A stretch of DNA of 63,628 nucleotides, from assembly GCA_903839975.1 (NCBI GenBank), contig CAIMEH010000002.1, positions 1 through 63,628 on the forward strand, in the 5' to 3' direction. This DNA is from an uncultured Candidatus Berkelbacteria bacterium. GTDB lineage: Bacteria; Patescibacteriota; UBA1384; 2-12-FULL-50-11. A program made the position numbers and the translations under genes. Every line of letters starts with the position of its first letter. Position 1 is the first letter of the stretch. Positions 1 to 63,628 of the stretch are shown in pieces. The notes under the pieces were generated by a model that was not told the DNA's origin, made no database searches, and saw only the letters and a list, made by a program, of their open reading frames with translations.

Positions 1-2
1 AA

Positions 3-2261
3 ATTGGTAGGTCAGTAATCACGGGCGGTGCACCACCGGAAATAAAGAAAGAAGAAAAGAAAGACGAGAAAAAAGATCTACCTGGGCAAGTTCAACAGGC
101 GATAAAGGGGATTGAAGAAAAAATTACCAAACTTGGTTTCGAGGCAACTGTTAGAATTCTAGCGGCTGCTCCCGATCAGTTTGCTGCCCATGCCAAGTTA
201 GAGCAGGTGATAGGGGCATTCAAACAATATAATAGTATCAACTTAAACTCTTTTATATCTAAAGACATTACTAATGACCGGGCTGCAATTGAACTGTATA
301 AAAAACGTGAGATAGGGGAGCCGTCGATGATTTTCAATATTACCGAGTTAGCTTCTATTTATCATTTCCCATCAGAAACAGTTACAACGCCAACAATTTC
401 GTGGGCAGGAGCCAAGAAAGGGGAGCCGCCTTCCAATCTTCCGATAGTTGGTACTGTTCCAGCCGATGAGCTAACGGTTTTTGCAAAAACGAACTATCGT
501 AACGAAGTTAAAAACTTTGGTCTCAAAAAAATCGATCGCCGTCTTCATACATACATTATCGGGAAGACCGGTACCGGTAAGTCTACCTTAATGGAGAACA
601 TGATTTACGACGACATTTGTGAAGGCCGTGGCGTTGCCGTAGTTGATCCGCACGGCGAGCTTATCGATCATATTCTCAATTTCATTCCGCCAGAGCGTAT
701 CGATGATGTCATCTATTTTGCTCCAGCCGATTATGATTATCCGCTTGGCTTTAACATTCTTGAGCAGGTTGATCCAAATATGCGCAACGTTGTTGCCTCG
801 GGTGTGGTTGGCATCTTCAAAAAGATCTTCGGCGAGAGCTGGGGTCCACGATTGGAATATATTTTAAGAAATGCTGTTACCGCTTTACTAGACTATCCAA
901 ACGCCACACTGCTCGGCGTAATGCGAATTCTTACCGACAACGCCTATCGTCGTTCGGTTCTTAGTGAAATCAAAGACCCAGTTATTCGCGATTTCTTTGT
1001 GAACGAGTACGAAAAATACGAGCCAAAATTCCGCCAAGAAGCTATTGCTCCAATTCAGAACAAGGTCGGTCAATTTACATCCTCGTCTACTATTCGAAAC
1101 ATTATCGGTCAACCAAAATCGAAGATGGATATTCGTAAAATAATGGATGAAGGCAAGATACTGCTTGCAGATTTATCTACCGGTAAGATCGGTGAAGACA
1201 ACTCTGCTCTTCTGGGTGCAATGTTAATTACTAAAATTCAGTTAGCGGCCATGGGTCGAACTAATATCGCCGAAGTTGATCGTCGCGATTTCTATCTATA
1301 TGTCGATGAGTTTCAAAACTTTGCCACCGATTCATTTGCCACTATTTTATCCGAGGCTCGTAAATACCGCCTGAATTTGGTGATGATTAACCAGTATATC
1401 AGTCAGATGCCAGAGACTGTTGCCAACGCTCTATTTGGTAACGTCGGTACGATGATCGCATTTCGTGTCGGAGCAAGTGATGCTAGCGTGATGCTGAAAG
1501 AGTATGCGCCCGTTTTTGATGAAAACGATTTAGTTAATCAGCCGAACCGCCATATTTATATCAAGATGGCAATTGACGGTGTGACTGTGCCGGCATTCTC
1601 CGCCGGAACGTTACCGCCTCCACAGGAGAAATCTAATCTACGTGACGAGGTTATAGCTAGTTCACGAAGTAAATACGCAACTCCACGTAATGAAGTAGAG
1701 GACTATATTACCGAATGGTCTGCACCGATGGATCTGTCGGAACAGTGGCAGCAGGAGGGTGGCTCAAAAAAAGCTGAACGGTCACTAAGTGACCGTATTA
1801 CTCCAGAGGGCAAGAAACCAGAAGCAGTAACTGTTGCGCCAGCTCAAAGCCAACAGGTTCCAGAACCTGTTGAAGAGCCAATCGCAAACGAAACTAACCT
1901 GTTATTAGAAAACCGAAAGATTGAGCTTCTTACCGACAGGTTCAACCGCCGTTGGTATTCAGTTTCGCCACCAAAAGATCAGATGCCAACGGATTTGGGA
2001 GCGGAGGAGAGTGAGAAAGAAAATAATTTAACACAAAACGAGCCTGCACCAGAGATAGCTAATACAACGCCAGCAATTGTGAATACGGAAATTGTTGAAC
2101 CAGCTGATACACCCACCGAAACTGAGAGCAGGGGAGAGGTGGACAATTTAGAACCGCTAATTACGTGGGAGAAAGCCGATGAGCTGGGACTAGGTGCGGC
2201 AGAAACACGAAATAGACCACATGAATCGGACGATGAATTCCAGCCGATCGACGAGTTGTAA
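3..2261 (+). CDS. VirD4/TraG-like type IV secretion coupling ATPase, 5'-partial (runs off the left edge)
   Basis: Has Walker A GKTGTGKST, DPHGE and a Walker-B-like YLYVDEFQNF motif. The frame is open with protein-like sequence from nt 3 up to the listed GTG at 207. The C-terminal tail (~200 aa) is long and rich in acidic residues, Pro and Thr. Confidence 0.75.
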   Translation: MGRSVITGGAPPEIKKEEKKDEKKDLPGQVQQAIKGIEEKITKLGFEATVRILAAAPDQFAAHAKLEQVIGAFKQYNSINLNSFISKDITNDRAAIELYKKREIGEPSMIFNITELASIYHFPSETVTTPTISWAGAKKGEPPSNLPIVGTVPADELTVFAKTNYRNEVKNFGLKKIDRRLHTYIIGKTGTGKSTLMENMIYDDICEGRGVAVVDPHGELIDHILNFIPPERIDDVIYFAPADYDYPLGFNILEQVDPNMRNVVASGVVGIFKKIFGESWGPRLEYILRNAVTALLDYPNATLLGVMRILTDNAYRRSVLSEIKDPVIRDFFVNEYEKYEPKFRQEAIAPIQNKVGQFTSSSTIRNIIGQPKSKMDIRKIMDEGKILLADLSTGKIGEDNSALLGAMLITKIQLAAMGRTNIAEVDRRDFYLYVDEFQNFATDSFATILSEARKYRLNLVMINQYISQMPETVANALFGNVGTMIAFRVGASDASVMLKEYAPVFDENDLVNQPNRHIYIKMAIDGVTVPAFSAGTLPPPQEKSNLRDEVIASSRSKYATPRNEVEDYITEWSAPMDLSEQWQQEGGSKKAERSLSDRITPEGKKPEAVTVAPAQSQQVPEPVEEPIANETNLLLENRKIELLTDRFNRRWYSVSPPKDQMPTDLGAEESEKENNLTQNEPAPEIANTTPAIVNTEIVEPADTPTETESRGEVDNLEPLITWEKADELGLGAAETRNRPHESDDEFQPIDEL

Positions 2262-2496
2262 TCAATCTATTAAATTATTTTTTTACTACGTCTCCCCCGC
2301 CATATGCAGGGGAGGGCATAATTAAAATTTTTTTTCGTGAATTTCCCCTGGCCTAGGGTCTGAGCTAGGGCGATATAGGTGAATTAAAACACGAAATAAA
2401 GGAGGTCTCTCGGCCAAGCTGATTTTACCAAAAATGCCCTATTTTTGCCTGTTTTGTTTTACTACGTCGCACAAGATACATTATCAGACAAAACTA

Positions 2497-2811
2497 TTAT
2501 TCGTTCTGTAGCGCTTTATCGGCCTGTTCCCTCTTTATTAAGAGATATGGATACACTTTCCGTATCAATTCAATTGCTTGACTTCCCTTGATCTCCCATC
2601 TGTGGCAGTTACCGGTTTGATTATGATTATTAGTGATCGTTCCTTCGAAATTTTCCTTAAGCCAATTACATATCCGCATATCTTTTTGCATTACTGATAT
2701 TCTTGAGTAAATATAAGCCTTGCCGCGCCCATTTTTAAAAGCTCTTCTGTCGATGTGGCCCTCGCCATCTAATATTCCTGCTAAATAGATTATTTTTTCT
2801 CTTGAATTCAT
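2497..2811 (-). CDS. Free-standing LAGLIDADG homing-endonuclease-like protein (single motif, 104 aa)
   Basis: N-terminal IIYLAGILDGEGHI is a near-canonical LAGLIDADG motif. An extended -10 (TGATATGAT, 2818-2826) sits 6 nt before the ATG. Confidence 0.65.
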   Translation of the reverse strand: MNSREKIIYLAGILDGEGHIDRRAFKNGRGKAYIYSRISVMQKDMRICNWLKENFEGTITNNHNQTGNCHRWEIKGSQAIELIRKVYPYLLIKREQADKALQNE

Positions 2812-3000
2812 ACAGCCATCATATCAAATTCTCTTTAGCATATACTTTGAACCTATTAAATATACTTTACGGTCAAAAATGCCCGTAGAGCGCGTTTTAT
2901 ATTTTAGACGATTAACTAGTCGGCTTTGTTCGTAAATTTGCAAACGTTTATGACTAAAAACGCGTAGCGCGCATAATTTGCGCACATTGCTACCGCACAA

Positions 3001-3924
3001 TTACGAATTTTTGTTTTGGGCTTTGGTAAAGGCCCTATTTTGCCAAATTACGAGCAATGGTGTGGCGGTAAATATCGACGAGTAGGTTCCAATAGCAATT
3101 CCGATCAATAGCGTTACAACGAATGATCTAATACTTTCACCACCAAGCACAGTTAGCGCTAATAGGGTTAAAAGCACGGTCAAACTGGTCGATAGCGATC
3201 TGTTTAGGGTCTCACCTAGGGATTTATCGGCTAACTCTTCAAACTCGGTAGCATTCTGGGAGCGGTTGTGAATTAAGTTCTCCCTTATACGGTCGAAAAC
3301 CACAATAGTATCGTGAACCGAGAAACCCATAACCGTTAGCATGGCGGTAATAAACGAAGAATCTATCTCGTAGTGTAAGAAGTGGGCGAGTATCGTAAAA
3401 GTTCCAACGGTTATAACCAAGTCGTGCAGCAACGCTGCCACGGCCACGGTACCAAATCTCCAGGAAGAAACTGGATGGGAAACTGCCCTAAATGCGTAAG
3501 CCAAATAAAGAATAATCAGGACGGCAGCGATAATAATTGCCTGCACTGCTTTAAAAGTTAAATCTCTTGATACGCTTGGGCCAACTAACTGATACGAAAC
3601 TTCGGTGGTTTTGCCAAAATCGGTATTTAATTCCGTTAGAACTTTTTGATGTTCGTCCTCTGTTATCGGCAAAATTTTTACCAAATATGTTCCCGCTTGG
3701 GTTTTGGATATTACGGCGCCTTTTGCTTCTGGGTATCCCCCAACCTTATCTGCCAAATCAACCTGTTGGACAGGTTTGTCGAATTGTAGTTCTAAGAGCG
3801 CTCCCCCTTTGAAGTCGATTCCAAGTGGCAGCTTCCAAACAATCAATGCAATAATCCCCGGCACCATGATAAGGGCCGAGATTGTTAACCACCAGAATTT
3901 CTTTTTTCCTAAAAATTTTAACAT
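3001..3924 (-). CDS. secF: Protein translocase subunit SecF
   Basis: 307 aa, polytopic, SecF-type sequence, overlaps the secD stop by 1 nt. Confidence 0.9.
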   Translation of the reverse strand: MLKFLGKKKFWWLTISALIMVPGIIALIVWKLPLGIDFKGGALLELQFDKPVQQVDLADKVGGYPEAKGAVISKTQAGTYLVKILPITEDEHQKVLTELNTDFGKTTEVSYQLVGPSVSRDLTFKAVQAIIIAAVLIILYLAYAFRAVSHPVSSWRFGTVAVAALLHDLVITVGTFTILAHFLHYEIDSSFITAMLTVMGFSVHDTIVVFDRIRENLIHNRSQNATEFEELADKSLGETLNRSLSTSLTVLLTLLALTVLGGESIRSFVVTLLIGIAIGTYSSIFTATPLLVIWQNRAFTKAQNKNS

Positions 3925-5189
3925 TAGACTTTGGCTAAATATTTTTGGCCGAACTTCCCTATCGCGAATAGTCGCAACAATTCCCTGCTAGTTGTGATTG
4001 AACTAAACAGCGACACAATTACACCGATTGCCAGCGTTAAGGCAAATCCCCTAACCAACCCGGTTGTGTTGAAATACAAAACCGCACAAGTAATTAATGT
4101 GGCAACGTTTGAGTCTCTAACAGACGGCCATGCCCGTTTAAAGCCCTCTTCCATAGCGATTTTTAGATCTCTCCCCCGTCTCAATTCTTCCCTCATTCGT
4201 TCGAAAATAAGAATATTGGCATCCACAGCCATTCCGATAGAAAGAATAAATCCAGCAATACCGGCTAGAGTCAGCGTAACAGGTATCCACTTGAAGATGG
4301 CTATTGTGATCACCGAGTAGCCCATAAGGGCCAACACGGCCACAAAGCCTGCTAGACGGTAGTTGATGATCATGAACAGCATAACTAGTCCTAGGCCGAT
4401 TACACCGGCCACCAGGCTCATCTTAACCGAGTCCTCACCTAAAGTAGCTCCGACGGTTCTCTGCTCTACTAGACTAATCGGCACATCGAGCGCACCTGAG
4501 TTTAAAAGATTGGCAATATTAGTTGCTTCTTGAACGGTAAATTGTCCGGTAATAACTGCTTTACCGCCAGTAATAGCTTCGTTAACATTCGGCGAAGAAA
4601 GTATCGTATTATCTAAAAATATTGCTACAGGCTTACCGACGTTAGCGCCTGTTATGTCCGAGAAAAGTTTAGCTCCATCGCTGTTAAACTCCAGGCTAAT
4701 TTGTGGTGCGTTAGTGTTTTGATCGAATGTAACAGAAGATTTTGATAGCTGCTTACCGGTTAGCTGGGTGTCTACCCATTTAATATTGTCGCTTGTGGAT
4801 GCCGGGTCTAAGGTTTTAAACTCAAGCTGGGCCGTCTGACCAATTAACGATATTGCCTGATTAACGTCTTTTAGTCCTGGCAGATCAACTAAAATTGCTT
4901 GATCGTTCCCCAGTTTGATTGGCTGAATAACTGGCTCGCTTACCCCCGTTGAGTTAACACGACGCTCAATAACTTGCTGGGTTGAGGTAATTGCCTGAGC
5001 TTGGTCGGCAATAGCAGTTTTGGACAGGTCGAGCTGGTACTTTAGTTCTACCCCACCCTGAAGATCTAATCCTTGATTAACGATGGTTGGATGTTTTAGA
5101 AATGACGTTGTACGTGGCAAGCTAACGTAAGCGCCAATTCCAATTATTGCCAAAATTAACACTAATCCAATCCAGAAATTTCTTCTCAT
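3924..5189 (-). CDS. secD: Protein translocase subunit SecD
   Basis: 421 aa with an N-terminal TM, a periplasmic domain and C-terminal SecD/SecF TM bundle motifs. Lies immediately upstream of secF. Confidence 0.9.
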   Translation of the reverse strand: MRRNFWIGLVLILAIIGIGAYVSLPRTTSFLKHPTIVNQGLDLQGGVELKYQLDLSKTAIADQAQAITSTQQVIERRVNSTGVSEPVIQPIKLGNDQAILVDLPGLKDVNQAISLIGQTAQLEFKTLDPASTSDNIKWVDTQLTGKQLSKSSVTFDQNTNAPQISLEFNSDGAKLFSDITGANVGKPVAIFLDNTILSSPNVNEAITGGKAVITGQFTVQEATNIANLLNSGALDVPISLVEQRTVGATLGEDSVKMSLVAGVIGLGLVMLFMIINYRLAGFVAVLALMGYSVITIAIFKWIPVTLTLAGIAGFILSIGMAVDANILIFERMREELRRGRDLKIAMEEGFKRAWPSVRDSNVATLITCAVLYFNTTGLVRGFALTLAIGVIVSLFSSITTSRELLRLFAIGKFGQKYLAKV

Positions 5190-5231
5190 CTACATCCAGT
5201 TTTACCTTAAAAACCGTTCCAAGAAAAGCCC

Positions 5232-6287
5232 TTAAAGGTATTCGCCGCGATTTTTGGCCTGGAGTTCTTCCACAACTTTTTTCACATCTTGAACGCTGTC
5301 TTTGGCGCAAACCAAAATCACGTCTTCAGTATCTATTACCACGACGTCCTTCAGGCCCACGGTGGCGATTAATTTTCCATTTCCCATTACTAGGGTATTC
5401 TCTGAGTTGTTGCTAATGTGGTTTAAGGTAGCAATTTGAGTCGACTCCCCTTTTTCGGTTAGTATCTCGTGCAGAGCCGCCCAGTCACCAATATCGCTCC
5501 ATCCCATTTCGGCAGGTATTACCGCGAGGTTACTCAATTTTTCTATAATTGCTTTATCGAACGGTTCTTTGGGTATTTTTTCGTATGTTTCTGCGGATGG
5601 CTTAGCAATGTAGCTCTCTAATTTATTGAAAATATCAGATGAATATTCTCTGAAATATTCCTGCATTTTTTTGCCGTTAAAAATAAAGTAGCTAGCATTC
5701 CAGAGATAGTCCCCTTCTTCTAGATATTTCTCGGCGGTAGCTAGGTCTGGCTTCTCGTGAAAAGAGTTAACAGCGTAAACGTTACGTCTGCCGATAGAAG
5801 TAATCTTGTTATTGAATTTAATATAACCATAGCCTGTGTTTGGCTCAGTCGGGTGGATGCCCACAGTTACTACTGAATCGGGACTGCTCTCGTTATACTT
5901 GTATGCCTTATCAATGATATCGGTAAAAACCTTTTCTTTGCTGATGTAGTGATCGGCGGCCATAATACCGATGCTTGCCTCAGAATCTTCCTTGAGGATC
6001 TCGAGTGTAATCAAGCCGCTGGCTGCGGCGGTATTACGAGCAGAAGGCTCTGTGATGATATGCTTTTTGGGCAAGTCAGGAAGTTGCTCATGAACAATGT
6101 CGGCGTATTGTTCGCCGGTCATCACCCATATCTGTTCGTTAGGAATAACTTTAAGTATTCGGCTATATGTTTGTTGCAGAAGCGTCTGATCGCCGATTAA
6201 TTTTTGGAACTGTTTTGGTGTCGATTTTCGGCTAAGCGGCCAAAGTCTTGTTCCGGCTCCGCCAGCCATGATTACTGCATGTCTCAT
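5232..6287 (-). CDS. Mannose-1-phosphate guanylyltransferase (NTP-transferase family)
   Basis: N-terminal MAGGAGTRLWPLSR nucleotidyltransferase signature, 351 aa. Confidence 0.8.
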   Translation of the reverse strand: MRHAVIMAGGAGTRLWPLSRKSTPKQFQKLIGDQTLLQQTYSRILKVIPNEQIWVMTGEQYADIVHEQLPDLPKKHIITEPSARNTAAASGLITLEILKEDSEASIGIMAADHYISKEKVFTDIIDKAYKYNESSPDSVVTVGIHPTEPNTGYGYIKFNNKITSIGRRNVYAVNSFHEKPDLATAEKYLEEGDYLWNASYFIFNGKKMQEYFREYSSDIFNKLESYIAKPSAETYEKIPKEPFDKAIIEKLSNLAVIPAEMGWSDIGDWAALHEILTEKGESTQIATLNHISNNSENTLVMGNGKLIATVGLKDVVVIDTEDVILVCAKDSVQDVKKVVEELQAKNRGEYL

Positions 6288-6296
6288 ATGGGTATA

Positions 6297-7046
6297 TTAA
6301 ATCGCAATGCCTGTTTTGGCCAGAGCTGATTTTAAGTCTTCTGGTAACGGAGCAGTGTACTCTTTATCCTCAAGTTTGATGTTTGAGGCGTGTAGAAACT
6401 GTCTATTGAGTCCGATATTTTTTGCAATTTCGTCTGTCGCTTTTTCCCCGTAGAGTTTATCCCCAATCAATGGATGGCTAATTGCTTTGAAATGAATTCT
6501 AATCTGGTGTGTTCGGCCGGTAACTGGATGGGCTTCAACCAAACTAACCACAGCACCGGAAAGCTTGTAGCTTTCTGTGCTGGGCTTCGCCTTTGGCTCG
6601 GCTTTTTTACTGTTAACGTGGCCAACTGCTAATAATTTGTAGCGCGTTATTGACGGTCGTGATTTTTGATCATTTAACCAAACAACTTTCATTTTGTCGT
6701 TTTTGTTGTCGCGAGCAATCGATAGCTCGATCTCGCCTTCTTTATTGCACTCCCCTACTACCAAGGCGATGTATATTTTTTCGACCTGTCTCCCCTGCCA
6801 CTCAAGCTTCAGTCTCTCTTGGGCGTCTTTATTCTTGGCCCAAATTGTAACGCCGGAGGTATCGGTGTCTAATCGATGAACAATTCCGTATCTTTCTTCC
6901 TCCTTCCAGTCGCTTTTATTAATATGGCCATTCTCAATTAGCCAATCACGAAGTGTCGCTTCGTGTGATGGTGGCTCGCAAGCCATGCCAGGCGGTTTAT
7001 TGATAACGAAATAGTCAGGCGTTTCTGTAATTATTTCCGGGCTCAT
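6297..7046 (-). CDS. RluA-family pseudouridine synthase
   Basis: HRLDTDTSGV catalytic-Asp motif, 249 aa. A TACAAT box (7054-7059) sits 7 nt upstream of the ATG. Confidence 0.85.
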   Translation of the reverse strand: MSPEIITETPDYFVINKPPGMACEPPSHEATLRDWLIENGHINKSDWKEEERYGIVHRLDTDTSGVTIWAKNKDAQERLKLEWQGRQVEKIYIALVVGECNKEGEIELSIARDNKNDKMKVVWLNDQKSRPSITRYKLLAVGHVNSKKAEPKAKPSTESYKLSGAVVSLVEAHPVTGRTHQIRIHFKAISHPLIGDKLYGEKATDEIAKNIGLNRQFLHASNIKLEDKEYTAPLPEDLKSALAKTGIAI

Positions 7047-7067
7047 TATTTTGATTGTACCTTATAT

Positions 7068-7096
7068 ATAAAGAGATAGGGCCCCGAAGGGCCCCT
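7068..7096 (-). terminator. Intrinsic-terminator-like hairpin with a cUUCGg tetraloop
   Basis: The minus strand reads ggggcccuucggggcccu followed by aucucuuuauauau. Confidence 0.6.
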
Positions 7097-7316
7097 TTAT
7101 GTTCGATGGGTATTTATGTGATGATAGCTGCCCGTTAACGGGCAGGAGGCTTTCCGGCCTCACCTTTGTGTTTTCCCCGATTCCCTTTTTCGAGCGGAAT
7201 GGGCAGCACTAGGGGTATTTTGCCCCCGTATGTTTTTTGCTTTTCCCGAGGCATCCCTCAGGCAGCGCCGCTCTCGGCGGCATTTTTTCTCTGTGTCGCC
7301 GAAGAACATTCGGTAA
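7075..7316 (-). ncRNA. Candidate structured RNA 2 (unknown family)
   Basis: Minus-strand TTGATA (7347-7352), N18, ATTATA (7323-7328) promoter. At least six consecutive hairpins follow. It ends in a GGGCC-C(UUCG)G-GGCCC hairpin (7079-7095) followed by a U-rich tract. No ORF of 60 aa or more. Confidence 0.4.
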
Positions 7317-7377
7317 CATCTGTATAATGCCATAAATCTGAAATATTATCAATACTTTTAGCGGCTATTTCTAGGTT

Positions 7378-7404
7378 AAAAAAACCGCAGGACGTCTCCT
7401 ACGG
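7378..7404 (-). terminator. Rho-independent terminator
   Basis: The minus strand reads ccguagg-agacgu-ccugcgg followed by uuuuuuu. Confidence 0.7.
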
Positions 7405-7659
7405 TTGTTGCCAAGCTCTAACTCGAAAGTTGCTCGTCAGCTGTCTTGGTCTGGACATGGCTCGCGGTCGAGGTCTTACGACGTCGGCGCGGGCATTCTC
7501 TTTAGTTTTGCCCTAATCTCGTTCGGTATTTGCGATAAGGCGGCTCGCTATACCTAGGACTCTTCGTCCGTGCCACAACATCTGGCGGTGTGGGGATGCC
7601 TTCCCTGTTCAAGCTAACTGCTTTCGCAGTATCTAGTTTCCCGGGATCGGAAACATGAT
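7380..7659 (-). ncRNA. Candidate structured RNA 1 (unknown family)
   Basis: Bounded by a consensus promoter (7666-7694) and a hairpin plus U7 terminator (7378-7404). Only the minus-strand reading gives the GAAA (GNRA) and UUCG tetraloops and a G-U pair, which becomes a C-A mismatch on the plus strand. Confidence 0.45.
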
Positions 7660-7665
7660 GATGAA

Positions 7666-7694
7666 ATAGTACCACTTTCCTGCTATCTTGTCAA
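7666..7694 (-). promoter_or_regulatory. Sigma70-like promoter, TTGACA-N17-TACTAT
   Basis: The reverse complement of 7666-7694 is ttgacaagatagcaggaaagtggtactat. It points into the gene-free region. Confidence 0.65.
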
Positions 7695-7701
7695 TACATT
7701 C

Positions 7702-10650
7702 ATGCAGGATTTTTTGAAAGTAAAAAAACTATTAAATAAACAACAGCTGGAAGCCGTCGAGTCCATCGAAGGCCCAGTAATGGTTTTGGCAGGGCCAGGT
7801 ACTGGCAAGACTCAGGTTGTGGCGGTTCGTATCGCCGAGATTCTGCAAAATACTCAAATATCCCCACGCAATATTTTGGCTCTAACTTTTACCGAAGCCG
7901 GTGTTACGGCTTTGCGTTCGCGCTTGGAGTCGATAATAGGCCCGGACGCCTACCAAGTTACAATTGCTACTTTTCACGGCTTTGCCAACGAGATTATCGG
8001 CACATTCCCCTATCTCTTTAATTTCGATGATAAAGCGGCACAGATTGCCGAGCTTGATCGTTTTATGTTGTTGGAAAAAATTGTTTCTGAGTTGCCAGAT
8101 ATAAAACTGCTCCGACCGCTTAAAGTTCCGATGACACACATAAAAGCTATCGGCGATTCGATAAAGACTTGTAAGCAGGAAGCTATCTCTCCTGACGATT
8201 TGCGCAAACTTTCCAAGAAACAAATTGCCGATGTAAATAAGCAAGAAAAAAATTCCAAGGCCGAAAAAGAAAAGATAATTAATTTCTCCGAAAAGAATAT
8301 TGAGTTGGCGGATATCTACGAAAAATATCAGGAAGATTTAACAAAAACCCAGCGCTACGACTACGAAGATATGATTTTGTTAGTCGTCGATGCCACGCAG
8401 AACAACGAGGAGCTTCGACTCCACTACCAGGAACGTTACCAATATATTTTGGTTGATGAGTATCAAGACACAAATAACGGTCAGAACTCTTTAGTTGAAG
8501 TCTTGGCTAGTTTTTTTGAAAATCCAAACTTGTTTGTGGTTGGCGATGACAAGCAAGCAATCTTCCGTTTCCAGGGAGCGTCGGTAGCTAATATGCTTCA
8601 CTTCGTCAAAAAATTCCCTGATATTAAGATTGTCTCGCTGAAAGATAATTACCGCAGCTGTCCGGAAATACTATCGACTGCTGGTGAATTAATTAAAAAT
8701 AATACCCATCAAATTTGCGCCTATTTGGATGGAGTTAACGGCGATTTATCCGCCGTTACTGATTCCTGTGGCAAGCCGCAGCAAGTTAACTTACCGACAA
8801 AATTAAGCCAGTATGGCTGGATTATTGATGAAATTAAAAAGCTTACAAAAGCAGGCGCAACTCTTGAAAATATCGCAGTATTATTTCGGGTTAACAACGA
8901 CGTTCGCGAGTTTCGTTCGCTAGCGGAAAAAAGCGGTTTAATGGTCAGTGGCGCCTTAACTTCCAATTTAATATTTGAGCCGGAAATACAATTATTAATT
9001 ACAATCCTCCACGCCATCGATAAACCTCTTTACGATATGTACACAATTCCAACTTTACGAGCTTTAAGCGACGCTCCCGAGCTAATCGATCTGCTGGAAA
9101 TTATGCATACAAAAAAACGTGGCGAAAAATTAATTCCGGAATTACTAAAAAGCCAAAATAGGGCATTAGCAGCAACAGCTGCTAATCAAATTATTAGCCT
9201 CCATAAGACTGCCCAGAAATCTTCGCTTACGGAATTGTTTGAAATAATAATTGACAGCACTACAATTCTTGATCAAGTTCGGCTGCGACCAAACCATCTT
9301 GAGGGTTTGGAATTTATCTCCGCATTTCTAGATGAAGCAAAACGATTTTCTATGCGTCGCCCAGCCGCCAAGCTCAATGACTTCTTAGAGTATTTGGAGT
9401 TATTAAATCGTTACAATATCCAAATTCCAATTAACCGTGTCTTGCCGGAACGTGAAGGTGTCTTTGTCTCCACCGTTCATGGCGCTAAGGGCCTAGAGTT
9501 CGAAACTGTTTTTATGCCAAATACCGACGAGAAAAACTGGAACGAGCGCAAAAGTCGTTCCGTTATTAAATTACCTAGTGCAATTGTCGACCTACGAGAC
9601 TGGAACGACGATCCAGCCGAAGATGATCGCCGAGTATTCTATGTTGGCCTTACTCGGGCAAAGAAGAATCTTTATTTAACGATGTCGGATACCAATGGCG
9701 ACGGCAAAGAGCTTCTTCCTTGCCGATTCATCTCGGAGATTAGCGAAACGCTGGATAAAAAAGTGGTAAAAGTCACAGCCGCCCAGGCAGAAAAACAATA
9801 TCAAAAAGTTTTGACCCCGGTCCCCTCTTCCGCTATTGCTAAGCGCGAACTGGAATATATTTGTGAGCGGGTTAAAAATATTCCGTTCTCTTACAGCGCA
9901 CTTAAAACTTATAAACAGTGTCCGAAACAATATTTATTAAAATATATATTTAACCTGCCGACCGAGCCCACAATTCCGTTGGTCTATGGTAGTGCTGTTC
10001 ACCGAGCTTTGGAATTATTCTTCCGGGCATTTAAAGCAAAGAAATATTTACCGAACAAGAACGAACTACTGGATTATTTCCGCCTGGCTTTGAATCAGCA
10101 ACCTTACGTCGAACAAAAAGAAGGAGTACTTTCTCAAGGGCTTTTAGTACTTTCGGCCTATTACGATTTAAACAAAGAAAAATGGCAGATTCCTGTTGAG
10201 GTTGAATCTTTACTTACCGGCCACAAAATAATGCTTGGAGACGCTTGGCTAACCGGTAAATTCGACCGGGTGGATGTAATAGATCCACAAACAAAATCTG
10301 TTCGCTTAGTTGACTATAAAACTGTTTCTAAACTACCAAGCATGAACGAGATAGTCGGTAATACCAAAAATAGTGACGGCGACTACAAAACGCAGCTTGT
10401 CTTCTACTCACTTCTAACTGAGCTTGATCCCCTATTTCCTTATCGTGCCACAGAATTCTCGCTAGATTTTATCGGCGATAAACTGGAATTCAAAACAGAA
10501 ACATTGCTAGTCTCCCGTGAAGAGCGCGAAGAATTAAAGAAAGAAATTGAAATAGTTTTCAAAGAAATCTTAGAACGAAAAAGTTTTCCACACACTCGCG
10601 ACGAGTTCGACCACGGCTGCGAAGTTTGTGCAGCCTTCCCAAGTCTTTAA
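7702..10650 (+). CDS. UvrD/PcrA-type helicase fused to a C-terminal PD-(D/E)XK (Cas4/AddB-like) nuclease domain
   Basis: N-terminal AGPGTGKT Walker A and VDEYQDTN motif. C-terminal DRVD...VDYKT nuclease motif, plus Cys at YKQCPKQY and a terminal HGCEVCA (4-Cys arrangement). Confidence 0.8.
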   Translation: MQDFLKVKKLLNKQQLEAVESIEGPVMVLAGPGTGKTQVVAVRIAEILQNTQISPRNILALTFTEAGVTALRSRLESIIGPDAYQVTIATFHGFANEIIGTFPYLFNFDDKAAQIAELDRFMLLEKIVSELPDIKLLRPLKVPMTHIKAIGDSIKTCKQEAISPDDLRKLSKKQIADVNKQEKNSKAEKEKIINFSEKNIELADIYEKYQEDLTKTQRYDYEDMILLVVDATQNNEELRLHYQERYQYILVDEYQDTNNGQNSLVEVLASFFENPNLFVVGDDKQAIFRFQGASVANMLHFVKKFPDIKIVSLKDNYRSCPEILSTAGELIKNNTHQICAYLDGVNGDLSAVTDSCGKPQQVNLPTKLSQYGWIIDEIKKLTKAGATLENIAVLFRVNNDVREFRSLAEKSGLMVSGALTSNLIFEPEIQLLITILHAIDKPLYDMYTIPTLRALSDAPELIDLLEIMHTKKRGEKLIPELLKSQNRALAATAANQIISLHKTAQKSSLTELFEIIIDSTTILDQVRLRPNHLEGLEFISAFLDEAKRFSMRRPAAKLNDFLEYLELLNRYNIQIPINRVLPEREGVFVSTVHGAKGLEFETVFMPNTDEKNWNERKSRSVIKLPSAIVDLRDWNDDPAEDDRRVFYVGLTRAKKNLYLTMSDTNGDGKELLPCRFISEISETLDKKVVKVTAAQAEKQYQKVLTPVPSSAIAKRELEYICERVKNIPFSYSALKTYKQCPKQYLLKYIFNLPTEPTIPLVYGSAVHRALELFFRAFKAKKYLPNKNELLDYFRLALNQQPYVEQKEGVLSQGLLVLSAYYDLNKEKWQIPVEVESLLTGHKIMLGDAWLTGKFDRVDVIDPQTKSVRLVDYKTVSKLPSMNEIVGNTKNSDGDYKTQLVFYSLLTELDPLFPYRATEFSLDFIGDKLEFKTETLLVSREEREELKKEIEIVFKEILERKSFPHTRDEFDHGCEVCAAFPSL

Positions 10651-10934
10651 GACAAGGCCTTGTTAATTGCGCTAACTAAAGAAGTTTTGCTTTGGGCGCC
10701 AACGAAGTGTTCCACAACTTCGCCGTCTTTTTCAACGAAGTAAGTTGGCATGGCCATAACTTGGTACTTGGCGACAACAGCCTGATTCTCGGCGGCATCG
10801 ACATCGTATTTTTCAACGGTAATTTTACCTTCAAACTCTTTTTCAATCTCTTCGATAATAGGGTTCATAGCTTTACAAGGTCCACACCACGCTGCCCAGA
10901 AATCAATTAATTTTACGGAAGTATTTTCGCTCAT
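10647..10934 (-). CDS. trxA: Thioredoxin
   Basis: WCGPC active site, 95 aa. Confidence 0.9.
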   Translation of the reverse strand: MSENTSVKLIDFWAAWCGPCKAMNPIIEEIEKEFEGKITVEKYDVDAAENQAVVAKYQVMAMPTYFVEKDGEVVEHFVGAQSKTSLVSAINKALS

Positions 10935-10959
10935 TTATAAGTTCCTTTCTTTGTCTAAA

Positions 10960-11496
10960 TTAGGATAGCCAGCCGTTAACGGTCTTGTCAAATGCGGTTA
11001 AAAACTTACGATTTTCAACCAGCTGGTAAACCTTAAAGAAGCCAACCGTGTAAACCATATCGCCCAAAACAGTCCATTTCAGGAAAGGTAGACCCATAAC
11101 GTAGCTTTCCATCAATCCGGCGGCGGTGTGTGGGTATAGTCCCCCAACCTGCCAGGAGCCGAAGTTGGTAATTAGGAAAAAGATAACTGAGCCAGTTAGG
11201 CTAATTGCTCCGATTTTGGCAACGCTCGGATTGCCTTTTAATACTTTCTCGCCCAGAAAAACGGCAATCATAAACGATACATAAACGTAAATCATGGTCT
11301 TGTGAAAGCCCAAGAAATAATCGGTAACGAGCATAATTCCAATTGGCAGTAAGTAGTTTAGAGGTCTAGATAACTTTGAGCCACCAAACAAAGCTGTACC
11401 ACCAACGGCGGTAAAGTTTGGTGGGTGTGGTAGAAAACGACTTATGACGGCCAGGATGGTTAAGAGCCCGGCGGAAGGTTTTAGATCTTTTTGCAT
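10960..11496 (-). CDS. DUF6580-like polytopic membrane protein, putative vitamin/cofactor transporter component
   Basis: I recognise the LPHPPNFTAVGG N-terminal signature as the DUF6580 family. The start was moved to ATG 11496 (MQKDLK...), because the Cys-rich 62-aa extension in the ORF track overlies a promoter and terminator hairpin. Confidence 0.55.
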   Translation of the reverse strand: MQKDLKPSAGLLTILAVISRFLPHPPNFTAVGGTALFGGSKLSRPLNYLLPIGIMLVTDYFLGFHKTMIYVYVSFMIAVFLGEKVLKGNPSVAKIGAISLTGSVIFFLITNFGSWQVGGLYPHTAAGLMESYVMGLPFLKWTVLGDMVYTVGFFKVYQLVENRKFLTAFDKTVNGWLS

Positions 11497-11546
11497 GCAG
11501 TAATTAAAATAACAAAATTTTGGGATTTTAAAACCCCTGCAGTAAC

Positions 11547-11623
11547 AAAAAACACAGGGACATTTAGTGCCGTATCTACGGGAGGGGTACGAGATACGGC
11601 ACATAAACACCTCTGTGTTTTTG
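11547..11623 (-). promoter_or_regulatory. Promoter-proximal long stem-loop plus U6 (attenuator / riboswitch-like leader)
   Basis: Outer stem acacagagg/cccugugu, perfect 11-bp inner stem gugccguaucu/agauacggcac, C-rich 14-nt loop, then uuuuuu. It lies between the promoter (11654-11682) and the ATG (11496). Confidence 0.5.
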
Positions 11624-11653
11624 TGCGCAAATAAATAAAATGTTAACGCTGAC

Positions 11654-11682
11654 AATATATCAAAATCACCTCTGGCGGTCAA
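11654..11682 (-). promoter_or_regulatory. Sigma70-like promoter, TTGACC-N17-TATATT
   Basis: The reverse complement reads ttgaccgccagaggtgattttgatatatt. Confidence 0.6.
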
Positions 11683-11707
11683 GAGGTATTACTGTAACTT
11701 TTCACAA

Positions 11708-12271
11708 CTACTTTTCTTGCTGCCAAATCTGTTCGACTTGCTTGTGAGAATGGTTAACAAAGCGGGCCATCTCAAACATAAAATCCGACAACCGATTAAT
11801 GTAGATAGAAATTTCTTTGAGCTTATATTCGTTCCCGAGCCTATGGTAGGCCCGTTCGGATTGTCTAACAAATGTCCTTGAAAGATGTAGTGCCGAACCG
11901 GCTGTGGAGCCTCCAGGCAGAATAAAGTTCTTTAACGGAGGCATTTGCTTGTCCCAAGAATCGATCTGGAGTTCCATCTCCTCGGTCTCTTTTGGCAAGC
12001 GTTTAATAATGGCGGCGTCGGCCGGATTCTCACAAGCCAAACAAGAACCGAGCTCAAAGATATTTTTTTGAATGCGATTTAGCCAGGTTCTTACATCTTT
12101 ATCTTCTTTTGATAGGTGTGATATTGCTACGCCTATGCTGGCATTGCTTTGATCTAGGTTGCCCAAGACTTCAAAGATTTGATCTCTCTTCGGCAGACGT
12201 CTTTTACCAGGCAACCCAGTCTCGCCCTTATCGCCACCTTTAGTGTAGATTGTCGCCTTGTGTTCAGCCAT
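11708..12271 (-). CDS. PduO-type ATP:cob(I)alamin adenosyltransferase
   Basis: IYTKGGDKGETGL N-terminal signature. ATG at 12271 is preferred over the listed TTG at 12283. Confidence 0.85.
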   Translation of the reverse strand: MAEHKATIYTKGGDKGETGLPGKRRLPKRDQIFEVLGNLDQSNASIGVAISHLSKEDKDVRTWLNRIQKNIFELGSCLACENPADAAIIKRLPKETEEMELQIDSWDKQMPPLKNFILPGGSTAGSALHLSRTFVRQSERAYHRLGNEYKLKEISIYINRLSDFMFEMARFVNHSHKQVEQIWQQEK

Positions 12272-12533
12272 TTTTAAATGCAATTATTTGAAACCCATAT
12301 TTCTCGATTTCTTCACTACTCCACGCAGTTTGTTCCTTTGTCTTTCCGACGTAAGTTACTATTTTATCAATCTGTCTCCCGGTGTAACTTTTTGTTTCTG
12401 GATCCCATTCTTCTAGAACAAGTTTGTCTCCTGCTTTACAATCAAAGTCGGCTAGTCTTAGGTCATAGGTTTTTACGCCATCCCTAATTGCTTGAAAATA
12501 TTCTGGCCAAGCTTTTTTCTTGATAGTTTTCAT
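12264..12533 (-). CDS. DUF3850 / ASCH-like domain protein
   Basis: WPEYFQAIRDGVKTYDLR...YTGR pattern typical of DUF3850, 89 aa. Confidence 0.65.
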   Translation of the reverse strand: MKTIKKKAWPEYFQAIRDGVKTYDLRLADFDCKAGDKLVLEEWDPETKSYTGRQIDKIVTYVGKTKEQTAWSSEEIEKYGFQIIAFKNG

Positions 12534-12651
12534 ATTTGTTATTTTAGCACTGTTTATATGGATATTGTCTGTACGAAAATTCCCAAAAATTTTTGTTGGC
12601 CGTCAGTTCAATGTTAAAAATTTTTGCAGAATTTTCTCCAAGTCCCGTCTA

Positions 12652-12689
12652 GGGGCGTTTCGGGGTAAGGGGTCGTAGGGGCCTAGGGG
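12652..12689 (+). other. G-quadruplex-type motif (five GGGG tracts)
   Basis: GGGGcgtttcGGGGtaaGGGGtcgtaGGGGcctaGGGG on the plus strand, about 60 nt downstream of the minus-strand nrdJ stop. Confidence 0.5.
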
Positions 12690-12751
12690 CCGGCTCGCAA
12701 AAAGGCCCCTGGCTCCCTACAAAAATGGTGCGATTAAAACTGCTAATGTTT

Positions 12752-15700
12752 TTAGCTACATCCCCCCGTAGTTGAGCCGCAAGACAAGCAAGTGTAGCAG
12801 GTGCCGGTCTTGGTGGTCATTGAGCCACAGTTTGGGCATGGTGGTGCATCGCTCTGAACGGTTGGCTGCTTTGGCATACTATTATCATCTTCTTCCACTA
12901 GTAGTGTTGCTTGAGCTGGGCTAACTTCTACCTCAACGGTTTCAGGCTTTTTTGGCGCCTCGGTTAGGTCAAGCTTAGATTGTTCGCTGGCAGCAGCGTC
13001 TTTAGATACCTTAATCCCCAGCTCGAGCTGTTCCTCGGGGCTTAGGAATTTAATTGCCATATAGCGAGCAACGTAGTCGGTAAATGACTTGGCAATTCTA
13101 ATCTGTGGATTGGTGGTAAAACCATACGGCTCGTAGTGCTGATTAATTAGCTTAGTTACCAAGACCGACAGTGGAATGCCGTACTGAAGCGACAAAGAAA
13201 ACATCAGAGCCCAAGAATCCATAATTCCGCTGATCATACTCCCCTGCTTGGCCATGGTGATGAAGATCTCGCCTGGCTGACCGTTTTCGTAAAGACCGGT
13301 GGTGATATAACCCTCGTGGCCAGCGATACTAAATTTATGAGTAATAGCTTTGCGTTCGTCTGGTAGGCGTTTGCGGCGAGTCTCGTATACAACCTGAACT
13401 TTTTCCTCGGTGGCTTTGTCGTCAGCGGCTTCCTTTTTGGTGTTAAGCGGCTGGCTAGATTTTGAGCCATCACGGTAAAGTGCCAATGCTTTTAGGCCGA
13501 GTTTCCAAGATTGGATGTAGACATTTTTAACATCCTCGACGGTAGCGTCGTTTGGCATGTTGATGGTTTTAGAGATAGCACCAGAGATGAACGGCTGAGC
13601 AGCGGCCATCATACGAACATGGCCCATTGGCTCGATGTAACGTGTGCCGTTATTGCCACATTTGTTAGCACAGTCGAAGACGGCGTAATGCTCTTTCTTA
13701 AGATGTGGTGCGCCTTCAGTTGTCTGGGTGCCACAGATTTTTTCGTTACTCTCGTTAATCTCGAAGTCGGTAAAACCAAGTTTCTTTAAGAGTGAGAACG
13801 ATGGCAAGGCCTCTTCGTCTTTGCTTATTTCCAGGCGCTCAAAGGCAGCGTCGCCGATAGTGTAGCGATTAAAGACGTAGGTCATATCAAAAGCGTTTGG
13901 TAGAACCTTTTCCACTGCGGCCACTTCTTCTTCGGTTAGGCCTTTTTTAAGTAAGGTATCTTTATTAACTGGAGTGCCATTATTAAGTGTTCCAGTTCCA
14001 ATGGCGTGGGTAATAATGTCTTGCTGTTCCTGCTCGGTGTAACCAAGATTTTTTAAGGCACGGCGAACACCGTTGTTAACGATTTTCATAGAACCGCCGC
14101 CGGCTAATTTCTTGAATTTAACTAAGGCGAAGTCTGGTTCTATACCGGTAGTGTCACAGTCCATTAAGAGGCCAATGGTGCCGGTTGGAGCCAAAACAGT
14201 TGTCTGTGAGTTGCGGTAACCAAACTGTTCGCCCAGGGCGACAGCTTCGTCCCAGTCTTGGTGGGCAGCTTCAAGTAATGGCTCTGGACAGTGCTTTTCT
14301 TCGATGCGGTAAGCAGCCGAGCGGTGCTTTTTCATAACATTAAGCATTGGGGCGCGGTTTTTAACAAAACCGTTGAATGGTCCTTTAACAGCAGCCAACT
14401 CGGCCGAGGTCTTGTAGGCATGGCCACACATGATGGCAGTTAGGGCTCCACCGATAGCTGTTCCTTCTGGCGAGTCGTAAGGCACGCCCATAAGCATTAA
14501 GGTTGCGCCAAGGTTGGCGTAGCCCAAGCCCAGCGGTCGGTAGTCGTGGCTATTCTTGGTGATTGGGTCGGTTGGGTATGACGACAAGTCAACAGCTATC
14601 TCTTGGCTAATAAGCATTATTCGGCAGGCATGGCGGTAACCAGCGATATCGAAGCTACCATCTTCGTTCAAGTATTTTGCCAGATTGATTGAGGCTAAAT
14701 TACAAGCAGAGTCATCGAGGAACATATACTCCGAACATGGGTTTGAGGCATTGATTCGGGCGGTGTTCGGGCAGGTGTGCATATCGTTAATCGTGGTATC
14801 AAACTGTAAACCTGGGTCGGCACAGCTCCAAGCGGCCTGGGCGATTTTGTCCATAAGCTCGCGAGCTTTGTAGGTCTGGTGGACCTCGCCGGTCGTGTGC
14901 ATTTTGGTTGACCACTCACCATCGTTCTCGTAGGCATTCATAAATTCATCGGTAACACGAACTGAATTGTTGGCGTTCTGTCCGGAGACGGTGTGATAAG
15001 CCTCGCCGTTAAAGTCGGCATCGTAGCCAGCGGCAATTAGAGCTTGGGCTTTTTTCTCTTCTTTGATCTTCCAATCGATAAAATCGACGACCTCTGGGTG
15101 GTCGATATTGACCACCACCATCTTGGCGGCTCGTCTAGTGGTGCCACCGGATTTAACAGAATCGGCAGCACGGTCGAAGACACGTAGGAAGCTGATTAAG
15201 CCGCTACTTGTTCCCCCACCACTGAGACGCTCATATTTACTGCGCAAGTTCGAGAAGTTGGCACCGGCGCCAGAGCCGTACTTGAAGATACGTGATTCAG
15301 TTTTAATCGATTCAAAGATTCCTGATAGCGAATCTTGGACCGAAAGAATAAAACAAGCCGAGCACTGTGGATTGCGGTAGGCATTATTAGACTCAAGCAC
15401 TTTTTCTGCTTTGAAGTCCCAATAAAAAGAGCCGCTCGTGCCTTCGATACCGTACTGATGGTATAGACCACAGTTGAACCAGACTGGCGAGTTAAAGGCA
15501 GCTTTTTGATTGATTAATATATGTAGCAGTTCGTCTTCGTAAGTCTGACGATCGGCTTTGCTGGCGAAGTAACCGAACTTCTCGCCAAAATCGGCCATTG
15601 TGTGAGCGATACGATAAACTGCCTGTTTGGCGCTGGTCTCGCGGCCAGCCTCGGTTTTCAGACCGGCTTTGCGCAGATATTTGTAAGCTAATATGTCAGT

Positions 15701-15982
15701 GGCAAGTTGAGTCCAGAAATTTGGTACTTCAATATCTTTGATCTGTGATATAACATTGCCTTTTTCATCGGTAATTAACGAGACGCGTTTATCCCAAACG
15801 ATATCTTTAAAGACATCTTCGCCTTCTTTAGTAAAACGACGACTAATAGTCAGGCCTGGTTTCATATTCTTTTGGTTTTTGTCTGGTGACTTACCGTTTT
15901 TTTCTTTGGGGTCAAAATTTACTGAGATTTCAACCGGTTGTAGAACAATATTACTAATATCGTCGTTTTTGTCTTTTGCCAT
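12752..15982 (-). CDS. nrdJ: Class II adenosylcobalamin-dependent ribonucleotide reductase
   Basis: 1076 aa with RNR class II core motifs and a Cys-rich C-terminal tail (CPNCGS...CYTCLSCGSTTGGCS). Confidence 0.9.
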   Translation of the reverse strand: MAKDKNDDISNIVLQPVEISVNFDPKEKNGKSPDKNQKNMKPGLTISRRFTKEGEDVFKDIVWDKRVSLITDEKGNVISQIKDIEVPNFWTQLATDILAYKYLRKAGLKTEAGRETSAKQAVYRIAHTMADFGEKFGYFASKADRQTYEDELLHILINQKAAFNSPVWFNCGLYHQYGIEGTSGSFYWDFKAEKVLESNNAYRNPQCSACFILSVQDSLSGIFESIKTESRIFKYGSGAGANFSNLRSKYERLSGGGTSSGLISFLRVFDRAADSVKSGGTTRRAAKMVVVNIDHPEVVDFIDWKIKEEKKAQALIAAGYDADFNGEAYHTVSGQNANNSVRVTDEFMNAYENDGEWSTKMHTTGEVHQTYKARELMDKIAQAAWSCADPGLQFDTTINDMHTCPNTARINASNPCSEYMFLDDSACNLASINLAKYLNEDGSFDIAGYRHACRIMLISQEIAVDLSSYPTDPITKNSHDYRPLGLGYANLGATLMLMGVPYDSPEGTAIGGALTAIMCGHAYKTSAELAAVKGPFNGFVKNRAPMLNVMKKHRSAAYRIEEKHCPEPLLEAAHQDWDEAVALGEQFGYRNSQTTVLAPTGTIGLLMDCDTTGIEPDFALVKFKKLAGGGSMKIVNNGVRRALKNLGYTEQEQQDIITHAIGTGTLNNGTPVNKDTLLKKGLTEEEVAAVEKVLPNAFDMTYVFNRYTIGDAAFERLEISKDEEALPSFSLLKKLGFTDFEINESNEKICGTQTTEGAPHLKKEHYAVFDCANKCGNNGTRYIEPMGHVRMMAAAQPFISGAISKTINMPNDATVEDVKNVYIQSWKLGLKALALYRDGSKSSQPLNTKKEAADDKATEEKVQVVYETRRKRLPDERKAITHKFSIAGHEGYITTGLYENGQPGEIFITMAKQGSMISGIMDSWALMFSLSLQYGIPLSVLVTKLINQHYEPYGFTTNPQIRIAKSFTDYVARYMAIKFLSPEEQLELGIKVSKDAAASEQSKLDLTEAPKKPETVEVEVSPAQATLLVEEDDNSMPKQPTVQSDAPPCPNCGSMTTKTGTCYTCLSCGSTTGGCS

Positions 15983-16234
15983 GCGGTAAACCCTCCTGTT
16001 AGTTAGTTAATTGATGAAATATTGTCCAGCTCTATGTAATTGCTACCCTATCACATCGCACCGTGAAGCTGTCAAGATATATACTACTACTGACTAAAAC
16101 CGAACTATAAATCAATGGTAAACCGTACAAAAACCGAAATAGCAGCAATCACTTGCTGCAAATATACCATCTAAAATATTAATCTATCTCAGTTTGCGGC
16201 GTATCTCCCCCTTGGGTCGATTCGTCGTTCGCTT

Positions 16235-17545
16235 CTAGCGAAGCTTCCTCCGAATGAAAGCGGGTACGTCGAACTCGTCGTCATCGTCGTTGCCGGCGGC
16301 TGGGCGTTTTGGTTCTTCTTTTGGTTCGATCTTTTTATTTGGGCTGAAAAAATCCTCCCGGGCGCGTCTTGGCTGGACGGCTGGCAGCTCTGGCTCTGGT
16401 GTTGGGGCAGCTGCACGATCCCTGCGGAAGAACGGCTGTGGAGTGCTCTCTGGTTCTGGCTGATACGGCTGTGGATTATTGTTGCCGAAGAACGGGATGC
16501 TTGGTACTCCTTGCTGTGGAGAATGACCTAGCGGTGAGCCGTAACTGCTACTCTCTTCACCAATTCCTGGTCGGCGTTTGGCAGGTGGTTTTGGTAGTTC
16601 AGTTTCAAAGCCGGTAGCAATAACAGTAATTTTAATCTCGCCACTCATAGCTTCGTCCACACCTGCTCCAAAGATAATATTAGCTTCTGGATGTGCCGCT
16701 TCGGTAATAGCTTTTGAGGCTTCTTCAATCTCATACATAGTCATGTCTGGACCGCCAGCGATGGTGAATAAAATCCCCATGGCGCCATCGATTGAGAGTT
16801 CGAGAAGTGGTGAATCGATTGCTTGGCGGGCAGCTTCAATGGCACGGTTCTCGCCGGAAGCGCGGCCAATTCCCATCAGAGCTGAGCCGGCATCTTGCAT
16901 AATAGTTCGAACGTCAGCAAAGTCTACATTAATAAGCATTGGTACCACGATGGCGTCAGAAATTCCTTGCACACCTTGGCGCAAGATATCATCAACGATA
17001 CCAAAGGCATCTGAGAAACTGGTTTTCTTGTCGATTACCTGAAGTAGTCGGTCGTTTGGAAGGGTAATAAGGGTGTCAACTTTGTCACGTAGATCTTCGA
17101 TACCCAAATCGGCGATCTTGCGTCGGCGCAAGCCTTCAAAGCTGAATGGTTTGGTAACGACGCCGATAGTTAGGGCGCCAAGTTCTTTGGCGATTTGGGC
17201 GACCATTGGTGCTGCACCAGTTCCGGTACCGCCACCACCACCGAAAGTAACAAAGACCATATCTGCGCCTTTAAGCACTTCGTAGATCTCGTCTTTATTC
17301 TCTTCGGCACTCTTTCTTCCAACTTCAGTGTCGGCACCGGCACCCAAACCACGAGTGGTTTCTTTGCCGATTTGAACCTTAATCGGCGCTGGGTTATTCA
17401 TTAAAGCCTGCGCGTCTGTGTTGATAGCAATAAACTCCACTCCACGAACTCGAGCGGCTATCATTCGGGCAATTGCGTTCCCACCGGAACCGCCAACGCC
17501 ACAAACTTTAATATTTGCAAAAGTGTCTAAACTTTCTCTATCCAT
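16235..17545 (-). CDS. ftsZ: Cell division protein FtsZ
   Basis: [10 protein letters not shown] tubulin signature and a Pro-rich C-terminal linker. Confidence 0.95.
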
Positions 17546-17563
17546 TGAAATTTAAGTAAGTAA

Positions 17564-18802
17564 TTAATTTGTAAAATTCTTCAAAAACCCGCGGAATCGG
17601 TCAATTACCCCTCCAAATTTTCCAAACTCCATTCGCCAAGGTGCGTTTTTGTCGCCAGTCTCTTCCACTGCCCAGAGCACAAGTCCGACGCTGGTAGCGT
17701 ATATCGGACTATCAATCTTGTCAATGATTCCCGAAAGTGGTGCTACCGGATACCCCACCGATGCAGGTAAACGAAGCTGGGCTCGGGCTAATTCGGTTAA
17801 GCCCTCGAGCTCACTACCACCACCAGTGAAAATTGCTCCTGCTGGTAATAAACCATCTTTCCCAATGTTTTGCAACTCTTCTTTAATTAATTGAAATATT
17901 TCCGAGATTCTGGCTTCGATAATCTCGGCTACGTGCTTGCGAGAAACCTTTTCGCTTTCAGCTGGATCTAGGTTGGAAAGATTAATCATCTCCCCTTCTC
18001 TAATTTTGGTTGGATCAGCGATACCGTATTTATCTTTAATCATCTCGGCAACGTCTAGGTTGGTGCGCAATCCGATGGCGATGTCGTTGGTTATATGCAT
18101 CGAACCGATCGGTAAACAAGCGGCGTGGAGTAGCTGACCTTCTTCGTAGACAACCATATTAGTGGAGCCGCTGCCGAAATCTATTAAAATAACACCGCTT
18201 TCGCGCTGTTTTTTGGTGGTAACGGCTTTGGCGGCAGCTAGCGGAGCAAAAACAAGGCCATCTATCTCTAAACCGGCTTGGTTAACAACTTTAACCAAAT
18301 TACGGATAGCGGCAGCAGAGCTACTTATAATAAGAGCATCGAGCTCAAGACGGATACCGTTCATCCCAACTGGGTCGCGGACCTCCTCTTGGCCATCTAA
18401 CAAGAAACGCTGTGGAAAAATATGAACTAACTCTCTGTTTTGAGGTAGGGTTGAAGTTCTGGCAGCTTCAATCACTCGTTCAACGTCAGCTGGGTCAACT
18501 TCGCCGGTCGGGCGAGAAATAGCAACAACTCCTTTAGCTTGCTGGGATTCAATTTGGGCGCCAGATATTGAAACATAAGTATGGGTAATATTAGTTCCAG
18601 CCATACGTTCGGCTTCTTCCAAAACATGCGATATAGCGCTGACAGTCTCTTCTGGGTCGGTAATAACACCTTTACGTAAGCCGGAGTGTGGTACGGCAGC
18701 CAAACCAATAATGTGGACGCCATCTTCGGTAACAGTACCCACACAAACAGCGATCTTGGCAGTGCCGATGTCTAAGCCAACTAATAGGTTATCTTTCGCC
18801 AT
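17564..18802 (-). CDS. ftsA: Cell division protein FtsA
   Basis: Actin-like ATPase (GLDIGTAKI), directly upstream of ftsZ. Confidence 0.9.
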   Translation of the reverse strand: MAKDNLLVGLDIGTAKIAVCVGTVTEDGVHIIGLAAVPHSGLRKGVITDPEETVSAISHVLEEAERMAGTNITHTYVSISGAQIESQQAKGVVAISRPTGEVDPADVERVIEAARTSTLPQNRELVHIFPQRFLLDGQEEVRDPVGMNGIRLELDALIISSSAAAIRNLVKVVNQAGLEIDGLVFAPLAAAKAVTTKKQRESGVILIDFGSGSTNMVVYEEGQLLHAACLPIGSMHITNDIAIGLRTNLDVAEMIKDKYGIADPTKIREGEMINLSNLDPAESEKVSRKHVAEIIEARISEIFQLIKEELQNIGKDGLLPAGAIFTGGGSELEGLTELARAQLRLPASVGYPVAPLSGIIDKIDSPIYATSVGLVLWAVEETGDKNAPWRMEFGKFGGVIDRFRGFLKNFTN

Positions 18803-18817
18803 TACCCTCCGTGTTCA

Positions 18818-19192
18818 TCATGAATGATTATACCCCAATAAGTGGAGTAAGCCGTGACCGGCAAGCATATTTACTTCTTCTTGTAAGGAAATTCCGGCTG
18901 AATCTGCTTGTTTGGCGGCGGTGTCAACAGATATAATTACAGCCCCTAAAGGCGACTCGGAGTTCTTGGAGTACTCTGGGTTAGCAAAACTCAGCACGTC
19001 TGTTGGCTGATCTTTCTTTAGATATTTTGCATTTAACTTCTGTATCGTTGGATCCTTCGCTAGATTTATCTCTACATTAACTGTACCAACGACTGGTAGG
19101 CGTCGCAAGATAAGCTCAAGATGTTCTTGAACTTTGTCTGCTTTAATGTCGGAATTGGTGGTGTCGGTGAAATCTAAAATTACACCGGACAT
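18818..19192 (-). CDS. ybeY: rRNA maturation endoribonuclease YbeY
   Basis: C-terminal HGLLHLLGYNH metal-binding motif. Confidence 0.85.
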   Translation of the reverse strand: MSGVILDFTDTTNSDIKADKVQEHLELILRRLPVVGTVNVEINLAKDPTIQKLNAKYLKKDQPTDVLSFANPEYSKNSESPLGAVIISVDTAAKQADSAGISLQEEVNMLAGHGLLHLLGYNHS

Positions 19193-19194
19193 TC

Positions 19195-19638
19195 TTAATT
19201 TTGGAAGGCTTCTCGAACAATTTTTGAAACAATAGCCATGTCGGCTTTGCCTTTGAACTGTGGCGAAAGGGCGCCTATGGTCTGTCCCATCTTGGTGATG
19301 TCTTTAGGGTTGGTTTCGAAGTACTTATCCACAATTTCTTTGATTTGGGCTTCGTCCATCTGTTCCGGAAGATAATCTAAGAGGACATCGATCTCTTTCT
19401 GTTCTTGTTCAGCTAGTTCTGGTTTGTCGACTTGATTGTAAGCTTCGATAGATTCTTTACGTTTTTTAACCTCGCGGGCAATGATTGTGGCTGCCTCCTC
19501 ATCACTAAGGTCATGACCGGCTTCGATTGATTGGTTTTTCAGAGCGCTTTTAACTAAACGTAAAGTATCTCGGCGAAGTTCGTCCGAGTTTTTCATTGCC
19601 GAGACTAGATCCCCCTCGATTCTCTCGGTTAGAGTCAT
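19195..19638 (-). CDS. GatB/YqeY domain protein
   Basis: YqeY-like sequence starting MTLTERIEGDL. The start was trimmed to 19638 because the longer ORF overlaps rpsU. Confidence 0.75.
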   Translation of the reverse strand: MTLTERIEGDLVSAMKNSDELRRDTLRLVKSALKNQSIEAGHDLSDEEAATIIAREVKKRKESIEAYNQVDKPELAEQEQKEIDVLLDYLPEQMDEAQIKEIVDKYFETNPKDITKMGQTIGALSPQFKGKADMAIVSKIVREAFQN

Positions 19639-19639
19639 A

Positions 19640-19846
19640 TTAGTAACCGCGTTTAGCTTTGCGGCGAACGGCTTTACCCTGGGCTGCCTTGCGGCGGGCG
19701 TTGCGGCTTGGACCTTTAACAAACTCTTTACGAGCTTTGATCTCGGTCATGATGTCGGATTGCTGGACGTCACGGAAAAAGCGTCGTAAAACGACTTCTA
19801 CTGGTGCGCCTTCGCGCTCTCTATCTCTTGAATAGTGTTCTGACAT
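19640..19846 (-). CDS. rpsU: 30S ribosomal protein S21
   Basis: 68 aa, basic. ...RRFFRDVQQS...KARKEF.KPS..RRK is an S21-type sequence. Confidence 0.85.
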   Translation of the reverse strand: MSEHYSRDREREGAPVEVVLRRFFRDVQQSDIMTEIKARKEFVKGPSRNARRKAAQGKAVRRKAKRGY

Positions 19847-19889
19847 AATTAACTAAATTTTAGCACGAAATGTGGATAAATTCAAAGGG

Positions 19890-20222
19890 CTAATACATGC
19901 CTTTTGATGGCGTACCACCAATTAGGTGCATGTGGACGTGGTCAACCTCTTGGCCGGCGTGTTTGCCGACGTTAAAAAGCAGTCTATAACCAGAATCTTT
20001 TACGCCTAATATTTGGGCAATTTCTTCGCTGCCGTTAAGCATATCAGAGATCTCCTCCGGTCTTAGTTCTTCTGGTTTTTCCACATGGCGTTTTGGCACT
20101 ATTAATACATGAACTGGGGCTTTTGGGTGAATATCCTTAAATGCCACGTAGTTACTAGTCTCTAAAATCTGTTCAGACGGTATTTCTTCCTTAATTATCT
20201 TGCAAAACAAGCAATCTTCCAT
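19890..20222 (-). CDS. HIT-family (histidine triad) nucleotide-binding protein
   Basis: HVHMHLIGG triad. The start was trimmed to MEDCLFCKII (20222). TGCTACAAT (20229-20237) lies 6 nt upstream. Confidence 0.85.
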   Translation of the reverse strand: MEDCLFCKIIKEEIPSEQILETSNYVAFKDIHPKAPVHVLIVPKRHVEKPEELRPEEISDMLNGSEEIAQILGVKDSGYRLLFNVGKHAGQEVDHVHMHLIGGTPSKGMY

Positions 20223-20256
20223 TCCCAGATTGTAGCAGAAAATACCCTCAATAGCC

Positions 20257-20285
20257 TTGACAGAAACTAGCTTAACAGGTATACT
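20257..20285 (+). promoter_or_regulatory. Sigma70-like promoter, TTGACA-N17-TATACT
   Basis: ttgacagaaactagcttaacaggtatact. It would give a leader of about 215 nt before the ATG at 20507. Confidence 0.6.
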
Positions 20286-20291
20286 GCTTCC

Positions 20292-20506
20292 ACTTCCAAC
20301 GGGAAGCTTTTTTATCAAGTAAATTCCAGCTTTGCTGGAACAAAGATTTACTTGAAAAGCTGCCTTTAGTGTTTTGCCAACGGCATAGCCGCATGGCAAA
20401 AACACCAGCCTTGGCTGGTGGCAGCTTATTAGTCACAGGGCAACTTGTGCATGAAGCGTAACCAGGAAGACTGCCGTAAAAAAGCAGGAAACAAAAGGAG
20501 AATAAT
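20292..20506 (+). promoter_or_regulatory. Long structured 5' leader (unknown class)
   Basis: Contains a hairpin plus U6 (20286-20313), a 9-bp stem caagtaaat/atttacttg (20316-20354) and a three-way junction closed by aagctgcc/ggcagctt (20357-20427). Confidence 0.45.
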
Positions 20507-21217
20507 ATGTCCCCTATTCGTCTTAACGACGTGTCAGGGAGGGTGTACAAACGCCTTAAGCGTTCGTACAAGCGCAACATTAACACTTTAAACCTAATTA
20601 AAATTACGCTCGTTGCGGTAATGGTGATGTCGTATACGCTTTCACTGGGAAATACCCAGGCCCAAGCGAATAGCGGAGATGTTGTTCTCGTAGGTAGTCT
20701 CACGGCTTTAACACCAGAGATTGTCTCGGTCAACTCACCGAAGGTGAATATTCAGATCACCCAATCCCAATACCAGCTTGATCAGGCAAAACAGGCTTTA
20801 GCTGCTAAAAAGGCCGCTACTGTAACTGTTGTCGCTTCAAGTATTGAGCCTTCAGCTGCTGAGAAGCAAGCTTGGGTGAAAAAGGCTGCCGGAACTTTCG
20901 GTATCGACTGGAAGGTCCTTGCAGCTGTCTGGCAAGTTGAGTCGGGTCAAACCTGGTCTACCAGTCGTAGCTCTTACGCTGGTGCCGTTGGTCCGTGTCA
21001 GTTCTTGCCTTCAACATGGCGTAGTTACGCTTACGACGGTGACGGAAACGGTACGGCAAGCATTTATAATGCTTCCGACTGTCTCTTCGGTGCGGCTAAG
21101 TTGCTTGCCTCTAACGGTGCCTCTTCAGGAAACGTTACACAAGCCTTGCTTCACTACAACCACTCGATGGCGTACGTGAACAAAGTGTTAGGTATTGCGA
21201 ACTCTTACAGTGGGTAA
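20507..21217 (+). CDS. Secreted lytic transglycosylase-like protein
   Basis: N-terminal TM/signal segment. WQVESGQ (catalytic Glu) and GPCQFLPSTW motifs of SLT-type transglycosylases. SD sequence AAGGAG upstream. Confidence 0.7.
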   Translation: MSPIRLNDVSGRVYKRLKRSYKRNINTLNLIKITLVAVMVMSYTLSLGNTQAQANSGDVVLVGSLTALTPEIVSVNSPKVNIQITQSQYQLDQAKQALAAKKAATVTVVASSIEPSAAEKQAWVKKAAGTFGIDWKVLAAVWQVESGQTWSTSRSSYAGAVGPCQFLPSTWRSYAYDGDGNGTASIYNASDCLFGAAKLLASNGASSGNVTQALLHYNHSMAYVNKVLGIANSYSG

Positions 21218-21236
21218 AACCATTGTAAGACAGATT

Positions 21237-21265
21237 CCCCGCCCTCGTGGCGGGGTTTTTGTTTT
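21237..21265 (+). terminator. Rho-independent terminator
   Basis: ccccgcc-ctcgt-ggcgggg followed by tttttgtttt. Confidence 0.8.
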
Positions 21266-21266
21266 C

Positions 21267-22385
21267 CTAGTAGGTTACGGCGTTGCCGGCAGGGATTGCT
21301 TCGTACCAAGTATTCCCGACGTTAAATTTAACCGGTGCACCTGTTGAATCAAGGATTTGAGTTGGGGCTTTATCGGATGCCTTGCTCCAGGTGCCAACAA
21401 TCGCGTCTCCGTCGATGAATATATAAGCTTTGCCTGTGCCATTTAGGGCATAGATTGTTTCTGGTTTGCCGTCTGGCTGAGTCCCGTAAGTAACTGGGAT
21501 TGCTAATACAACAACATTCTTTACGGTAATTTGAGCGCTAGTGTTTCGGTCGATGCTAGCAACGCCGGCATTTAATCTTTTATATGAATTGGTTGTGGCA
21601 TCGTATTGGTACTCAATATTATACGAAGTTGAGCCAAAATTGATATCGATTTTAGTATGAGTAGGTGTTGCAACAGGAGCGTCGGCTTTTCTGGTTAAGC
21701 CTTTGAAGGTTGGGGCGGTATTGAATTTCAGCGTGGCAAGTAAATTGGCCAGCATATCGGTTTTGGTATAGAGATTGTGTGGAGCAACCCGATCGGTAGC
21801 ACGATAGAAATAACTTGTCCCATACACCAAGGCATCGACGTTCTTTAAGCCTGACGGGCCGATTTTGGCCAAAGCTGGTTGCGAACCACCGGCGTGAACT
21901 GCGGGAATGTCGTATTCTGTTGCCCAGTCCAAATAATATGGTCGTAGGCTTCTAACTGGTCCGATAACAGCTGGGTAAGGCTGTTGGAAGATTGCCATAA
22001 AACGAGTAATTCCACCCTCGGCGATAGCTTCATAAACAACTCCCGCCTGGCTTAAGCCTGATTGTGGACGGGCGTCAGTGGAGTTCTCGATCATCACGGC
22101 CGTTACTGGTTTGGCGGCGGTGGCCGAGTCAACCATCGCACCCGTTAAGGCATCGGCAACAGTTGTTGGTTGTGGTGTGGCGGTTGTTGTAGTGTCGTTG
22201 GTTGTATTTGTGGTCTGGGTTTTTGGCGTATACATTACCCACACAACGGCGCCAATCCCGATAATTACCACCGGAATAGCAATATAAAATACTTTTCGAT
22301 ACTTACTGAAGAAATCTTTAATTTTATTAGGCTTTTTTAACGAACTAACTGTTGGCGGCGTAACAGACTGTAAATTTATATCCAT
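21267..22385 (-). CDS. DUF3048 domain protein (YerB-like, secreted/lipoprotein-like)
   Basis: VMIENSTDARPQSGL...GGITRFMAIF is characteristic of DUF3048. N-terminal TM segment. Confidence 0.7.
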   Translation of the reverse strand: MDINLQSVTPPTVSSLKKPNKIKDFFSKYRKVFYIAIPVVIIGIGAVVWVMYTPKTQTTNTTNDTTTTATPQPTTVADALTGAMVDSATAAKPVTAVMIENSTDARPQSGLSQAGVVYEAIAEGGITRFMAIFQQPYPAVIGPVRSLRPYYLDWATEYDIPAVHAGGSQPALAKIGPSGLKNVDALVYGTSYFYRATDRVAPHNLYTKTDMLANLLATLKFNTAPTFKGLTRKADAPVATPTHTKIDINFGSTSYNIEYQYDATTNSYKRLNAGVASIDRNTSAQITVKNVVVLAIPVTYGTQPDGKPETIYALNGTGKAYIFIDGDAIVGTWSKASDKAPTQILDSTGAPVKFNVGNTWYEAIPAGNAVTY

Positions 22386-22488
22386 AATTTAACGTTACGG
22401 GATAATATTTAGCTTGCCAAGTCTGGACTCGGCTTACTATTAAAGTTAAAATTACCTCACGGAATTGAGTTCCATTGGAGGAAAGATT

Positions 22489-22743
22489 ATGGGCACTAAC
22501 GAGTCGGGGGTTAAAACAACTAAGATTCAGGTCCAGCTAATTAACAAGACAAACAACGAGCAACTTTTCTTTGGCTACTTAGTGTTTATCAACAATGAAT
22601 CGGATAGCGCAGTTGGTAGAGACCACTTTTATTTAGAGAATTCTACTAGTAATAAGGTTGCAATCCAGGCAGCTTGGATCGACAAGCTTAGGGCGCTAGT
22701 CAAAAAGCACGATTTGGATGCTTGCAACGTAATTTATGTTTGA
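22489..22743 (+). CDS. Hypothetical small protein (84 aa)
   Basis: ATG at 22489 is preceded by GGAGGAAAGATT. No recognisable domain. Confidence 0.45.
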   Translation: MGTNESGVKTTKIQVQLINKTNNEQLFFGYLVFINNESDSAVGRDHFYLENSTSNKVAIQAAWIDKLRALVKKHDLDACNVIYV

Positions 22744-24110
22744 ATGGGATTGTCCCGAACCAGCTGCCGAGCGATCTCGGCGGCTTTTTCTTTATCGTCT
22801 TCCTTTAATTCTCCGTCCAAAACCATTTCCAATAATTTCTCTTTTATTGGTTTAATCCATGCGCCGGCTGGACGGTGAAACATCTCCATTAGCTCCTCAC
22901 CAGATAGCGGCGATTTTATTTTGGCGATCTCGGCTTCCTCTTCGAGCTTGGCAATACGTTCTTTCAGTTTGTCGCGGCCAGCTTTATATTTGGCTAGTTT
23001 AACCTGGTTGCCGCCGGTAGAGTCGGCTTCGGCGAAAGCAAATAAATCATCCAAGGTTTCGCCGGCGTCTCGAACAAAGCGACGTACCGCACCGTCGGTC
23101 CATAAGCCATCATCGTTTGGAATTCTTTGATGCAGATAAACTAGTTTTGAGACATAATCGACGAACTCGTTAGAGTATTTTAGTCGTCGCAAAACGTTTT
23201 TAGCGGTTCGGGAGCCAACGTTCTCGTGGCCTAAAAAGTGCCACTCGTTGCCAACTCGTCGTCTGGTTTGTGGTTTAGCAATATCGTGAAGCAAGGCGCA
23301 CCACCTCAGCTCAATTATGGGTGGTGTTTGGTCTAGAACCTGCAAAATGTGGTGATAGATATCTTTATGTTGGTGGGCTTCGAATTCAATATTTATTGAC
23401 GGCAAAAGCTCGGGCAGAATGTAGTTTATTAAGCCGGTTTCGACCATGACTTCAATGGCCCTACTAGGTTTACTGGCGAGTAAAATTTTATCCATCTCCC
23501 CCGCTACCCGCTCGGACGATAATATAGCAAATCGTTCTTTCTCAACTTTAATTCCGCCAAGTGTTTCTGGTTCGATCTCAAAATTTAACTGCACCATAAA
23601 ACGAATAGCACGGAGCATTCTTAGCGGGTCTTCATTGAACCTGTCTCTGGCATCGCCGACGCTGCGGATAATTTTATCTTCAATATCGCCTTGGCCGTCG
23701 TAAGGATCGATAAGTTTATTTTTTTCCAAATCGTAAGCGATAGCGTTAACGGTAAAATCGCGTCGTGCCAGATCTTCTTCTAAACTACTGCCAAATTCCA
23801 CTATCGGTTTTCTGGAATCTATGGAATAGTCCTCACTTCGATAAGTGGTTACTTCGATTGGCTCACTGTTAAATTCGCCGGTTATGGTTCCAAAGCGTTT
23901 ACCGATTGTACCGATTTTTTTACAGCCAAAACTGCGAATTATTTGCTCAATTTTATCTGGCCGGGCATTAGTAGTTAAATCCCATTCCTTTACCGGCAAG
24001 TTCAATAATTGGTTTCTGATGGCGCCACCAACTATAGATAGCTCGAAGCCACTTTCCTTAAAGTCTTCACCAAGTTTTTTCAGCCATTCTGGAATATTTA
24101 AGTTGGCCAT
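22734..24110 (-). CDS. cca: CCA-adding tRNA nucleotidyltransferase with HD domain
   Basis: PolyA_pol head domain (GGAIRNQLL...DLTT) plus an HD region (LLHDIAKP). Confidence 0.8.
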   Translation of the reverse strand: MANLNIPEWLKKLGEDFKESGFELSIVGGAIRNQLLNLPVKEWDLTTNARPDKIEQIIRSFGCKKIGTIGKRFGTITGEFNSEPIEVTTYRSEDYSIDSRKPIVEFGSSLEEDLARRDFTVNAIAYDLEKNKLIDPYDGQGDIEDKIIRSVGDARDRFNEDPLRMLRAIRFMVQLNFEIEPETLGGIKVEKERFAILSSERVAGEMDKILLASKPSRAIEVMVETGLINYILPELLPSINIEFEAHQHKDIYHHILQVLDQTPPIIELRWCALLHDIAKPQTRRRVGNEWHFLGHENVGSRTAKNVLRRLKYSNEFVDYVSKLVYLHQRIPNDDGLWTDGAVRRFVRDAGETLDDLFAFAEADSTGGNQVKLAKYKAGRDKLKERIAKLEEEAEIAKIKSPLSGEELMEMFHRPAGAWIKPIKEKLLEMVLDGELKEDDKEKAAEIARQLVRDNPIQT

Positions 24111-24137
24111 TTGCCAAAATTTTACCAGTAATACCGG

Positions 24138-25526
24138 TTAAGAGCGAGCTCGAATGTAGTAATTTACTCTCAACATCAGGAAACAACCGGCAGCTGCCCA
24201 AAGGGCAATAATTAATTCTGTTGCAAAAAGTGAAACCGTTCCGTAAAAAGCCAAGGCGACAATTACAAGCACTAACGAGATAAGGGAGCCCAAAATTAAC
24301 ATTCGGCTGCTGTCGTGGGGGTTAACATTTTTAGTTAAGGCTAAACTCTCAGCGTTTAGGCCGGTATAGAAAAATACTAGGTGAGCACCCAAAGCAAAAA
24401 TGGCAACAAATATCGCCTGTGGCCAGCTAATAGATTTGCCTATCAAGCCAAGAAATATGGTAATTAATACTAGCAATAGAATGGCAGAGGCGAAGATATT
24501 CGACAAGGGTCTAATCTTTTTACTCTGAGGAAGTTTCTTGAAGTACTGCAACTCCCCTTCCGCTGCCCGTCCGGCCGTTACGGCAAGAACAAATGTAATT
24601 AGCCAGGTAAAGACAACTAGCCCGCCAACGAGAACCTTCCCTTCATTTAGTAATAGAAAGTCGGCTACGAACGGGTAAAACAAAAAGGCTACCAGTATTG
24701 CTAAAATTCTTCTTTGAAAATACGCCGATCGCAGATAATAAAGCCAGTTTAGTATTATGCTGGCCACGAACGGACTTTTTACATATTTAAATAATCGCAG
24801 GTGGCCAGCGGCATTCCAGAATTTTCGACTTTCATTGCTGGTTAAGGCAGTAGCATTAAATATTAGTTCGATTCCGGTTACCGCAATGGCGCAAACACTA
24901 GTGAGCAACAGAATAAATGGCAAGAAAATGTTCGTGGACGGTGCTAAGAATAGGTCGATCTCTATTCGACTAAAGAAGCTATATTTGGTTAGAATAACCA
25001 TCGAAACAGTGAAGGCAACTAGAATTAGTATTGTTAGTCGAACTAAAGCATTTTTTGATGCCCTTCTAACTATTAAGGCAATTAATGTTGAGACAAGTGA
25101 AACTGAAAGAAACGCGGTGTAGACAATTAATACAAATATTTTGTCGATCCAGATACTTCCCGAGCCGTAGTAGTAATAAATTGAGCCGTAATATGGCACC
25201 ACGGTAATAGTGGCAAGTAATAGGCCAAGTCCGATTCCCTTAGCCAGCCCTAACCAAAGCCAACCGTCTTTATTGATAAAACCCAGTCCTGTTGGCCGAT
25301 GAGTATCGATATAGCGTAAGCCTAACCAAGTGCCGTAGGCAAAGGCCAGAAATACAAATATACCCAGTAAATAGATTTGATTAATACCGGCAAGGCCCAA
25401 GATCCAGAAGATACTACCAACGATTAGACCGATAATAAGCACAATTACTCCGAGCCAAAACCCGCTCCAGCCGAGCTTTTCGATCTTCCGCCCAAAGGTG
25501 AGCGTTAAGTATCTACTCAGCATCAC
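24138..25526 (-). CDS. Polytopic membrane protein (about 12 TM), putative ABC permease partner
   Basis: 462 aa, hydrophobic throughout. Overlaps the upstream ABC ATPase gene by 4 nt. Confidence 0.5.
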   Translation of the reverse strand: MMLSRYLTLTFGRKIEKLGWSGFWLGVIVLIIGLIVGSIFWILGLAGINQIYLLGIFVFLAFAYGTWLGLRYIDTHRPTGLGFINKDGWLWLGLAKGIGLGLLLATITVVPYYGSIYYYYGSGSIWIDKIFVLIVYTAFLSVSLVSTLIALIVRRASKNALVRLTILILVAFTVSMVILTKYSFFSRIEIDLFLAPSTNIFLPFILLLTSVCAIAVTGIELIFNATALTSNESRKFWNAAGHLRLFKYVKSPFVASIILNWLYYLRSAYFQRRILAILVAFLFYPFVADFLLLNEGKVLVGGLVVFTWLITFVLAVTAGRAAEGELQYFKKLPQSKKIRPLSNIFASAILLLVLITIFLGLIGKSISWPQAIFVAIFALGAHLVFFYTGLNAESLALTKNVNPHDSSRMLILGSLISLVLVIVALAFYGTVSLFATELIIALWAAAGCFLMLRVNYYIRARS

Positions 25527-26239
25527 TTCCTTAAGAGCCGATGATAGATATCGGTAAGGTCTTTCTTTGATTGAGCTTGGTGAGTTAATTCGCCTAAAGT
25601 GCCTTCAGCAATAATTCGGCCTTCATCAATAATGCAGAAATAATTTCCAATTTGTTCGGCGAATAGCAGATCGTTTGTGGCGATTACTGCGCAACCATTG
25701 TTGCCGATATGTCTATTAAGTTGATCTAAGGCAACACTCTGGCCGTGACTATCTAAGTATTGAAGTGGTTCGTCCCAAAGCAGTATCGGCGGCTCTGCCA
25801 AAAGTGTGGCGATTAAGCCAATTCGCTGACGAGTGGCCAAGCTAACTCTTTCCATAACGGTATAAAGTCCGCGGCTGCAGTTAAGGTTTTTGGCTAGCCC
25901 GATTATTTTTTCAGTTCTTGAGCTTGGCTCCAAGTAATAAAGCGCCCCAATAATATCTAGGTATTCATAGCCCGTTAAATGAAGAGGTGGTAGAAAGCTT
26001 TGGGGTAAATAGCCGATTTGAGAGCGATATTTTTCCGCATCGCTGCGACTCTGGAAATGATAAGCAGAAATGCTACCGGAGTACTCGGAATCTGGGTCGG
26101 CTAATCTTTCTATTATTAGCGATTTACCACAACCGTTTGGGCCGACTAAAACTAAAACTTCTCCCTTATCAACGTCTAGGTTAATATCGGTTAAGCCGCC
26201 AGATAGTTTTTCGTAACTTAGTCCCCTCGCTTTTAACAT
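25523..26239 (-). CDS. ABC transporter ATP-binding protein
   Basis: Walker A GPNGCGKS and Walker B LLWDEP. The signature motif is degenerate (SLATRQR instead of LSGGQ). Confidence 0.8.
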   Translation of the reverse strand: MLKARGLSYEKLSGGLTDINLDVDKGEVLVLVGPNGCGKSLIIERLADPDSEYSGSISAYHFQSRSDAEKYRSQIGYLPQSFLPPLHLTGYEYLDIIGALYYLEPSSRTEKIIGLAKNLNCSRGLYTVMERVSLATRQRIGLIATLLAEPPILLWDEPLQYLDSHGQSVALDQLNRHIGNNGCAVIATNDLLFAEQIGNYFCIIDEGRIIAEGTLGELTHQAQSKKDLTDIYHRLLRK

Positions 26240-26749
26240 TTATGTTCTGCTCTTAAATACAAAATGACTTACGTTTTGGTCCATGTCGGTATGTTGGTCG
26301 AGCTCTTCTAGGAGTTTGGCGCTGGTACTTTTACCGAATGAGATACCCTCTACTCGGCAGCCCTTATTCTCGTGCAGGTAGCGGACCAATGGCGAAAAGT
26401 CGCCGTCACCAGTGACTAATACAACCACATCGATGCGGTCAGCGATTTTAATTGCATCAACGGCAATACCCACGTCCCAGTCCCCCTTTTTGCTTCCGTC
26501 GCCGAATACCTGAATATCTTTTGAAACAATCTCTAAACCAGTCTTAGTAAGGGCATCAAAAAAACCTTGCTCCTTTGGAGCCTCGGACTTGATCACGTAT
26601 GCTAAAGCCCTAATAAGCTGACGATTGGCCGTAGCCGTTTCTAAAACGCGGGCAAAATTGACACTTCCATTATAGATAGCACGAGCGCTGTGGTAGAGAT
26701 TTTGCACATCGATGAAAACCCCCACTCTCTGGTTGTTGTAGTTAGCCAT
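26240..26749 (-). CDS. NYN (LabA-like, PIN-related) domain protein
   Basis: VGVFIDVQNLYHS...VLVTGDGDFSPLV pattern of LabA/DUF88 NYN domains. Confidence 0.75.
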   Translation of the reverse strand: MANYNNQRVGVFIDVQNLYHSARAIYNGSVNFARVLETATANRQLIRALAYVIKSEAPKEQGFFDALTKTGLEIVSKDIQVFGDGSKKGDWDVGIAVDAIKIADRIDVVVLVTGDGDFSPLVRYLHENKGCRVEGISFGKSTSAKLLEELDQHTDMDQNVSHFVFKSRT

Positions 26750-26787
26750 AATTTAATACTACTCCACTGGCGTGAAACTGCACAATG

Positions 26788-27060
26788 TTAGATTTCGGGA
26801 ATTGACTGCCAATCTTCGGAGTCTTTCTCAGGTTCGTCGTGGGTTATCTCTTCCTTTGCTATGACTGGTGGCTTGATTTCTTTATCCTGACCATCCATCC
26901 GCAAGACAATTCTTTTTCGTTTTCGGTCGAATTCTAGCTGAACCAAATCGCCTTGCTTTACGCCGATTTCAGTTAGCCATTTTTTTGGGGGCAATAAGGC
27001 CAGAGAGTACTTCCCAAACAAAAACAGTTTGCGTTTATCTATTCTGGCCATGTTTGACAT
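26788..27060 (-). CDS. AbrB/MazE/SpoVT-like small DNA-binding protein with an acidic tail
   Basis: The segment LALLPPKKWLTEIGVKQGDLVQLEFDRKRKRIVLRM resembles a swapped-hairpin AbrB fold. Confidence 0.5.
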   Translation of the reverse strand: MSNMARIDKRKLFLFGKYSLALLPPKKWLTEIGVKQGDLVQLEFDRKRKRIVLRMDGQDKEIKPPVIAKEEITHDEPEKDSEDWQSIPEI

Positions 27061-27152
27061 ATATCATACCTCGAGTAGAAAAAACAAGAGAAAGAATTTT
27101 AAAATATCAAAAAAGTATTGACCTATGTTATAAAATAGAGCAAAATATACGC

Positions 27153-27410
27153 AAGGTAACGTGCGTTGTCGTTGGACACCTAGTGTGACTTCGGGGTACG
27201 TTCTCGTACATTGATTCATGTGGATTAGGCGAGGGATACAAGCTTCAGTGTCAAAGCTGATCGATTATCGATCTTGCTTGTACGTCGGTCCTACACACAG
27301 TGTGCGCGCCTAATTAGGCGCTGAAGTGTTACGAAAAATACACAACAGTGCCACCCAATAAGGAGCTATCTCAAGTTCGCAGCAATGCAAACACGAGAAG
27401 CTCCTTTTCT
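27153..27410 (+). ncRNA. Candidate small RNA (orphan promoter-to-terminator unit)
   Basis: TTGACC (27118-27123), N17, CAAAAT promoter. Hairpins gtacg-ttct-cgtac, tacaagc...gcttgta enclosing gatcga-tta-tcgatc, and gcgcc-taatta-ggcgc. Terminator at 27361-27410. No convincing ORF. Confidence 0.4.
27361..27410 (+). terminator. Rho-independent terminator (plus-strand U-tract)
   Basis: aggagct(a)tctc ... gagaagctcct followed by tttt ctctt. Confidence 0.6.
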
Positions 27411-27411
27411 C

Positions 27412-28023
27412 TTATCCTTGAAACTTCCTAATTACTCCCCTAACTCGACCCTGAATGATAACTTTTTTAACTCGAATTGGTTGGTATTTTTTATTGGCTG
27501 GTTGCAGGCGAATATAGTCTTTCTCACGATAAAATCGTTTTAGAGTTACTTCGTCTTTATTGATCAGCGCTACCACAATGTCGCCGTTCTTTGGTGTTTG
27601 GCACGGCTCAACAACCACGTAGTCGCCTTCCATAATAGCGTCCTCGATCATCGAGTCGCCTTTCACGCGCAAGGCGAAAACACTCTTGCCCATCATGTCG
27701 CGCGGGATCTCTAAAGATTCGCTGGTGCGAATAGCCTCGATCGGTTTACCGGCCTGAATGGCACCCATTAACGGAATACTAAAGCCATCAAACAAGCTGC
27801 CTTCGCGATCGATCTCTACACCCACAACTTTAAGCGAGCGATAGCCGGTCTCGTCGTGCGAGAGATAGCCTTTGTTCTTTAGGTTATCGACGTGTTCGGC
27901 TACGGTTGCCACCGAGCTAAAACCGAAGTTTTCGGCGATCTCGCGGTAACTTGGGCTGTAGTCGTTCTCTTCAACGAACTTTTCTATAAACTCTAAAATT
28001 TGCTTTTGTTTGGGTGTTAGCAT
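27412..28023 (-). CDS. lexA: LexA repressor
   Basis: N-terminal winged HTH (LTPKQKQILEFI...) and a C-terminal S24 peptidase domain (GDSM...K). The start was moved to ATG 28023, which is preceded by AAAGGAGAAAC. Confidence 0.9.
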   Translation of the reverse strand: MLTPKQKQILEFIEKFVEENDYSPSYREIAENFGFSSVATVAEHVDNLKNKGYLSHDETGYRSLKVVGVEIDREGSLFDGFSIPLMGAIQAGKPIEAIRTSESLEIPRDMMGKSVFALRVKGDSMIEDAIMEGDYVVVEPCQTPKNGDIVVALINKDEVTLKRFYREKDYIRLQPANKKYQPIRVKKVIIQGRVRGVIRKFQG

Positions 28024-28039
28024 GTTTCTCCTTTTGTAT

Positions 28040-28069
28040 ACCATAGCGAACAAAAACCGTACACGTCAA
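28040..28069 (-). promoter_or_regulatory. lexA promoter (TTGACG-N18-TATGGT) with an embedded operator-like 17-mer
   Basis: The spacer is TGTACGGTTTTTGTTCG (28047-28063). It matches 16/17 positions of the spacer in the promoter at 30302-30331. Confidence 0.6.
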
Positions 28070-28082
28070 GGGGTGTTTGTAC

Positions 28083-28123
28083 AAAAAAATAGCCCGCTTC
28101 GCACTGATGTGCAAAAACGGGCT
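28083..28123 (-). terminator. Rho-independent terminator after the 182-aa ORF
   Basis: The minus strand reads agcccg...cgggcu followed by auuuuuuu. Confidence 0.65.
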
Positions 28124-28140
28124 GGTTGAGGTCGAGACAG

Positions 28141-28689
28141 CTAGCTAGCTGTATAGCCAAGTCTATCGAAAGTGTCCGGAAGAGACCGCCATAGTTCGTC
28201 GACTGGGGTGCGCTGCCAAGCAACGCCCTTAATGCCGCACTCCTCTTCGTGCTGGACGATCTCGGCAAGAGTTGACCACATTTCGCTGCCAGGCTGTATG
28301 TCGTTGCGGTCGGACATTGGGATGTTTATGGAGCTACCATCACGCAGTCGAGCCAAATACCACCACATAGCTACGTGCCGTGTACCGCCACCCTCCTCTT
28401 CGCTGATAATGTCCTTTCGGTCATCGAGATAGAATCTTTCCAAGACATCGATCTCCGCGCCCAGCTTCTGCCTGACGCATCGATGTACGGCGACGTCCGA
28501 TCCTTCAGATGCCCCGTACCCCATTCCAGGGAAATGACGCTCTTCAGCGTCCGAGAGCTGGCTCCTTAGCTCCTCGAGTAGATCTCTTGATGGCTTCATT
28601 TTGACAGTCAGCACCTTGCGCTCGGTCGGGTGAAGTATGACCACGCAGACGATAGACTCAAACAGTCCCCTAACTGATGTTTTGTTCAA
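28141..28689 (-). CDS. Hypothetical protein (182 aa), GC-rich, possibly a degenerate Nudix-like fold
   Basis: TTG start with GGAGG 9 nt upstream. Visibly higher GC (about 54%) than its surroundings. A Nudix-box-like stretch is present but lacks the catalytic Glu residues. Confidence 0.5.
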   Translation of the reverse strand: MNKTSVRGLFESIVCVVILHPTERKVLTVKMKPSRDLLEELRSQLSDAEERHFPGMGYGASEGSDVAVHRCVRQKLGAEIDVLERFYLDDRKDIISEEEGGGTRHVAMWWYLARLRDGSSINIPMSDRNDIQPGSEMWSTLAEIVQHEEECGIKGVAWQRTPVDELWRSLPDTFDRLGYTAS

Positions 28690-28729
28690 CTTAATGTTCC
28701 TCCGTCGGATTGAATGAGGATATTTTACC

Positions 28730-29986
28730 CTAAATTGGTCGTTTTAGAAAGGGGCTGGAGCTCGGTGTATAGAGTCTTTTGTTGCGGCCGTCAGGTAGGC
28801 TAAAGATTCGATGACGAATGTTGGCTAGGGCGCCGCGATGAACCGTAAACTCACCGTAACGGACGTTGATCTTGTCAACGGCCTTGATTAAGCCTTTGTA
28901 CTTACGGTCGATCTCGAATAACGGCTCGGTAATATTAACAGCTTGAGATAGCTCCGAGATGCAGACGCCGATAAATCGCACAGGCTTATTGTACGGCAGC
29001 TTCTCTAAAGCTGGCAGAGTGGCTTGATATATCTGTAAACCGTCGAAGATATACTCTTTCTGGGTGTGGCGCTCGCCCCAGCCGGTGTGATCGCTGAACC
29101 GAAGGTAAACCGAAACTGTCCGACCGACTAGGTTTTTCTTTCGCAACCGGACTCCAACCCGTTCGGATAAAAGCAGAATGGCTTTCTTAACATCCTCCAT
29201 CGAAGAGAGGTCTTTGGGCAGGGTGTAGTTGTGGCTAATTGATTTCTCTTGTGGCAGGTCGCGGAACGAATGAACTAGATTATTATCGATACCGTTACCG
29301 ATGTTATGCAGCCAACTACCCGTAAAATCACCGAAAGCTTCGATCAGCATCTTCTTCGGAATTGCCCCCAGCTCGGCGATGGTAAAAACGCCCATCTGAT
29401 TGAGGCGTGGCCCGATACGATAGCCGATACCACAGAGCTCTTCTATAGGGGTTATCTTGGCGATAGCGGTGAAATCCTCTGGTCTTATCACTGTTAGGCC
29501 GTCAGGCTTCTTTAGCTCGCTGGCGAGCTTAGCCAGGGTCTTGCCGTAAGAGATGCCGATCGAGCAGGTTACCCACTCCCCTATCTGTTTTCTGATTAGG
29601 CGCTTCATCTGTTGAGCGATCGCCACCGCGTCGTCCCAAGTAGCATTATTCGGTAGCTCCACAAAAGCTTCGTCGATCGAGAAAACCTCCACCTTTGGAC
29701 TGAAGCGTTCGAGCATGCTAAATATTCTTTTGCTAACGAAGCTGTAACGATCGTAGTTAGCCGGGATAATAATAATCTCTGGACAGATTTTTCTGGCTTC
29801 CCAGGCGCCCATGGCAGTTTTGACGCCGAGTTTCTTAGCCTCGATCGAGGCCCCGACAACAACCGTACGCTCTCCCCTACCTTTACCGGCGACACCGACT
29901 GGTTTGCCACGCAGGTTTGGATAAGCTTGTTGCTCTAACGAGGCGTAGTAAGAGTTGGCATCAATATGCAAGACGACTTTATTCAT
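28730..29986 (-). CDS. Y-family DNA polymerase (DinB/UmuC-like)
   Basis: HIDANSYYASLEQ and SIDEAF catalytic motifs. The start was trimmed to MNKVVLHID (29986). Confidence 0.85.
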   Translation of the reverse strand: MNKVVLHIDANSYYASLEQQAYPNLRGKPVGVAGKGRGERTVVVGASIEAKKLGVKTAMGAWEARKICPEIIIIPANYDRYSFVSKRIFSMLERFSPKVEVFSIDEAFVELPNNATWDDAVAIAQQMKRLIRKQIGEWVTCSIGISYGKTLAKLASELKKPDGLTVIRPEDFTAIAKITPIEELCGIGYRIGPRLNQMGVFTIAELGAIPKKMLIEAFGDFTGSWLHNIGNGIDNNLVHSFRDLPQEKSISHNYTLPKDLSSMEDVKKAILLLSERVGVRLRKKNLVGRTVSVYLRFSDHTGWGERHTQKEYIFDGLQIYQATLPALEKLPYNKPVRFIGVCISELSQAVNITEPLFEIDRKYKGLIKAVDKINVRYGEFTVHRGALANIRHRIFSLPDGRNKRLYTPSSSPFLKRPI

Positions 29987-30037
29987 CTTGCATATGCCGG
30001 AGCGAAGCGGCGGATATCTGCAGGACAATCTTGTTCA

Positions 30038-30295
30038 TTACAGCGAAACCACTTCTTCTAGTCGCCACTCCAGATTAATAGGGTTGTAGGATAATTCGTA
30101 GGAGTTGCCCTTAACCGAGACGGCAAAGCGATAAAGTTTAGTATCGCCGTTTCTTTCGATATGGAACAAGTTCATCCTTTCTATCTTGTAGATCCGTTCA
30201 CGCCAGTGAAAGAAATGAATTTTAATGGCGCTCTCGGAAAAGCTAGCTAGTACTCTTATTGGCTCCGAAACTCGTTCGACTACCTCGCTCTTCAT
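30038..30295 (-). CDS. Hypothetical small protein (85 aa), first gene of the polymerase operon
   Basis: The start was set to ATG 30295 (MKSEVV...) because upstream codons overlie the promoter. CATAGT lies 6 nt upstream, so the mRNA is probably leaderless. Confidence 0.5.
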   Translation of the reverse strand: MKSEVVERVSEPIRVLASFSESAIKIHFFHWRERIYKIERMNLFHIERNGDTKLYRFAVSVKGNSYELSYNPINLEWRLEEVVSL

Positions 30296-30301
30296 ATATT
30301 C

Positions 30302-30331
30302 ACTATGCCGAACAAATACCGTACAAGTCAA
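30302..30331 (-). promoter_or_regulatory. Promoter (TTGACT-N18-CATAGT) with an embedded operator-like 17-mer
   Basis: The spacer is TGTACGGTATTTGTTCG (30309-30325), near-identical to the lexA promoter spacer. Confidence 0.6.
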
Positions 30332-30361
30332 GGCCAGTTTTTCTAACGAAATACCAGCTTC

Positions 30362-30390
30362 TTGCCACCCGGTCTTTTGCTCGTTACAAT
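30362..30390 (+). promoter_or_regulatory. Sigma70-like promoter, TTGCCA-N17-TACAAT
   Basis: ttgccacccggtcttttgctcgttacaat, 9 nt before the ATG at 30400. Confidence 0.6.
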
Positions 30391-30399
30391 GCGAAAGCG

Positions 30400-30978
30400 A
30401 TGTCTACGGAAAAGAAAAAAATAAGAGGAAAAGTTCGTGGTTTTGTGGCTATGCCAGGTGCTGGCAAGAATTATCTTGCCGATATCCTAAAGGAACATAA
30501 CTACGTCTCTATCGGCGGCGGCGATATTATCCGAGAGGAGTGTCGTAAGCGCGGATTGGCACTGACGAGCAAGAATCAGACAGACGTAAGCTTGGATATC
30601 TATGCCAAGGAGGGCCCGGATGCTATCGGCAAAAGAATAGCTAGTAAAGTTGAGAAGTATCTGGAAGAAGGTAAGGATGTGGTAATTGAGGGAATTCGCA
30701 AGGTTGAGGACAATCATCATTATGCCAAAAACTTTGACGACTATAAGCTTGCCTATGTATTCGTGCCAACTAAAGTTCGCCATAAGCGATTACTCGAACG
30801 ACAAGATAATGACCGCAAGGTTACTATCGATGAAATTCTAGAGCGTGATCGTGAAGAGATTGTGCATAAACGTATTGGTGACTTAATTGTTCACGCCGAT
30901 CACGTAATAAATAACACCAGTACAGACCACAAAGAGATTGAGAAACAGGTCTTGGAGTTCGCCGAAATTACTAATTAG
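30400..30978 (+). CDS. P-loop nucleotide/dephospho-CoA-kinase-like protein
   Basis: Walker A MPGAGKN near the N-terminus, 192 aa. The start was trimmed to MSTEKKK. Confidence 0.55.
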   Translation: MSTEKKKIRGKVRGFVAMPGAGKNYLADILKEHNYVSIGGGDIIREECRKRGLALTSKNQTDVSLDIYAKEGPDAIGKRIASKVEKYLEEGKDVVIEGIRKVEDNHHYAKNFDDYKLAYVFVPTKVRHKRLLERQDNDRKVTIDEILERDREEIVHKRIGDLIVHADHVINNTSTDHKEIEKQVLEFAEITN

Positions 30979-31003
30979 TGACGGTATAATTTTTGTGCTT
31001 TAT

Positions 31004-31030
31004 GGCTAGATTTTCTAGCCATTTTTTGTT
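31004..31030 (+). terminator. Rho-independent terminator
   Basis: atggctag-atttt-ctagccat followed by ttttt. Confidence 0.8.
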
Positions 31031-31088
31031 ATTATTGTTATCCCCCTAGGATTGTCTTAGGGAGATTTACTCTTATGGAGGAGAAAGA

Positions 31089-31565
31089 TTGGATTCAAAA
31101 TTGAACGTTAAAAGATATAAGTTGTTTGTAAGGGAGGCGGAGATTGCTTTGTTTAATTATCTCTGCAGTCTAGACAAGAAAGCTTCTAGGTTGAAAATAA
31201 GTGAGATTACCATTAAAAGTGAGGTCGAGGGCGACAACGGAACTCACTTTGAAGTGGCTATAAAGCTTAAAAAAGCTTCTAAATCGACACCTGAATACAG
31301 AACAATCGTTCACATTGAGAGCGTTATCGCGCATGGCTATGTGGATGACGAAGCTGTTGACGTTAAATTAATTGTTAATGCTAATGAAAGGAAACCAATA
31401 ACGCGCCACTTCCCCTTGAAGGATAGTGGTCACAGTATTAGTCGTTCATCACAAGAACATTCCTTGCTTGAGACTAGAAAGGTCTCGAGAAGGAGTGGTG
31501 CTGCAACAAGTATACGACACGCCTGCAGGCGGGTCGTTCGTTCTTTCACAGGAGGAAGAAGATAA
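31089..31565 (+). CDS. Hypothetical protein (158 aa, TTG start, Arg-rich C-terminus)
   Basis: GGAGGAG lies 6 nt upstream of the TTG. The stop overlaps the next ATG (TAATG). Confidence 0.4.
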   Translation: MDSKLNVKRYKLFVREAEIALFNYLCSLDKKASRLKISEITIKSEVEGDNGTHFEVAIKLKKASKSTPEYRTIVHIESVIAHGYVDDEAVDVKLIVNANERKPITRHFPLKDSGHSISRSSQEHSLLETRKVSRRSGAATSIRHACRRVVRSFTGGRR

Positions 31566-31840
31566 TGCCAATGCCATCAACATCGAGATCGGAAGCTTCA
31601 CATCGAGCGGTGCGCTTAACGCATCGTGAGATTGAAGTTTTGAGCCTAATAGCTCAAGGACATAGCAGTAAAGAGGCTGCCGAAAGTCTATATGTGTCTA
31701 AACGCACAGTCGATTTTCACCTTGCAAATTTGTATGACAAACTGCAGGTGAATAACAGGGTTCAGGCTTTCCGCGCGGCAACGCGCCTTGGCTTGATTCC
31801 GTTCGAACCGTCTTTCGGTTACGCTCGCGGCGAGTCGTAA
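31565..31840 (+). CDS. Stand-alone LuxR/GerE-type HTH transcription regulator (91 aa)
   Basis: LTHREIEVLSLIAQGHSSKEAAESLYVSKRTVDFHLANLYDKL is a canonical LuxR C-terminal HTH. AGGAGG lies 9 nt upstream. Confidence 0.8.
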   Translation: MPMPSTSRSEASHRAVRLTHREIEVLSLIAQGHSSKEAAESLYVSKRTVDFHLANLYDKLQVNNRVQAFRAATRLGLIPFEPSFGYARGES

Positions 31841-31911
31841 CCAGCCCAATCAAAGGGCATTCATTTTCTACAACGGCGTAGATAGGTGGATGCCCTTTTT
31901 CTGTATACGAG

Positions 31912-31939
31912 AAAAGCCTCGGCGATTGCCGAGGCTTTT
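31912..31939. terminator. Bidirectional terminator hairpin
   Basis: aaaagcctcggc-gatt-gccgaggctttt. Confidence 0.75.
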
Positions 31940-31962
31940 GAGATTGGAGCCCCACACTCCGA

Positions 31963-31989
31963 GGGCTGGAGGCGGGGCTTTGGGGAGGG
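31963..31989 (+). other. G-quadruplex-type motif
   Basis: GGGctggaggcGGGGctttGGGGaGGG on the plus strand, just downstream of the minus-strand ORF 32003-32257. Confidence 0.4.
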
Positions 31990-32002
31990 AGGAAAGAAAC
32001 CG

Positions 32003-32257
32003 CTAGCTGTGCATTTTGCGCAGCTGTTTAATGTTTCGTCGTCGATTTGCTCGACGAGCTTTCTCATCTTGTTTGACTACGAAGCCGTAAAGCATCGAAG
32101 CCAGCGCGATGAAGAAGCAGGCGAACTGGGCGTCCGGGTTCTCCTTGACGTAGTCAAGTTGAATCTCAGTGAATCCGTAGGTTATCCCTAAGTAGAGATA
32201 AATTGCGAAAACGGCCAATGCGACGGCAAAAAAGAAACGAGAATTTAATCTCTTCAT
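32003..32257 (-). CDS. Small 2-TM membrane protein with a basic C-terminus
   Basis: Two hydrophobic helices, 84 aa, no recognisable family. Confidence 0.45.
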   Translation of the reverse strand: MKRLNSRFFFAVALAVFAIYLYLGITYGFTEIQLDYVKENPDAQFACFFIALASMLYGFVVKQDEKARRANRRRNIKQLRKMHS

Positions 32258-32357
32258 ATCTTCTGTACTCCTGTAATGTGCTTTCCCACAAATCCGTGTG
32301 GGACGAGAAAACTATACCAGAAAGGCCTAGAAAAGTCAAGGACTTAGAGGGTAATAG

Positions 32358-34880
32358 TTACTTTACCAGGGCAAGCTTCTCGCCTTTGCGGAGAACTCTA
32401 ATGGGTGTTGTTATTGAAATCTTACCCTTAAGAATCAAGTCGGAGAGCGGGTCTTCAATTAGTTCGGTAATAACTCGGCGAATCGGTCTGGCACCGAACT
32501 GTGGGTCGAATCCTTTCTCGGCGATAAGTTCTTTGGTGGCATTCTCAACTTGAATCTCAATCCCCTCTTTGGCGAGACGGTTGGTTAATAGTTTAAGCTG
32601 GCGATCAACAATCTCTTTAATCTCGTTTCTGCCGAGTGGTTTAAAGACGATGACTTTATCTAGTCGATTCAAAAATTCAGGGCGGAAGTGGTCTTTGATT
32701 TTGTCCATAATCTGGTTTTTAATCTTTTCGTAGCGCTTTTCGATATCTTCAACAGCACTCACTTTAAAACCAATTTCGGAGACGCGATTTAGCTCGGTCA
32801 TGCCGATGTTTGAGGTCATGATAATTATGGTGTTGCGGAAATTAACCTTGCGGCCTTTGGCGTCGGTTAAGTAACCATCTTCCATTATCTGGAGCAGCAT
32901 ATTAAAGACGTCTGGATGGGCTTTTTCAATTTCGTCTAGTAGCACAACTGAGTATGGCTGACGACGGATAGCTTCGGTTAGTTTACCGCTATCGTCGTAG
33001 CCCACGTAGCCTGGAGGTGCGCCAACAAGTCTGGAGACGTTATGCTTCTCCATAAACTCGCTCATATCAATTTTTATTAGCGCATCTTCCCTACCGTAAA
33101 CTTCACGAGCTAAAACTTTGGCAAGCTCTGTTTTACCGACTCCAGTTGGGCCAAGGAAGATAAACGAGCCCAATGGCCTATTTGGATCGGCCACTCCGGC
33201 ACTGGTACGTTTTACTGCCGAAGAGATGATATTAATCGCTTCGTCTTGGCCGACGATATGCTCTTTTAGGGTTTTATCTAAATTAGTTAGGCGAATTTTG
33301 TCGGTCTTGGTTAAGGTATTTACCGGAATGCCTGTCCACATGGAAACTACCTGGGCGATGTCTTCGCGAGTTATCGCTCTGGCGACCGTACGCTTCGGCA
33401 ATTTGGTTTTAAGTTTTTCTATTTCGCTAATTAGTCGCAGCTCCAAAACTCTCCATTTGGCTGATTCTTCGTAGGAGAAGTTCTCGGCAGCTTTCTGATG
33501 TTCAAGATTGGCTTGGCGGCGTCGCTTCTCCAGGTCAAGAATTTGGTTGGATACACCAACCTGCTTCTCTTCCAGTTGGGTGGCGGCCGATGCCTCATCG
33601 ATAAGGTCGATGGCTTTGTCTGGTAGGAAACGGTCGCTAATATAACGCTTGGCAAAATCGGCTGCGGCTTTAATAGCGTCGGGCTGTATGGTGACGTTGT
33701 GATGTTTTTCGTAGGTAGACTTAAGTCCGGTAAGAATTTGAATAGTCTCTTCCACGCTTGGCTCGTCCACGTTTACGCGTTGCAAGCGACGCTCTAAGGC
33801 CGGGTCTTTCTCGATGTACTTGCGGTACTCGTCGTTTGTTGTGGCACCGATCATTCGTAGCTGGCCTTTGGCTAATGATGGTTTTAAGATGTTGCTCATA
33901 TCAATAGAGCCTTCGGCGGCACCGGCACCGACAATAGTGTGGAGTTCATCAACAAACAAAATCACATTGCCAGCTTTAATTACTTCGTCGATTAATTTTT
34001 TAGTGCGCTCTTCGAACTGGCCACGGTATGTTGTGCCAGAAATTAGTAGCGCCAAATCTAGACTCAAAACACGTTTGTCGGCAAGTTGGGCCGGTACGTC
34101 GCCTTTGGATATTCTTTGGGCAAGGCCTTCAACGATAGCGGTTTTACCAACTCCAGGTTCACCAGTAAGGACTGGGTTGTTTTTCATTCGGCGAACTAGA
34201 ATTTGGGTCATACGGCGAATCTCTTTCTCGCGGCCGATAACAGGATCTAGCTTGCCTTGCTTGGCCATCTTAGTGAGGTCGGTAGTGAAGTAGTCGATAG
34301 CGGTTTTTGGTTTCTGAGCGCCGCCCCTGATTGTCTCCGGTGCCATCGGTTGTAGGTATGGGTCACTATCTGGCAATACTGGATGATCGTGCTCTTCCAT
34401 AGAATCTTCTTCGTCCTCGCGGGCTTGCTCGAAGTAATCTTCTATTTGATTACGAAGTACTTTTGGATCAATCTCCAATTCTTCCAAAACCTTATAACCG
34501 TTGCAGTCCTTTGTGGAAACAATAGCCAAAAGTAAGTGTTCGGAGTCGACGGTCGGCGAATTAAACCTTGCTGCTTGACGATAGGCGGTTTTGAGAATTC
34601 TCTTAAGGTCTTCGGCGATACCATATGAAGGTTTAATAGCTTCGGGTTTTAGCTGGACGGCGTACTTAACGCGTTCTGGGTTAACCATCAGTTCGCGCAG
34701 AGCTTCGTAAGCCACTGTGCCGGGATTATTAGATAAAGCGGCAAGCAAATGTTGAGTATCTATCCCCGACTCCATCGTTTGGGCGAACATCTCGCTGTCA
34801 CGTAAAATCTTTTCGGCGGTTTCGCTAAAGCGGCTCTGGAAGCTGTCGAAACTGTTATTGGATTCGTTAAACTTGCTCAT
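32358..34880 (-). CDS. clpC: ClpC/ClpB-family AAA+ chaperone ATPase
   Basis: Clp_N repeats, two AAA+ modules (GEPGVGKT, GPTGVGKT) and a short middle domain. The start was trimmed to MSKFNESN. Confidence 0.85.
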   Translation of the reverse strand: MSKFNESNNSFDSFQSRFSETAEKILRDSEMFAQTMESGIDTQHLLAALSNNPGTVAYEALRELMVNPERVKYAVQLKPEAIKPSYGIAEDLKRILKTAYRQAARFNSPTVDSEHLLLAIVSTKDCNGYKVLEELEIDPKVLRNQIEDYFEQAREDEEDSMEEHDHPVLPDSDPYLQPMAPETIRGGAQKPKTAIDYFTTDLTKMAKQGKLDPVIGREKEIRRMTQILVRRMKNNPVLTGEPGVGKTAIVEGLAQRISKGDVPAQLADKRVLSLDLALLISGTTYRGQFEERTKKLIDEVIKAGNVILFVDELHTIVGAGAAEGSIDMSNILKPSLAKGQLRMIGATTNDEYRKYIEKDPALERRLQRVNVDEPSVEETIQILTGLKSTYEKHHNVTIQPDAIKAAADFAKRYISDRFLPDKAIDLIDEASAATQLEEKQVGVSNQILDLEKRRRQANLEHQKAAENFSYEESAKWRVLELRLISEIEKLKTKLPKRTVARAITREDIAQVVSMWTGIPVNTLTKTDKIRLTNLDKTLKEHIVGQDEAINIISSAVKRTSAGVADPNRPLGSFIFLGPTGVGKTELAKVLAREVYGREDALIKIDMSEFMEKHNVSRLVGAPPGYVGYDDSGKLTEAIRRQPYSVVLLDEIEKAHPDVFNMLLQIMEDGYLTDAKGRKVNFRNTIIIMTSNIGMTELNRVSEIGFKVSAVEDIEKRYEKIKNQIMDKIKDHFRPEFLNRLDKVIVFKPLGRNEIKEIVDRQLKLLTNRLAKEGIEIQVENATKELIAEKGFDPQFGARPIRRVITELIEDPLSDLILKGKISITTPIRVLRKGEKLALVK

Positions 34881-35052
34881 GTCTTTGATGAAGTATATCA
34901 GAGTATTTTCGTTTGTCAGGGGTATATTCCACAAATTACTCTGTAAACCATTGTATTATCTTGCCTAAATAATGTAAAGGACGCTTTACATAATGTCAAC
35001 AATCAAAAGGCCGCCCGATAAGGGCGGCCTTAAAATCTAAACTTTTAGTTGC

Positions 35053-36183
35053 TTAAGCTTTTTCAGTTTCGGCTGGAGCTTCTTCGGTCTTCTCTTCTGT
35101 TGGCTCTACTGTTTTAACTTTTGGTTCGCGCTTTTTGCCTTCTTCGCCGGTCTTAACAATGTCGATCTCCCATCCGGAAAGCTTGGAAGCTAGGCGGACG
35201 TTCTGTCCGTTTTTACCGATAGCCAGCGAGAGTTGGTCTTCTGGCACAACAACTTCAGCACGCTTGTCTTTTTTCTTTAGAGTAATCTTTTCAATCTTGG
35301 CAGGCTTCAAAGCTTCAGCAATGAATGCTTCTGGCTCTTCGCGCCAAGGGATAATATCTACCTTCTCGTCGCCGATCTCGCTTAGGACGGCCTGAACGCG
35401 GGTTCCGCGCTGACCGACACAGGAGCCAACAGGGTCGAGACCCGGCTGGGTGGAGATAACGGCCATTTTGGTACGAGTTCCAGCTTCGCGGGAGATGGTT
35501 TTGACTTCAACGGCACCGCTGGCAATCTCTGGTACCTCTAGCTCGAATAATTTAGTAATAAAGTCACCGCTAGAACGAGTTACTAGAACGCGTGGACCAC
35601 GAGGTGTTTCTTCTACGTTATAAACTAAAATTTTCAAACGCTGGCCAGAGAAGTAGTGTTGGCCAGGAATCTGGTCGGAAGCAATCATTAAGCCGTTAAG
35701 CTTGCCGATGTTCATTATAACGTTTGGACCTTCAACCTGTTGAACGTAGCCGTTGATAAGCTGGCCCTGTTTCTCTTTGTATTCAGCGTAAAGAATCTCT
35801 TTTTCAGCTTCGCGAAGACGCTGGGAGATAACTTGCTTGGCGGTCATGGCAGCAATACGACCGAAATCGGAGTGTGGTTCAAGAGGAATCTCAATAACAT
35901 CTCCAACTTTTGGAGCTTTTTTATACTCTTTAGCTTCTTCTTCGGTTAGCTGAGCGTGAACATTTTCCTGTTCCTCTTCGGTAACAACGTCGAAAATCTG
36001 TTTCATCTGAAATTCGCCCGATTCTTCGTCGAGTTTGGCGACAATATTTTCTTCTGGGTGACCGTAGTCTTTGCGGTAAGCGGCGGCGACGGCCGATTCG
36101 ATTGCCTCGACGATAACGTCTTTAGGCAGACCTCGTTCGTCTGATAGCTGGTTGATTGCGGCTGCAAATGCACTGATTGCCAT
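35053..36183 (-). CDS. nusA: Transcription termination/antitermination factor NusA
   Basis: N-terminal domain plus S1 plus two KH domains. SD sequence AAGGAGAA upstream. Confidence 0.9.
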
Positions 36184-36330
36184 ATATTGGTTCTCCTTTA
36201 CTTAATAGTAACTTGGTTTTGTTCTTTTGTCTTTGGTAAGAAAAAAGCCAGGATTAAATCCTGGATTACAAAGTAATAATAGCACACATCGCCTAGAAAG
36301 CAAATACTGGGGCCAGTTTGGCCCCAGTTG

Positions 36331-36516
36331 TTACGGAATTCTTTTTAACTTCTCGTCAGAGATATCCTCTATACTTAAATGATCCCAATTATCACAGTCC
36401 CCTCTTGTACAGCGAATCATCGTTCGTCTGTCTCCGTTGATTTCTACAAGAGCTTTCCTAAAGAACCTACATTTGAGGCAAATCTCAGGTTCTAGTAGTT
36501 TTACAACTGTTGGCAC
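36331..36516 (-). CDS. Small Cys-containing (zinc-ribbon-like) protein, 61 aa
   Basis: CLKC ... C ... C spacing. No family recognised. Confidence 0.4.
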   Translation of the reverse strand: MPTVVKLLEPEICLKCRFFRKALVEINGDRRTMIRCTRGDCDNWDHLSIEDISDEKLKRIP

Positions 36517-36564
36517 AATTCCCCACCTCCTGGAAAAATACCCAATAATTATAGTGGATATAAC

Positions 36565-37284
36565 TTAAGAGAACAATGCTTTTAGGGGAAAAACTATTAC
36601 GGCGTTCCAGGCGCGCTTGAATCTTTTTGGCTCTAGAATTAATCGCCAGAACCACTCCATATGAATTGCGCGGATGAATTTTGGGGCACGTGGCAAGGTG
36701 CCACCAAGCATATTAAATGTTCCACCAACGCCAACCAAAATCTTGGCGCCAGTTTCTTTGGCGTATTTTTTTATCCACAATTCTTGATTTGGGGCAGCGT
36801 AAGCTACGAAGACTATATCTGCTCCAGTTTTTTTGATTTTTTCGGCAGTTCCGTCTTCGTTTGGGTCGGCTTCGCTATAACCAGCTACTTTCAGCTCTGG
36901 GAAAATATTTTTTAATGTTTCTACTGATTTTTTAGTAACGCCGTTCCAACCACCTAGTAAAAATACTGACTTGCCGGTTTCGACAGCTATTTTGGATAAT
37001 CTTACAGTTAGGTCGCTTCCTGGGGTAACTTGTTTTAGTCTGTGGCCTTTGAGTTTGCTCATCCAAACTACATTAGTTGAGTCGGGAATAACTAAATCGG
37101 CGTTATTAATTATCTCTTTGAACACTTGGTTTTTTTGGGCTAGTAAAATAAACTCACCGTTAACGGTTACTATTTGTTTTGGTGTTTTCTCATTCAAAGC
37201 ACGGTGACAAAACTCGTCGATATTGTTCCAAGTTACCTTATCTACCCGAACGCCAAGAAGTTTTATACTAGGAATTTGCGACAT
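36565..37284 (-). CDS. WecB/TagA/CpsF-family glycosyltransferase
   Basis: 239 aa with TagA-like N-terminal LGVRVDKVT and a core sequence pattern. Confidence 0.75.
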   Translation of the reverse strand: MSQIPSIKLLGVRVDKVTWNNIDEFCHRALNEKTPKQIVTVNGEFILLAQKNQVFKEIINNADLVIPDSTNVVWMSKLKGHRLKQVTPGSDLTVRLSKIAVETGKSVFLLGGWNGVTKKSVETLKNIFPELKVAGYSEADPNEDGTAEKIKKTGADIVFVAYAAPNQELWIKKYAKETGAKILVGVGGTFNMLGGTLPRAPKFIRAIHMEWFWRLILEPKRFKRAWNAVIVFPLKALFS

Positions 37285-38368
37285 TATTTAATACATCTAG
37301 GGTTTGCTGAGCGCATTTTTCCCAAGAAAATTTTTTAGCTTGATCCATCCCCTTCTCACTTAAGCTATTAGCTAGATCTTTTTGATGTAAAACTCGGCTC
37401 ATTGCAGCTGCCCAAGTCAGTGGATTTTCTGGAGCAAGTAGAATCGCGGCGTCACCGGCAACTTCTGGCAAACTTGACGCGTTGCTACAGATTAATGGCG
37501 TACCCATTGCTAAAGGTTCTAGGGCGGAGATACCAAAACCTTCATATTTTGACGGAAAGACAAATGCTACGGCGTGTTTTAAATAGCGAACAGATTCTTC
37601 ATCCGGAATAAATCCAAGCTCGATCACTCGTTCACGAATATTTATTGGCAGAGACTCGATTTTTTTCTTGACGATCTCGTAGCCAGTGCCTGGTTTTCCC
37701 GCGATGTATAGTTTTACGTTCTTCGATTCTTTGGCAAGTAGGGCGAAGGCGTCGATTAATAATTTGGTATTTTTTCTCTCTTCAACGCGGGCAGTGTAGT
37801 AAAAATATGGATCAGTGTCTGGGGAGCTGCCGTACTCCTTCTTTGGGTTATAAAGATTTTCATTATATCCAAGCGGCGTTACCGTCACTTTTTCCAAACC
37901 ATTTTTATAGAACTTAGCCAGATCATCTTTTGTTGCCTGTGACGGCACCAAAATGGCTTTGGCCTTGCTCATAGCCGTGCTGGTAAAAAACTTCAAATAT
38001 CGCTTGGCAATGGATGAGTAGGCTTCGGGAAAATATTTCCAAGCTAAATCGTGGACCATGACTACAGCTTTCGTTTTGATGATTACTGGCAAAACATTTG
38101 ATGGCACAAACAACACGTCGGGGACGTTTTTGTTGATTTCTCTACCAAGGCCCAGCTGTGACCATAGTCGGCGTTCTGGAATAATCTTCCATTCGGCATT
38201 ATCAAACACCCCAAAGTCGTGGTCTGGTAGGTGAGGCGCGTAAAGTCGATAGCGGTTAACTTTATCCAGCTTTAATAGCTCGCGAATAATAAACCACGAA
38301 TAGTTTTCAGTTCCGGTTCTGTTTTGTCTGACGGCGCGCGAGGCGTCGATTCCAATAATTTTGGACAT
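37268..38368 (-). CDS. GT4-family (GT-B) glycosyltransferase
   Basis: EGFGISALEPLAMGTPLICSN motif, 366 aa. Confidence 0.8.
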   Translation of the reverse strand: MSKIIGIDASRAVRQNRTGTENYSWFIIRELLKLDKVNRYRLYAPHLPDHDFGVFDNAEWKIIPERRLWSQLGLGREINKNVPDVLFVPSNVLPVIIKTKAVVMVHDLAWKYFPEAYSSIAKRYLKFFTSTAMSKAKAILVPSQATKDDLAKFYKNGLEKVTVTPLGYNENLYNPKKEYGSSPDTDPYFYYTARVEERKNTKLLIDAFALLAKESKNVKLYIAGKPGTGYEIVKKKIESLPINIRERVIELGFIPDEESVRYLKHAVAFVFPSKYEGFGISALEPLAMGTPLICSNASSLPEVAGDAAILLAPENPLTWAAAMSRVLHQKDLANSLSEKGMDQAKKFSWEKCAQQTLDVLNNVANS

Positions 38369-38403
38369 ATCAGATATTATTATGCCACTTCTGGTGTATT
38401 TGA

Positions 38404-39411
38404 CTACCTTTTAGCCCACAAAACTGAACGGACGTACTCGTCGAGATTTTCGATGGCGATACCGGTGCCTTTAACGACGCAGAGCCTGGACTCTTCGGCT
38501 AACTGGCATGGAACGCCGGTAACTTTAGTTAATAGCTCGTCAAGATTTCGTAGCATTGAGCCGCCGCCGGTCATAATCATTCCCTTGTCCATGATATCGG
38601 AGGCTAGTTCTGGTGGGGTCTTCTGGAGAACAGTTTTAACGGCACCGATAATTTCTTTCAGTTCTTCTTGGACAGCGTTCATAACATCAGTGGAATTTAC
38701 GATTATTGATTCAGGCAAGCCGGTAACAGAATTGGTGCCCGAAACTTCTAAAGTTTGCTCTTTCTTCTGTGGTAAAACAGTTCCAATTTTAATCTTTAGG
38801 CTCTCGGCAGTTGGTTCTCCGATAACTAGTGAGTATTTTTTACGAATATAGTTAGCAATTGAAGTGTCCATCTTGGCACCGCCAACACGTACCGACGTAG
38901 CTGCCACAACGTCGCCTAAAGAGATAACAGCAACTTCGGTAGTGCCACCACCGATATCGATGATTAAATGTCCTTCAGCGGCGGCAATTGGTACGTTTGC
39001 GCCAAGGGCAGCAGCAATTGGTTTTTTGATAATGTAAGCGTTTTTAGCTCCTGCAGCGACGCAGGCATCGACAACGGCTCGACGTTCAGTGGAAGTGGCG
39101 CCTACTGGCACGGCCACCATAATGTCTGGCCTAAACAAACGTAATCGGCCGGAAATTCGGTTGATAAAGTAGCGAAGCATCGCTTCGGTAATCTTAAAAT
39201 TGGCGATAACTCCGTCTTTTAGTGGTCGTGAGGCAATAATAGAATCTGGAGTTTTGCCGAGCATTTTCTTAGCCTCTTCTCCAAAGGCAACGATCTTATC
39301 GTTGTATGCGTCTAATGCCGCAACCGAGGGCTCGTCAATTACAATTCCCCTGTCCGGCACATAGATTAAAATGTTAGTTGTTCCCAAATCTACGCCAATT
39401 TTTCTAACCAT
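38404..39411 (-). CDS. mreB: Rod-shape protein MreB
   Basis: Actin-like GVDLGTTN and DIGGGTTEVAV motifs. Confidence 0.9.
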   Translation of the reverse strand: MVRKIGVDLGTTNILIYVPDRGIVIDEPSVAALDAYNDKIVAFGEEAKKMLGKTPDSIIASRPLKDGVIANFKITEAMLRYFINRISGRLRLFRPDIMVAVPVGATSTERRAVVDACVAAGAKNAYIIKKPIAAALGANVPIAAAEGHLIIDIGGGTTEVAVISLGDVVAATSVRVGGAKMDTSIANYIRKKYSLVIGEPTAESLKIKIGTVLPQKKEQTLEVSGTNSVTGLPESIIVNSTDVMNAVQEELKEIIGAVKTVLQKTPPELASDIMDKGMIMTGGGSMLRNLDELLTKVTGVPCQLAEESRLCVVKGTGIAIENLDEYVRSVLWAKR

Positions 39412-39583
39412 GGTAACTTCTTAATAACATATTATGGGTTTTCTGGCAGAAAAACCGCGGCTCGAACCTTTAATAAATTCTTATACGAGTCGTGTATCTT
39501 TCTTACCATATTGAGGTCATTCTAACAGTATCCAAAATCTAGGCAACTCCCCTACTATTGGCACTTGTTGTATACTACGGCTA

Positions 39584-40297
39584 ATGCACAAAAAACGGGA
39601 AAAGATCGCCAGCTATATCATTAGTGTCTTGGCGATTACTGCTTTTGTTCTAATAGCTTTCTATGCTTTGGTCTGGGCCAACGGTCTTAAAATAGACTTT
39701 AACAATGGCACTATCGTAAAAACAGCGATGATCGCCATTGAGCCAACGATTAAAGACGCAACGATATTGTTAAACGGTGAAACAGTCGGCAGTAGCACTC
39801 CTCTTCAAGAACGGAACCTCGCAGCTGGACGTTATAGCGTAGTTATAAAAAAAGTTGGTTATCTCGATTACAATAACGTTTTCACGCTTGCCACCGGACA
39901 GGTTGGAATCGTAAATTCTGACGTCGTTTTACTGGCGAGTAATCCTACAATTGAAAAGAATATTCCTTCGCTCTTTTACCACACAATGGATCCGTACGAT
40001 GTTGGTATCTCAATAAGTAATGGCGAGATATTTGATAACGGCAGTTTAATTACACGATTGTCTGGCACGCCATCACAGGTTCATCGGTTGAACGCTGGCT
40101 ATGTTTACCAGCTAGGCGACCAAGTTAGATTGTATCTACCACCTAACAATCAGGATGTTTTGGTTTTCTCTTTACCAAACGACGAGCAGGCAAAAATAAA
40201 CTTAGATTATTCCAACTGGCAGGTAATTGTTTTCGATAAAACTGGAGCAACTACCGTAATTCATCTGCTTGAACCGAGCGCTTCTACGACTAGCTAA
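39584..40297 (+). CDS. PEGA-domain protein with an N-terminal TM anchor
   Basis: GRYSVVIKKVGYLDY is a PEGA-like motif. TATACT lies 7 nt before the ATG. Confidence 0.6.
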   Translation: MHKKREKIASYIISVLAITAFVLIAFYALVWANGLKIDFNNGTIVKTAMIAIEPTIKDATILLNGETVGSSTPLQERNLAAGRYSVVIKKVGYLDYNNVFTLATGQVGIVNSDVVLLASNPTIEKNIPSLFYHTMDPYDVGISISNGEIFDNGSLITRLSGTPSQVHRLNAGYVYQLGDQVRLYLPPNNQDVLVFSLPNDEQAKINLDYSNWQVIVFDKTGATTVIHLLEPSASTTS

Positions 40298-41019
40298 CGA
40301 CTTGAAGGTAAGCTTGAGGAGAGCGGGCTGCTAGTTTGAGTGCCGGTTATTGTTCCGCCAGAGAGTGTGGCGGTAATAATTAATCTATTAGTGGCAGTGC
40401 CAACAGGATAACAAGTAATTAACGTTAAAGTTGGTCCGTCGGTTTTATTTAATACACTTAAGTCGGTTGGCTTTACTACTTTACTTCCAGTAACAGTGTA
40501 GGAAAATTCTTGATCGTGAAATGGAATTACAATCTGGTCGCCTACCACCAGCTTATCAAGCAAGGCAAAGATATTTTTATAATGACCGGTACTCCATGGG
40601 TAGTCTGATGAATGACCAAATATAACGACATTGCCGTTTTGGCCAGGTGTGGCAGACCCTTGTAACTGAACAACTCCGTTTACTAAAGTTGGAATTACTT
40701 GGTCGATAGCAATATTCGTTATTACTGGGGCGTCAAGGCCGATCTTGGCAATTTTAATCTCTGGTGAGTAGTCTGGTTTTGGTTGGTTTGGAACCGGAGT
40801 TGGAATAACTAAGGCGGTTGTTTTTGGTGGGTCAACGCTAAATTTTAACCTTGTCCAATAAGCACTAAAGTTTAGTAAATAGAAAAATAGGAAAAATAAT
40901 ACTGTCAGGGAGAATAACTGCTTAATTCCCCATTTTAGAAACTTTAAAGCCCGCCCTATCGGCGTACTTGTTTTAAATATTTTTTTGAAGTCCCTCTCCT
41001 CTAACCTAACTGGTTGCAT
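40294..41019 (-). CDS. Sortase-family transpeptidase
   Basis: TLITCYP catalytic-Cys motif, VIFGHSS His motif, N-terminal TM. The start was set to ATG 41019 because the listed GTG (41046) lies inside tRNA-Leu. The start remains uncertain. Confidence 0.7.
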   Translation of the reverse strand: MQPVRLEERDFKKIFKTSTPIGRALKFLKWGIKQLFSLTVLFFLFFYLLNFSAYWTRLKFSVDPPKTTALVIPTPVPNQPKPDYSPEIKIAKIGLDAPVITNIAIDQVIPTLVNGVVQLQGSATPGQNGNVVIFGHSSDYPWSTGHYKNIFALLDKLVVGDQIVIPFHDQEFSYTVTGSKVVKPTDLSVLNKTDGPTLTLITCYPVGTATNRLIITATLSGGTITGTQTSSPLSSSLPSSR

Positions 41020-41021
41020 TG

Positions 41022-41104
41022 TGCCGGAGGTGGGAGTCGAACCCACATGAGGTTGCCCTCACACGATTTTGAGTCGTGCATGTCTGCCATTCCATCACAC
41101 CGGC
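41022..41104 (-). tRNA. tRNA-Leu(CAA), class II with a long variable arm
   Basis: Folded by hand: acceptor GCCGGTG/CTCCGGC (one mismatch), anticodon loop CTCAAAA, T-arm GTGGG-TTCGACT-CCCAC. CCA is not encoded. Confidence 0.9.
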
Positions 41105-41159
41105 AATACTTTCTAACCGCGTGATGGATTCAACTGAAGGGCGATTCCATCACACCGGC
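41089..41159. repeat. Exact 16-nt direct repeat of the tRNA-Leu 5' end
   Basis: attccatcacaccggc occurs at 41089-41104 (inside the tRNA) and at 41144-41159 (upstream of it). Confidence 0.9.
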
Positions 41160-41208
41160 TGAGTCTAGGTTAATTTTACCTTATTTTTTGATAGAATTAC
41201 ATCTGTTA

Positions 41209-41280
41209 GGGCCAGTAGCTCATCGGTAGAGCGCTTCATTCGCATTGAAGAAGTAGTGGGTCCAATTCCCATCTGGTCCA
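41209..41280 (+). tRNA. tRNA-Ala(CGC) with an atypical T-loop
   Basis: Cloverleaf folded by hand. G3:U70 is present, anticodon loop TTCGCAT. T-loop TCCAATT has C at position 55, where U/psi is normally found. Confidence 0.75.
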
Positions 41281-41345
41281 CTGTCCAACGACGACGCGTA
41301 AGCGGGAGGCGTCGAAGCGTCAGCGAAGAATTCCCATCTGGTCCA
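41264..41345. repeat. Exact 17-nt direct repeat of the tRNA-Ala(CGC) 3' end
   Basis: aattcccatctggtcca occurs at 41264-41280 (tRNA 3' end) and at 41329-41345, separated by 48 nt. Confidence 0.9.
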
Positions 41346-41386
41346 CAGCTCTTCACTATCCCCTCTTCTCGTAGTACGGTAGAGAT

Positions 41387-42409
41387 ATGTCAGGACAGAT
41401 AGTAGTACTAGACGCGAACAAGATGTTGGAGAAGATCCACGACTTTCCTAATCAACTTGAAATCTCATGGAAAACTAATTGGATTAAGAAGCTTCCTATC
41501 GATACAAAAAAAATTAACCACGTAATAATTGCTGGTATGGGCGGCTCAGGAATTGCTGGCAAGCTTGGTCGCGAATTATTTCTTGGCTCAAAAACCCCAA
41601 TAGATGCTTGGTCCGATTACGGATGCCCTGGCTGGGTTGATGAAAATACCCTCTTCATTGCTGTTAGCTACTCTGGCGAAACCGAAGAAACGCTCGACGC
41701 TACAAAAGCAGCTATAGAGAAAAAAGCCCAAATTGTGGCGATAACAAAAGGCGGTAAGCTTGAAGAGCTTTCTCTAACAGCAAAATTCCCAATAGTGAAA
41801 ATAGAATACGATTCATCGCCACGTGAAGCTTTGGGCTGGCTTTATGGGTCGCTTTTGACAGTTTTGGTTAAATCTAAAGCCGTGGACTTAACTGAAGAAA
41901 GATATTTTAAGGCCCACAAAGAACTTAAAAATGCTGTAGAAACCAGAAGTTTTCCCGAAAAAGCACAACAGCTAGCTATGAGCATGGCAAATAAAGTGCC
42001 AGTAATTATTTCTGTTTCACCTTTAACAGCTGTAGCCAACCGGTGGGTTACTCAGATTAACGAAAATGCCAAAGAGTTTGCTCTTCAGGCAACCCTACCA
42101 GAGATGTGCCATAACACTATTGTTGGACTAGAGTATACAATTCCGGAGAAACTACAGTTTTTATACCTAGAATCGACCTCTGCTTTTTCCAGAAATATCT
42201 TGCGCGGAAAAATAATTCACCAAATTATTGAGAAAAGAGAGATCCCAGTTATCCCCATGACAATGCGCAACGAATCACCTTTGGCGGAACAGTGGTTGTT
42301 TATCTATTTCGGCGACCTGTTAAGCTATTATCTAGCAGGAGTAAATGGTGCTGATCCGTCGCCAATCGAGTCAATTAACTTCTTAAAAGAAGAATTAAAA
42401 AAAGCATAA
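41387..42409 (+). CDS. Bifunctional phosphoglucose/phosphomannose isomerase (SIS domain)
   Basis: GMGGSGIAG and SYSGETEET SIS motifs, 340 aa, PGI/PMI-type. Confidence 0.8.
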   Translation: MSGQIVVLDANKMLEKIHDFPNQLEISWKTNWIKKLPIDTKKINHVIIAGMGGSGIAGKLGRELFLGSKTPIDAWSDYGCPGWVDENTLFIAVSYSGETEETLDATKAAIEKKAQIVAITKGGKLEELSLTAKFPIVKIEYDSSPREALGWLYGSLLTVLVKSKAVDLTEERYFKAHKELKNAVETRSFPEKAQQLAMSMANKVPVIISVSPLTAVANRWVTQINENAKEFALQATLPEMCHNTIVGLEYTIPEKLQFLYLESTSAFSRNILRGKIIHQIIEKREIPVIPMTMRNESPLAEQWLFIYFGDLLSYYLAGVNGADPSPIESINFLKEELKKA

Positions 42410-42427
42410 AAAATAAGTGAGGGAAAT

Positions 42428-43633
42428 ATGGCAACAATTAAAGAAGTAGTCGGGCAAGTAATACATGACTCGCGGGGCGACAATACAATCCAGGTTAATG
42501 TAATTACTGATTCCGGCAAAGTCGGTTCCGGTGCGGTGCCGGCAGGAGCTTCTAAGGGAATGTACGAATCAAAAACTGTTGACCCAACCCAATCTATTGA
42601 GTTTATTGCCAAAGAGATTGCCCCACTATTATTTGGAAAAGACCCAGCCGACCAGGCCGGAATTGATAAATTGCTAATTGAAAAAGATGGTACGCCAGAC
42701 AAGAGCAGGCTTGGTGCCAATACAATATTAGGTGTTTCTATGGCAGTTTCGCGTGCGGCCGCAGCCGAAAAAGGTTTGGATCTTTATCGCTATATCGGCG
42801 AACTAGATAAGCGCAACGCTTTTACTATACCAATCCCAATGTTCAACCTTATAAATGGCGGTAAACATGCTGATAATAATCTCGATATTCAGGAATTTAT
42901 GGTTATTCCTGACCGTGTGAATGGCTACCATAACCAGCTTTCGGCAGGAAAGTTAATATTTAGTACATTAGGTGGTTTGCTTAAGGGAGATATGGTTACT
43001 GTGCCAACTGGCGATGAAGGCGGTTACGCCCCAATGCTTGATACTAATGAGATGGCGATGGACCTGCTTGTCCAAGCAATCGAGAAATCTGGCTATAAAC
43101 CATGGGAGGAAGTCTCTTTAGGTCTTGATGTTGCTGCCTCGAGCGTAGCTAAAACATTTGAAATAAGTTCACGTAGATATCTAGGATTGTTAAAAGACTA
43201 TCCAATATTATCTTTAGAGGACCCGTTCAAAGAAGAAGATTGGCAGGAATGGGCCAGTTTCCATAAGGATATGGAGGCTTCCAATACCACAACTAAAAAA
43301 CTACTTCTTATCGGTGACGACCTTTACGTTACCAACCCAGACCGCCTACGAAAAGGAATCGAAACAAAAGCAACCAATGCGATACTTATTAAACTCAACC
43401 AAATAGGTACCGTTTCTGAAACCCTAGAAGTAATAGATATGGCTCGAAACGCTGGCTATATCGTTGTGGTCTCGCACCGTTCAGGTGAAACCCTAGATGA
43501 CTATATCGCGGACTTCTCGGTTGGTGTTGGGGCTCAATTTATAAAAACTGGTGCGCCGAACGATTCACATCCAGAAAGGATGACAAAATACCGCCGGTTG
43601 TTAGTAATTGAACAGCAGCTAGGGGCTATCTAG
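42428..43633 (+). CDS. eno: Enolase
   Basis: SGETLD, IKLNQIGT and SHRSGET enolase motifs. Confidence 0.9.
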   Translation: MATIKEVVGQVIHDSRGDNTIQVNVITDSGKVGSGAVPAGASKGMYESKTVDPTQSIEFIAKEIAPLLFGKDPADQAGIDKLLIEKDGTPDKSRLGANTILGVSMAVSRAAAAEKGLDLYRYIGELDKRNAFTIPIPMFNLINGGKHADNNLDIQEFMVIPDRVNGYHNQLSAGKLIFSTLGGLLKGDMVTVPTGDEGGYAPMLDTNEMAMDLLVQAIEKSGYKPWEEVSLGLDVAASSVAKTFEISSRRYLGLLKDYPILSLEDPFKEEDWQEWASFHKDMEASNTTTKKLLLIGDDLYVTNPDRLRKGIETKATNAILIKLNQIGTVSETLEVIDMARNAGYIVVVSHRSGETLDDYIADFSVGVGAQFIKTGAPNDSHPERMTKYRRLLVIEQQLGAI

Positions 43634-43637
43634 TAGT

Positions 43638-45173
43638 ATGGCTCGACCAAAACCAATAGTGTTGGCCGTACTTGACGGCTGGGGCATCGCTCCGGCCTGG
43701 GGTGGCAATGCTATTACCCTTGCTAAAACGCCATTCATGAATATGGCTAGGAATAAATATCCCTATACAACCTTGGGTGCTTCAGGTGAAGCGGTTGGTT
43801 TGCCACCAGAAGAAAAAGGCAACTCCGAAGTTGGCCACTTAAATATTGGTAGCGGACAGGTTGTACTAGAAGCTTTTCCATCAATTACAAAAGCAATTAA
43901 AGATGGTAGTTTTTACAAAAACCCCGCTTTGCTAAAGGCATTCCAAAATGCCAAGCAAAATAATAAAGCGGTTCACATTATGGGTTTAGTTAGTGATGGT
44001 GGAATCCATAGCCATATAGAACATCTTTACGCCTTATTAGAAATGGCCAAGCAGCAGCAAGTAACAAATGTATATATTCATGCAATTACTGACGGAAGAG
44101 ATACGGCGCCGTTTGTAGCTCAGGAAAATATCGCCCACTTACAGACCGAAATTGCCAAGCTTGGCGTTGGTAGAATTGTTACAATCGAAGGTCGTTATTA
44201 TGCTATGGATCGTGACCATCGCTGGGATAGAGAAGAAAAAGTTTACCGGGCCATTACCGAAGGCATTGGTTTAACGGCTAATTCAGCCGAAGCTGCTATC
44301 GCCTCTGCCTACCGAGACGGTTTTTCCGATGAATTTATTGTGCCAACAGTTATACAAGCCGATGGTGTTCCGGCTGCACCACTGGAAGATGGTGATTCAT
44401 TTATTTTCTTCAACTTCCGTGGCGACCGAGCCCGTGAAATTACCCAATCTTTGGTCAATCCAAATTTTGACGGTTTCAAGCGCAAGAAAATAATTAAGAA
44501 TTTATTATTTGTTGGTTTTACATATTATCAAGAAGGCTTGCCAATTGAAGTGGCTTTTAAGCCACATAATGTTAAAGAGCCTCTAGCATATGTTCTGTCG
44601 GAAAATAATTTAACTCAGCTGCACGTGGCAGAAACGGAAAAGTACGCTCACGTTACTTACTTCTTCAATGGCGGTCGCGAAGACCCATTTCCCGGCGAGC
44701 AAAGAGTAATGATTCCCTCCCCTAAAGTAGCTAGCTACGATCAAACACCTTTAATGTCGGAACCAGCAATAACCGATACAGTAATCGCTAATTTAGATAA
44801 ATTTGATTTTATTGTTTTAAACTTCTCTAACCCAGACATGGTTGGTCACACTGGAAATCTGCGCGCAACTATCGAAGCCTGTGAAGCTGTTGATCAGGGG
44901 TTGAGTAAAATTTACCAGGCCATAACCGAAAAAGGTGGGATGCTTATTGTAACCGCCGACCACGGTAATGCTGAACAAAAAGTTAACCCTAAAACGGGCG
45001 AATCAGATACAGAGCATAGTAACAATCCCGTACCATTTACAATTGCCAGCGACCTTGCAGCAAATTGGAAACTGCGTGAAGGCGGAGCACTTTGTGATAT
45101 TGCCCCTACTATTCTGCAGATCATGGGCTTGGCTCCATCGTCAGAGATGACAGGAAAATCTCTGCTCGTTTGA
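43638..45173 (+). CDS. gpmI: 2,3-bisphosphoglycerate-independent phosphoglycerate mutase
   Basis: LDGWG, SDGGIHSH and ADHGNAE motifs. Confidence 0.9.
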   Translation: MARPKPIVLAVLDGWGIAPAWGGNAITLAKTPFMNMARNKYPYTTLGASGEAVGLPPEEKGNSEVGHLNIGSGQVVLEAFPSITKAIKDGSFYKNPALLKAFQNAKQNNKAVHIMGLVSDGGIHSHIEHLYALLEMAKQQQVTNVYIHAITDGRDTAPFVAQENIAHLQTEIAKLGVGRIVTIEGRYYAMDRDHRWDREEKVYRAITEGIGLTANSAEAAIASAYRDGFSDEFIVPTVIQADGVPAAPLEDGDSFIFFNFRGDRAREITQSLVNPNFDGFKRKKIIKNLLFVGFTYYQEGLPIEVAFKPHNVKEPLAYVLSENNLTQLHVAETEKYAHVTYFFNGGREDPFPGEQRVMIPSPKVASYDQTPLMSEPAITDTVIANLDKFDFIVLNFSNPDMVGHTGNLRATIEACEAVDQGLSKIYQAITEKGGMLIVTADHGNAEQKVNPKTGESDTEHSNNPVPFTIASDLAANWKLREGGALCDIAPTILQIMGLAPSSEMTGKSLLV

Positions 45174-45216
45174 TATAAGTTGTGAAAGTTGCGTATCTCT
45201 GTGGTACGATATTTGT

Positions 45217-45909
45217 ATGAGCAATTCAGCTTTAAGGCAAGAAGCTAGAGACCTTCGAGCCAAAGGCCTGACCTATGATGAGATAAAGAAAACAATAGGC
45301 CTTAGCATCCCAAAGAGTACGCTATCTACTTGGTGTAGTGGCATAAAGTTGTCTCAAAATCAGGCCAAAAGAATAGCAAATATCTCAAAACAAAGGCTTG
45401 TACGAGCTCAGCAACTCGCAGTTTCAGCTAATAAGCAAAAACGAGAGGAATATTTTTCTGCTATTGAACGAAAATATACTGGAATCGAGAAGGCTATTGT
45501 GAGCGATCGCAAGAATATTTTAATTGCGTTGGCCCTGCTTTATCTTGCCGAAGGTTCTAAGGGGTCTGTGAGTAGGCTTACTTTCGGTAACTCAGATCCA
45601 AAGATTATAGCTCTTTACCTTGCCTTGCTAAGACGAGCATATGAAATTGACGAATTAAAATTTCGCTGCACGCTTCAATGTCGGGCTGATCAAAATATTA
45701 CACAACTCCAAAGTTTTTGGTCGGAGTGTACGGGAATACCGCTAATAAAATTTTACAAGGCACGAATTGACCCACGAAGCATAGGAAAAAGAACAGAAAA
45801 AACCGACTACAAAGGAGTTTGTCGTATAGATTATTTCTCTGCAAATATATATAATGAGTTACAAGTAATCGCAAAAATTATTACAAATGGGCCGTTAGCT
45901 CAGCGGTAG
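45217..45909 (+). CDS. HTH plus LAGLIDADG-like homing-endonuclease-type protein
   Basis: N-terminal resolvase-like HTH (GLTYDEIKKTIGLSIPKSTLSTW). Degenerate LAGLIDADG-like ALLYLAEGSKGS followed by FGNSDP...FW...GIP. The last 21 nt overlap tRNA-Ala(GGC). Confidence 0.5.
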   Translation: MSNSALRQEARDLRAKGLTYDEIKKTIGLSIPKSTLSTWCSGIKLSQNQAKRIANISKQRLVRAQQLAVSANKQKREEYFSAIERKYTGIEKAIVSDRKNILIALALLYLAEGSKGSVSRLTFGNSDPKIIALYLALLRRAYEIDELKFRCTLQCRADQNITQLQSFWSECTGIPLIKFYKARIDPRSIGKRTEKTDYKGVCRIDYFSANIYNELQVIAKIITNGPLAQR

Positions 45910-45960
45910 AGCATCTGGCTGGCAGTCAGGGGGTCATCGGTTCAAATCCGATACGGTCCA
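45889..45960 (+). tRNA. tRNA-Ala(GGC)
   Basis: Folded by hand: G3:U70, anticodon loop CTGGCAG, T-arm ATCGG-TTCAAAT-CCGAT. Confidence 0.9.
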
Positions 45961-46033
45961 CGAATTAAAAAACATTTTATTGTATAAAATAGTGCCCCAT
46001 ATTTCAGGGGCATGTTTCGAACCTTTTGTTGCT

Positions 46034-46438
46034 TTATTGGAGCAAGCTTATATCCACTTGAGATGGTGGGTCGTCCCACTTTAAGACATCGGTTAGTGGG
46101 GACAGATACCTATGTGCGTGGGAAGCGGCCATTTTGAAGTTTGTGGTGGGCGGATAAACTCCGCTAGCCATTAAGACGTCGATACCATATTCACGAGCGT
46201 ATTGTACGGTTATCCGTTCAACGTCATACGGAGGCAAGGTTTCCCATCTTATTGGATCAACGTAAATGTCAACTTCACGGTAGTTGTCCAGGATTGCAAG
46301 AATCCCTGGCGCAAGCTGTACTGCTTCGACAACCCTTATCGGGATGTCTATGCCCGGCTTTTTCTTAAGGAAAAGGAAATATCCTCGAATGTAATCAACG
46401 AATTCTAGGTCAAGTTGGGTACTCCCCGCGGTTCTCAT
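46034..46438 (-). CDS. Hypothetical protein (134 aa)
   Basis: Intact ORF with no domain recognised. Confidence 0.4.
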   Translation of the reverse strand: MRTAGSTQLDLEFVDYIRGYFLFLKKKPGIDIPIRVVEAVQLAPGILAILDNYREVDIYVDPIRWETLPPYDVERITVQYAREYGIDVLMASGVYPPTTNFKMAASHAHRYLSPLTDVLKWDDPPSQVDISLLQ

Positions 46439-46579
46439 ATTAACCTCCCAGGTTTGCCCAAACTTACAGGTGATTTAACTTCTTGTCAAGCAATAATTGC
46501 GCAACCTTCGCTGGTTGCGTTTTGTGTTTCACCTCAGTTACAATGGCCAGGTAATATAAGGCTAGAAAAAGGAGTATAT

Positions 46580-47638
46580 ATGCCTGAAAACGAAGGTTCG
46601 AAAAAAGTAATTGCCGAATACATTTGGATCGACGGCGCCAAGCCAACTGCAAAATTGCGCTCTAAGCCAAAAGTTTTAGATAACCCAGTAAAGAGTCTCG
46701 AAGATATCCCATGGTGGGGCTTTGATGGCTCATCTACTCAGCAGGCCGAGGGTCATTTCAGTGACTGTCTATTAAAACCAGTTCGCTACATGCCAGATCC
46801 AATTAAGGGCGGTGAAAATATCGTCGTGCTTTGCGAAGTTATGAATGCCGACAAAACACCACACGCCACCAATACTCGAGCAGTCTTGGCAGCCAACGTC
46901 GAGAAATTTGCCAAAGAAGACCCATGGTTTGGAATTGAGCAGGAATACACCTTCATGCAGAATGGCCGTCCATACGGTTGGCCAGAAGAAGGTTTTCCAC
47001 CAGATCAGGGACCTTACTACTGCGGTGTCGGCGCTGATGTCGCCTACGGCCGAGATTTATTCGACGAGCAGATTCAGCTTGGTCTAGATGCCGGCTTGGC
47101 AATCTCCGGTGGTAACGCCGAAGTTATGCCAGCTCAGTGGGAATTTCAGCTTGATCCACTACCAGCTCTTGAGCAGGCAGACCAGCTTTGGTTGGGTCGC
47201 TGGCTCTTAATTCGCTTGGGTGAAGATTACGGAATTACTGTTAGCTTTGAACCAAAACCAGTTCTCGGCGATTGGAACGGCGCTGGTGGTCACACAAACT
47301 TTTCCACTAAAGCTATGCGTGAAGACGGCGGCTTGAAGGTAATCGAGGAAGCTTGTGCAAAACTTGAGAAACGCCACATGCAACACATTAAAGTCTACGG
47401 CGCCAATAACGAACTACGCCTAACCGGTAAGCACGAAACTTGCAGCATCAATGAATTCCGATGGGGTAAGGGCGACCGCGGCGCGTCTGTCCGTGTCTCG
47501 CTGCCAGTTGTTGCCAAAGGCAAAGGACATATGGAAGATCGTCGTCCAGCTGCCAATCTTGATCCATACCAGGTTCTAACAGCCATTCTGGAAACGGTCT
47601 GTGGCGATGGTTTCGACCCAGAAAAATACAAGTGGTAA
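46580..47638 (+). CDS. glnII: Type II (eukaryote-like) glutamine synthetase
   Basis: N-terminal VIAEYIWIDG...LRSK and a 352-aa length are typical of GSII. The start was trimmed to ATG 46580, preceded by AAAGGAG. Confidence 0.8.
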   Translation: MPENEGSKKVIAEYIWIDGAKPTAKLRSKPKVLDNPVKSLEDIPWWGFDGSSTQQAEGHFSDCLLKPVRYMPDPIKGGENIVVLCEVMNADKTPHATNTRAVLAANVEKFAKEDPWFGIEQEYTFMQNGRPYGWPEEGFPPDQGPYYCGVGADVAYGRDLFDEQIQLGLDAGLAISGGNAEVMPAQWEFQLDPLPALEQADQLWLGRWLLIRLGEDYGITVSFEPKPVLGDWNGAGGHTNFSTKAMREDGGLKVIEEACAKLEKRHMQHIKVYGANNELRLTGKHETCSINEFRWGKGDRGASVRVSLPVVAKGKGHMEDRRPAANLDPYQVLTAILETVCGDGFDPEKYKW

Positions 47639-47656
47639 AAATTCGACAGAGTAAAG

Positions 47657-47681
47657 AAAACCGGCCATCTTGGCCGGTTTT
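47657..47681. terminator. Terminator hairpin
   Basis: aaaaccggcca-tct-tggccggtttt. Confidence 0.8.
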
Positions 47682-47695
47682 CTGATTATTGTTCA

Positions 47696-47724
47696 AAAAC
47701 AAAATGCCCACTAACGGGCATTTT
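47696..47724. terminator. Terminator hairpin
   Basis: aaaaatgccc-actaac-gggcatttt. Confidence 0.75.
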
Positions 47725-47751
47725 GTCTACAAATTATAATTCGTAAGAACC

Positions 47752-47982
47752 TTACATTGAGGTCGAGGTGCTGCCGTCTTTCTTCATAAATACTGTGAAG
47801 AGTGACCAGATAGCCGCCAAACCAACCAAGGCGTAAATAATGCGTGGCAAAGTTGCTGCTGGGTCGCCACTACCAAACCACTTGGCGACGAAGTCGTACT
47901 TGAAGAAACCAACCGAACCCCAGTTCAAGCCACCAACGAACAGCAAGATCCATACGAGCCAATCCATTGCGCTCATTTTCAT
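47752..47982 (-). CDS. DUF378 small membrane protein
   Basis: The LVWILLFVGGLNWG pattern is typical of DUF378. ATG 47982 is preferred because GGAGG lies 8 nt upstream. Confidence 0.7.
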   Translation of the reverse strand: MKMSAMDWLVWILLFVGGLNWGSVGFFKYDFVAKWFGSGDPAATLPRIIYALVGLAAIWSLFTVFMKKDGSTSTSM

Positions 47983-48125
47983 CTGTCTCACCTCCTCTCC
48001 TAAAAGTTATGTACTTAACATTAGTATTGTCTCTTGTTGTTGAATTCGCAAGGTCTGTCAAGGGGTTCCCAATCCTAAATACTAAACTCTAGCGGATATG
48101 GTTAAAGAGTAATACAATTGAGCAA

Positions 48126-50504
48126 ATGTCTAAGAGTATTTACGACCACGCCGAGATAGAGAAAAAATGGGCCAAAAAGTGGCAAGACGAACGTCTATAC
48201 GACGTTGATTTGTCGGCAAGTGAAAGCAAATATTACTGCTTGGATATGTTCCCTTACCCTTCTGGAACCGGTCTTCATGTCGGTCACTGGCGCGGCTATG
48301 TTTTGAGCGATTTCTATGCTCGTTACGCTAGATTACACGGCAAAAATGTTTTACACCCAATGGGTTACGACTCTTTTGGTTTGCCGGCAGAGCGTGCTGC
48401 AATTAAATACAAATCACACCCAAAGAAATTTACCGACGAGGCAATTGAAAACTACACCCGCCAATTAAAAGAAGTAGCTGCTTCGTACGACTGGACAAAA
48501 GAACTCTCAACATCTGACCCAAAATACTATCGCTGGACACAGTGGCTATTCTTGCAACTTTTTAAACATGACCTAGCTGAGAAACGCGTTTCGCTAGTTA
48601 ACTGGTGTCCTAACGACCAGACGGTTTTAGCTAACGAACAGGTTGTGAACGGCTGCTGTGAGCGCTGCGGTGCTGCCGTTACCAAAAAAGAATTAGCCCA
48701 GTGGTTTCTAAAAACAACCGAATTTTCCCAAGAATTATTAGATGGCCTTAACGAAGTTGATTGGCCAGACCGAGTAAAACTACTCCAGCGGGACTGGATC
48801 GGCCGCAGTGAAGGCGCGTCAGTTAAATTTACAACAGAAAAAGGTGAAGTTGAAGTATTCACCACCCGACCAGACACACTTTTTGGTGTTACCGCCCTAG
48901 TTCTATCGCCAGAGCATCCGCTCGTTGTCGAGTTAACTACTAGTGACCAAAAAGCTGAGGTAGAAAAATACGTTAAAGAAGTTCAGTCAAAAACCGATAT
49001 TATTCGTCAACAAAATTGGGATAAAGAAAAATCCGCTGTCTTTACTGGCTCATATGCCAAACACCCGCTGACAAACGAAGACATTCCAGTTTGGATCGCC
49101 GACTATGTTTTGATGAGCTACGGTACTGGTGCAGTAATGTCCGTTCCGGCTCACGACGAACGTGATTATTTATTTGCCAAGGCTTACGACCTACCTATTA
49201 CACAGGTTATTACCGGCAGCGAAGAGCTGCCATTTGTCGATGACGGTAAATTAATTAATTCCGGCGAATATAACGACCTAGATTCCAAAACCGGCGCGGA
49301 AAAAATTACTGAGAAATTAAAATCTATCGGCAAAGGCGAAAAGAAAACAACTTTTCGTTTACGTGACTGGCTAGTTTCCCGTCAGCGATACTGGGGTGCC
49401 CCGATTCCAATTGTTTACGATCCAGATGGCAAGCCGCACGCCGTTAAAGAAGAACACCTGCCGTTACTTTTGCCTGAAGACGTCGATTTCTTGCCGGGTG
49501 GCGAAAGCCCAGTCGCCCGTTCAGCTGAGTATAAAGAACGTGCCGAAAAACTTTATGGCAAGGGCTGGTATTTTGATACCGACACTCTAGATACTTTTGT
49601 AGATTCTTCATGGTACTTTTTACGCTATCTCTCCCCTACCGACGACACTCAGGCCTTCAATAAAGAGTTGGTTAGTAAATGGTTGCCTGTGGATCTTTAT
49701 ATTGGTGGAATTGAACACGCTACTGGCCACTTAATGTACTCACGTTTTATTACCAAATTCTTGGCAAAATTCGGATATATCTCCAAGGATATAAACGAAC
49801 CATTTAAGCAATTGTTTAACATAGGTGCAATTACAATGCATGGCGCCAAGATGAGCAAGAGCAAAGGAAATGTTGTCTCGCCTGACTTATTAATTGAACA
49901 CTACGGTACTGACGCTCTGCGCGGTTTTGAATTGTTTGTTGGCCCAATGGAAGTTGAGGCCGAGTGGAATAATCACGGTATGAACGGTATTCACCGATTC
50001 CTAATTAAATTAAACAATATATTCTTAGATTCTATTGGCAATTATGGCAAAGATGATCTGGGGAATGAATTTAGCTCTTATTTTGGGAAAGTCGAAGAAA
50101 TGGCAAAAAACTTCCGTACCAACACAATAATTGCTGAATATATGAAATTCCTAACCATTCTGGAGGCCAAAAAGCCAAGCCAGAAAGTTTTAGAGGACTT
50201 TCTAATTACCCTATCCCCTGTATATCCGTTTATTGCCGAGGAGTTATGGGAGAAAATGGGTCATGCCGAGAGTATTTTTAAGGCTAGCTGGCCAGAAGTA
50301 AAAGAGTTCAAACAAATTCCAGAGCTAAAAGTGATGGTTGATCAGAAATTTGTAGTATTTTTGCAGACCGAAGAAACTGATGAGCAAAAAGTTGTTGAAA
50401 TGGCTAAAGCTCTACCCGAAGTGGCTAAAAAGCTCGAAAACAAGGAAATTATTAAATCTATTTATCGTCAGGGACAGTTGATTAACTTCTTGGTTAAGGG
50501 GTAG
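48126..50504 (+). CDS. leuS: Leucyl-tRNA synthetase
   Basis: HVGH (HIGH-type) and KMSKS motifs, 792 aa. TACAAT lies 7 nt before the ATG. Confidence 0.95.
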   Translation: MSKSIYDHAEIEKKWAKKWQDERLYDVDLSASESKYYCLDMFPYPSGTGLHVGHWRGYVLSDFYARYARLHGKNVLHPMGYDSFGLPAERAAIKYKSHPKKFTDEAIENYTRQLKEVAASYDWTKELSTSDPKYYRWTQWLFLQLFKHDLAEKRVSLVNWCPNDQTVLANEQVVNGCCERCGAAVTKKELAQWFLKTTEFSQELLDGLNEVDWPDRVKLLQRDWIGRSEGASVKFTTEKGEVEVFTTRPDTLFGVTALVLSPEHPLVVELTTSDQKAEVEKYVKEVQSKTDIIRQQNWDKEKSAVFTGSYAKHPLTNEDIPVWIADYVLMSYGTGAVMSVPAHDERDYLFAKAYDLPITQVITGSEELPFVDDGKLINSGEYNDLDSKTGAEKITEKLKSIGKGEKKTTFRLRDWLVSRQRYWGAPIPIVYDPDGKPHAVKEEHLPLLLPEDVDFLPGGESPVARSAEYKERAEKLYGKGWYFDTDTLDTFVDSSWYFLRYLSPTDDTQAFNKELVSKWLPVDLYIGGIEHATGHLMYSRFITKFLAKFGYISKDINEPFKQLFNIGAITMHGAKMSKSKGNVVSPDLLIEHYGTDALRGFELFVGPMEVEAEWNNHGMNGIHRFLIKLNNIFLDSIGNYGKDDLGNEFSSYFGKVEEMAKNFRTNTIIAEYMKFLTILEAKKPSQKVLEDFLITLSPVYPFIAEELWEKMGHAESIFKASWPEVKEFKQIPELKVMVDQKFVVFLQTEETDEQKVVEMAKALPEVAKKLENKEIIKSIYRQGQLINFLVKG

Positions 50505-50541
50505 ATTGAATAACCAATTTATGAGACAATATTAAGTACAA

Positions 50542-50754
50542 ATGGCAGAGCCAAAAAAGAAATTATCTAAAACCAGAACCAACCGTCGCCGTGCTCAGTA
50601 CAAAGCGGTTATTAGTGCAGTTACCCTGTGCTTGAATTGTGGTAAAGCAATTACTCCACACACCGTCTGCAAGTACTGTGGCTTCTACAAAGGCAAGTCA
50701 GTTAAAGCTGACGCTCCAACAAAACGAATTGTCCTCGATCAAGAGAATAAGTAA
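50542..50754 (+). CDS. rpmF: 50S ribosomal protein L32
   Basis: MAEPKKKLSKTRTNRRR... plus a CxxC...CxxC zinc ribbon. Confidence 0.85.
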   Translation: MAEPKKKLSKTRTNRRRAQYKAVISAVTLCLNCGKAITPHTVCKYCGFYKGKSVKADAPTKRIVLDQENK

Positions 50755-51293
50755 TGTCGGTTAACCGTCACCTATCTCGAACGATTGCCATGCAGTCGCT
50801 TTACGAGTGGGACTTTCATCGTGATCAGGATATTCTGAAGATTGCTGAAAGAGTTGCGGAACCAGTTGTGAAAGATGTTGACGTTGAATATTTGCACCGC
50901 GTTGTCGAGGGTGCCGTTAAACACGTCGAAGAGATCGACCTGTTGGTTGCCAATGCTGCCCCAGAGTGGCCAATCGACCAAATTTCGGTAATTGATAAAA
51001 GTATTTTGCGTCTTTCTGCCTTCGAGCTACTTCATGACGAAGATATTCCACCGAAAGTTGCTATCAACGAAGCTGTCGAGATTGCTAAAACGTTTGGTGG
51101 CGAAAACTCATCTAAATTTATTAATGGAGTGCTTGGGACTTTGTACCGCAACAGCGATCGATACGACCCAGCTGCAGATGAGGCCGCCAAAGAAAAGAGA
51201 GATTCTGATGCTGCAGCCGAATCAAAGACTGAAGAAATTCCAGAAATCGACAAAAAGCCAAAGGTAAAAGATGTCGAGCCTACTACAGATTAA
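50754..51293 (+). CDS. nusB: Transcription antitermination factor NusB
   Basis: R..A.Q.LYEWDF N-terminus and NusB-fold sequence, with an acidic C-terminal tail. Confidence 0.8.
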   Translation: MSVNRHLSRTIAMQSLYEWDFHRDQDILKIAERVAEPVVKDVDVEYLHRVVEGAVKHVEEIDLLVANAAPEWPIDQISVIDKSILRLSAFELLHDEDIPPKVAINEAVEIAKTFGGENSSKFINGVLGTLYRNSDRYDPAADEAAKEKRDSDAAAESKTEEIPEIDKKPKVKDVEPTTD

Positions 51294-51975
51294 TACTAAG
51301 GCTTTTGAAGCCTTGCAAGAAAAAATTGGCATTAACTTTTCAGACCAGGAACTACTACGTCAGGTTTTTATTCACCGTTCATACATCAACGAAACTCAAA
51401 ATAAAGAGCTTGAGCACAACGAGCGTTTAGAATTTTTGGGCGACGCTGTCTTAGAGTTGGTAGTCACAGACTATTTATATAAGACCTTTAAAGAGCCGGA
51501 GGGTGTTCTCACCAACTGGCGTAGCTCAATAGTTAAAGGCGAAATTCTGGCCAAGGTTTCTAAAGAGCTTGGATTTGGCGATTTACTATTTCTAAGCCGT
51601 GGCGAAGATAAATCTGGTGGCCGAAGTCGTGACTATATTCTGGCCAATACTTTTGAGGCTTTAATCGGTGCTGCCTATTTAGACCAAGGCTATGAAACCG
51701 CTTCGAAATTTATTCACACTAATTTAATTGTTTTGTTGCCAGAGATTATTGAGAAGAAATTATATATTGATCCAAAGTCTCACTTACAAGAAAAAGTTCA
51801 AGAAAAAATGGGCGTTACGCCTGACTATAAGGTCATCTCTGATGAAGGCCCAGACCACGATAAAACGTTCACTGTTGGTGTTTATGCCCACAACAAGCTC
51901 ATTGCTCAAGGTAAGGGCTCTTCTAAGCAGCGCGCCGAACAAGTGGCGGCAACCAACGCCTTGGAAAAATTATAA
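51271..51975 (+). CDS. rnc: Ribonuclease III
   Basis: NERLEFLGDAVLEL signature plus a C-terminal dsRBD. Confidence 0.9.
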   Translation: MSSLLQINTKAFEALQEKIGINFSDQELLRQVFIHRSYINETQNKELEHNERLEFLGDAVLELVVTDYLYKTFKEPEGVLTNWRSSIVKGEILAKVSKELGFGDLLFLSRGEDKSGGRSRDYILANTFEALIGAAYLDQGYETASKFIHTNLIVLLPEIIEKKLYIDPKSHLQEKVQEKMGVTPDYKVISDEGPDHDKTFTVGVYAHNKLIAQGKGSSKQRAEQVAATNALEKL

Positions 51976-52004
51976 AAAATTAGGCCCAACCTGTGGGCCT
52001 AAAA
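51975..52004. terminator. Bidirectional terminator hairpin
   Basis: aaaaaat-taggccca-acc-tgtgggccta-aaag, between convergent genes. Confidence 0.7.
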
Positions 52005-52409
52005 GTTATCGCCGTAGTCATACTCTTTTGGGTCGATATACCCATCTTCTTCGCTTTCAACTTCGAGCTCTATGGTTGGAGATGTCTCTAATATCGAATT
52101 ATTTGATCTTTCAAAAACACCACCATTTTTTATATACCACTCGACCGTGTCACCATGGATCGGTTTGCCTTTGTAAAGCTTCGTCGAAATAGTTAACGAC
52201 TCCCAGTAATTATCCGGAACAGCTTCAAGGCAGATAAAATAAGTGTCTTTAATTCTCAAGCGATAAAGTACGATATAGCCGTTGATTCGAGTAGCGGCTG
52301 GTTTTTCACTCTCATCTTTTTTTACCAGAACCTTCTCAGGTTCTTCTGAAAATCTACGTGATCCATAGAACTCATCGTCAGTCATCAAGTATTTATTGGA
52401 AAGTTCCAT
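51999..52409 (-). CDS. Hypothetical protein (136 aa, acidic termini)
   Basis: The start was set to MELSNK (52409), preceded by GAGGTGG. No domain recognised. Confidence 0.4.
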   Translation of the reverse strand: MELSNKYLMTDDEFYGSRRFSEEPEKVLVKKDESEKPAATRINGYIVLYRLRIKDTYFICLEAVPDNYWESLTISTKLYKGKPIHGDTVEWYIKNGGVFERSNNSILETSPTIELEVESEEDGYIDPKEYDYGDNF

Positions 52410-52507
52410 CTTCCACCTCTTGAAAGAATATACGAGTATTATACATAGATAGTTAACAGAAAAACAGGGCTTGCGCCCTGTTTTCACCGAACTTAGCGTT
52501 TAGCTAG

Positions 52508-53188
<681 letters not shown>

Positions 53189-53302
53189 TTATATTTCTCC
53201 TTTCTTACTAATTAAGGTTAATCTACCATATCTATACCTGATGTAAATGCCTGTCAAGGGGTTAATCCCCCAATTTTAGAAAATTTTACAGATAACAGGT
53301 TA

Positions 53303-54286
53303 CTAATAGCTATTAACTTGAAGGGATTGACTGGCCCAAACGAATAATTTGCGCATCTCCACGGCTGAAGCTTGAGCGGTGTAGACGTTAGTATTTAAAA
53401 CAACTCCAATTAATGTCCGATCACCAAGTTTGTATGCGCCAACCAAACAGTGTCCGGCACCGTCAGTAAGGCCGGTTTTAATTCCAATAACGCCTGGCAT
53501 ATAAAGTGGTTCGCTCGGAATAATTAGGCGGTCGGAGTTTGTGATGTTGTGGATATGCTTTCCGTCAGTTGAGCTGACCGATGTACTTGGAGTACCAACT
53601 ATAGCTGCCAATACCGGGTCTTGAAGCACGAGTCTGGCAATATTAGCTAAATCAAATGCTGTTGAGTGACCGTCGGTGTCATCAAGTCCGGCGGGATCGC
53701 CGTAATGAGTGTCGAGTAAGTTGTGTGAGGTGGCATAGGCATTCATTAATTCAACAAACGGATGATAGTCTGGCTTTGTGGCGTCAGGATTTTTCAGCTG
53801 ATCATAGTGATAGGCCAATGAGTAGGCGGCGTCATTTCCGGAAGGAATCAACATTCCTTTAAGAAGATCCCCGACAGTAATTGTTTCGCCTGGAATAAGT
53901 CCGATGGTAGTCTCAGGTATTGAGTTTACTTGCTTGTCGATTGTGACAATATCATCCAGCTTAAAGTTTTCTCGGGCAACCAAAGCTGTCATCATTTTTG
54001 TGGTTGAGGCAATCGGAACTTGTTGGTTTTCGTTGTCGCTAGAAAGAATCTTTGCCGAATCGGCGTCGAGCAAAATATATGCCTTTGAATAAATTAAGGG
54101 ATCTTTGGCGCCGTCTTTAACGGAAACGTAATTAGCCATGTTTGTTAGTGGCTGATTAATATCGGTCGGTGAACTCGCGGAAGCATTAATTGGTTTTGTA
54201 TTAATGCCAGCCGTCGGCAATGAAAGTAGAATTATAATGAGTATCGGGATTAAATACTTTCGGTGGCGTCCTCCCCCTTGAACCAT
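53303..54286 (-). CDS. Serine-type D-Ala-D-Ala carboxypeptidase (S11, PBP5-like)
   Basis: STTK, SGND and KTG motifs. The ATG overlaps the aspS stop (TAATG). Confidence 0.85.
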   Translation of the reverse strand: MVQGGGRHRKYLIPILIIILLSLPTAGINTKPINASASSPTDINQPLTNMANYVSVKDGAKDPLIYSKAYILLDADSAKILSSDNENQQVPIASTTKMMTALVARENFKLDDIVTIDKQVNSIPETTIGLIPGETITVGDLLKGMLIPSGNDAAYSLAYHYDQLKNPDATKPDYHPFVELMNAYATSHNLLDTHYGDPAGLDDTDGHSTAFDLANIARLVLQDPVLAAIVGTPSTSVSSTDGKHIHNITNSDRLIIPSEPLYMPGVIGIKTGLTDGAGHCLVGAYKLGDRTLIGVVLNTNVYTAQASAVEMRKLFVWASQSLQVNSY

Positions 54287-55659
54287 TATTTAATTAATTT
54301 TAGTCCAAGTTCTTTGAGCTGAGATTCATCAACTTCGCTTGGGGCATTCATCATTAAATCTCTACCGTCGCCACTCTTAGCAAAGGCAATAACGTCGCGA
54401 ATACTTTGTTCTTTCAGAAGAATTGTATACATTCGGTCCAAGCCAAGGGCAATTCCGCCGTGTGGTGGTACGCCGTACTCAAAAGCTTCTAGCAGGTGGC
54501 CAAATTTGTCTTGAATCCCCTCTTTGGTATGGCCCATAAATTCGAAGATACGACCTTGAACATCTGGCTTGTGGATTCTGATACTTCCACCACCAATTTC
54601 GCTGCCGTTTAGAACTAAGTCGTACTGTAGAGCAATAGCTTTTTCTGGGTGTTTCTCGAAATTATCTTCCCATTCTGGGGCTGGTGAAGTGAATGGATGG
54701 TGAGTGGCGTCCCAGCGCTTTTCGGACTCTTTCCATTCAAATAGTGGAAAATCTACCACAAAAGCAAAGGCAAGCTCGTCGTCGTTAGAAGTGTCTTTGC
54801 GCATGTCTGGTCGGTCGTTACCGTATTTTTCCATAGCTTCTTTAAATGAAATTCTTGGAACATTTGGCGTGGTTAAGGTTTTTTCTGGAAACAGTTTCTT
54901 AACTAAATCTAAAACTAATTCTTCGGTTAAGGCTAATATTTCTTCCGGGCTGGTAAAGCTCATCTCTACGTCGAGCTGAGTGAACTCTGGCTGACGATCG
55001 CCACGAGCGTCTTCGTCGCGGAAGCAGCGGACAATTTGAAAGTATCTTTCCATACCCGCAACCATAAGTAGTTGTTTGTACTGCTGTGGCGACTGTGGCA
55101 AGGCGTAAAACATACCTGGAGCAATTCTGGCTGGCACTAAGTAGTCACGAGCGCCCTCAGGTGTGGATTTAGAAATATAAGGTGTTTCAATTTCGGCAAA
55201 GTCGTGGCTAGTAAAATGCTCGCGGATTAAGTTATTCATTTTGTGGCGGAGTCTTAAATTCTCGGCCATTTTCTTGGATCGAATATCAAGGTAACGATAT
55301 TTCAAACGAATATCTTCCGATACCGTCCTATCATCGAGTGGCATCGGTAATGTTTTGGCGATAGATTCTATAGTAAGTTTTTCAACCTGTATTTCAACGG
55401 TGCCAGAAATAATATTTATGTTTACCAAGGATTGTGGACGTTCGGCAACTTTGCCCTCAATAGTAATAACCGATTCTGGGGTAACTTTTCTTACTTCTTC
55501 TAGCATATTGCCGGTAAAAACTAATTGGGTTAAGCCTTTTCTGTCTCTTAAATCTATAAATGCGACCTTGGCATGATCACGAACAGTTTGTGCCCAGCCG
55601 CGCATTAAAACAGACTGACCGACTTGGTCTTTTACTTCTGAGCTTAGTATTCTTTGCAT
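54286..55659 (-). CDS. aspS: Aspartyl-tRNA synthetase, short form
   Basis: FRDEDARGDRQPEFTQLDVEMSF bacterial-type motif 2 region and a GGGSIRIH motif, in only 457 aa. Confidence 0.85.
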   Translation of the reverse strand: MQRILSSEVKDQVGQSVLMRGWAQTVRDHAKVAFIDLRDRKGLTQLVFTGNMLEEVRKVTPESVITIEGKVAERPQSLVNINIISGTVEIQVEKLTIESIAKTLPMPLDDRTVSEDIRLKYRYLDIRSKKMAENLRLRHKMNNLIREHFTSHDFAEIETPYISKSTPEGARDYLVPARIAPGMFYALPQSPQQYKQLLMVAGMERYFQIVRCFRDEDARGDRQPEFTQLDVEMSFTSPEEILALTEELVLDLVKKLFPEKTLTTPNVPRISFKEAMEKYGNDRPDMRKDTSNDDELAFAFVVDFPLFEWKESEKRWDATHHPFTSPAPEWEDNFEKHPEKAIALQYDLVLNGSEIGGGSIRIHKPDVQGRIFEFMGHTKEGIQDKFGHLLEAFEYGVPPHGGIALGLDRMYTILLKEQSIRDVIAFAKSGDGRDLMMNAPSEVDESQLKELGLKLIK

Positions 55660-55682
55660 AGTGTAATTTTAGTTGAAATTTA

Positions 55683-56885
55683 TTAATTGGTATACAGCTC
55701 GAGCTTCTTGTCGATAATGTCGATATCTTCTTGTGTAAAGCTATTTTCCATTTTCTGAAAAATAAGTCTGAAAGTAAGAGACTTCTTGCCAGACTGCTCA
55801 TCGTGATACTCGTCAATTAATTCAGCAATTAATAAATTATTAAATTCACCAACAAGTTTATTTGTAATATTCTCCGCGGCATCTGAGCTATTGGTAATAG
55901 TAATATCACGCGATAATGGCGGATATTTACTAATTAATTTCATATTTTTTACTGGGCTAGTTATTACATTTGGCGTAACGGCACTAGTTGGTTCTAGTTG
56001 ATCGACGGAAATTTCGGCAAAAAATATTTTAGATTGCTTGGCGTCGTATTTTTCTGCAAACTTTTGATCCACGGGAATTAATTCCAATTTATGGCCGATA
56101 GCCTTCTCAATCTTCTCGGCCCATTGATCAACGTTTTTGTAGCCGGCCAAAATAATTCCCAAGTAATTATTTTCTTCTGGCAAGAAGACATCGCCAACTT
56201 CAAAAAAAGCAGCTCTTTTTAAATACGGATTTTTTGCCAAAGTTTTAACTAGGCCAAACTCAAGGCTTGGGCGTAAGAATTTTTCGTCGTTGCTGAATGG
56301 ATTACGCAGCTCTTCTTTGCCAGTTTCGGCAAATGATATTGTCATTGTTTCGGTAAGACCAGCAGCAACTAAAGCATATTTAATTTTTATTATTTTATCG
56401 AATTCGCTAGATTCTGGTGAAGGCTCTTCGGAAAGCATTTTTGGTTCAAGGGTTTTATATCCCATTAAACGAATTAATTCTTCGGCGATATCGGCACTTG
56501 TTGCAATATCGGTGCGGAAATCTGGTGCAGTCACAGAATCGTCACTAACAATAAAACCTAGTCTTTCAAGTTGTTTATAATTATCTTCTGAATATTCGGT
56601 ACCTAATAATTTATTTACAAATTTCAATGTAACGTTAATTTTTGTTACCGAATTATATTTGATTAAATTCTCTTTTGTTTTTAAACTATAAATTGCAGCT
56701 AAGTCAAAAGCTAAGTATTTTAAATCTTTACAGTCTTTGCGATTGGCGGTTAGGTTAACATCAACTGTATTATCGTCAATTAAACCTGTTTCGTGGCCGA
56801 TAGCAGATAATTTATCTGCCAATTCTTTGGCTGGCCAATTTAAGTCCGGAATTAATTCGTTAATTTCTTTAATTAATAATTTCAT
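55683..56885 (-). CDS. pheT: Phenylalanyl-tRNA synthetase beta subunit, truncated architecture (400 aa)
   Basis: B1-like N-terminus, TANRKDC (the canonical xTPNRxDC), a B5-like segment and a C-terminal FDX-ACB-like segment. Adjacent to pheS. Confidence 0.75.
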   Translation of the reverse strand: MKLLIKEINELIPDLNWPAKELADKLSAIGHETGLIDDNTVDVNLTANRKDCKDLKYLAFDLAAIYSLKTKENLIKYNSVTKINVTLKFVNKLLGTEYSEDNYKQLERLGFIVSDDSVTAPDFRTDIATSADIAEELIRLMGYKTLEPKMLSEEPSPESSEFDKIIKIKYALVAAGLTETMTISFAETGKEELRNPFSNDEKFLRPSLEFGLVKTLAKNPYLKRAAFFEVGDVFLPEENNYLGIILAGYKNVDQWAEKIEKAIGHKLELIPVDQKFAEKYDAKQSKIFFAEISVDQLEPTSAVTPNVITSPVKNMKLISKYPPLSRDITITNSSDAAENITNKLVGEFNNLLIAELIDEYHDEQSGKKSLTFRLIFQKMENSFTQEDIDIIDKKLELYTN

Positions 56886-56886
56886 C

Positions 56887-57585
56887 TTAAAACTGTCCCA
56901 AGTATCTGTAGTCGCCGTTTAAGTTGTATCGAATATCATCAACACCGCTAGCGACATTTAATATTCTCTCTAAGCCAACGCCAAAAGCGTAGCCTTGGTA
57001 TTTTTCTGGGTCTAGGCCGTAGTATTTCAGAACATCTGGATTAACCATGCCGGCACCTAACATCTCCAACCAATCTTGGCCTGGTTTTTTAATGTCAAAT
57101 TCAATGCTTGGCTCCGTGAATGGGAAATAGCTACTACGTATTCGAAAATCGATATTATCACCCATTAATTCTTTCATCATTCCTTGCAATGAAGCGATTA
57201 AATTACCTAGATTTGTTTTCTCATCAATCACCAAGCCGTCAATTTGGTGGAAGATGTAATTATGGGTGGCATCGACCGACTCGTTGCGGAAAGCACGACC
57301 CGGGAATAATAATCTAACCGGGCGAATTAGTTCACCGTCTTTAACACGGGTTTTCATCTCATCTAGATAAAGTGAAGTCATGTGAGCTCTTAGGGTCATA
57401 CCATTTTTTAAATAGAACGTGTCCATCTCGTTTCGGGCTGGGTGGTCGAGTGGAATATTTAAACTATCGAAATTCTGTTCGGTGGTAACTATTTCTGGCC
57501 CGGTAATGACTTCAAAACCATACGGACGAAAATAGTCGTATATCTTATTTGTTATTACTGAAATTGGGTGAATATGACCTTCCAT
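56887..57585 (-). CDS. pheS: Phenylalanyl-tRNA synthetase alpha subunit, catalytic core only (232 aa)
   Basis: HPISVI... and PLDHPAR class II core motifs. No N-terminal coiled-coil. Confidence 0.85.
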   Translation of the reverse strand: MEGHIHPISVITNKIYDYFRPYGFEVITGPEIVTTEQNFDSLNIPLDHPARNEMDTFYLKNGMTLRAHMTSLYLDEMKTRVKDGELIRPVRLLFPGRAFRNESVDATHNYIFHQIDGLVIDEKTNLGNLIASLQGMMKELMGDNIDFRIRSSYFPFTEPSIEFDIKKPGQDWLEMLGAGMVNPDVLKYYGLDPEKYQGYAFGVGLERILNVASGVDDIRYNLNGDYRYLGQF

Positions 57586-57977
57586 TAGATTTTCAGTTTA
57601 ACCTGGCCACGGCGTCGCCACAACAGTTCTAATATAAATAAGCCAATTACAACTGCGGAACCAATTGCAAAATTTAAAGCCGAATTGGCACTAAGTAGCA
57701 GTAGTAGTGAAACTAGTAGTCCAAGTATGGCGCTATAGCGAAATGACGACATCGTGCTTTGCCAAGCTGGTACAGCACGAAAACGAGCGTAATTAATTGC
57801 ATAAAAAACAAAGAAAAATATTCCGAAGACACTAAAAAATGTTGATGTATAAAACATCCAAATAACTTCACGTGTTGTTGGAGCGGTATTAAATAATGTG
57901 GTAATAACTGTGCCAATCGCAAATAGCGTCACGGCGAATAACGAAAATAATAAAACTTTAGTCTTCATCGACTTCAA
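57585..57977 (-). CDS. Hypothetical 4-TM membrane protein
   Basis: 130 aa, hydrophobic. Confidence 0.45.
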   Translation of the reverse strand: MKSMKTKVLLFSLFAVTLFAIGTVITTLFNTAPTTREVIWMFYTSTFFSVFGIFFFVFYAINYARFRAVPAWQSTMSSFRYSAILGLLVSLLLLLSANSALNFAIGSAVVIGLFILELLWRRRGQVKLKI

Positions 57978-58296
57978 CAGGCTTTTCGCTTTCGACTTCG
58001 GAGAACAAGTTGTCTAGGTGATCCAGATATCTATCGTCAGCGACAAAAGATAATTTTGGCGTATAGCGGGTTTTAACGAAACGCTTAATGTTATTTTGGA
58101 TATCTACCCGCTTCTCTTCGATAAGCTTAAATCCTTCTGGGGTGGTGCGAACCCAAACTCGGCCAGTGCGAAGTGATGGATCGATTAAGACATCGGTTAC
58201 CGTGAAAGATGGGATATTCGGAATAAGCTTATAGATAACAGAACCTATAGCTTTTTTGAATGACTGATTATATTGTTCGAGCTTACTCTTTGCCAT
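57958..58296 (-). CDS. rbfA: Ribosome-binding factor A
   Basis: ...FTVTDVLIDPSLRTGRVWV... resembles the RbfA KH-like core, 112 aa. Confidence 0.7.
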   Translation of the reverse strand: MAKSKLEQYNQSFKKAIGSVIYKLIPNIPSFTVTDVLIDPSLRTGRVWVRTTPEGFKLIEEKRVDIQNNIKRFVKTRYTPKLSFVADDRYLDHLDNLFSEVESEKPVEVDED

Positions 58297-58320
58297 AACT
58301 GTATTTTCTCTCGAAATCGA

Positions 58321-59022
58321 CTAAAAAGCCAGATACGCTCGCCACTTGGCGTAAAGTTCGGCAGTGGCGAATAAGTCACGAGAGTTATATTCGGCAATTT
58401 CCATATACTTGCCTTTTTTGTAGTACTCACCTACTAATGATCCGTCTATCTCGCCATCTTTTGGTGTTTCAATGCCGAAGGCTCTGCAAGCCAGATGTAA
58501 GCCGCCTAGGCCGTTAAAGGAGCCGTAGAACTTGAGTTGGTCGTATAGATCGATATGGTAAGCGTTGTGGGCTTGAAGATTGATATAGCGGTTACGCATT
58601 AGATCTTTTCCTGGGCGAATGCCAAGAATGGCGGAGCGAATCATAATGTATGGCATATCAAAAGTTCGGCCGCTGTAAGTAATAAAATGGGTGTAGCGAT
58701 CGGCTAGCTCCCAGAATTTTTCTAAAATTTCTTTCTCGTCGCCAACATGAAATTTAATACCGTTTTCTTCTTTGTCTTCGACTTTTTTGCCACCTGCTTG
58801 GTAGTAAACGGCACCCTTACTGGTTTCGCAGTCTAAAACACCCAAGGCAACAATCTGCCCCGTGAACGGTGTCATTCCTAGTTCGTTTTCGGCTACTTCT
58901 TCAGGATTCTCTTCTTCGGTACGGTATTTTGATATCCGTTCCGTTAAAACTTTTTTGGTATGCTCGTCAATCTGACTCCAATCTTCTCCGGCTGTTTCTA
59001 TATCTACAACTAATGCACTCAT
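58321..59022 (-). CDS. RNase H-fold 3'-5' exonuclease (PolB-exonuclease-like)
   Basis: VVDIETAG Exo I motif and YNSRD near the C-terminus, 233 aa. Confidence 0.6.
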   Translation of the reverse strand: MSALVVDIETAGEDWSQIDEHTKKVLTERISKYRTEEENPEEVAENELGMTPFTGQIVALGVLDCETSKGAVYYQAGGKKVEDKEENGIKFHVGDEKEILEKFWELADRYTHFITYSGRTFDMPYIMIRSAILGIRPGKDLMRNRYINLQAHNAYHIDLYDQLKFYGSFNGLGGLHLACRAFGIETPKDGEIDGSLVGEYYKKGKYMEIAEYNSRDLFATAELYAKWRAYLAF

Positions 59023-59098
59023 GAAGCTTATTCTAAAACATTTAGAGCAAAGAAAAAAGGCCGCGGATGCGACCTTTTTTCTTTCTTTAGTAAATTTG

Positions 59099-59488
59099 TT
59101 AACGCTTGGCCCACTGTGGGGATTTGCGAGCTTTCTTCAGGCCTGGTTTCTTGCGCTCAACCTTGCGAGCATCGCGGGTCAGATAACCACCTTTGCGAAG
59201 AGTCGAACGGAAGTCTGGGTTTAGTTCCACTAAGGCACGGGCAATACCCATGACAGCTGAATCCAGCTGACCGGTAATACCGCCACCGCGAGCGACAACA
59301 GAGATGTCGAGCTTGCCTTTGCGGTCAACGAGTTCTAGCATAGCGGCAATCTTGCCTGGAAGCTCTTTTTCTTTGAAGTTGACGCTGTACTTGCCAGTTC
59401 CGCTAACAACACGAGTCTGGGCAACGGCAGTCTTGCGACGGCCAACGCCGGCAAAGAAGTTGTTCTTGGTGATTTTATTGATTGCCAT
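59099..59488 (-). CDS. rpsI: 30S ribosomal protein S9
   Basis: GGGITGQ...RDARKVERKKPGLKKARK...KR C-terminus. Confidence 0.95.
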   Translation of the reverse strand: MAINKITKNNFFAGVGRRKTAVAQTRVVSGTGKYSVNFKEKELPGKIAAMLELVDRKGKLDISVVARGGGITGQLDSAVMGIARALVELNPDFRSTLRKGGYLTRDARKVERKKPGLKKARKSPQWAKR

Positions 59489-59892
59489 TATTTAGTTTCC
59501 TCTTTCTTCTCTTCAGACTTAGCTTCTTTTTCGATTTTTGGACCAACTTTAACGCTTAGTCTCTCCATCCAATTAGAACGCAGACGATTGTCTGGCAGCA
59601 TGTTGCGGATAGCTAATTCTAAAATACGCTCTGGATGATCGATCATCATCTGGTCGTAACGAATTTCAGTTAAGCCACCTGGGTAGGTAGAGTGACGGTA
59701 GTACATCTTTTGAGTAGCTTTTTTACCGGTAACGCGAATTTTTTCGCAGTTATTAATGGTAACGAAGTCACCGAGATCTTGATTGTAAGTGAAACCAATT
59801 TTGTTTTTACCGCGCAGTAAAACGGCGGCTTCAGTTGCGAGGCGACCTAAGGTTTTGCCGTTGGCGTCGAGGTAGTGTTGTGCGCGTTCCAT
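59488..59892 (-). CDS. rplM: 50S ribosomal protein L13
   Basis: GRLATEAAVLLRGK... is an L13-type sequence. Confidence 0.95.
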   Translation of the reverse strand: MERAQHYLDANGKTLGRLATEAAVLLRGKNKIGFTYNQDLGDFVTINNCEKIRVTGKKATQKMYYRHSTYPGGLTEIRYDQMMIDHPERILELAIRNMLPDNRLRSNWMERLSVKVGPKIEKEAKSEEKKEETK

Positions 59893-60287
59893 TACTCGAT
59901 CTCCTTTTTAACTTTAGGGGTTGGGGCAGCTTTTTTCTCGGCTTTGAATGGTTTGATAAGTGAAATTAAAACCATCTCAGCTGAGTCGCCGTGACGTGGA
60001 GCAGTACGGAAAGAGCGAACGAAGGTTGTGTCTTTCTCGTCGTAACGAGGCAAGATATCTTCGAAAGTCTTTTTAACAGCGTTCTCATCAAAGAAAGTCT
60101 GGTGAGCTAATTTTTTAGCGTTCAAATCGGCAGACTTAACTTTGTTGAAGAAGTGGTTAATGAAAGGAATCACGTCTTTAGATTTGGCTCTGGTAGTCGT
60201 AATTGCCTCGTAGAGTACCAACGATGTCAGCTGATTTCGCAGAATAGATGATTTGAAGTCAGCTTGTGATCGTAGGACTCGTTTCAT
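59892..60287 (-). CDS. rplQ: 50S ribosomal protein L17
   Basis: RNQLTSLVLYEAITTT is an L17 signature. Lies downstream of rpoA. Confidence 0.9.
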   Translation of the reverse strand: MKRVLRSQADFKSSILRNQLTSLVLYEAITTTRAKSKDVIPFINHFFNKVKSADLNAKKLAHQTFFDENAVKKTFEDILPRYDEKDTTFVRSFRTAPRHGDSAEMVLISLIKPFKAEKKAAPTPKVKKEIE

Positions 60288-60297
60288 TGTTTCTTAA

Positions 60298-61098
60298 TTA
60301 CTTCTCGGCTTTAGTTGATTTTTTAGTAGCTTTTTTAGCTTTTGGCTCTTCGGTTTCTTCAAAAGCTTCGATAGCTTCTTCGGCCATCTCGACTGCCTCT
60401 TCGGCAATTTCGATTCCGGAGATAACGGAGAAGTGTTCAACCAAGATAGCAGCAGACTCTTCCATTGCCTTTTGTGGGGTCATGGAACCGTCGGTTTCGA
60501 TATCAAGGATAAGTTTGTCGAAGTTAGTCATCTTGCCGACACGAGTATTCTCGGTCTGGAAGTTAACTTTAGTAACTGGTGAGTAAGCAGCATCGATAGC
60601 GATAACACCGATTGGGAGTTTCTCTTCTTTGCGCATCTCGGTTGGCATATAGCCACGGCCGTGCTCAACAGTAGCTTCAAGCAAAATCTTGCCACCTTCA
60701 GTTAACTCAGCGATAACGAGGTCTTTATTGATAATTTCAAGGCCAGTTGGGCATTTGAAATCACCGGCTTTAACGGTTTTTGGACCCTTGGCATCAAGAA
60801 TCATAACCATCGACTCGCCGTTGTCGTGTTTCATACGAACCTGTTTAAGGTTAAGAATGATATCAACGACATCTTGGCGAACGCCTTTGATGGTTGAGAA
60901 CTCGTGAGCAACACCATCGATACGAATCGAGGTGATAGCCGAACCTTCGAGCGACGACAAAAGTACGCGACGTAGCGCGTTACCTACCGTCAGGCCGAAA
61001 CCTGGGCTTAGTGGCTCGATAGTAAAACGAGCCGAATTGTCCTTCTCGTTGCCGAGAGAGACCCGCATTAACGATACTTCTGGTAATCTTTGTGACAT
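60298..61098 (-). CDS. rpoA: RNA polymerase alpha subunit, NTD only (266 aa)
   Basis: GNALRRVLLSS is an alpha-NTD motif. After the NTD there is only a 38-aa Glu/Ala/Lys tail. rplQ begins 11 nt after the stop. Confidence 0.9.
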   Translation of the reverse strand: MSQRLPEVSLMRVSLGNEKDNSARFTIEPLSPGFGLTVGNALRRVLLSSLEGSAITSIRIDGVAHEFSTIKGVRQDVVDIILNLKQVRMKHDNGESMVMILDAKGPKTVKAGDFKCPTGLEIINKDLVIAELTEGGKILLEATVEHGRGYMPTEMRKEEKLPIGVIAIDAAYSPVTKVNFQTENTRVGKMTNFDKLILDIETDGSMTPQKAMEESAAILVEHFSVISGIEIAEEAVEMAEEAIEAFEETEEPKAKKATKKSTKAEK

Positions 61099-61160
61099 TA
61101 GTCCTCCGCTTTTATTTAGCTAATATATTATAACTTTTTTCTCGTCTTTTCTCAAGGATA

Positions 61161-61736
61161 TTACCTCGAGTAGAACTCCACGATCTTTTGCGTATCGAAT
61201 TCGATCGGCAGATCGCTACCCTCTGGCAGCGAAGTTACTGTGACTTTGCCGGTCTTTTTCTCTACTTTCAACCAATCAACGTCATGGGCATCTTCATTCC
61301 AATCAATCTCTCTCTTTTTGTAATATTCAATAACATCGCCAGGCTTAACCAATATTGAAGCAACGCTAACTCGGTGGCCGTTTAGCTGGAAGTGACGGTG
61401 GCTAATGAGCTGACGAGCCTGAGCGCGGGTTTTAACTAGGCCGGCGCGGAAAACAGTGTTGTCTAGGCGTCGTTCTAATGTTTGTAGTAAAACTGAACCT
61501 GTAGTGCCGTGGAACTTAGCGGCGGCGTCAAAGTATTTGCGGAACTGTTTCTCGCGCATACCGTATGAGTTACGAGTTTTCTGCTTCTCTTGAAGCTGTT
61601 GACCGTATTCAGTAACTTTCTTCTGACGTTTGTTAGAACGCTGACCGACACCGCCCTGTCGCTGTCCTGGAACGGTACTGCCCTGGCGTTGACCTGGTGC
61701 GCTGTTGGTTCTTTGTGGTGTAGTTGGTGCTGGCAT
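61161..61736 (-). CDS. rpsD: 30S ribosomal protein S4
   Basis: S4 domain (LDNTVFRAGLVKTRAQARQLISHRHF). The start was set to ATG 61736, just after the rpsK stop. The N-terminus is atypical, rich in Gln/Gly/Arg. Confidence 0.85.
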   Translation of the reverse strand: MPAPTTPQRTNSAPGQRQGSTVPGQRQGGVGQRSNKRQKKVTEYGQQLQEKQKTRNSYGMREKQFRKYFDAAAKFHGTTGSVLLQTLERRLDNTVFRAGLVKTRAQARQLISHRHFQLNGHRVSVASILVKPGDVIEYYKKREIDWNEDAHDVDWLKVEKKTGKVTVTSLPEGSDLPIEFDTQKIVEFYSR

Positions 61737-61738
61737 GA

Positions 61739-62140
61739 TTAGACTCTCCTTGCTTTCTTTGGTCGGCAACCGTTATGTGGTAACGGGGTAATATCTTGAA
61801 TGCTGGCAACTTTTAGACCTGAACCACTTAAGGCACGCAAAGCGGCGTCGCGACCGTTACCGGCACCGGCGACGTAAACGTGGGCAATTTCTGGTTTAAA
61901 AGGGGCTAATTTTTCCAGCAAAAGCTTCATGGAAGTGGTAGCGGCATAAGGAGTAGCTTTTTTAGCACCCTTGAAGCCAACTTGGCCTGAAGAGACGAAT
62001 GCTAAGACGTTACCAGTATTAAAGGCGCTGGCGGTGATAATTGTGTTGTTGAACGAAGCGTAGACCGATAGGCGGATCTCCGCGACGGCTGCTACGATTT
62101 TCTTCTTAGTGGTCTTTTTAGATGATGTTTTTGTTGCCAT
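61739..62140 (-). CDS. rpsK: 30S ribosomal protein S11
   Basis: Typical S11 sequence ending ...DITPLPHNGCRPKKARRV. Confidence 0.95.
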   Translation of the reverse strand: MATKTSSKKTTKKKIVAAVAEIRLSVYASFNNTIITASAFNTGNVLAFVSSGQVGFKGAKKATPYAATTSMKLLLEKLAPFKPEIAHVYVAGAGNGRDAALRALSGSGLKVASIQDITPLPHNGCRPKKARRV

Positions 62141-62148
62141 TATTTTTT

Positions 62149-62535
62149 TTATGTTTTAGCGTCTGATTTCTTGCGACCTGAACCAACCGTTACTTTTTTA
62201 CCGCGTTTGGTACGGGCGTTGGTTTTTGTTCTCTGGCCGTGGACTGGCAAGTTACGGGCGTGTCTGGTGCCACGGTAAGCGCCAATCTCTTTTAGACGAC
62301 GAATATTCTGAGCGACAACCTGTTTAAGGTCGCCTTCAACTGTCATCTCTTTTTCAACTATGTTACGTAAATTATCGATCTGTTCCTGGGATAGTTCTTT
62401 GAATTTAGGATTTCCAGTAACTTTGGCTTTTTTAAGAACCTCAAGAGCGTTGGTTGGGCCTACGCCATAAACGTAACCTAATCCGATCTCGACTCTTTTA
62501 TTATCTGGGATGTTTACCCCGGCTATTCTTGGCAT
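62149..62535 (-). CDS. rpsM: 30S ribosomal protein S13
   Basis: MPRIAGVNIP... is an S13 N-terminus. Confidence 0.95.
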   Translation of the reverse strand: MPRIAGVNIPDNKRVEIGLGYVYGVGPTNALEVLKKAKVTGNPKFKELSQEQIDNLRNIVEKEMTVEGDLKQVVAQNIRRLKEIGAYRGTRHARNLPVHGQRTKTNARTKRGKKVTVGSGRKKSDAKT

Positions 62536-62542
62536 ATATTAA

Positions 62543-62656
62543 TTATCCTTGTCTCTGGTTATGGCGTCTATTTTCACAGATAACACGAAGCACACCCTTA
62601 CGGCGTACGATTTTGCACTTTAAACAGCGCTTCTTGACTCCTACGTGTACCTGCAT
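62543..62656 (-). CDS. rpmJ: 50S ribosomal protein L36 (not in the ORF track)
   Basis: Hand translation gives [37 protein letters not shown] (37 aa), a classic L36 C-x2-C...C...H pattern. The ATG overlaps the infA stop (TAATG). Confidence 0.9.
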
Positions 62657-62877
62657 TAGGTTAACCTTCTAGTTATTCTTCCAATCTTTAAATCGTAAGG
62701 ACTAAACTCTAGCGTAACGCGGTCACCAGGTAAGATTCTAATTCTATGACGTCGAATTCTTCCGGAGACATATCCGCGTGCCGAGTGCCCATTATCTAAG
62801 GTGATGCTAAATTGGGTGTTGGGTAGGGCTTCCTCTACGAGGCCGTCCATTTCAATCACTCCTTCTTTTTCAGACAT
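62656..62877 (-). CDS. infA: Translation initiation factor IF-1
   Basis: S1-like OB-fold sequence, 73 aa, in the conserved position between map and rpmJ. Confidence 0.9.
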
Positions 62878-62902
62878 CTGTTCAAATTTTACCTTTTATA
62901 TC

Positions 62903-63628
62903 TTATGCAGTCAAGACAATTGGTTCATTGTCAGTGACTATTATTGTATTTTCGCTGTGAACGCCGATGGCGCCGTTATCAGATAAAATTGCCCAGCCGT
63001 CAGGAGCTACGCCAATATGGCAAGGTTTATCGGTGATAATAGGTTCAATTGCCAAAACCATATCCTTTTTTAGCTTCACTCCCCTACCGTGTTGACCGTA
63101 GTTTGGGATGCTTGGTTCGTCTTGAAGAACTTTGGAAACACCATGGCCGGTAAGGTCTTTGATGACAAAAAAGCCATTTTTGGTGACGTGATCGTATATT
63201 ACCGCCCCTATATCACCTGTTGTATTGCCTGATTTGGCTACTTTTTGAGCTAATGAAAGGGCTTCATCGGCAACGTCACGTAGTCTAAGCAGGACAGGGT
63301 CTACGTCGCCCACCAGATGGGTTCTGGCAGTGTCTACAATCCATTCGTTGCAGGTTACGCCCAGATCAACAGATACGACGTCGCCTTCGCGGATAATATA
63401 GTTTGTTGGGATACCGTGGACTATCTCGTTATTTACGGAAATACAGGTCGCGGCCGGATAACCATTGAAACCAGTAAATGACGGTGTCATGCCAGCGGCT
63501 TTAATAATATCTTTGGTAGTGGCTTCAATCTCAAGCAGGCTGGTACCTGGCTTACACATTGAGGCGATTTTTTTATGTAATTCGCTGGCAACTTTGCCAG
63601 CTTTGGTGAGGGCGTCCAGTTTTGAAGC
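62903..63628 (-). CDS. map: Methionine aminopeptidase type I, 5'-partial (start lies beyond the right edge)
   Basis: MAP-type sequence. The frame stays open upstream of the listed ATG (63559) to the window end, reading ...ASKLDALTKAGKVASELHKKIAS-MCKPG. Confidence 0.85.
   Translation of the reverse strand, partial: ASKLDALTKAGKVASELHKKIASMCKPGTSLLEIEATTKDIIKAAGMTPSFTGFNGYPAATCISVNNEIVHGIPTNYIIREGDVVSVDLGVTCNEWIVDTARTHLVGDVDPVLLRLRDVADEALSLAQKVAKSGNTTGDIGAVIYDHVTKNGFFVIKDLTGHGVSKVLQDEPSIPNYGQHGRGVKLKKDMVLAIEPIITDKPCHIGVAPDGWAILSDNGAIGVHSENTIIVTDNEPIVLTA

Follow-up and report, generated by a model that had tools for sequence, protein, structure and literature searches.

A recurrent helicase/rluA slot and two candidate small-RNA genes of no known family in a Saccharibacteria-like genome

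The gap between rluA and a helicase gene

The largest gene-free stretch in the 63,628 nucleotides of DNA analyzed here (the window), which belong to a Saccharibacteria-like genome, is a gap of 655 bp at positions 7047-7701, between divergent genes for a pseudouridine synthase and a helicase-nuclease. As the original prediction held, this gap is richer in GC than its surroundings, at 0.485, when the whole window has 0.44 and its remaining gaps, those with tRNA genes excepted, have 0.37-0.43, with a local maximum of 0.54-0.55 inside it. The prediction was also right that no open reading frame of 60 or more codons exists here: the longest in the gap encodes 57 amino acids, and six-frame Pfam scans of the gap returned no match. 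A pseudogene remnant was rejected because the six-frame Pfam scan was empty and no relative carries a gene at this position, and a defense-system context was rejected because the helicase matches only generic UvrD-type models and the neighbors are housekeeping genes. Elsewhere, the second-largest gap of the window (47639-48125) codes for a DUF378 protein, and other structured windows (at 47620 and 31760) are accounted for by small open reading frames and ordinary terminators.

Promoter-like sites are in excess between 6800 and 7950 (5 found, 1.3 expected), all five on the minus strand, and terminator-like sites are in excess as well (9 found, 1.4 expected). The features of the locus, with those inside the gap being predictions, are as follows.

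6297-7046, minus strand: rluA, gene for an RluA-family pseudouridine synthase, flanking the gap
7054-7061, minus strand: -10 box of the rluA promoter, GGTACAAT, 7 nt before the ATG (7046-7044)
7064-7095, minus strand: terminator T2, a hairpin (7095-7078, GGGGCCC-UUCG-GGGCCCU) with a U-rich tail that adjoins the rluA -10 box on its upstream side
7068-7317, minus strand: predicted sRNA-2, about 250 nt, about eight short GC-rich hairpins in a string with A-rich linkers
7324-7352, minus strand: promoter P2, -35 TTGATA (7352-7347), 17-nt spacer and TG-n-CATTAT (7332-7324), within an AT-rich spacer
7376-7406, minus strand: intrinsic terminator T1, a 10-bp stem (7406-7383) with one U-G pair, plus U7 (7382-7376)
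7376-7659, minus strand: predicted sRNA-1, about 284 nt, with a 5' hairpin, a GAAA-loop hairpin (7617-7630), a multibranch core and the terminator
7666-7673, minus strand: extended -10 element of promoter P1, GGTACTAT, with hexamer TACTAT at 7671-7666
7689-7694, minus strand: -35 hexamer of P1, TTGACA, which begins 8 nt away from the start codon of the helicase gene (opposite strand)
7702-10650, plus strand: gene for a UvrD/PcrA-like helicase whose C terminus carries a PD-(D/E)XK nuclease, flanking the gap and divergent from rluA

This reading, P1 to T1 and then P2 to T2, agrees with the two-unit minus-strand anatomy first proposed from inspection of the letters. P1 (7694-7666, TTGACA-17-TACTAT) stands as predicted, with a match of 10/12, a TG and a 17-nt spacer, and aligns with the promoter of a relative, L055. 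For P2 the earlier reading was TTGATA-N18-ATTATA (7323-7352); a promoter-like site is indeed present, read here as TTGATA-17-TG-n-CATTAT (7352-7324) with a match of 9/12, and it is weaker than P1; a TG is present, and the -10 hexamer opens with a C. L205, another relative, also has a second promoter at the equivalent relative position. The unit 1 terminator claimed at 7378-7404 corresponds to T1, including the G-U pair in its stem; its hairpin has a predicted energy of -15.7 kcal/mol (z = -5.4), and the T run is on the minus strand only. The UUCG hairpin said to end unit 2 against the rluA -10 box (7079-7095) corresponds to T2, whose hairpin is similarly stable (-15.5 kcal/mol) and whose U tract is weak; T2 occupies the same place as the terminators found in relatives.

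A GGTAnnAT -10 motif is enriched in the intergenic DNA of the window, which holds 14 of its 35 occurrences in about one-tenth of the sequence, and the motif commonly precedes an ATG by 6-9 nt, that of rluA included. All 16 of the lineages inspected have a TAnnnT hexamer 6-9 nt ahead of the rluA start codon. Such a -10 box predicts that the rluA mRNA is leaderless, and if rluA is transcribed in this way from its own promoter, the upstream units would therefore be separate transcription units and not a required 5' untranslated region.

Predicted folds and searches for known RNAs

With the transcription start of sRNA-1 placed about 7 nt past the -10 box, minimum-energy and centroid predictions give a multibranch fold for unit 1 and a string of hairpins for unit 2. 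Among 488 test windows of 260 nt (244 start positions on both strands) covering the whole window, 7060-7319 has the most extreme fold z-score. The claim that the gap is hairpin dense is supported by overall folding energy and by the excess of terminator-like hairpins, but perfect hairpins are not exceptionally dense, and only two have a stem of at least 6 bp. The GAAA hairpin of the original prediction is present, shifted from about 7623-7636 to the position listed above. Of the two UUCG loops claimed, the one in CCGAAUGUUCUUCGG belongs to a stem, but a second true UUCG loop does occur in unit 1 (7420-7431). As to the strand, unit 1 folds better on the minus strand (z = -3.5) than on the plus strand (z = -2.0), but unit 2 scores z = -4.5 on both. 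Because fold energy does not discriminate between the strands of unit 2, it is P2 that assigns this unit to the minus strand.

Within sRNA-2 lies the perfect palindrome CTGCCCGTTAACGGGCAG (7128-7145), and an alternative pairing exists in which 7127-7136 can pair with either 7198-7207 or 7137-7145. The idea that unit 2 arose when the start region of rluA was duplicated was rejected, as the alignment was not significant. Duplex folding of the predicted RNAs with 65 start regions stayed at the level of the null and identified no target or seed. The strong expression suggested in the original prediction would be a reading of promoter quality.

A covariance-model search against Rfam, the check suggested for this gap, matched no known family. 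At gathering scores, a scan of the whole window placed no match in the gap, and a permissive scan of 6950-7800 (E up to 10, permissive filters) gave only noise, its best score of 22 bits staying below the threshold of 50. Scans of nine related loci by E value returned nothing credible. RNase P RNA (RF00010/RF00011) and 6S RNA (RF00013) had no match at E up to 10, small or large bacterial signal recognition particle (SRP) RNA had none in either the gathering or the E-value scan, and no riboswitch, T-box or ribosomal protein leader was matched in Rfam; ARAGORN found three tRNAs and no tmRNA in the window, and both Rfam scans were negative for tmRNA as well. These negatives bear out the observation by eye that hallmarks of RNase P RNA, tmRNA, SRP RNA and the T-box are lacking. 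The RNase P P4 motif (GGAAAGUCCGG ... ACAGAAxCCGGCUUA) is represented only by a weak 5' look-alike, GAAGAGUCC, and its 3' partner is absent from the sequence.

A highly divergent housekeeping RNA (RNase P RNA, 6S RNA, SRP RNA or tmRNA) missed by these models would fit the size of the units, 6S RNAs are notoriously variable in sequence, and GAAGAGUCC does weakly resemble the 5' strand of P4. We consider this extremely improbable: the permissive Rfam searches of the window and the nine related loci and the ARAGORN search were negative, the predicted multibranch and hairpin-string folds are not a 6S-like rod (a long rod with a central bubble is absent from the predicted folds of both units), and a housekeeping RNA would not be missing from three related lineages or be unrelated in sequence where the adjacent RluA proteins are 80% identical.

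Searches for homologues of the gap sequence itself were equally negative. When the window RNAs were compared by blastn to all of the related loci described below, only the promoter and the start of rluA matched, and single-sequence covariance models of the two RNAs (R1 and R2) recovered only themselves from 19 loci. Exact 24-mer and 28-mer probes were absent from JGI metagenome and GTDB genome collections, distant blastn searches of phage and plasmid collections found nothing, and the 63-kb window contains no repeat copy of the gap sequence. Multiple copies of the kind made by a MITE or REP-type element were found in none of these (window, JGI and GTDB probes, phages and plasmids). The closest non-self match to the RluA protein is 80% identical; a search with the helicase N terminus for closer relatives returned nothing above 60%, and three scans of the genome collection returned few Saccharimonadales. 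A probe for a 5' end of the L056 type was absent from the metagenomes.

The same slot in related Saccharimonadales

Eleven other Saccharimonadales lineages (L055, L056/L057, L058, L059, L060, L061, L198, L147/L168, L161, L166 and L205) carry one or two cassettes in the slot between the helicase gene and rluA. Each cassette consists of a promoter, a hairpin-rich RNA of 110-300 nt and a terminator, oriented toward rluA, and near-consensus promoters and strong terminators recur across the 12 loci. L205, an unrelated lineage, has the same layout as the window, with two tandem units, promoters matching at 11/12 and 10/12 positions, and two terminators. Three lineages have no cassette, which makes it dispensable; in these lineages no more than about 60 nt separate the rluA promoter from the start codon of the helicase gene, so that it sits approximately at the place of P1.

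Cassette bodies are unrelated between lineages. Even the nearest relative of the window, with an RluA protein 80% identical and third codon positions 55% identical, has a completely different body. Enumeration of motifs common to the lineages against shuffled controls left only the terminator T tract. A seemingly recurrent YAUAAR motif disappeared under the same controls, and a proposed mimic of rRNA helix 69, based on the resemblance of an L055 hairpin loop (ACUAUAACG) to the loop that is the RluD substrate, was dropped after comparison with shuffled controls. Relatives conserve neither the sequence nor the structure of the two window RNAs, which is one half of what the original prediction named as its refutation, but they do conserve the slot and the design of its cassettes.

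Within sister pairs the picture differs, and the evidence concerns the cassettes of two pairs of other lineages rather than the RNAs of the window. Between L147 and L168, the cassette body is 98.1% identical, whereas the flanking genes are 85-86% identical at third codon positions; the body also exceeds the 93% identity of the flanking coding sites taken together (Fisher P = 0.001). Between L056 and L058, the body is 80% identical compared to 50-52% at third codon positions. Because these bodies are far more conserved than synonymous sites, they are under selection. None of the five body substitutions separating L147 from L168 breaks a predicted pair; three are at unpaired positions, and the other two (A-U to G-U or U-G to C-G) preserve pairing on the rluA-sense strand only. 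Compensatory changes distinguish the terminator stems of L056 from those of L058, and indels between these two cassettes are not multiples of 3.

These comparisons bear on whether the gap is simply a nonfunctional spacer, inserted or expanded, with promoter and terminator sites that are incidental or that separate divergent promoters. Any RNA produced by such a spacer would be a by-product. The lack of conservation with the nearest relative, the variable cassette length (0-655 bp, with three lineages lacking one) and the failure to find a common motif or a homologue in the collections searched are all as this explanation would have it. We nonetheless judge it unlikely, given the conservation of sister-pair cassettes relative to synonymous sites, GC content and fold stability above those of other intergenic DNA, and the recurrence of near-consensus promoters and strong terminators in 12 loci. 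In addition, 655 bp of junk would be unusual in genomes that are about 94% coding (10.1101/2022.03.25.485537).

Somewhat less plausible still is a cis-regulatory leader, in which transcripts from P1, P2 or both would form a long structured 5' untranslated region of rluA, with T1 and T2 as conditional attenuators of its expression. Attenuation of this kind might respond to a protein or to RNA modification state. P1 and P2 are both directed at rluA, the terminator with the weak U tract adjoins rluA, 7127-7136 can pair alternatively with 7198-7207 or 7137-7145, and in cassette-free lineages the rluA promoter is found roughly at the place of P1, within about 60 nt of the helicase start. Yet rluA appears to have a -10 box of its own at a distance of 6-9 nt from the ATG in 16/16 lineages, and an mRNA read through from upstream would lack a normally spaced Shine-Dalgarno sequence. 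T1 is strong and is followed by a fresh promoter, no riboswitch or T-box was matched, and the bodies are unrelated between lineages, whereas ligand- or protein-sensing leaders are usually conserved.

Could unit 2 act on the plus strand instead, either as an sRNA ending at a GCCGCUCUCGGCGGC-U6 terminator (7267-7287) or as an array of terminators? An array would block antisense transcription from reaching the helicase gene. On the plus strand, four hairpins (at 7079, 7146, 7212 and 7267) are followed by T-rich runs, the fold of unit 2 is as good as or better than on the minus strand, and the best Rfam alignment, though below threshold, lies there. This is nevertheless very unlikely: between 6800 and 7950 the plus strand is free of promoter-like sites, the nearest 4.7 kb upstream hold no gene on that strand, cassettes of relatives point toward rluA, and the L147/L168 changes that preserve G-U pairs fit the rluA-sense strand.

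Tandem structured mRNAs for small proteins or type I toxin-antitoxin modules would likewise occupy an intergenic slot, with strong promoters and terminators and poor conservation, and short open reading frames are present, for example one of 7 codons located 9 nt past the -10 box of P1, as well as frames of 37-57 codons. We regard coding modules as highly improbable, because no peptide is hydrophobic and transmembrane-like, no Shine-Dalgarno sequence is properly spaced, the 57-codon frames begin upstream of the predicted transcription starts, and there is no antisense promoter. Pfam had no match, and the L056/L058 indels would break a reading frame.

Interpretation and likeness to known RNA systems

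On balance, we favor the explanation that the gap holds two back-to-back noncoding small-RNA genes on the minus strand, belonging to no known family. As read from the DNA, both units appear to have several traits of a stand-alone sRNA gene, namely, a promoter of their own (P1 or P2), an intrinsic terminator and no coding potential. According to this model, P1, a full sigma-70 consensus promoter abutting the helicase start codon, would drive sRNA-1 (about 284 nt), which would end at T1. After a 60-nt AT-rich spacer, P2, of the extended -10 type, would drive sRNA-2 (about 250 nt), which would end at T2. The rluA gene would be transcribed separately as a leaderless mRNA from the -10 box adjoining T2, and because of this arrangement T1 and T2 may also shield the rluA promoter from read-through. 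We infer transcription, RNA ends and action in trans for both RNAs, and our best guess is that they are lineage-specific regulators acting by base-pairing or protein binding.

More broadly, the window RNAs are probably lineage-specific sRNA genes in a recurrent, fast-turnover slot. The locus would be one occupant of a Saccharimonadales sRNA slot that holds zero, one or two cassettes, whose bodies would experience purifying selection within a lineage and wholesale replacement between lineages. A bolder proposal, which we think doubtful, is that the helicase/rluA site is a dedicated hotspot where unrelated, strongly promoted, structured RNAs are repeatedly installed, one at a time or in tandem, and then placed under purifying selection, amounting to a noncoding-RNA cassette system of ultra-streamlined episymbiont genomes. 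Were that true, the cassettes might be mobile, they might be tied to the neighboring RNA-modifying enzyme or helicase-nuclease as decoys, guides or regulators, and the two RNAs of the window would be founding members of new RNA classes.

Saccharibacteria and other members of the candidate phyla radiation have tiny, streamlined genomes with a coding density of about 94%, and a 2022 transcriptome study reported no validated small RNAs in Saccharibacteria (10.1101/2022.03.25.485537). If most lineages do have strongly promoted, structured noncoding RNAs in this slot that selection maintains, these would offer a concrete, easily testable entry into RNA-based regulation in this group, and the slot would illustrate cleanly how sRNA genes turn over in nature, with frame and position persisting as the RNA body is replaced. 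Practical value will be modest until expression and function are demonstrated.

Among known systems, type I toxin-antitoxin loci such as Ibs/Sib, Ldr/Rdl and Zor/Orz are likewise tandem, strongly promoted, structured and poorly conserved occupants of variable slots, but the gap has neither a hydrophobic toxin frame nor an antisense promoter, and indels in a related cassette pair break frame. Unit 2 resembles the CsrB/RsmZ sponge RNAs in that short hairpins follow one another in it, joined by purine-rich linkers; in contrast to them, it has no repeated loop motif, and GGA is not enriched in the gap RNAs (4 and 5 observed, 5.5 +/- 1.9 expected). Polymerase-binding RNAs of the 6S and Ms1 types are structured, about 180-300 nt long and very poorly conserved in sequence, as are the gap RNAs; those RNAs are abundant. 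The gap RNAs differ from them in lacking a rod-like fold with a central bubble and an Rfam 6S match, and the cassette differs in being missing from some lineages.

In organization, the gap RNAs are like bacterial stand-alone sRNAs, such as the RsaE/RoxS-type RNAs of Firmicutes and the trans-acting RNAs of enterobacteria, which also have their own promoter, no open reading frame, stem-loops and a Rho-independent terminator, and which also occupy intergenic slots between conserved genes, with a narrow phylogenetic range and quick turnover. A further, weak likeness is a tendency to have a G-poor single-stranded stretch ahead of the terminator (0.18 versus 0.26 G; P = 0.03). Most stand-alone sRNAs have shorter transcripts than the gap RNAs, which are 250-285 nt and heavily structured, and no conserved seed, target or chaperone was found for the gap RNAs. 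What sets this slot apart from such sRNAs is that the whole RNA body is replaced between lineages while the frame of promoter and terminator persists.

Two predicted RNA units between rluA and the helicase gene

Between a pseudouridine synthase gene and a helicase gene lies the largest gene-free gap of the window, 655 bp long, and we lean towards reading it as the site of two structured small RNAs that are encoded on the minus strand, transcribed independently of each other and specific to their lineage; they would occupy a recurrent, high-turnover sRNA slot.

Features of the gap and its flanks
6297-7046, minus strand, RluA-family pseudouridine synthase gene (rluA), flanking the gap
7047-7701, the gap
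7702-10650, plus strand, UvrD/PcrA-like helicase gene with C-terminal PD-(D/E)XK nuclease domain, flanking the gap
7694-7666, minus strand, promoter of unit 1 (P1), TTGACA-17-TACTAT, 10/12 match, TG
~7659-7376, minus strand, predicted sRNA-1 (unit 1)
7406-7383, minus strand, terminator of unit 1 (T1), hairpin plus U7, -15.7 kcal/mol, one U-G pair
7352-7324, minus strand, promoter of unit 2 (P2), TTGATA-17-CATTAT, 9/12 match, TG
~7317-7068, minus strand, predicted sRNA-2 (unit 2)
7095-7078, minus strand, terminator of unit 2 (T2), hairpin, -15.5 kcal/mol, weak U tract

The original prediction of a GC-rich stretch lacking ORFs of at least 60 aa held: GC is 0.485 (local peaks of 0.54-0.55) where the window as a whole has 0.44 and its other tRNA-free gaps have 0.37-0.43, the longest ORF is 57 aa, and six-frame translations of the gap matched no Pfam family. 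That the gap encodes small peptides or type I toxin-antitoxin modules is very improbable. The proposed tandem minus-strand anatomy was reproduced by promoter and terminator scans, which found five promoter-like sites where 1.3 were expected, all on the minus strand, and nine terminator-like hairpins where 1.4 were expected. The absence of an assignable family was likewise borne out: Rfam 15 at gathering thresholds returned three tRNAs and nothing else across the window, a permissive E-value scan of 6950-7800 never rose above noise, with a best score of 22 bits where the threshold is 50, and ARAGORN found no tmRNA. This leaves RNase P RNA, tmRNA, SRP RNA, 6S RNA, T-box and riboswitch classes without support, and a divergent housekeeping RNA is barely credible.

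Compared with dinucleotide shuffles, unit 1 reaches a fold z-score of -3.5 when read on the minus strand but -2.0 when read on the plus strand, and unit 2 reaches -4.5 either way; 7060-7319 was the most extreme fold among 488 test windows of genomic background. Claims about individual hairpins needed correction: folding goes well beyond shuffles, but strictly perfect hairpins occur at no unusual density; the GAAA hairpin exists, but at 7617-7630, and one supposed UUCG loop belongs to a stem. The minus-strand assignment draws on the U-G pair in T1 and the strand-asymmetric fold of unit 1, but folding does not decide the strand of unit 2. Four plus-strand terminator-like hairpins would suit a unit 2 functional on that strand, a reading made quite improbable by the lack of any plus-strand promoter. 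Unit 1 is the better supported of the two because it combines a consensus promoter, a strong terminator and the asymmetric fold. Within unit 2, CTGCCCGTTAACGGGCAG (7128-7145) is a perfect 18-bp palindrome with a third half-site, AATGGGCAGC (7198-7207), 61 nt away; this arrangement could act as a DNA operator or let the RNA pair in another way.

Two other stretches of the window fold strongly. The second-largest apparent gap (47639-48125, very strong z-score) is not gene-free, encoding on the minus strand a 79-aa DUF378 membrane protein with a GGAGG site (47752-47991), and contains a terminator with a 13-bp stem (47655-47683). At 31840-32340 (z about -6), two plus-strand terminators follow a GerE/LuxR-type regulator gene, and a small minus-strand ORF is driven by a promoter, TTGACT-17-TATAGT (32339-32311); a 101-aa ORF at 31886-32191 has no Pfam match and may not be real.

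A recurrent cassette and its bodies in related lineages

Annotation places the relatives of the rluA protein in Candidatus Saccharimonadales or Patescibacteria; apart from the protein itself, the best match is only 80% identical. We retrieved the helicase/rluA locus from 15 other lineages, nearly all of which keep the divergent gene pair. Eleven (L055, L056/L057, L058, L059, L060, L061, L198, L147/L168, L161, L166 and L205) share a cassette design that, in the rluA direction, runs from the helicase start codon through a sigma-70 promoter (with TTGACA, a GGTAnnAT-type extended -10 box, or both) and a GC-rich, hairpin-rich body of 110-300 nt to an intrinsic terminator with a T run, followed by a TAnnnT hexamer 6-9 nt upstream of the rluA ATG. 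L205, whose rluA is 52% identical to the window's, has two tandem units as in the window, with promoters matching at 11/12 and 10/12 positions and two terminators. Three lineages (L199-L201) have no cassette, helicase and rluA being 0-60 nt apart, and in L164 the upstream neighbour differs. Most of the relatives' cassette segments (GC 0.48-0.58) significantly outdo shuffles in folding, and none matches Rfam.

The L058 rluA gene call (3001-3813, 270 aa, GTG start) begins too far upstream and takes in the cassette terminator; the ATG at 3110 is where the conserved N-terminus starts. In the window (7654-7656, 7-aa ORF MFPIPGN) and in L056 (2747-2749), an AUG lies 9-10 nt past the -10 box of the cassette, and the L056/L058 ORFs there begin MLIF/MLIL and differ in length; as reading frames these are not conserved, and they are probably there by chance. 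In distant lineages (L147, L161, L166, L199-L201), a short conserved element with CCAAG (for example, GTyAGCTTAaCTGGTTTT...GGCCAAG) adjoins the helicase start, ahead of the promoter of the cassette or of rluA; it may serve the helicase gene, on the opposite strand, as promoter or 5' UTR.

Between lineages, blastn at word size 7 detected no body similarity, motif enumeration recovered the terminator T tract alone, and single-sequence covariance models of units 1 and 2 each matched only themselves. Sister pairs behave otherwise. L147 and L168 bodies differ at 5 of 261 nt (98.1% identity), versus identities of 85-86% at third codon positions and 93% at all coding sites of the flanking genes (Fisher p = 0.001 against all coding sites); three of the five substitutions fall at unpaired positions, and two keep a pair through G-U on the rluA-sense strand only. 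L056 and L058 bodies are 80% identical versus 50-52% at third codon positions, with indels that are not multiples of three and compensatory changes in the terminator stem. Because of this conservation, we conclude that cassette bodies are under purifying selection within a lineage, at the RNA level or at any rate as non-coding sequence.

Such selection, and the persistence of near-consensus signals, speak against non-functional spacer DNA, which is unlikely but, holding out for the window's own sequences, the foremost alternative. Conservation in relatives did not extend to the two window RNAs: the window and its nearest relative, L055, diverge about as much as L056 and L058 (55% identity at third codon positions), and share the promoter and rluA start and nothing beyond, so in one of the two either the body was replaced or its evolution was far faster.

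A hairpin of the L055 cassette (83-107, CAAGCC-ACUAUAACGUCAC-GGCUUG), upstream of the RluA-family gene, has a 9-nt match to the 23S rRNA helix-69 loop, which RluD-type enzymes modify. We rejected an rRNA-mimic motif, the match being absent from other lineages and lacking statistical support as a shared motif.

Probable leaderless rluA transcription and comparison with known sRNAs

In the window, GGTACAAT precedes the rluA ATG, from which 7 nt separate it, and a hexamer equivalent to this -10 box is present in 16/16 lineages. We infer that rluA would have a promoter of its own and a leaderless mRNA, in keeping with the established spacing of about 7 nt from a -10 box to the transcription start; the upstream units would then be independent, their terminators also insulating the rluA promoter. 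A conditional leader or attenuator of rluA is a doubtful alternative, given that the predicted leaderless promoter is conserved and no sensor is.

GGTAnnAT occurs 35 times in the window, 14 of them in the intergenic ~10% of sequence, and many sites sit 6-9 nt upstream of an ATG. Many window genes have such a -10-like box, often GGTAnnAT, at this distance and no Shine-Dalgarno sequence (for example, 45203-45219, 27060-27070, 24110-24126, 39570-39586 and 48112-48128), so leaderless mRNAs may well be widespread in this organism. Other genes have classic GGAGG sites.

The generic architecture of the window RNAs resembles that of trans-acting regulatory sRNAs, which may indicate their mode of action; we found in them no seed, target or GGA enrichment. 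The Saccharimonadales group is reported to lack validated sRNAs (10.1101/2022.03.25.485537). The predicted window RNAs are orphan members of a well-known kind, stand-alone bacterial sRNA genes, and not a new kind of system; what they add is the slot itself, a fixed frame of promoter and terminator with zero, one or two unrelated RNA bodies across Saccharimonadales.
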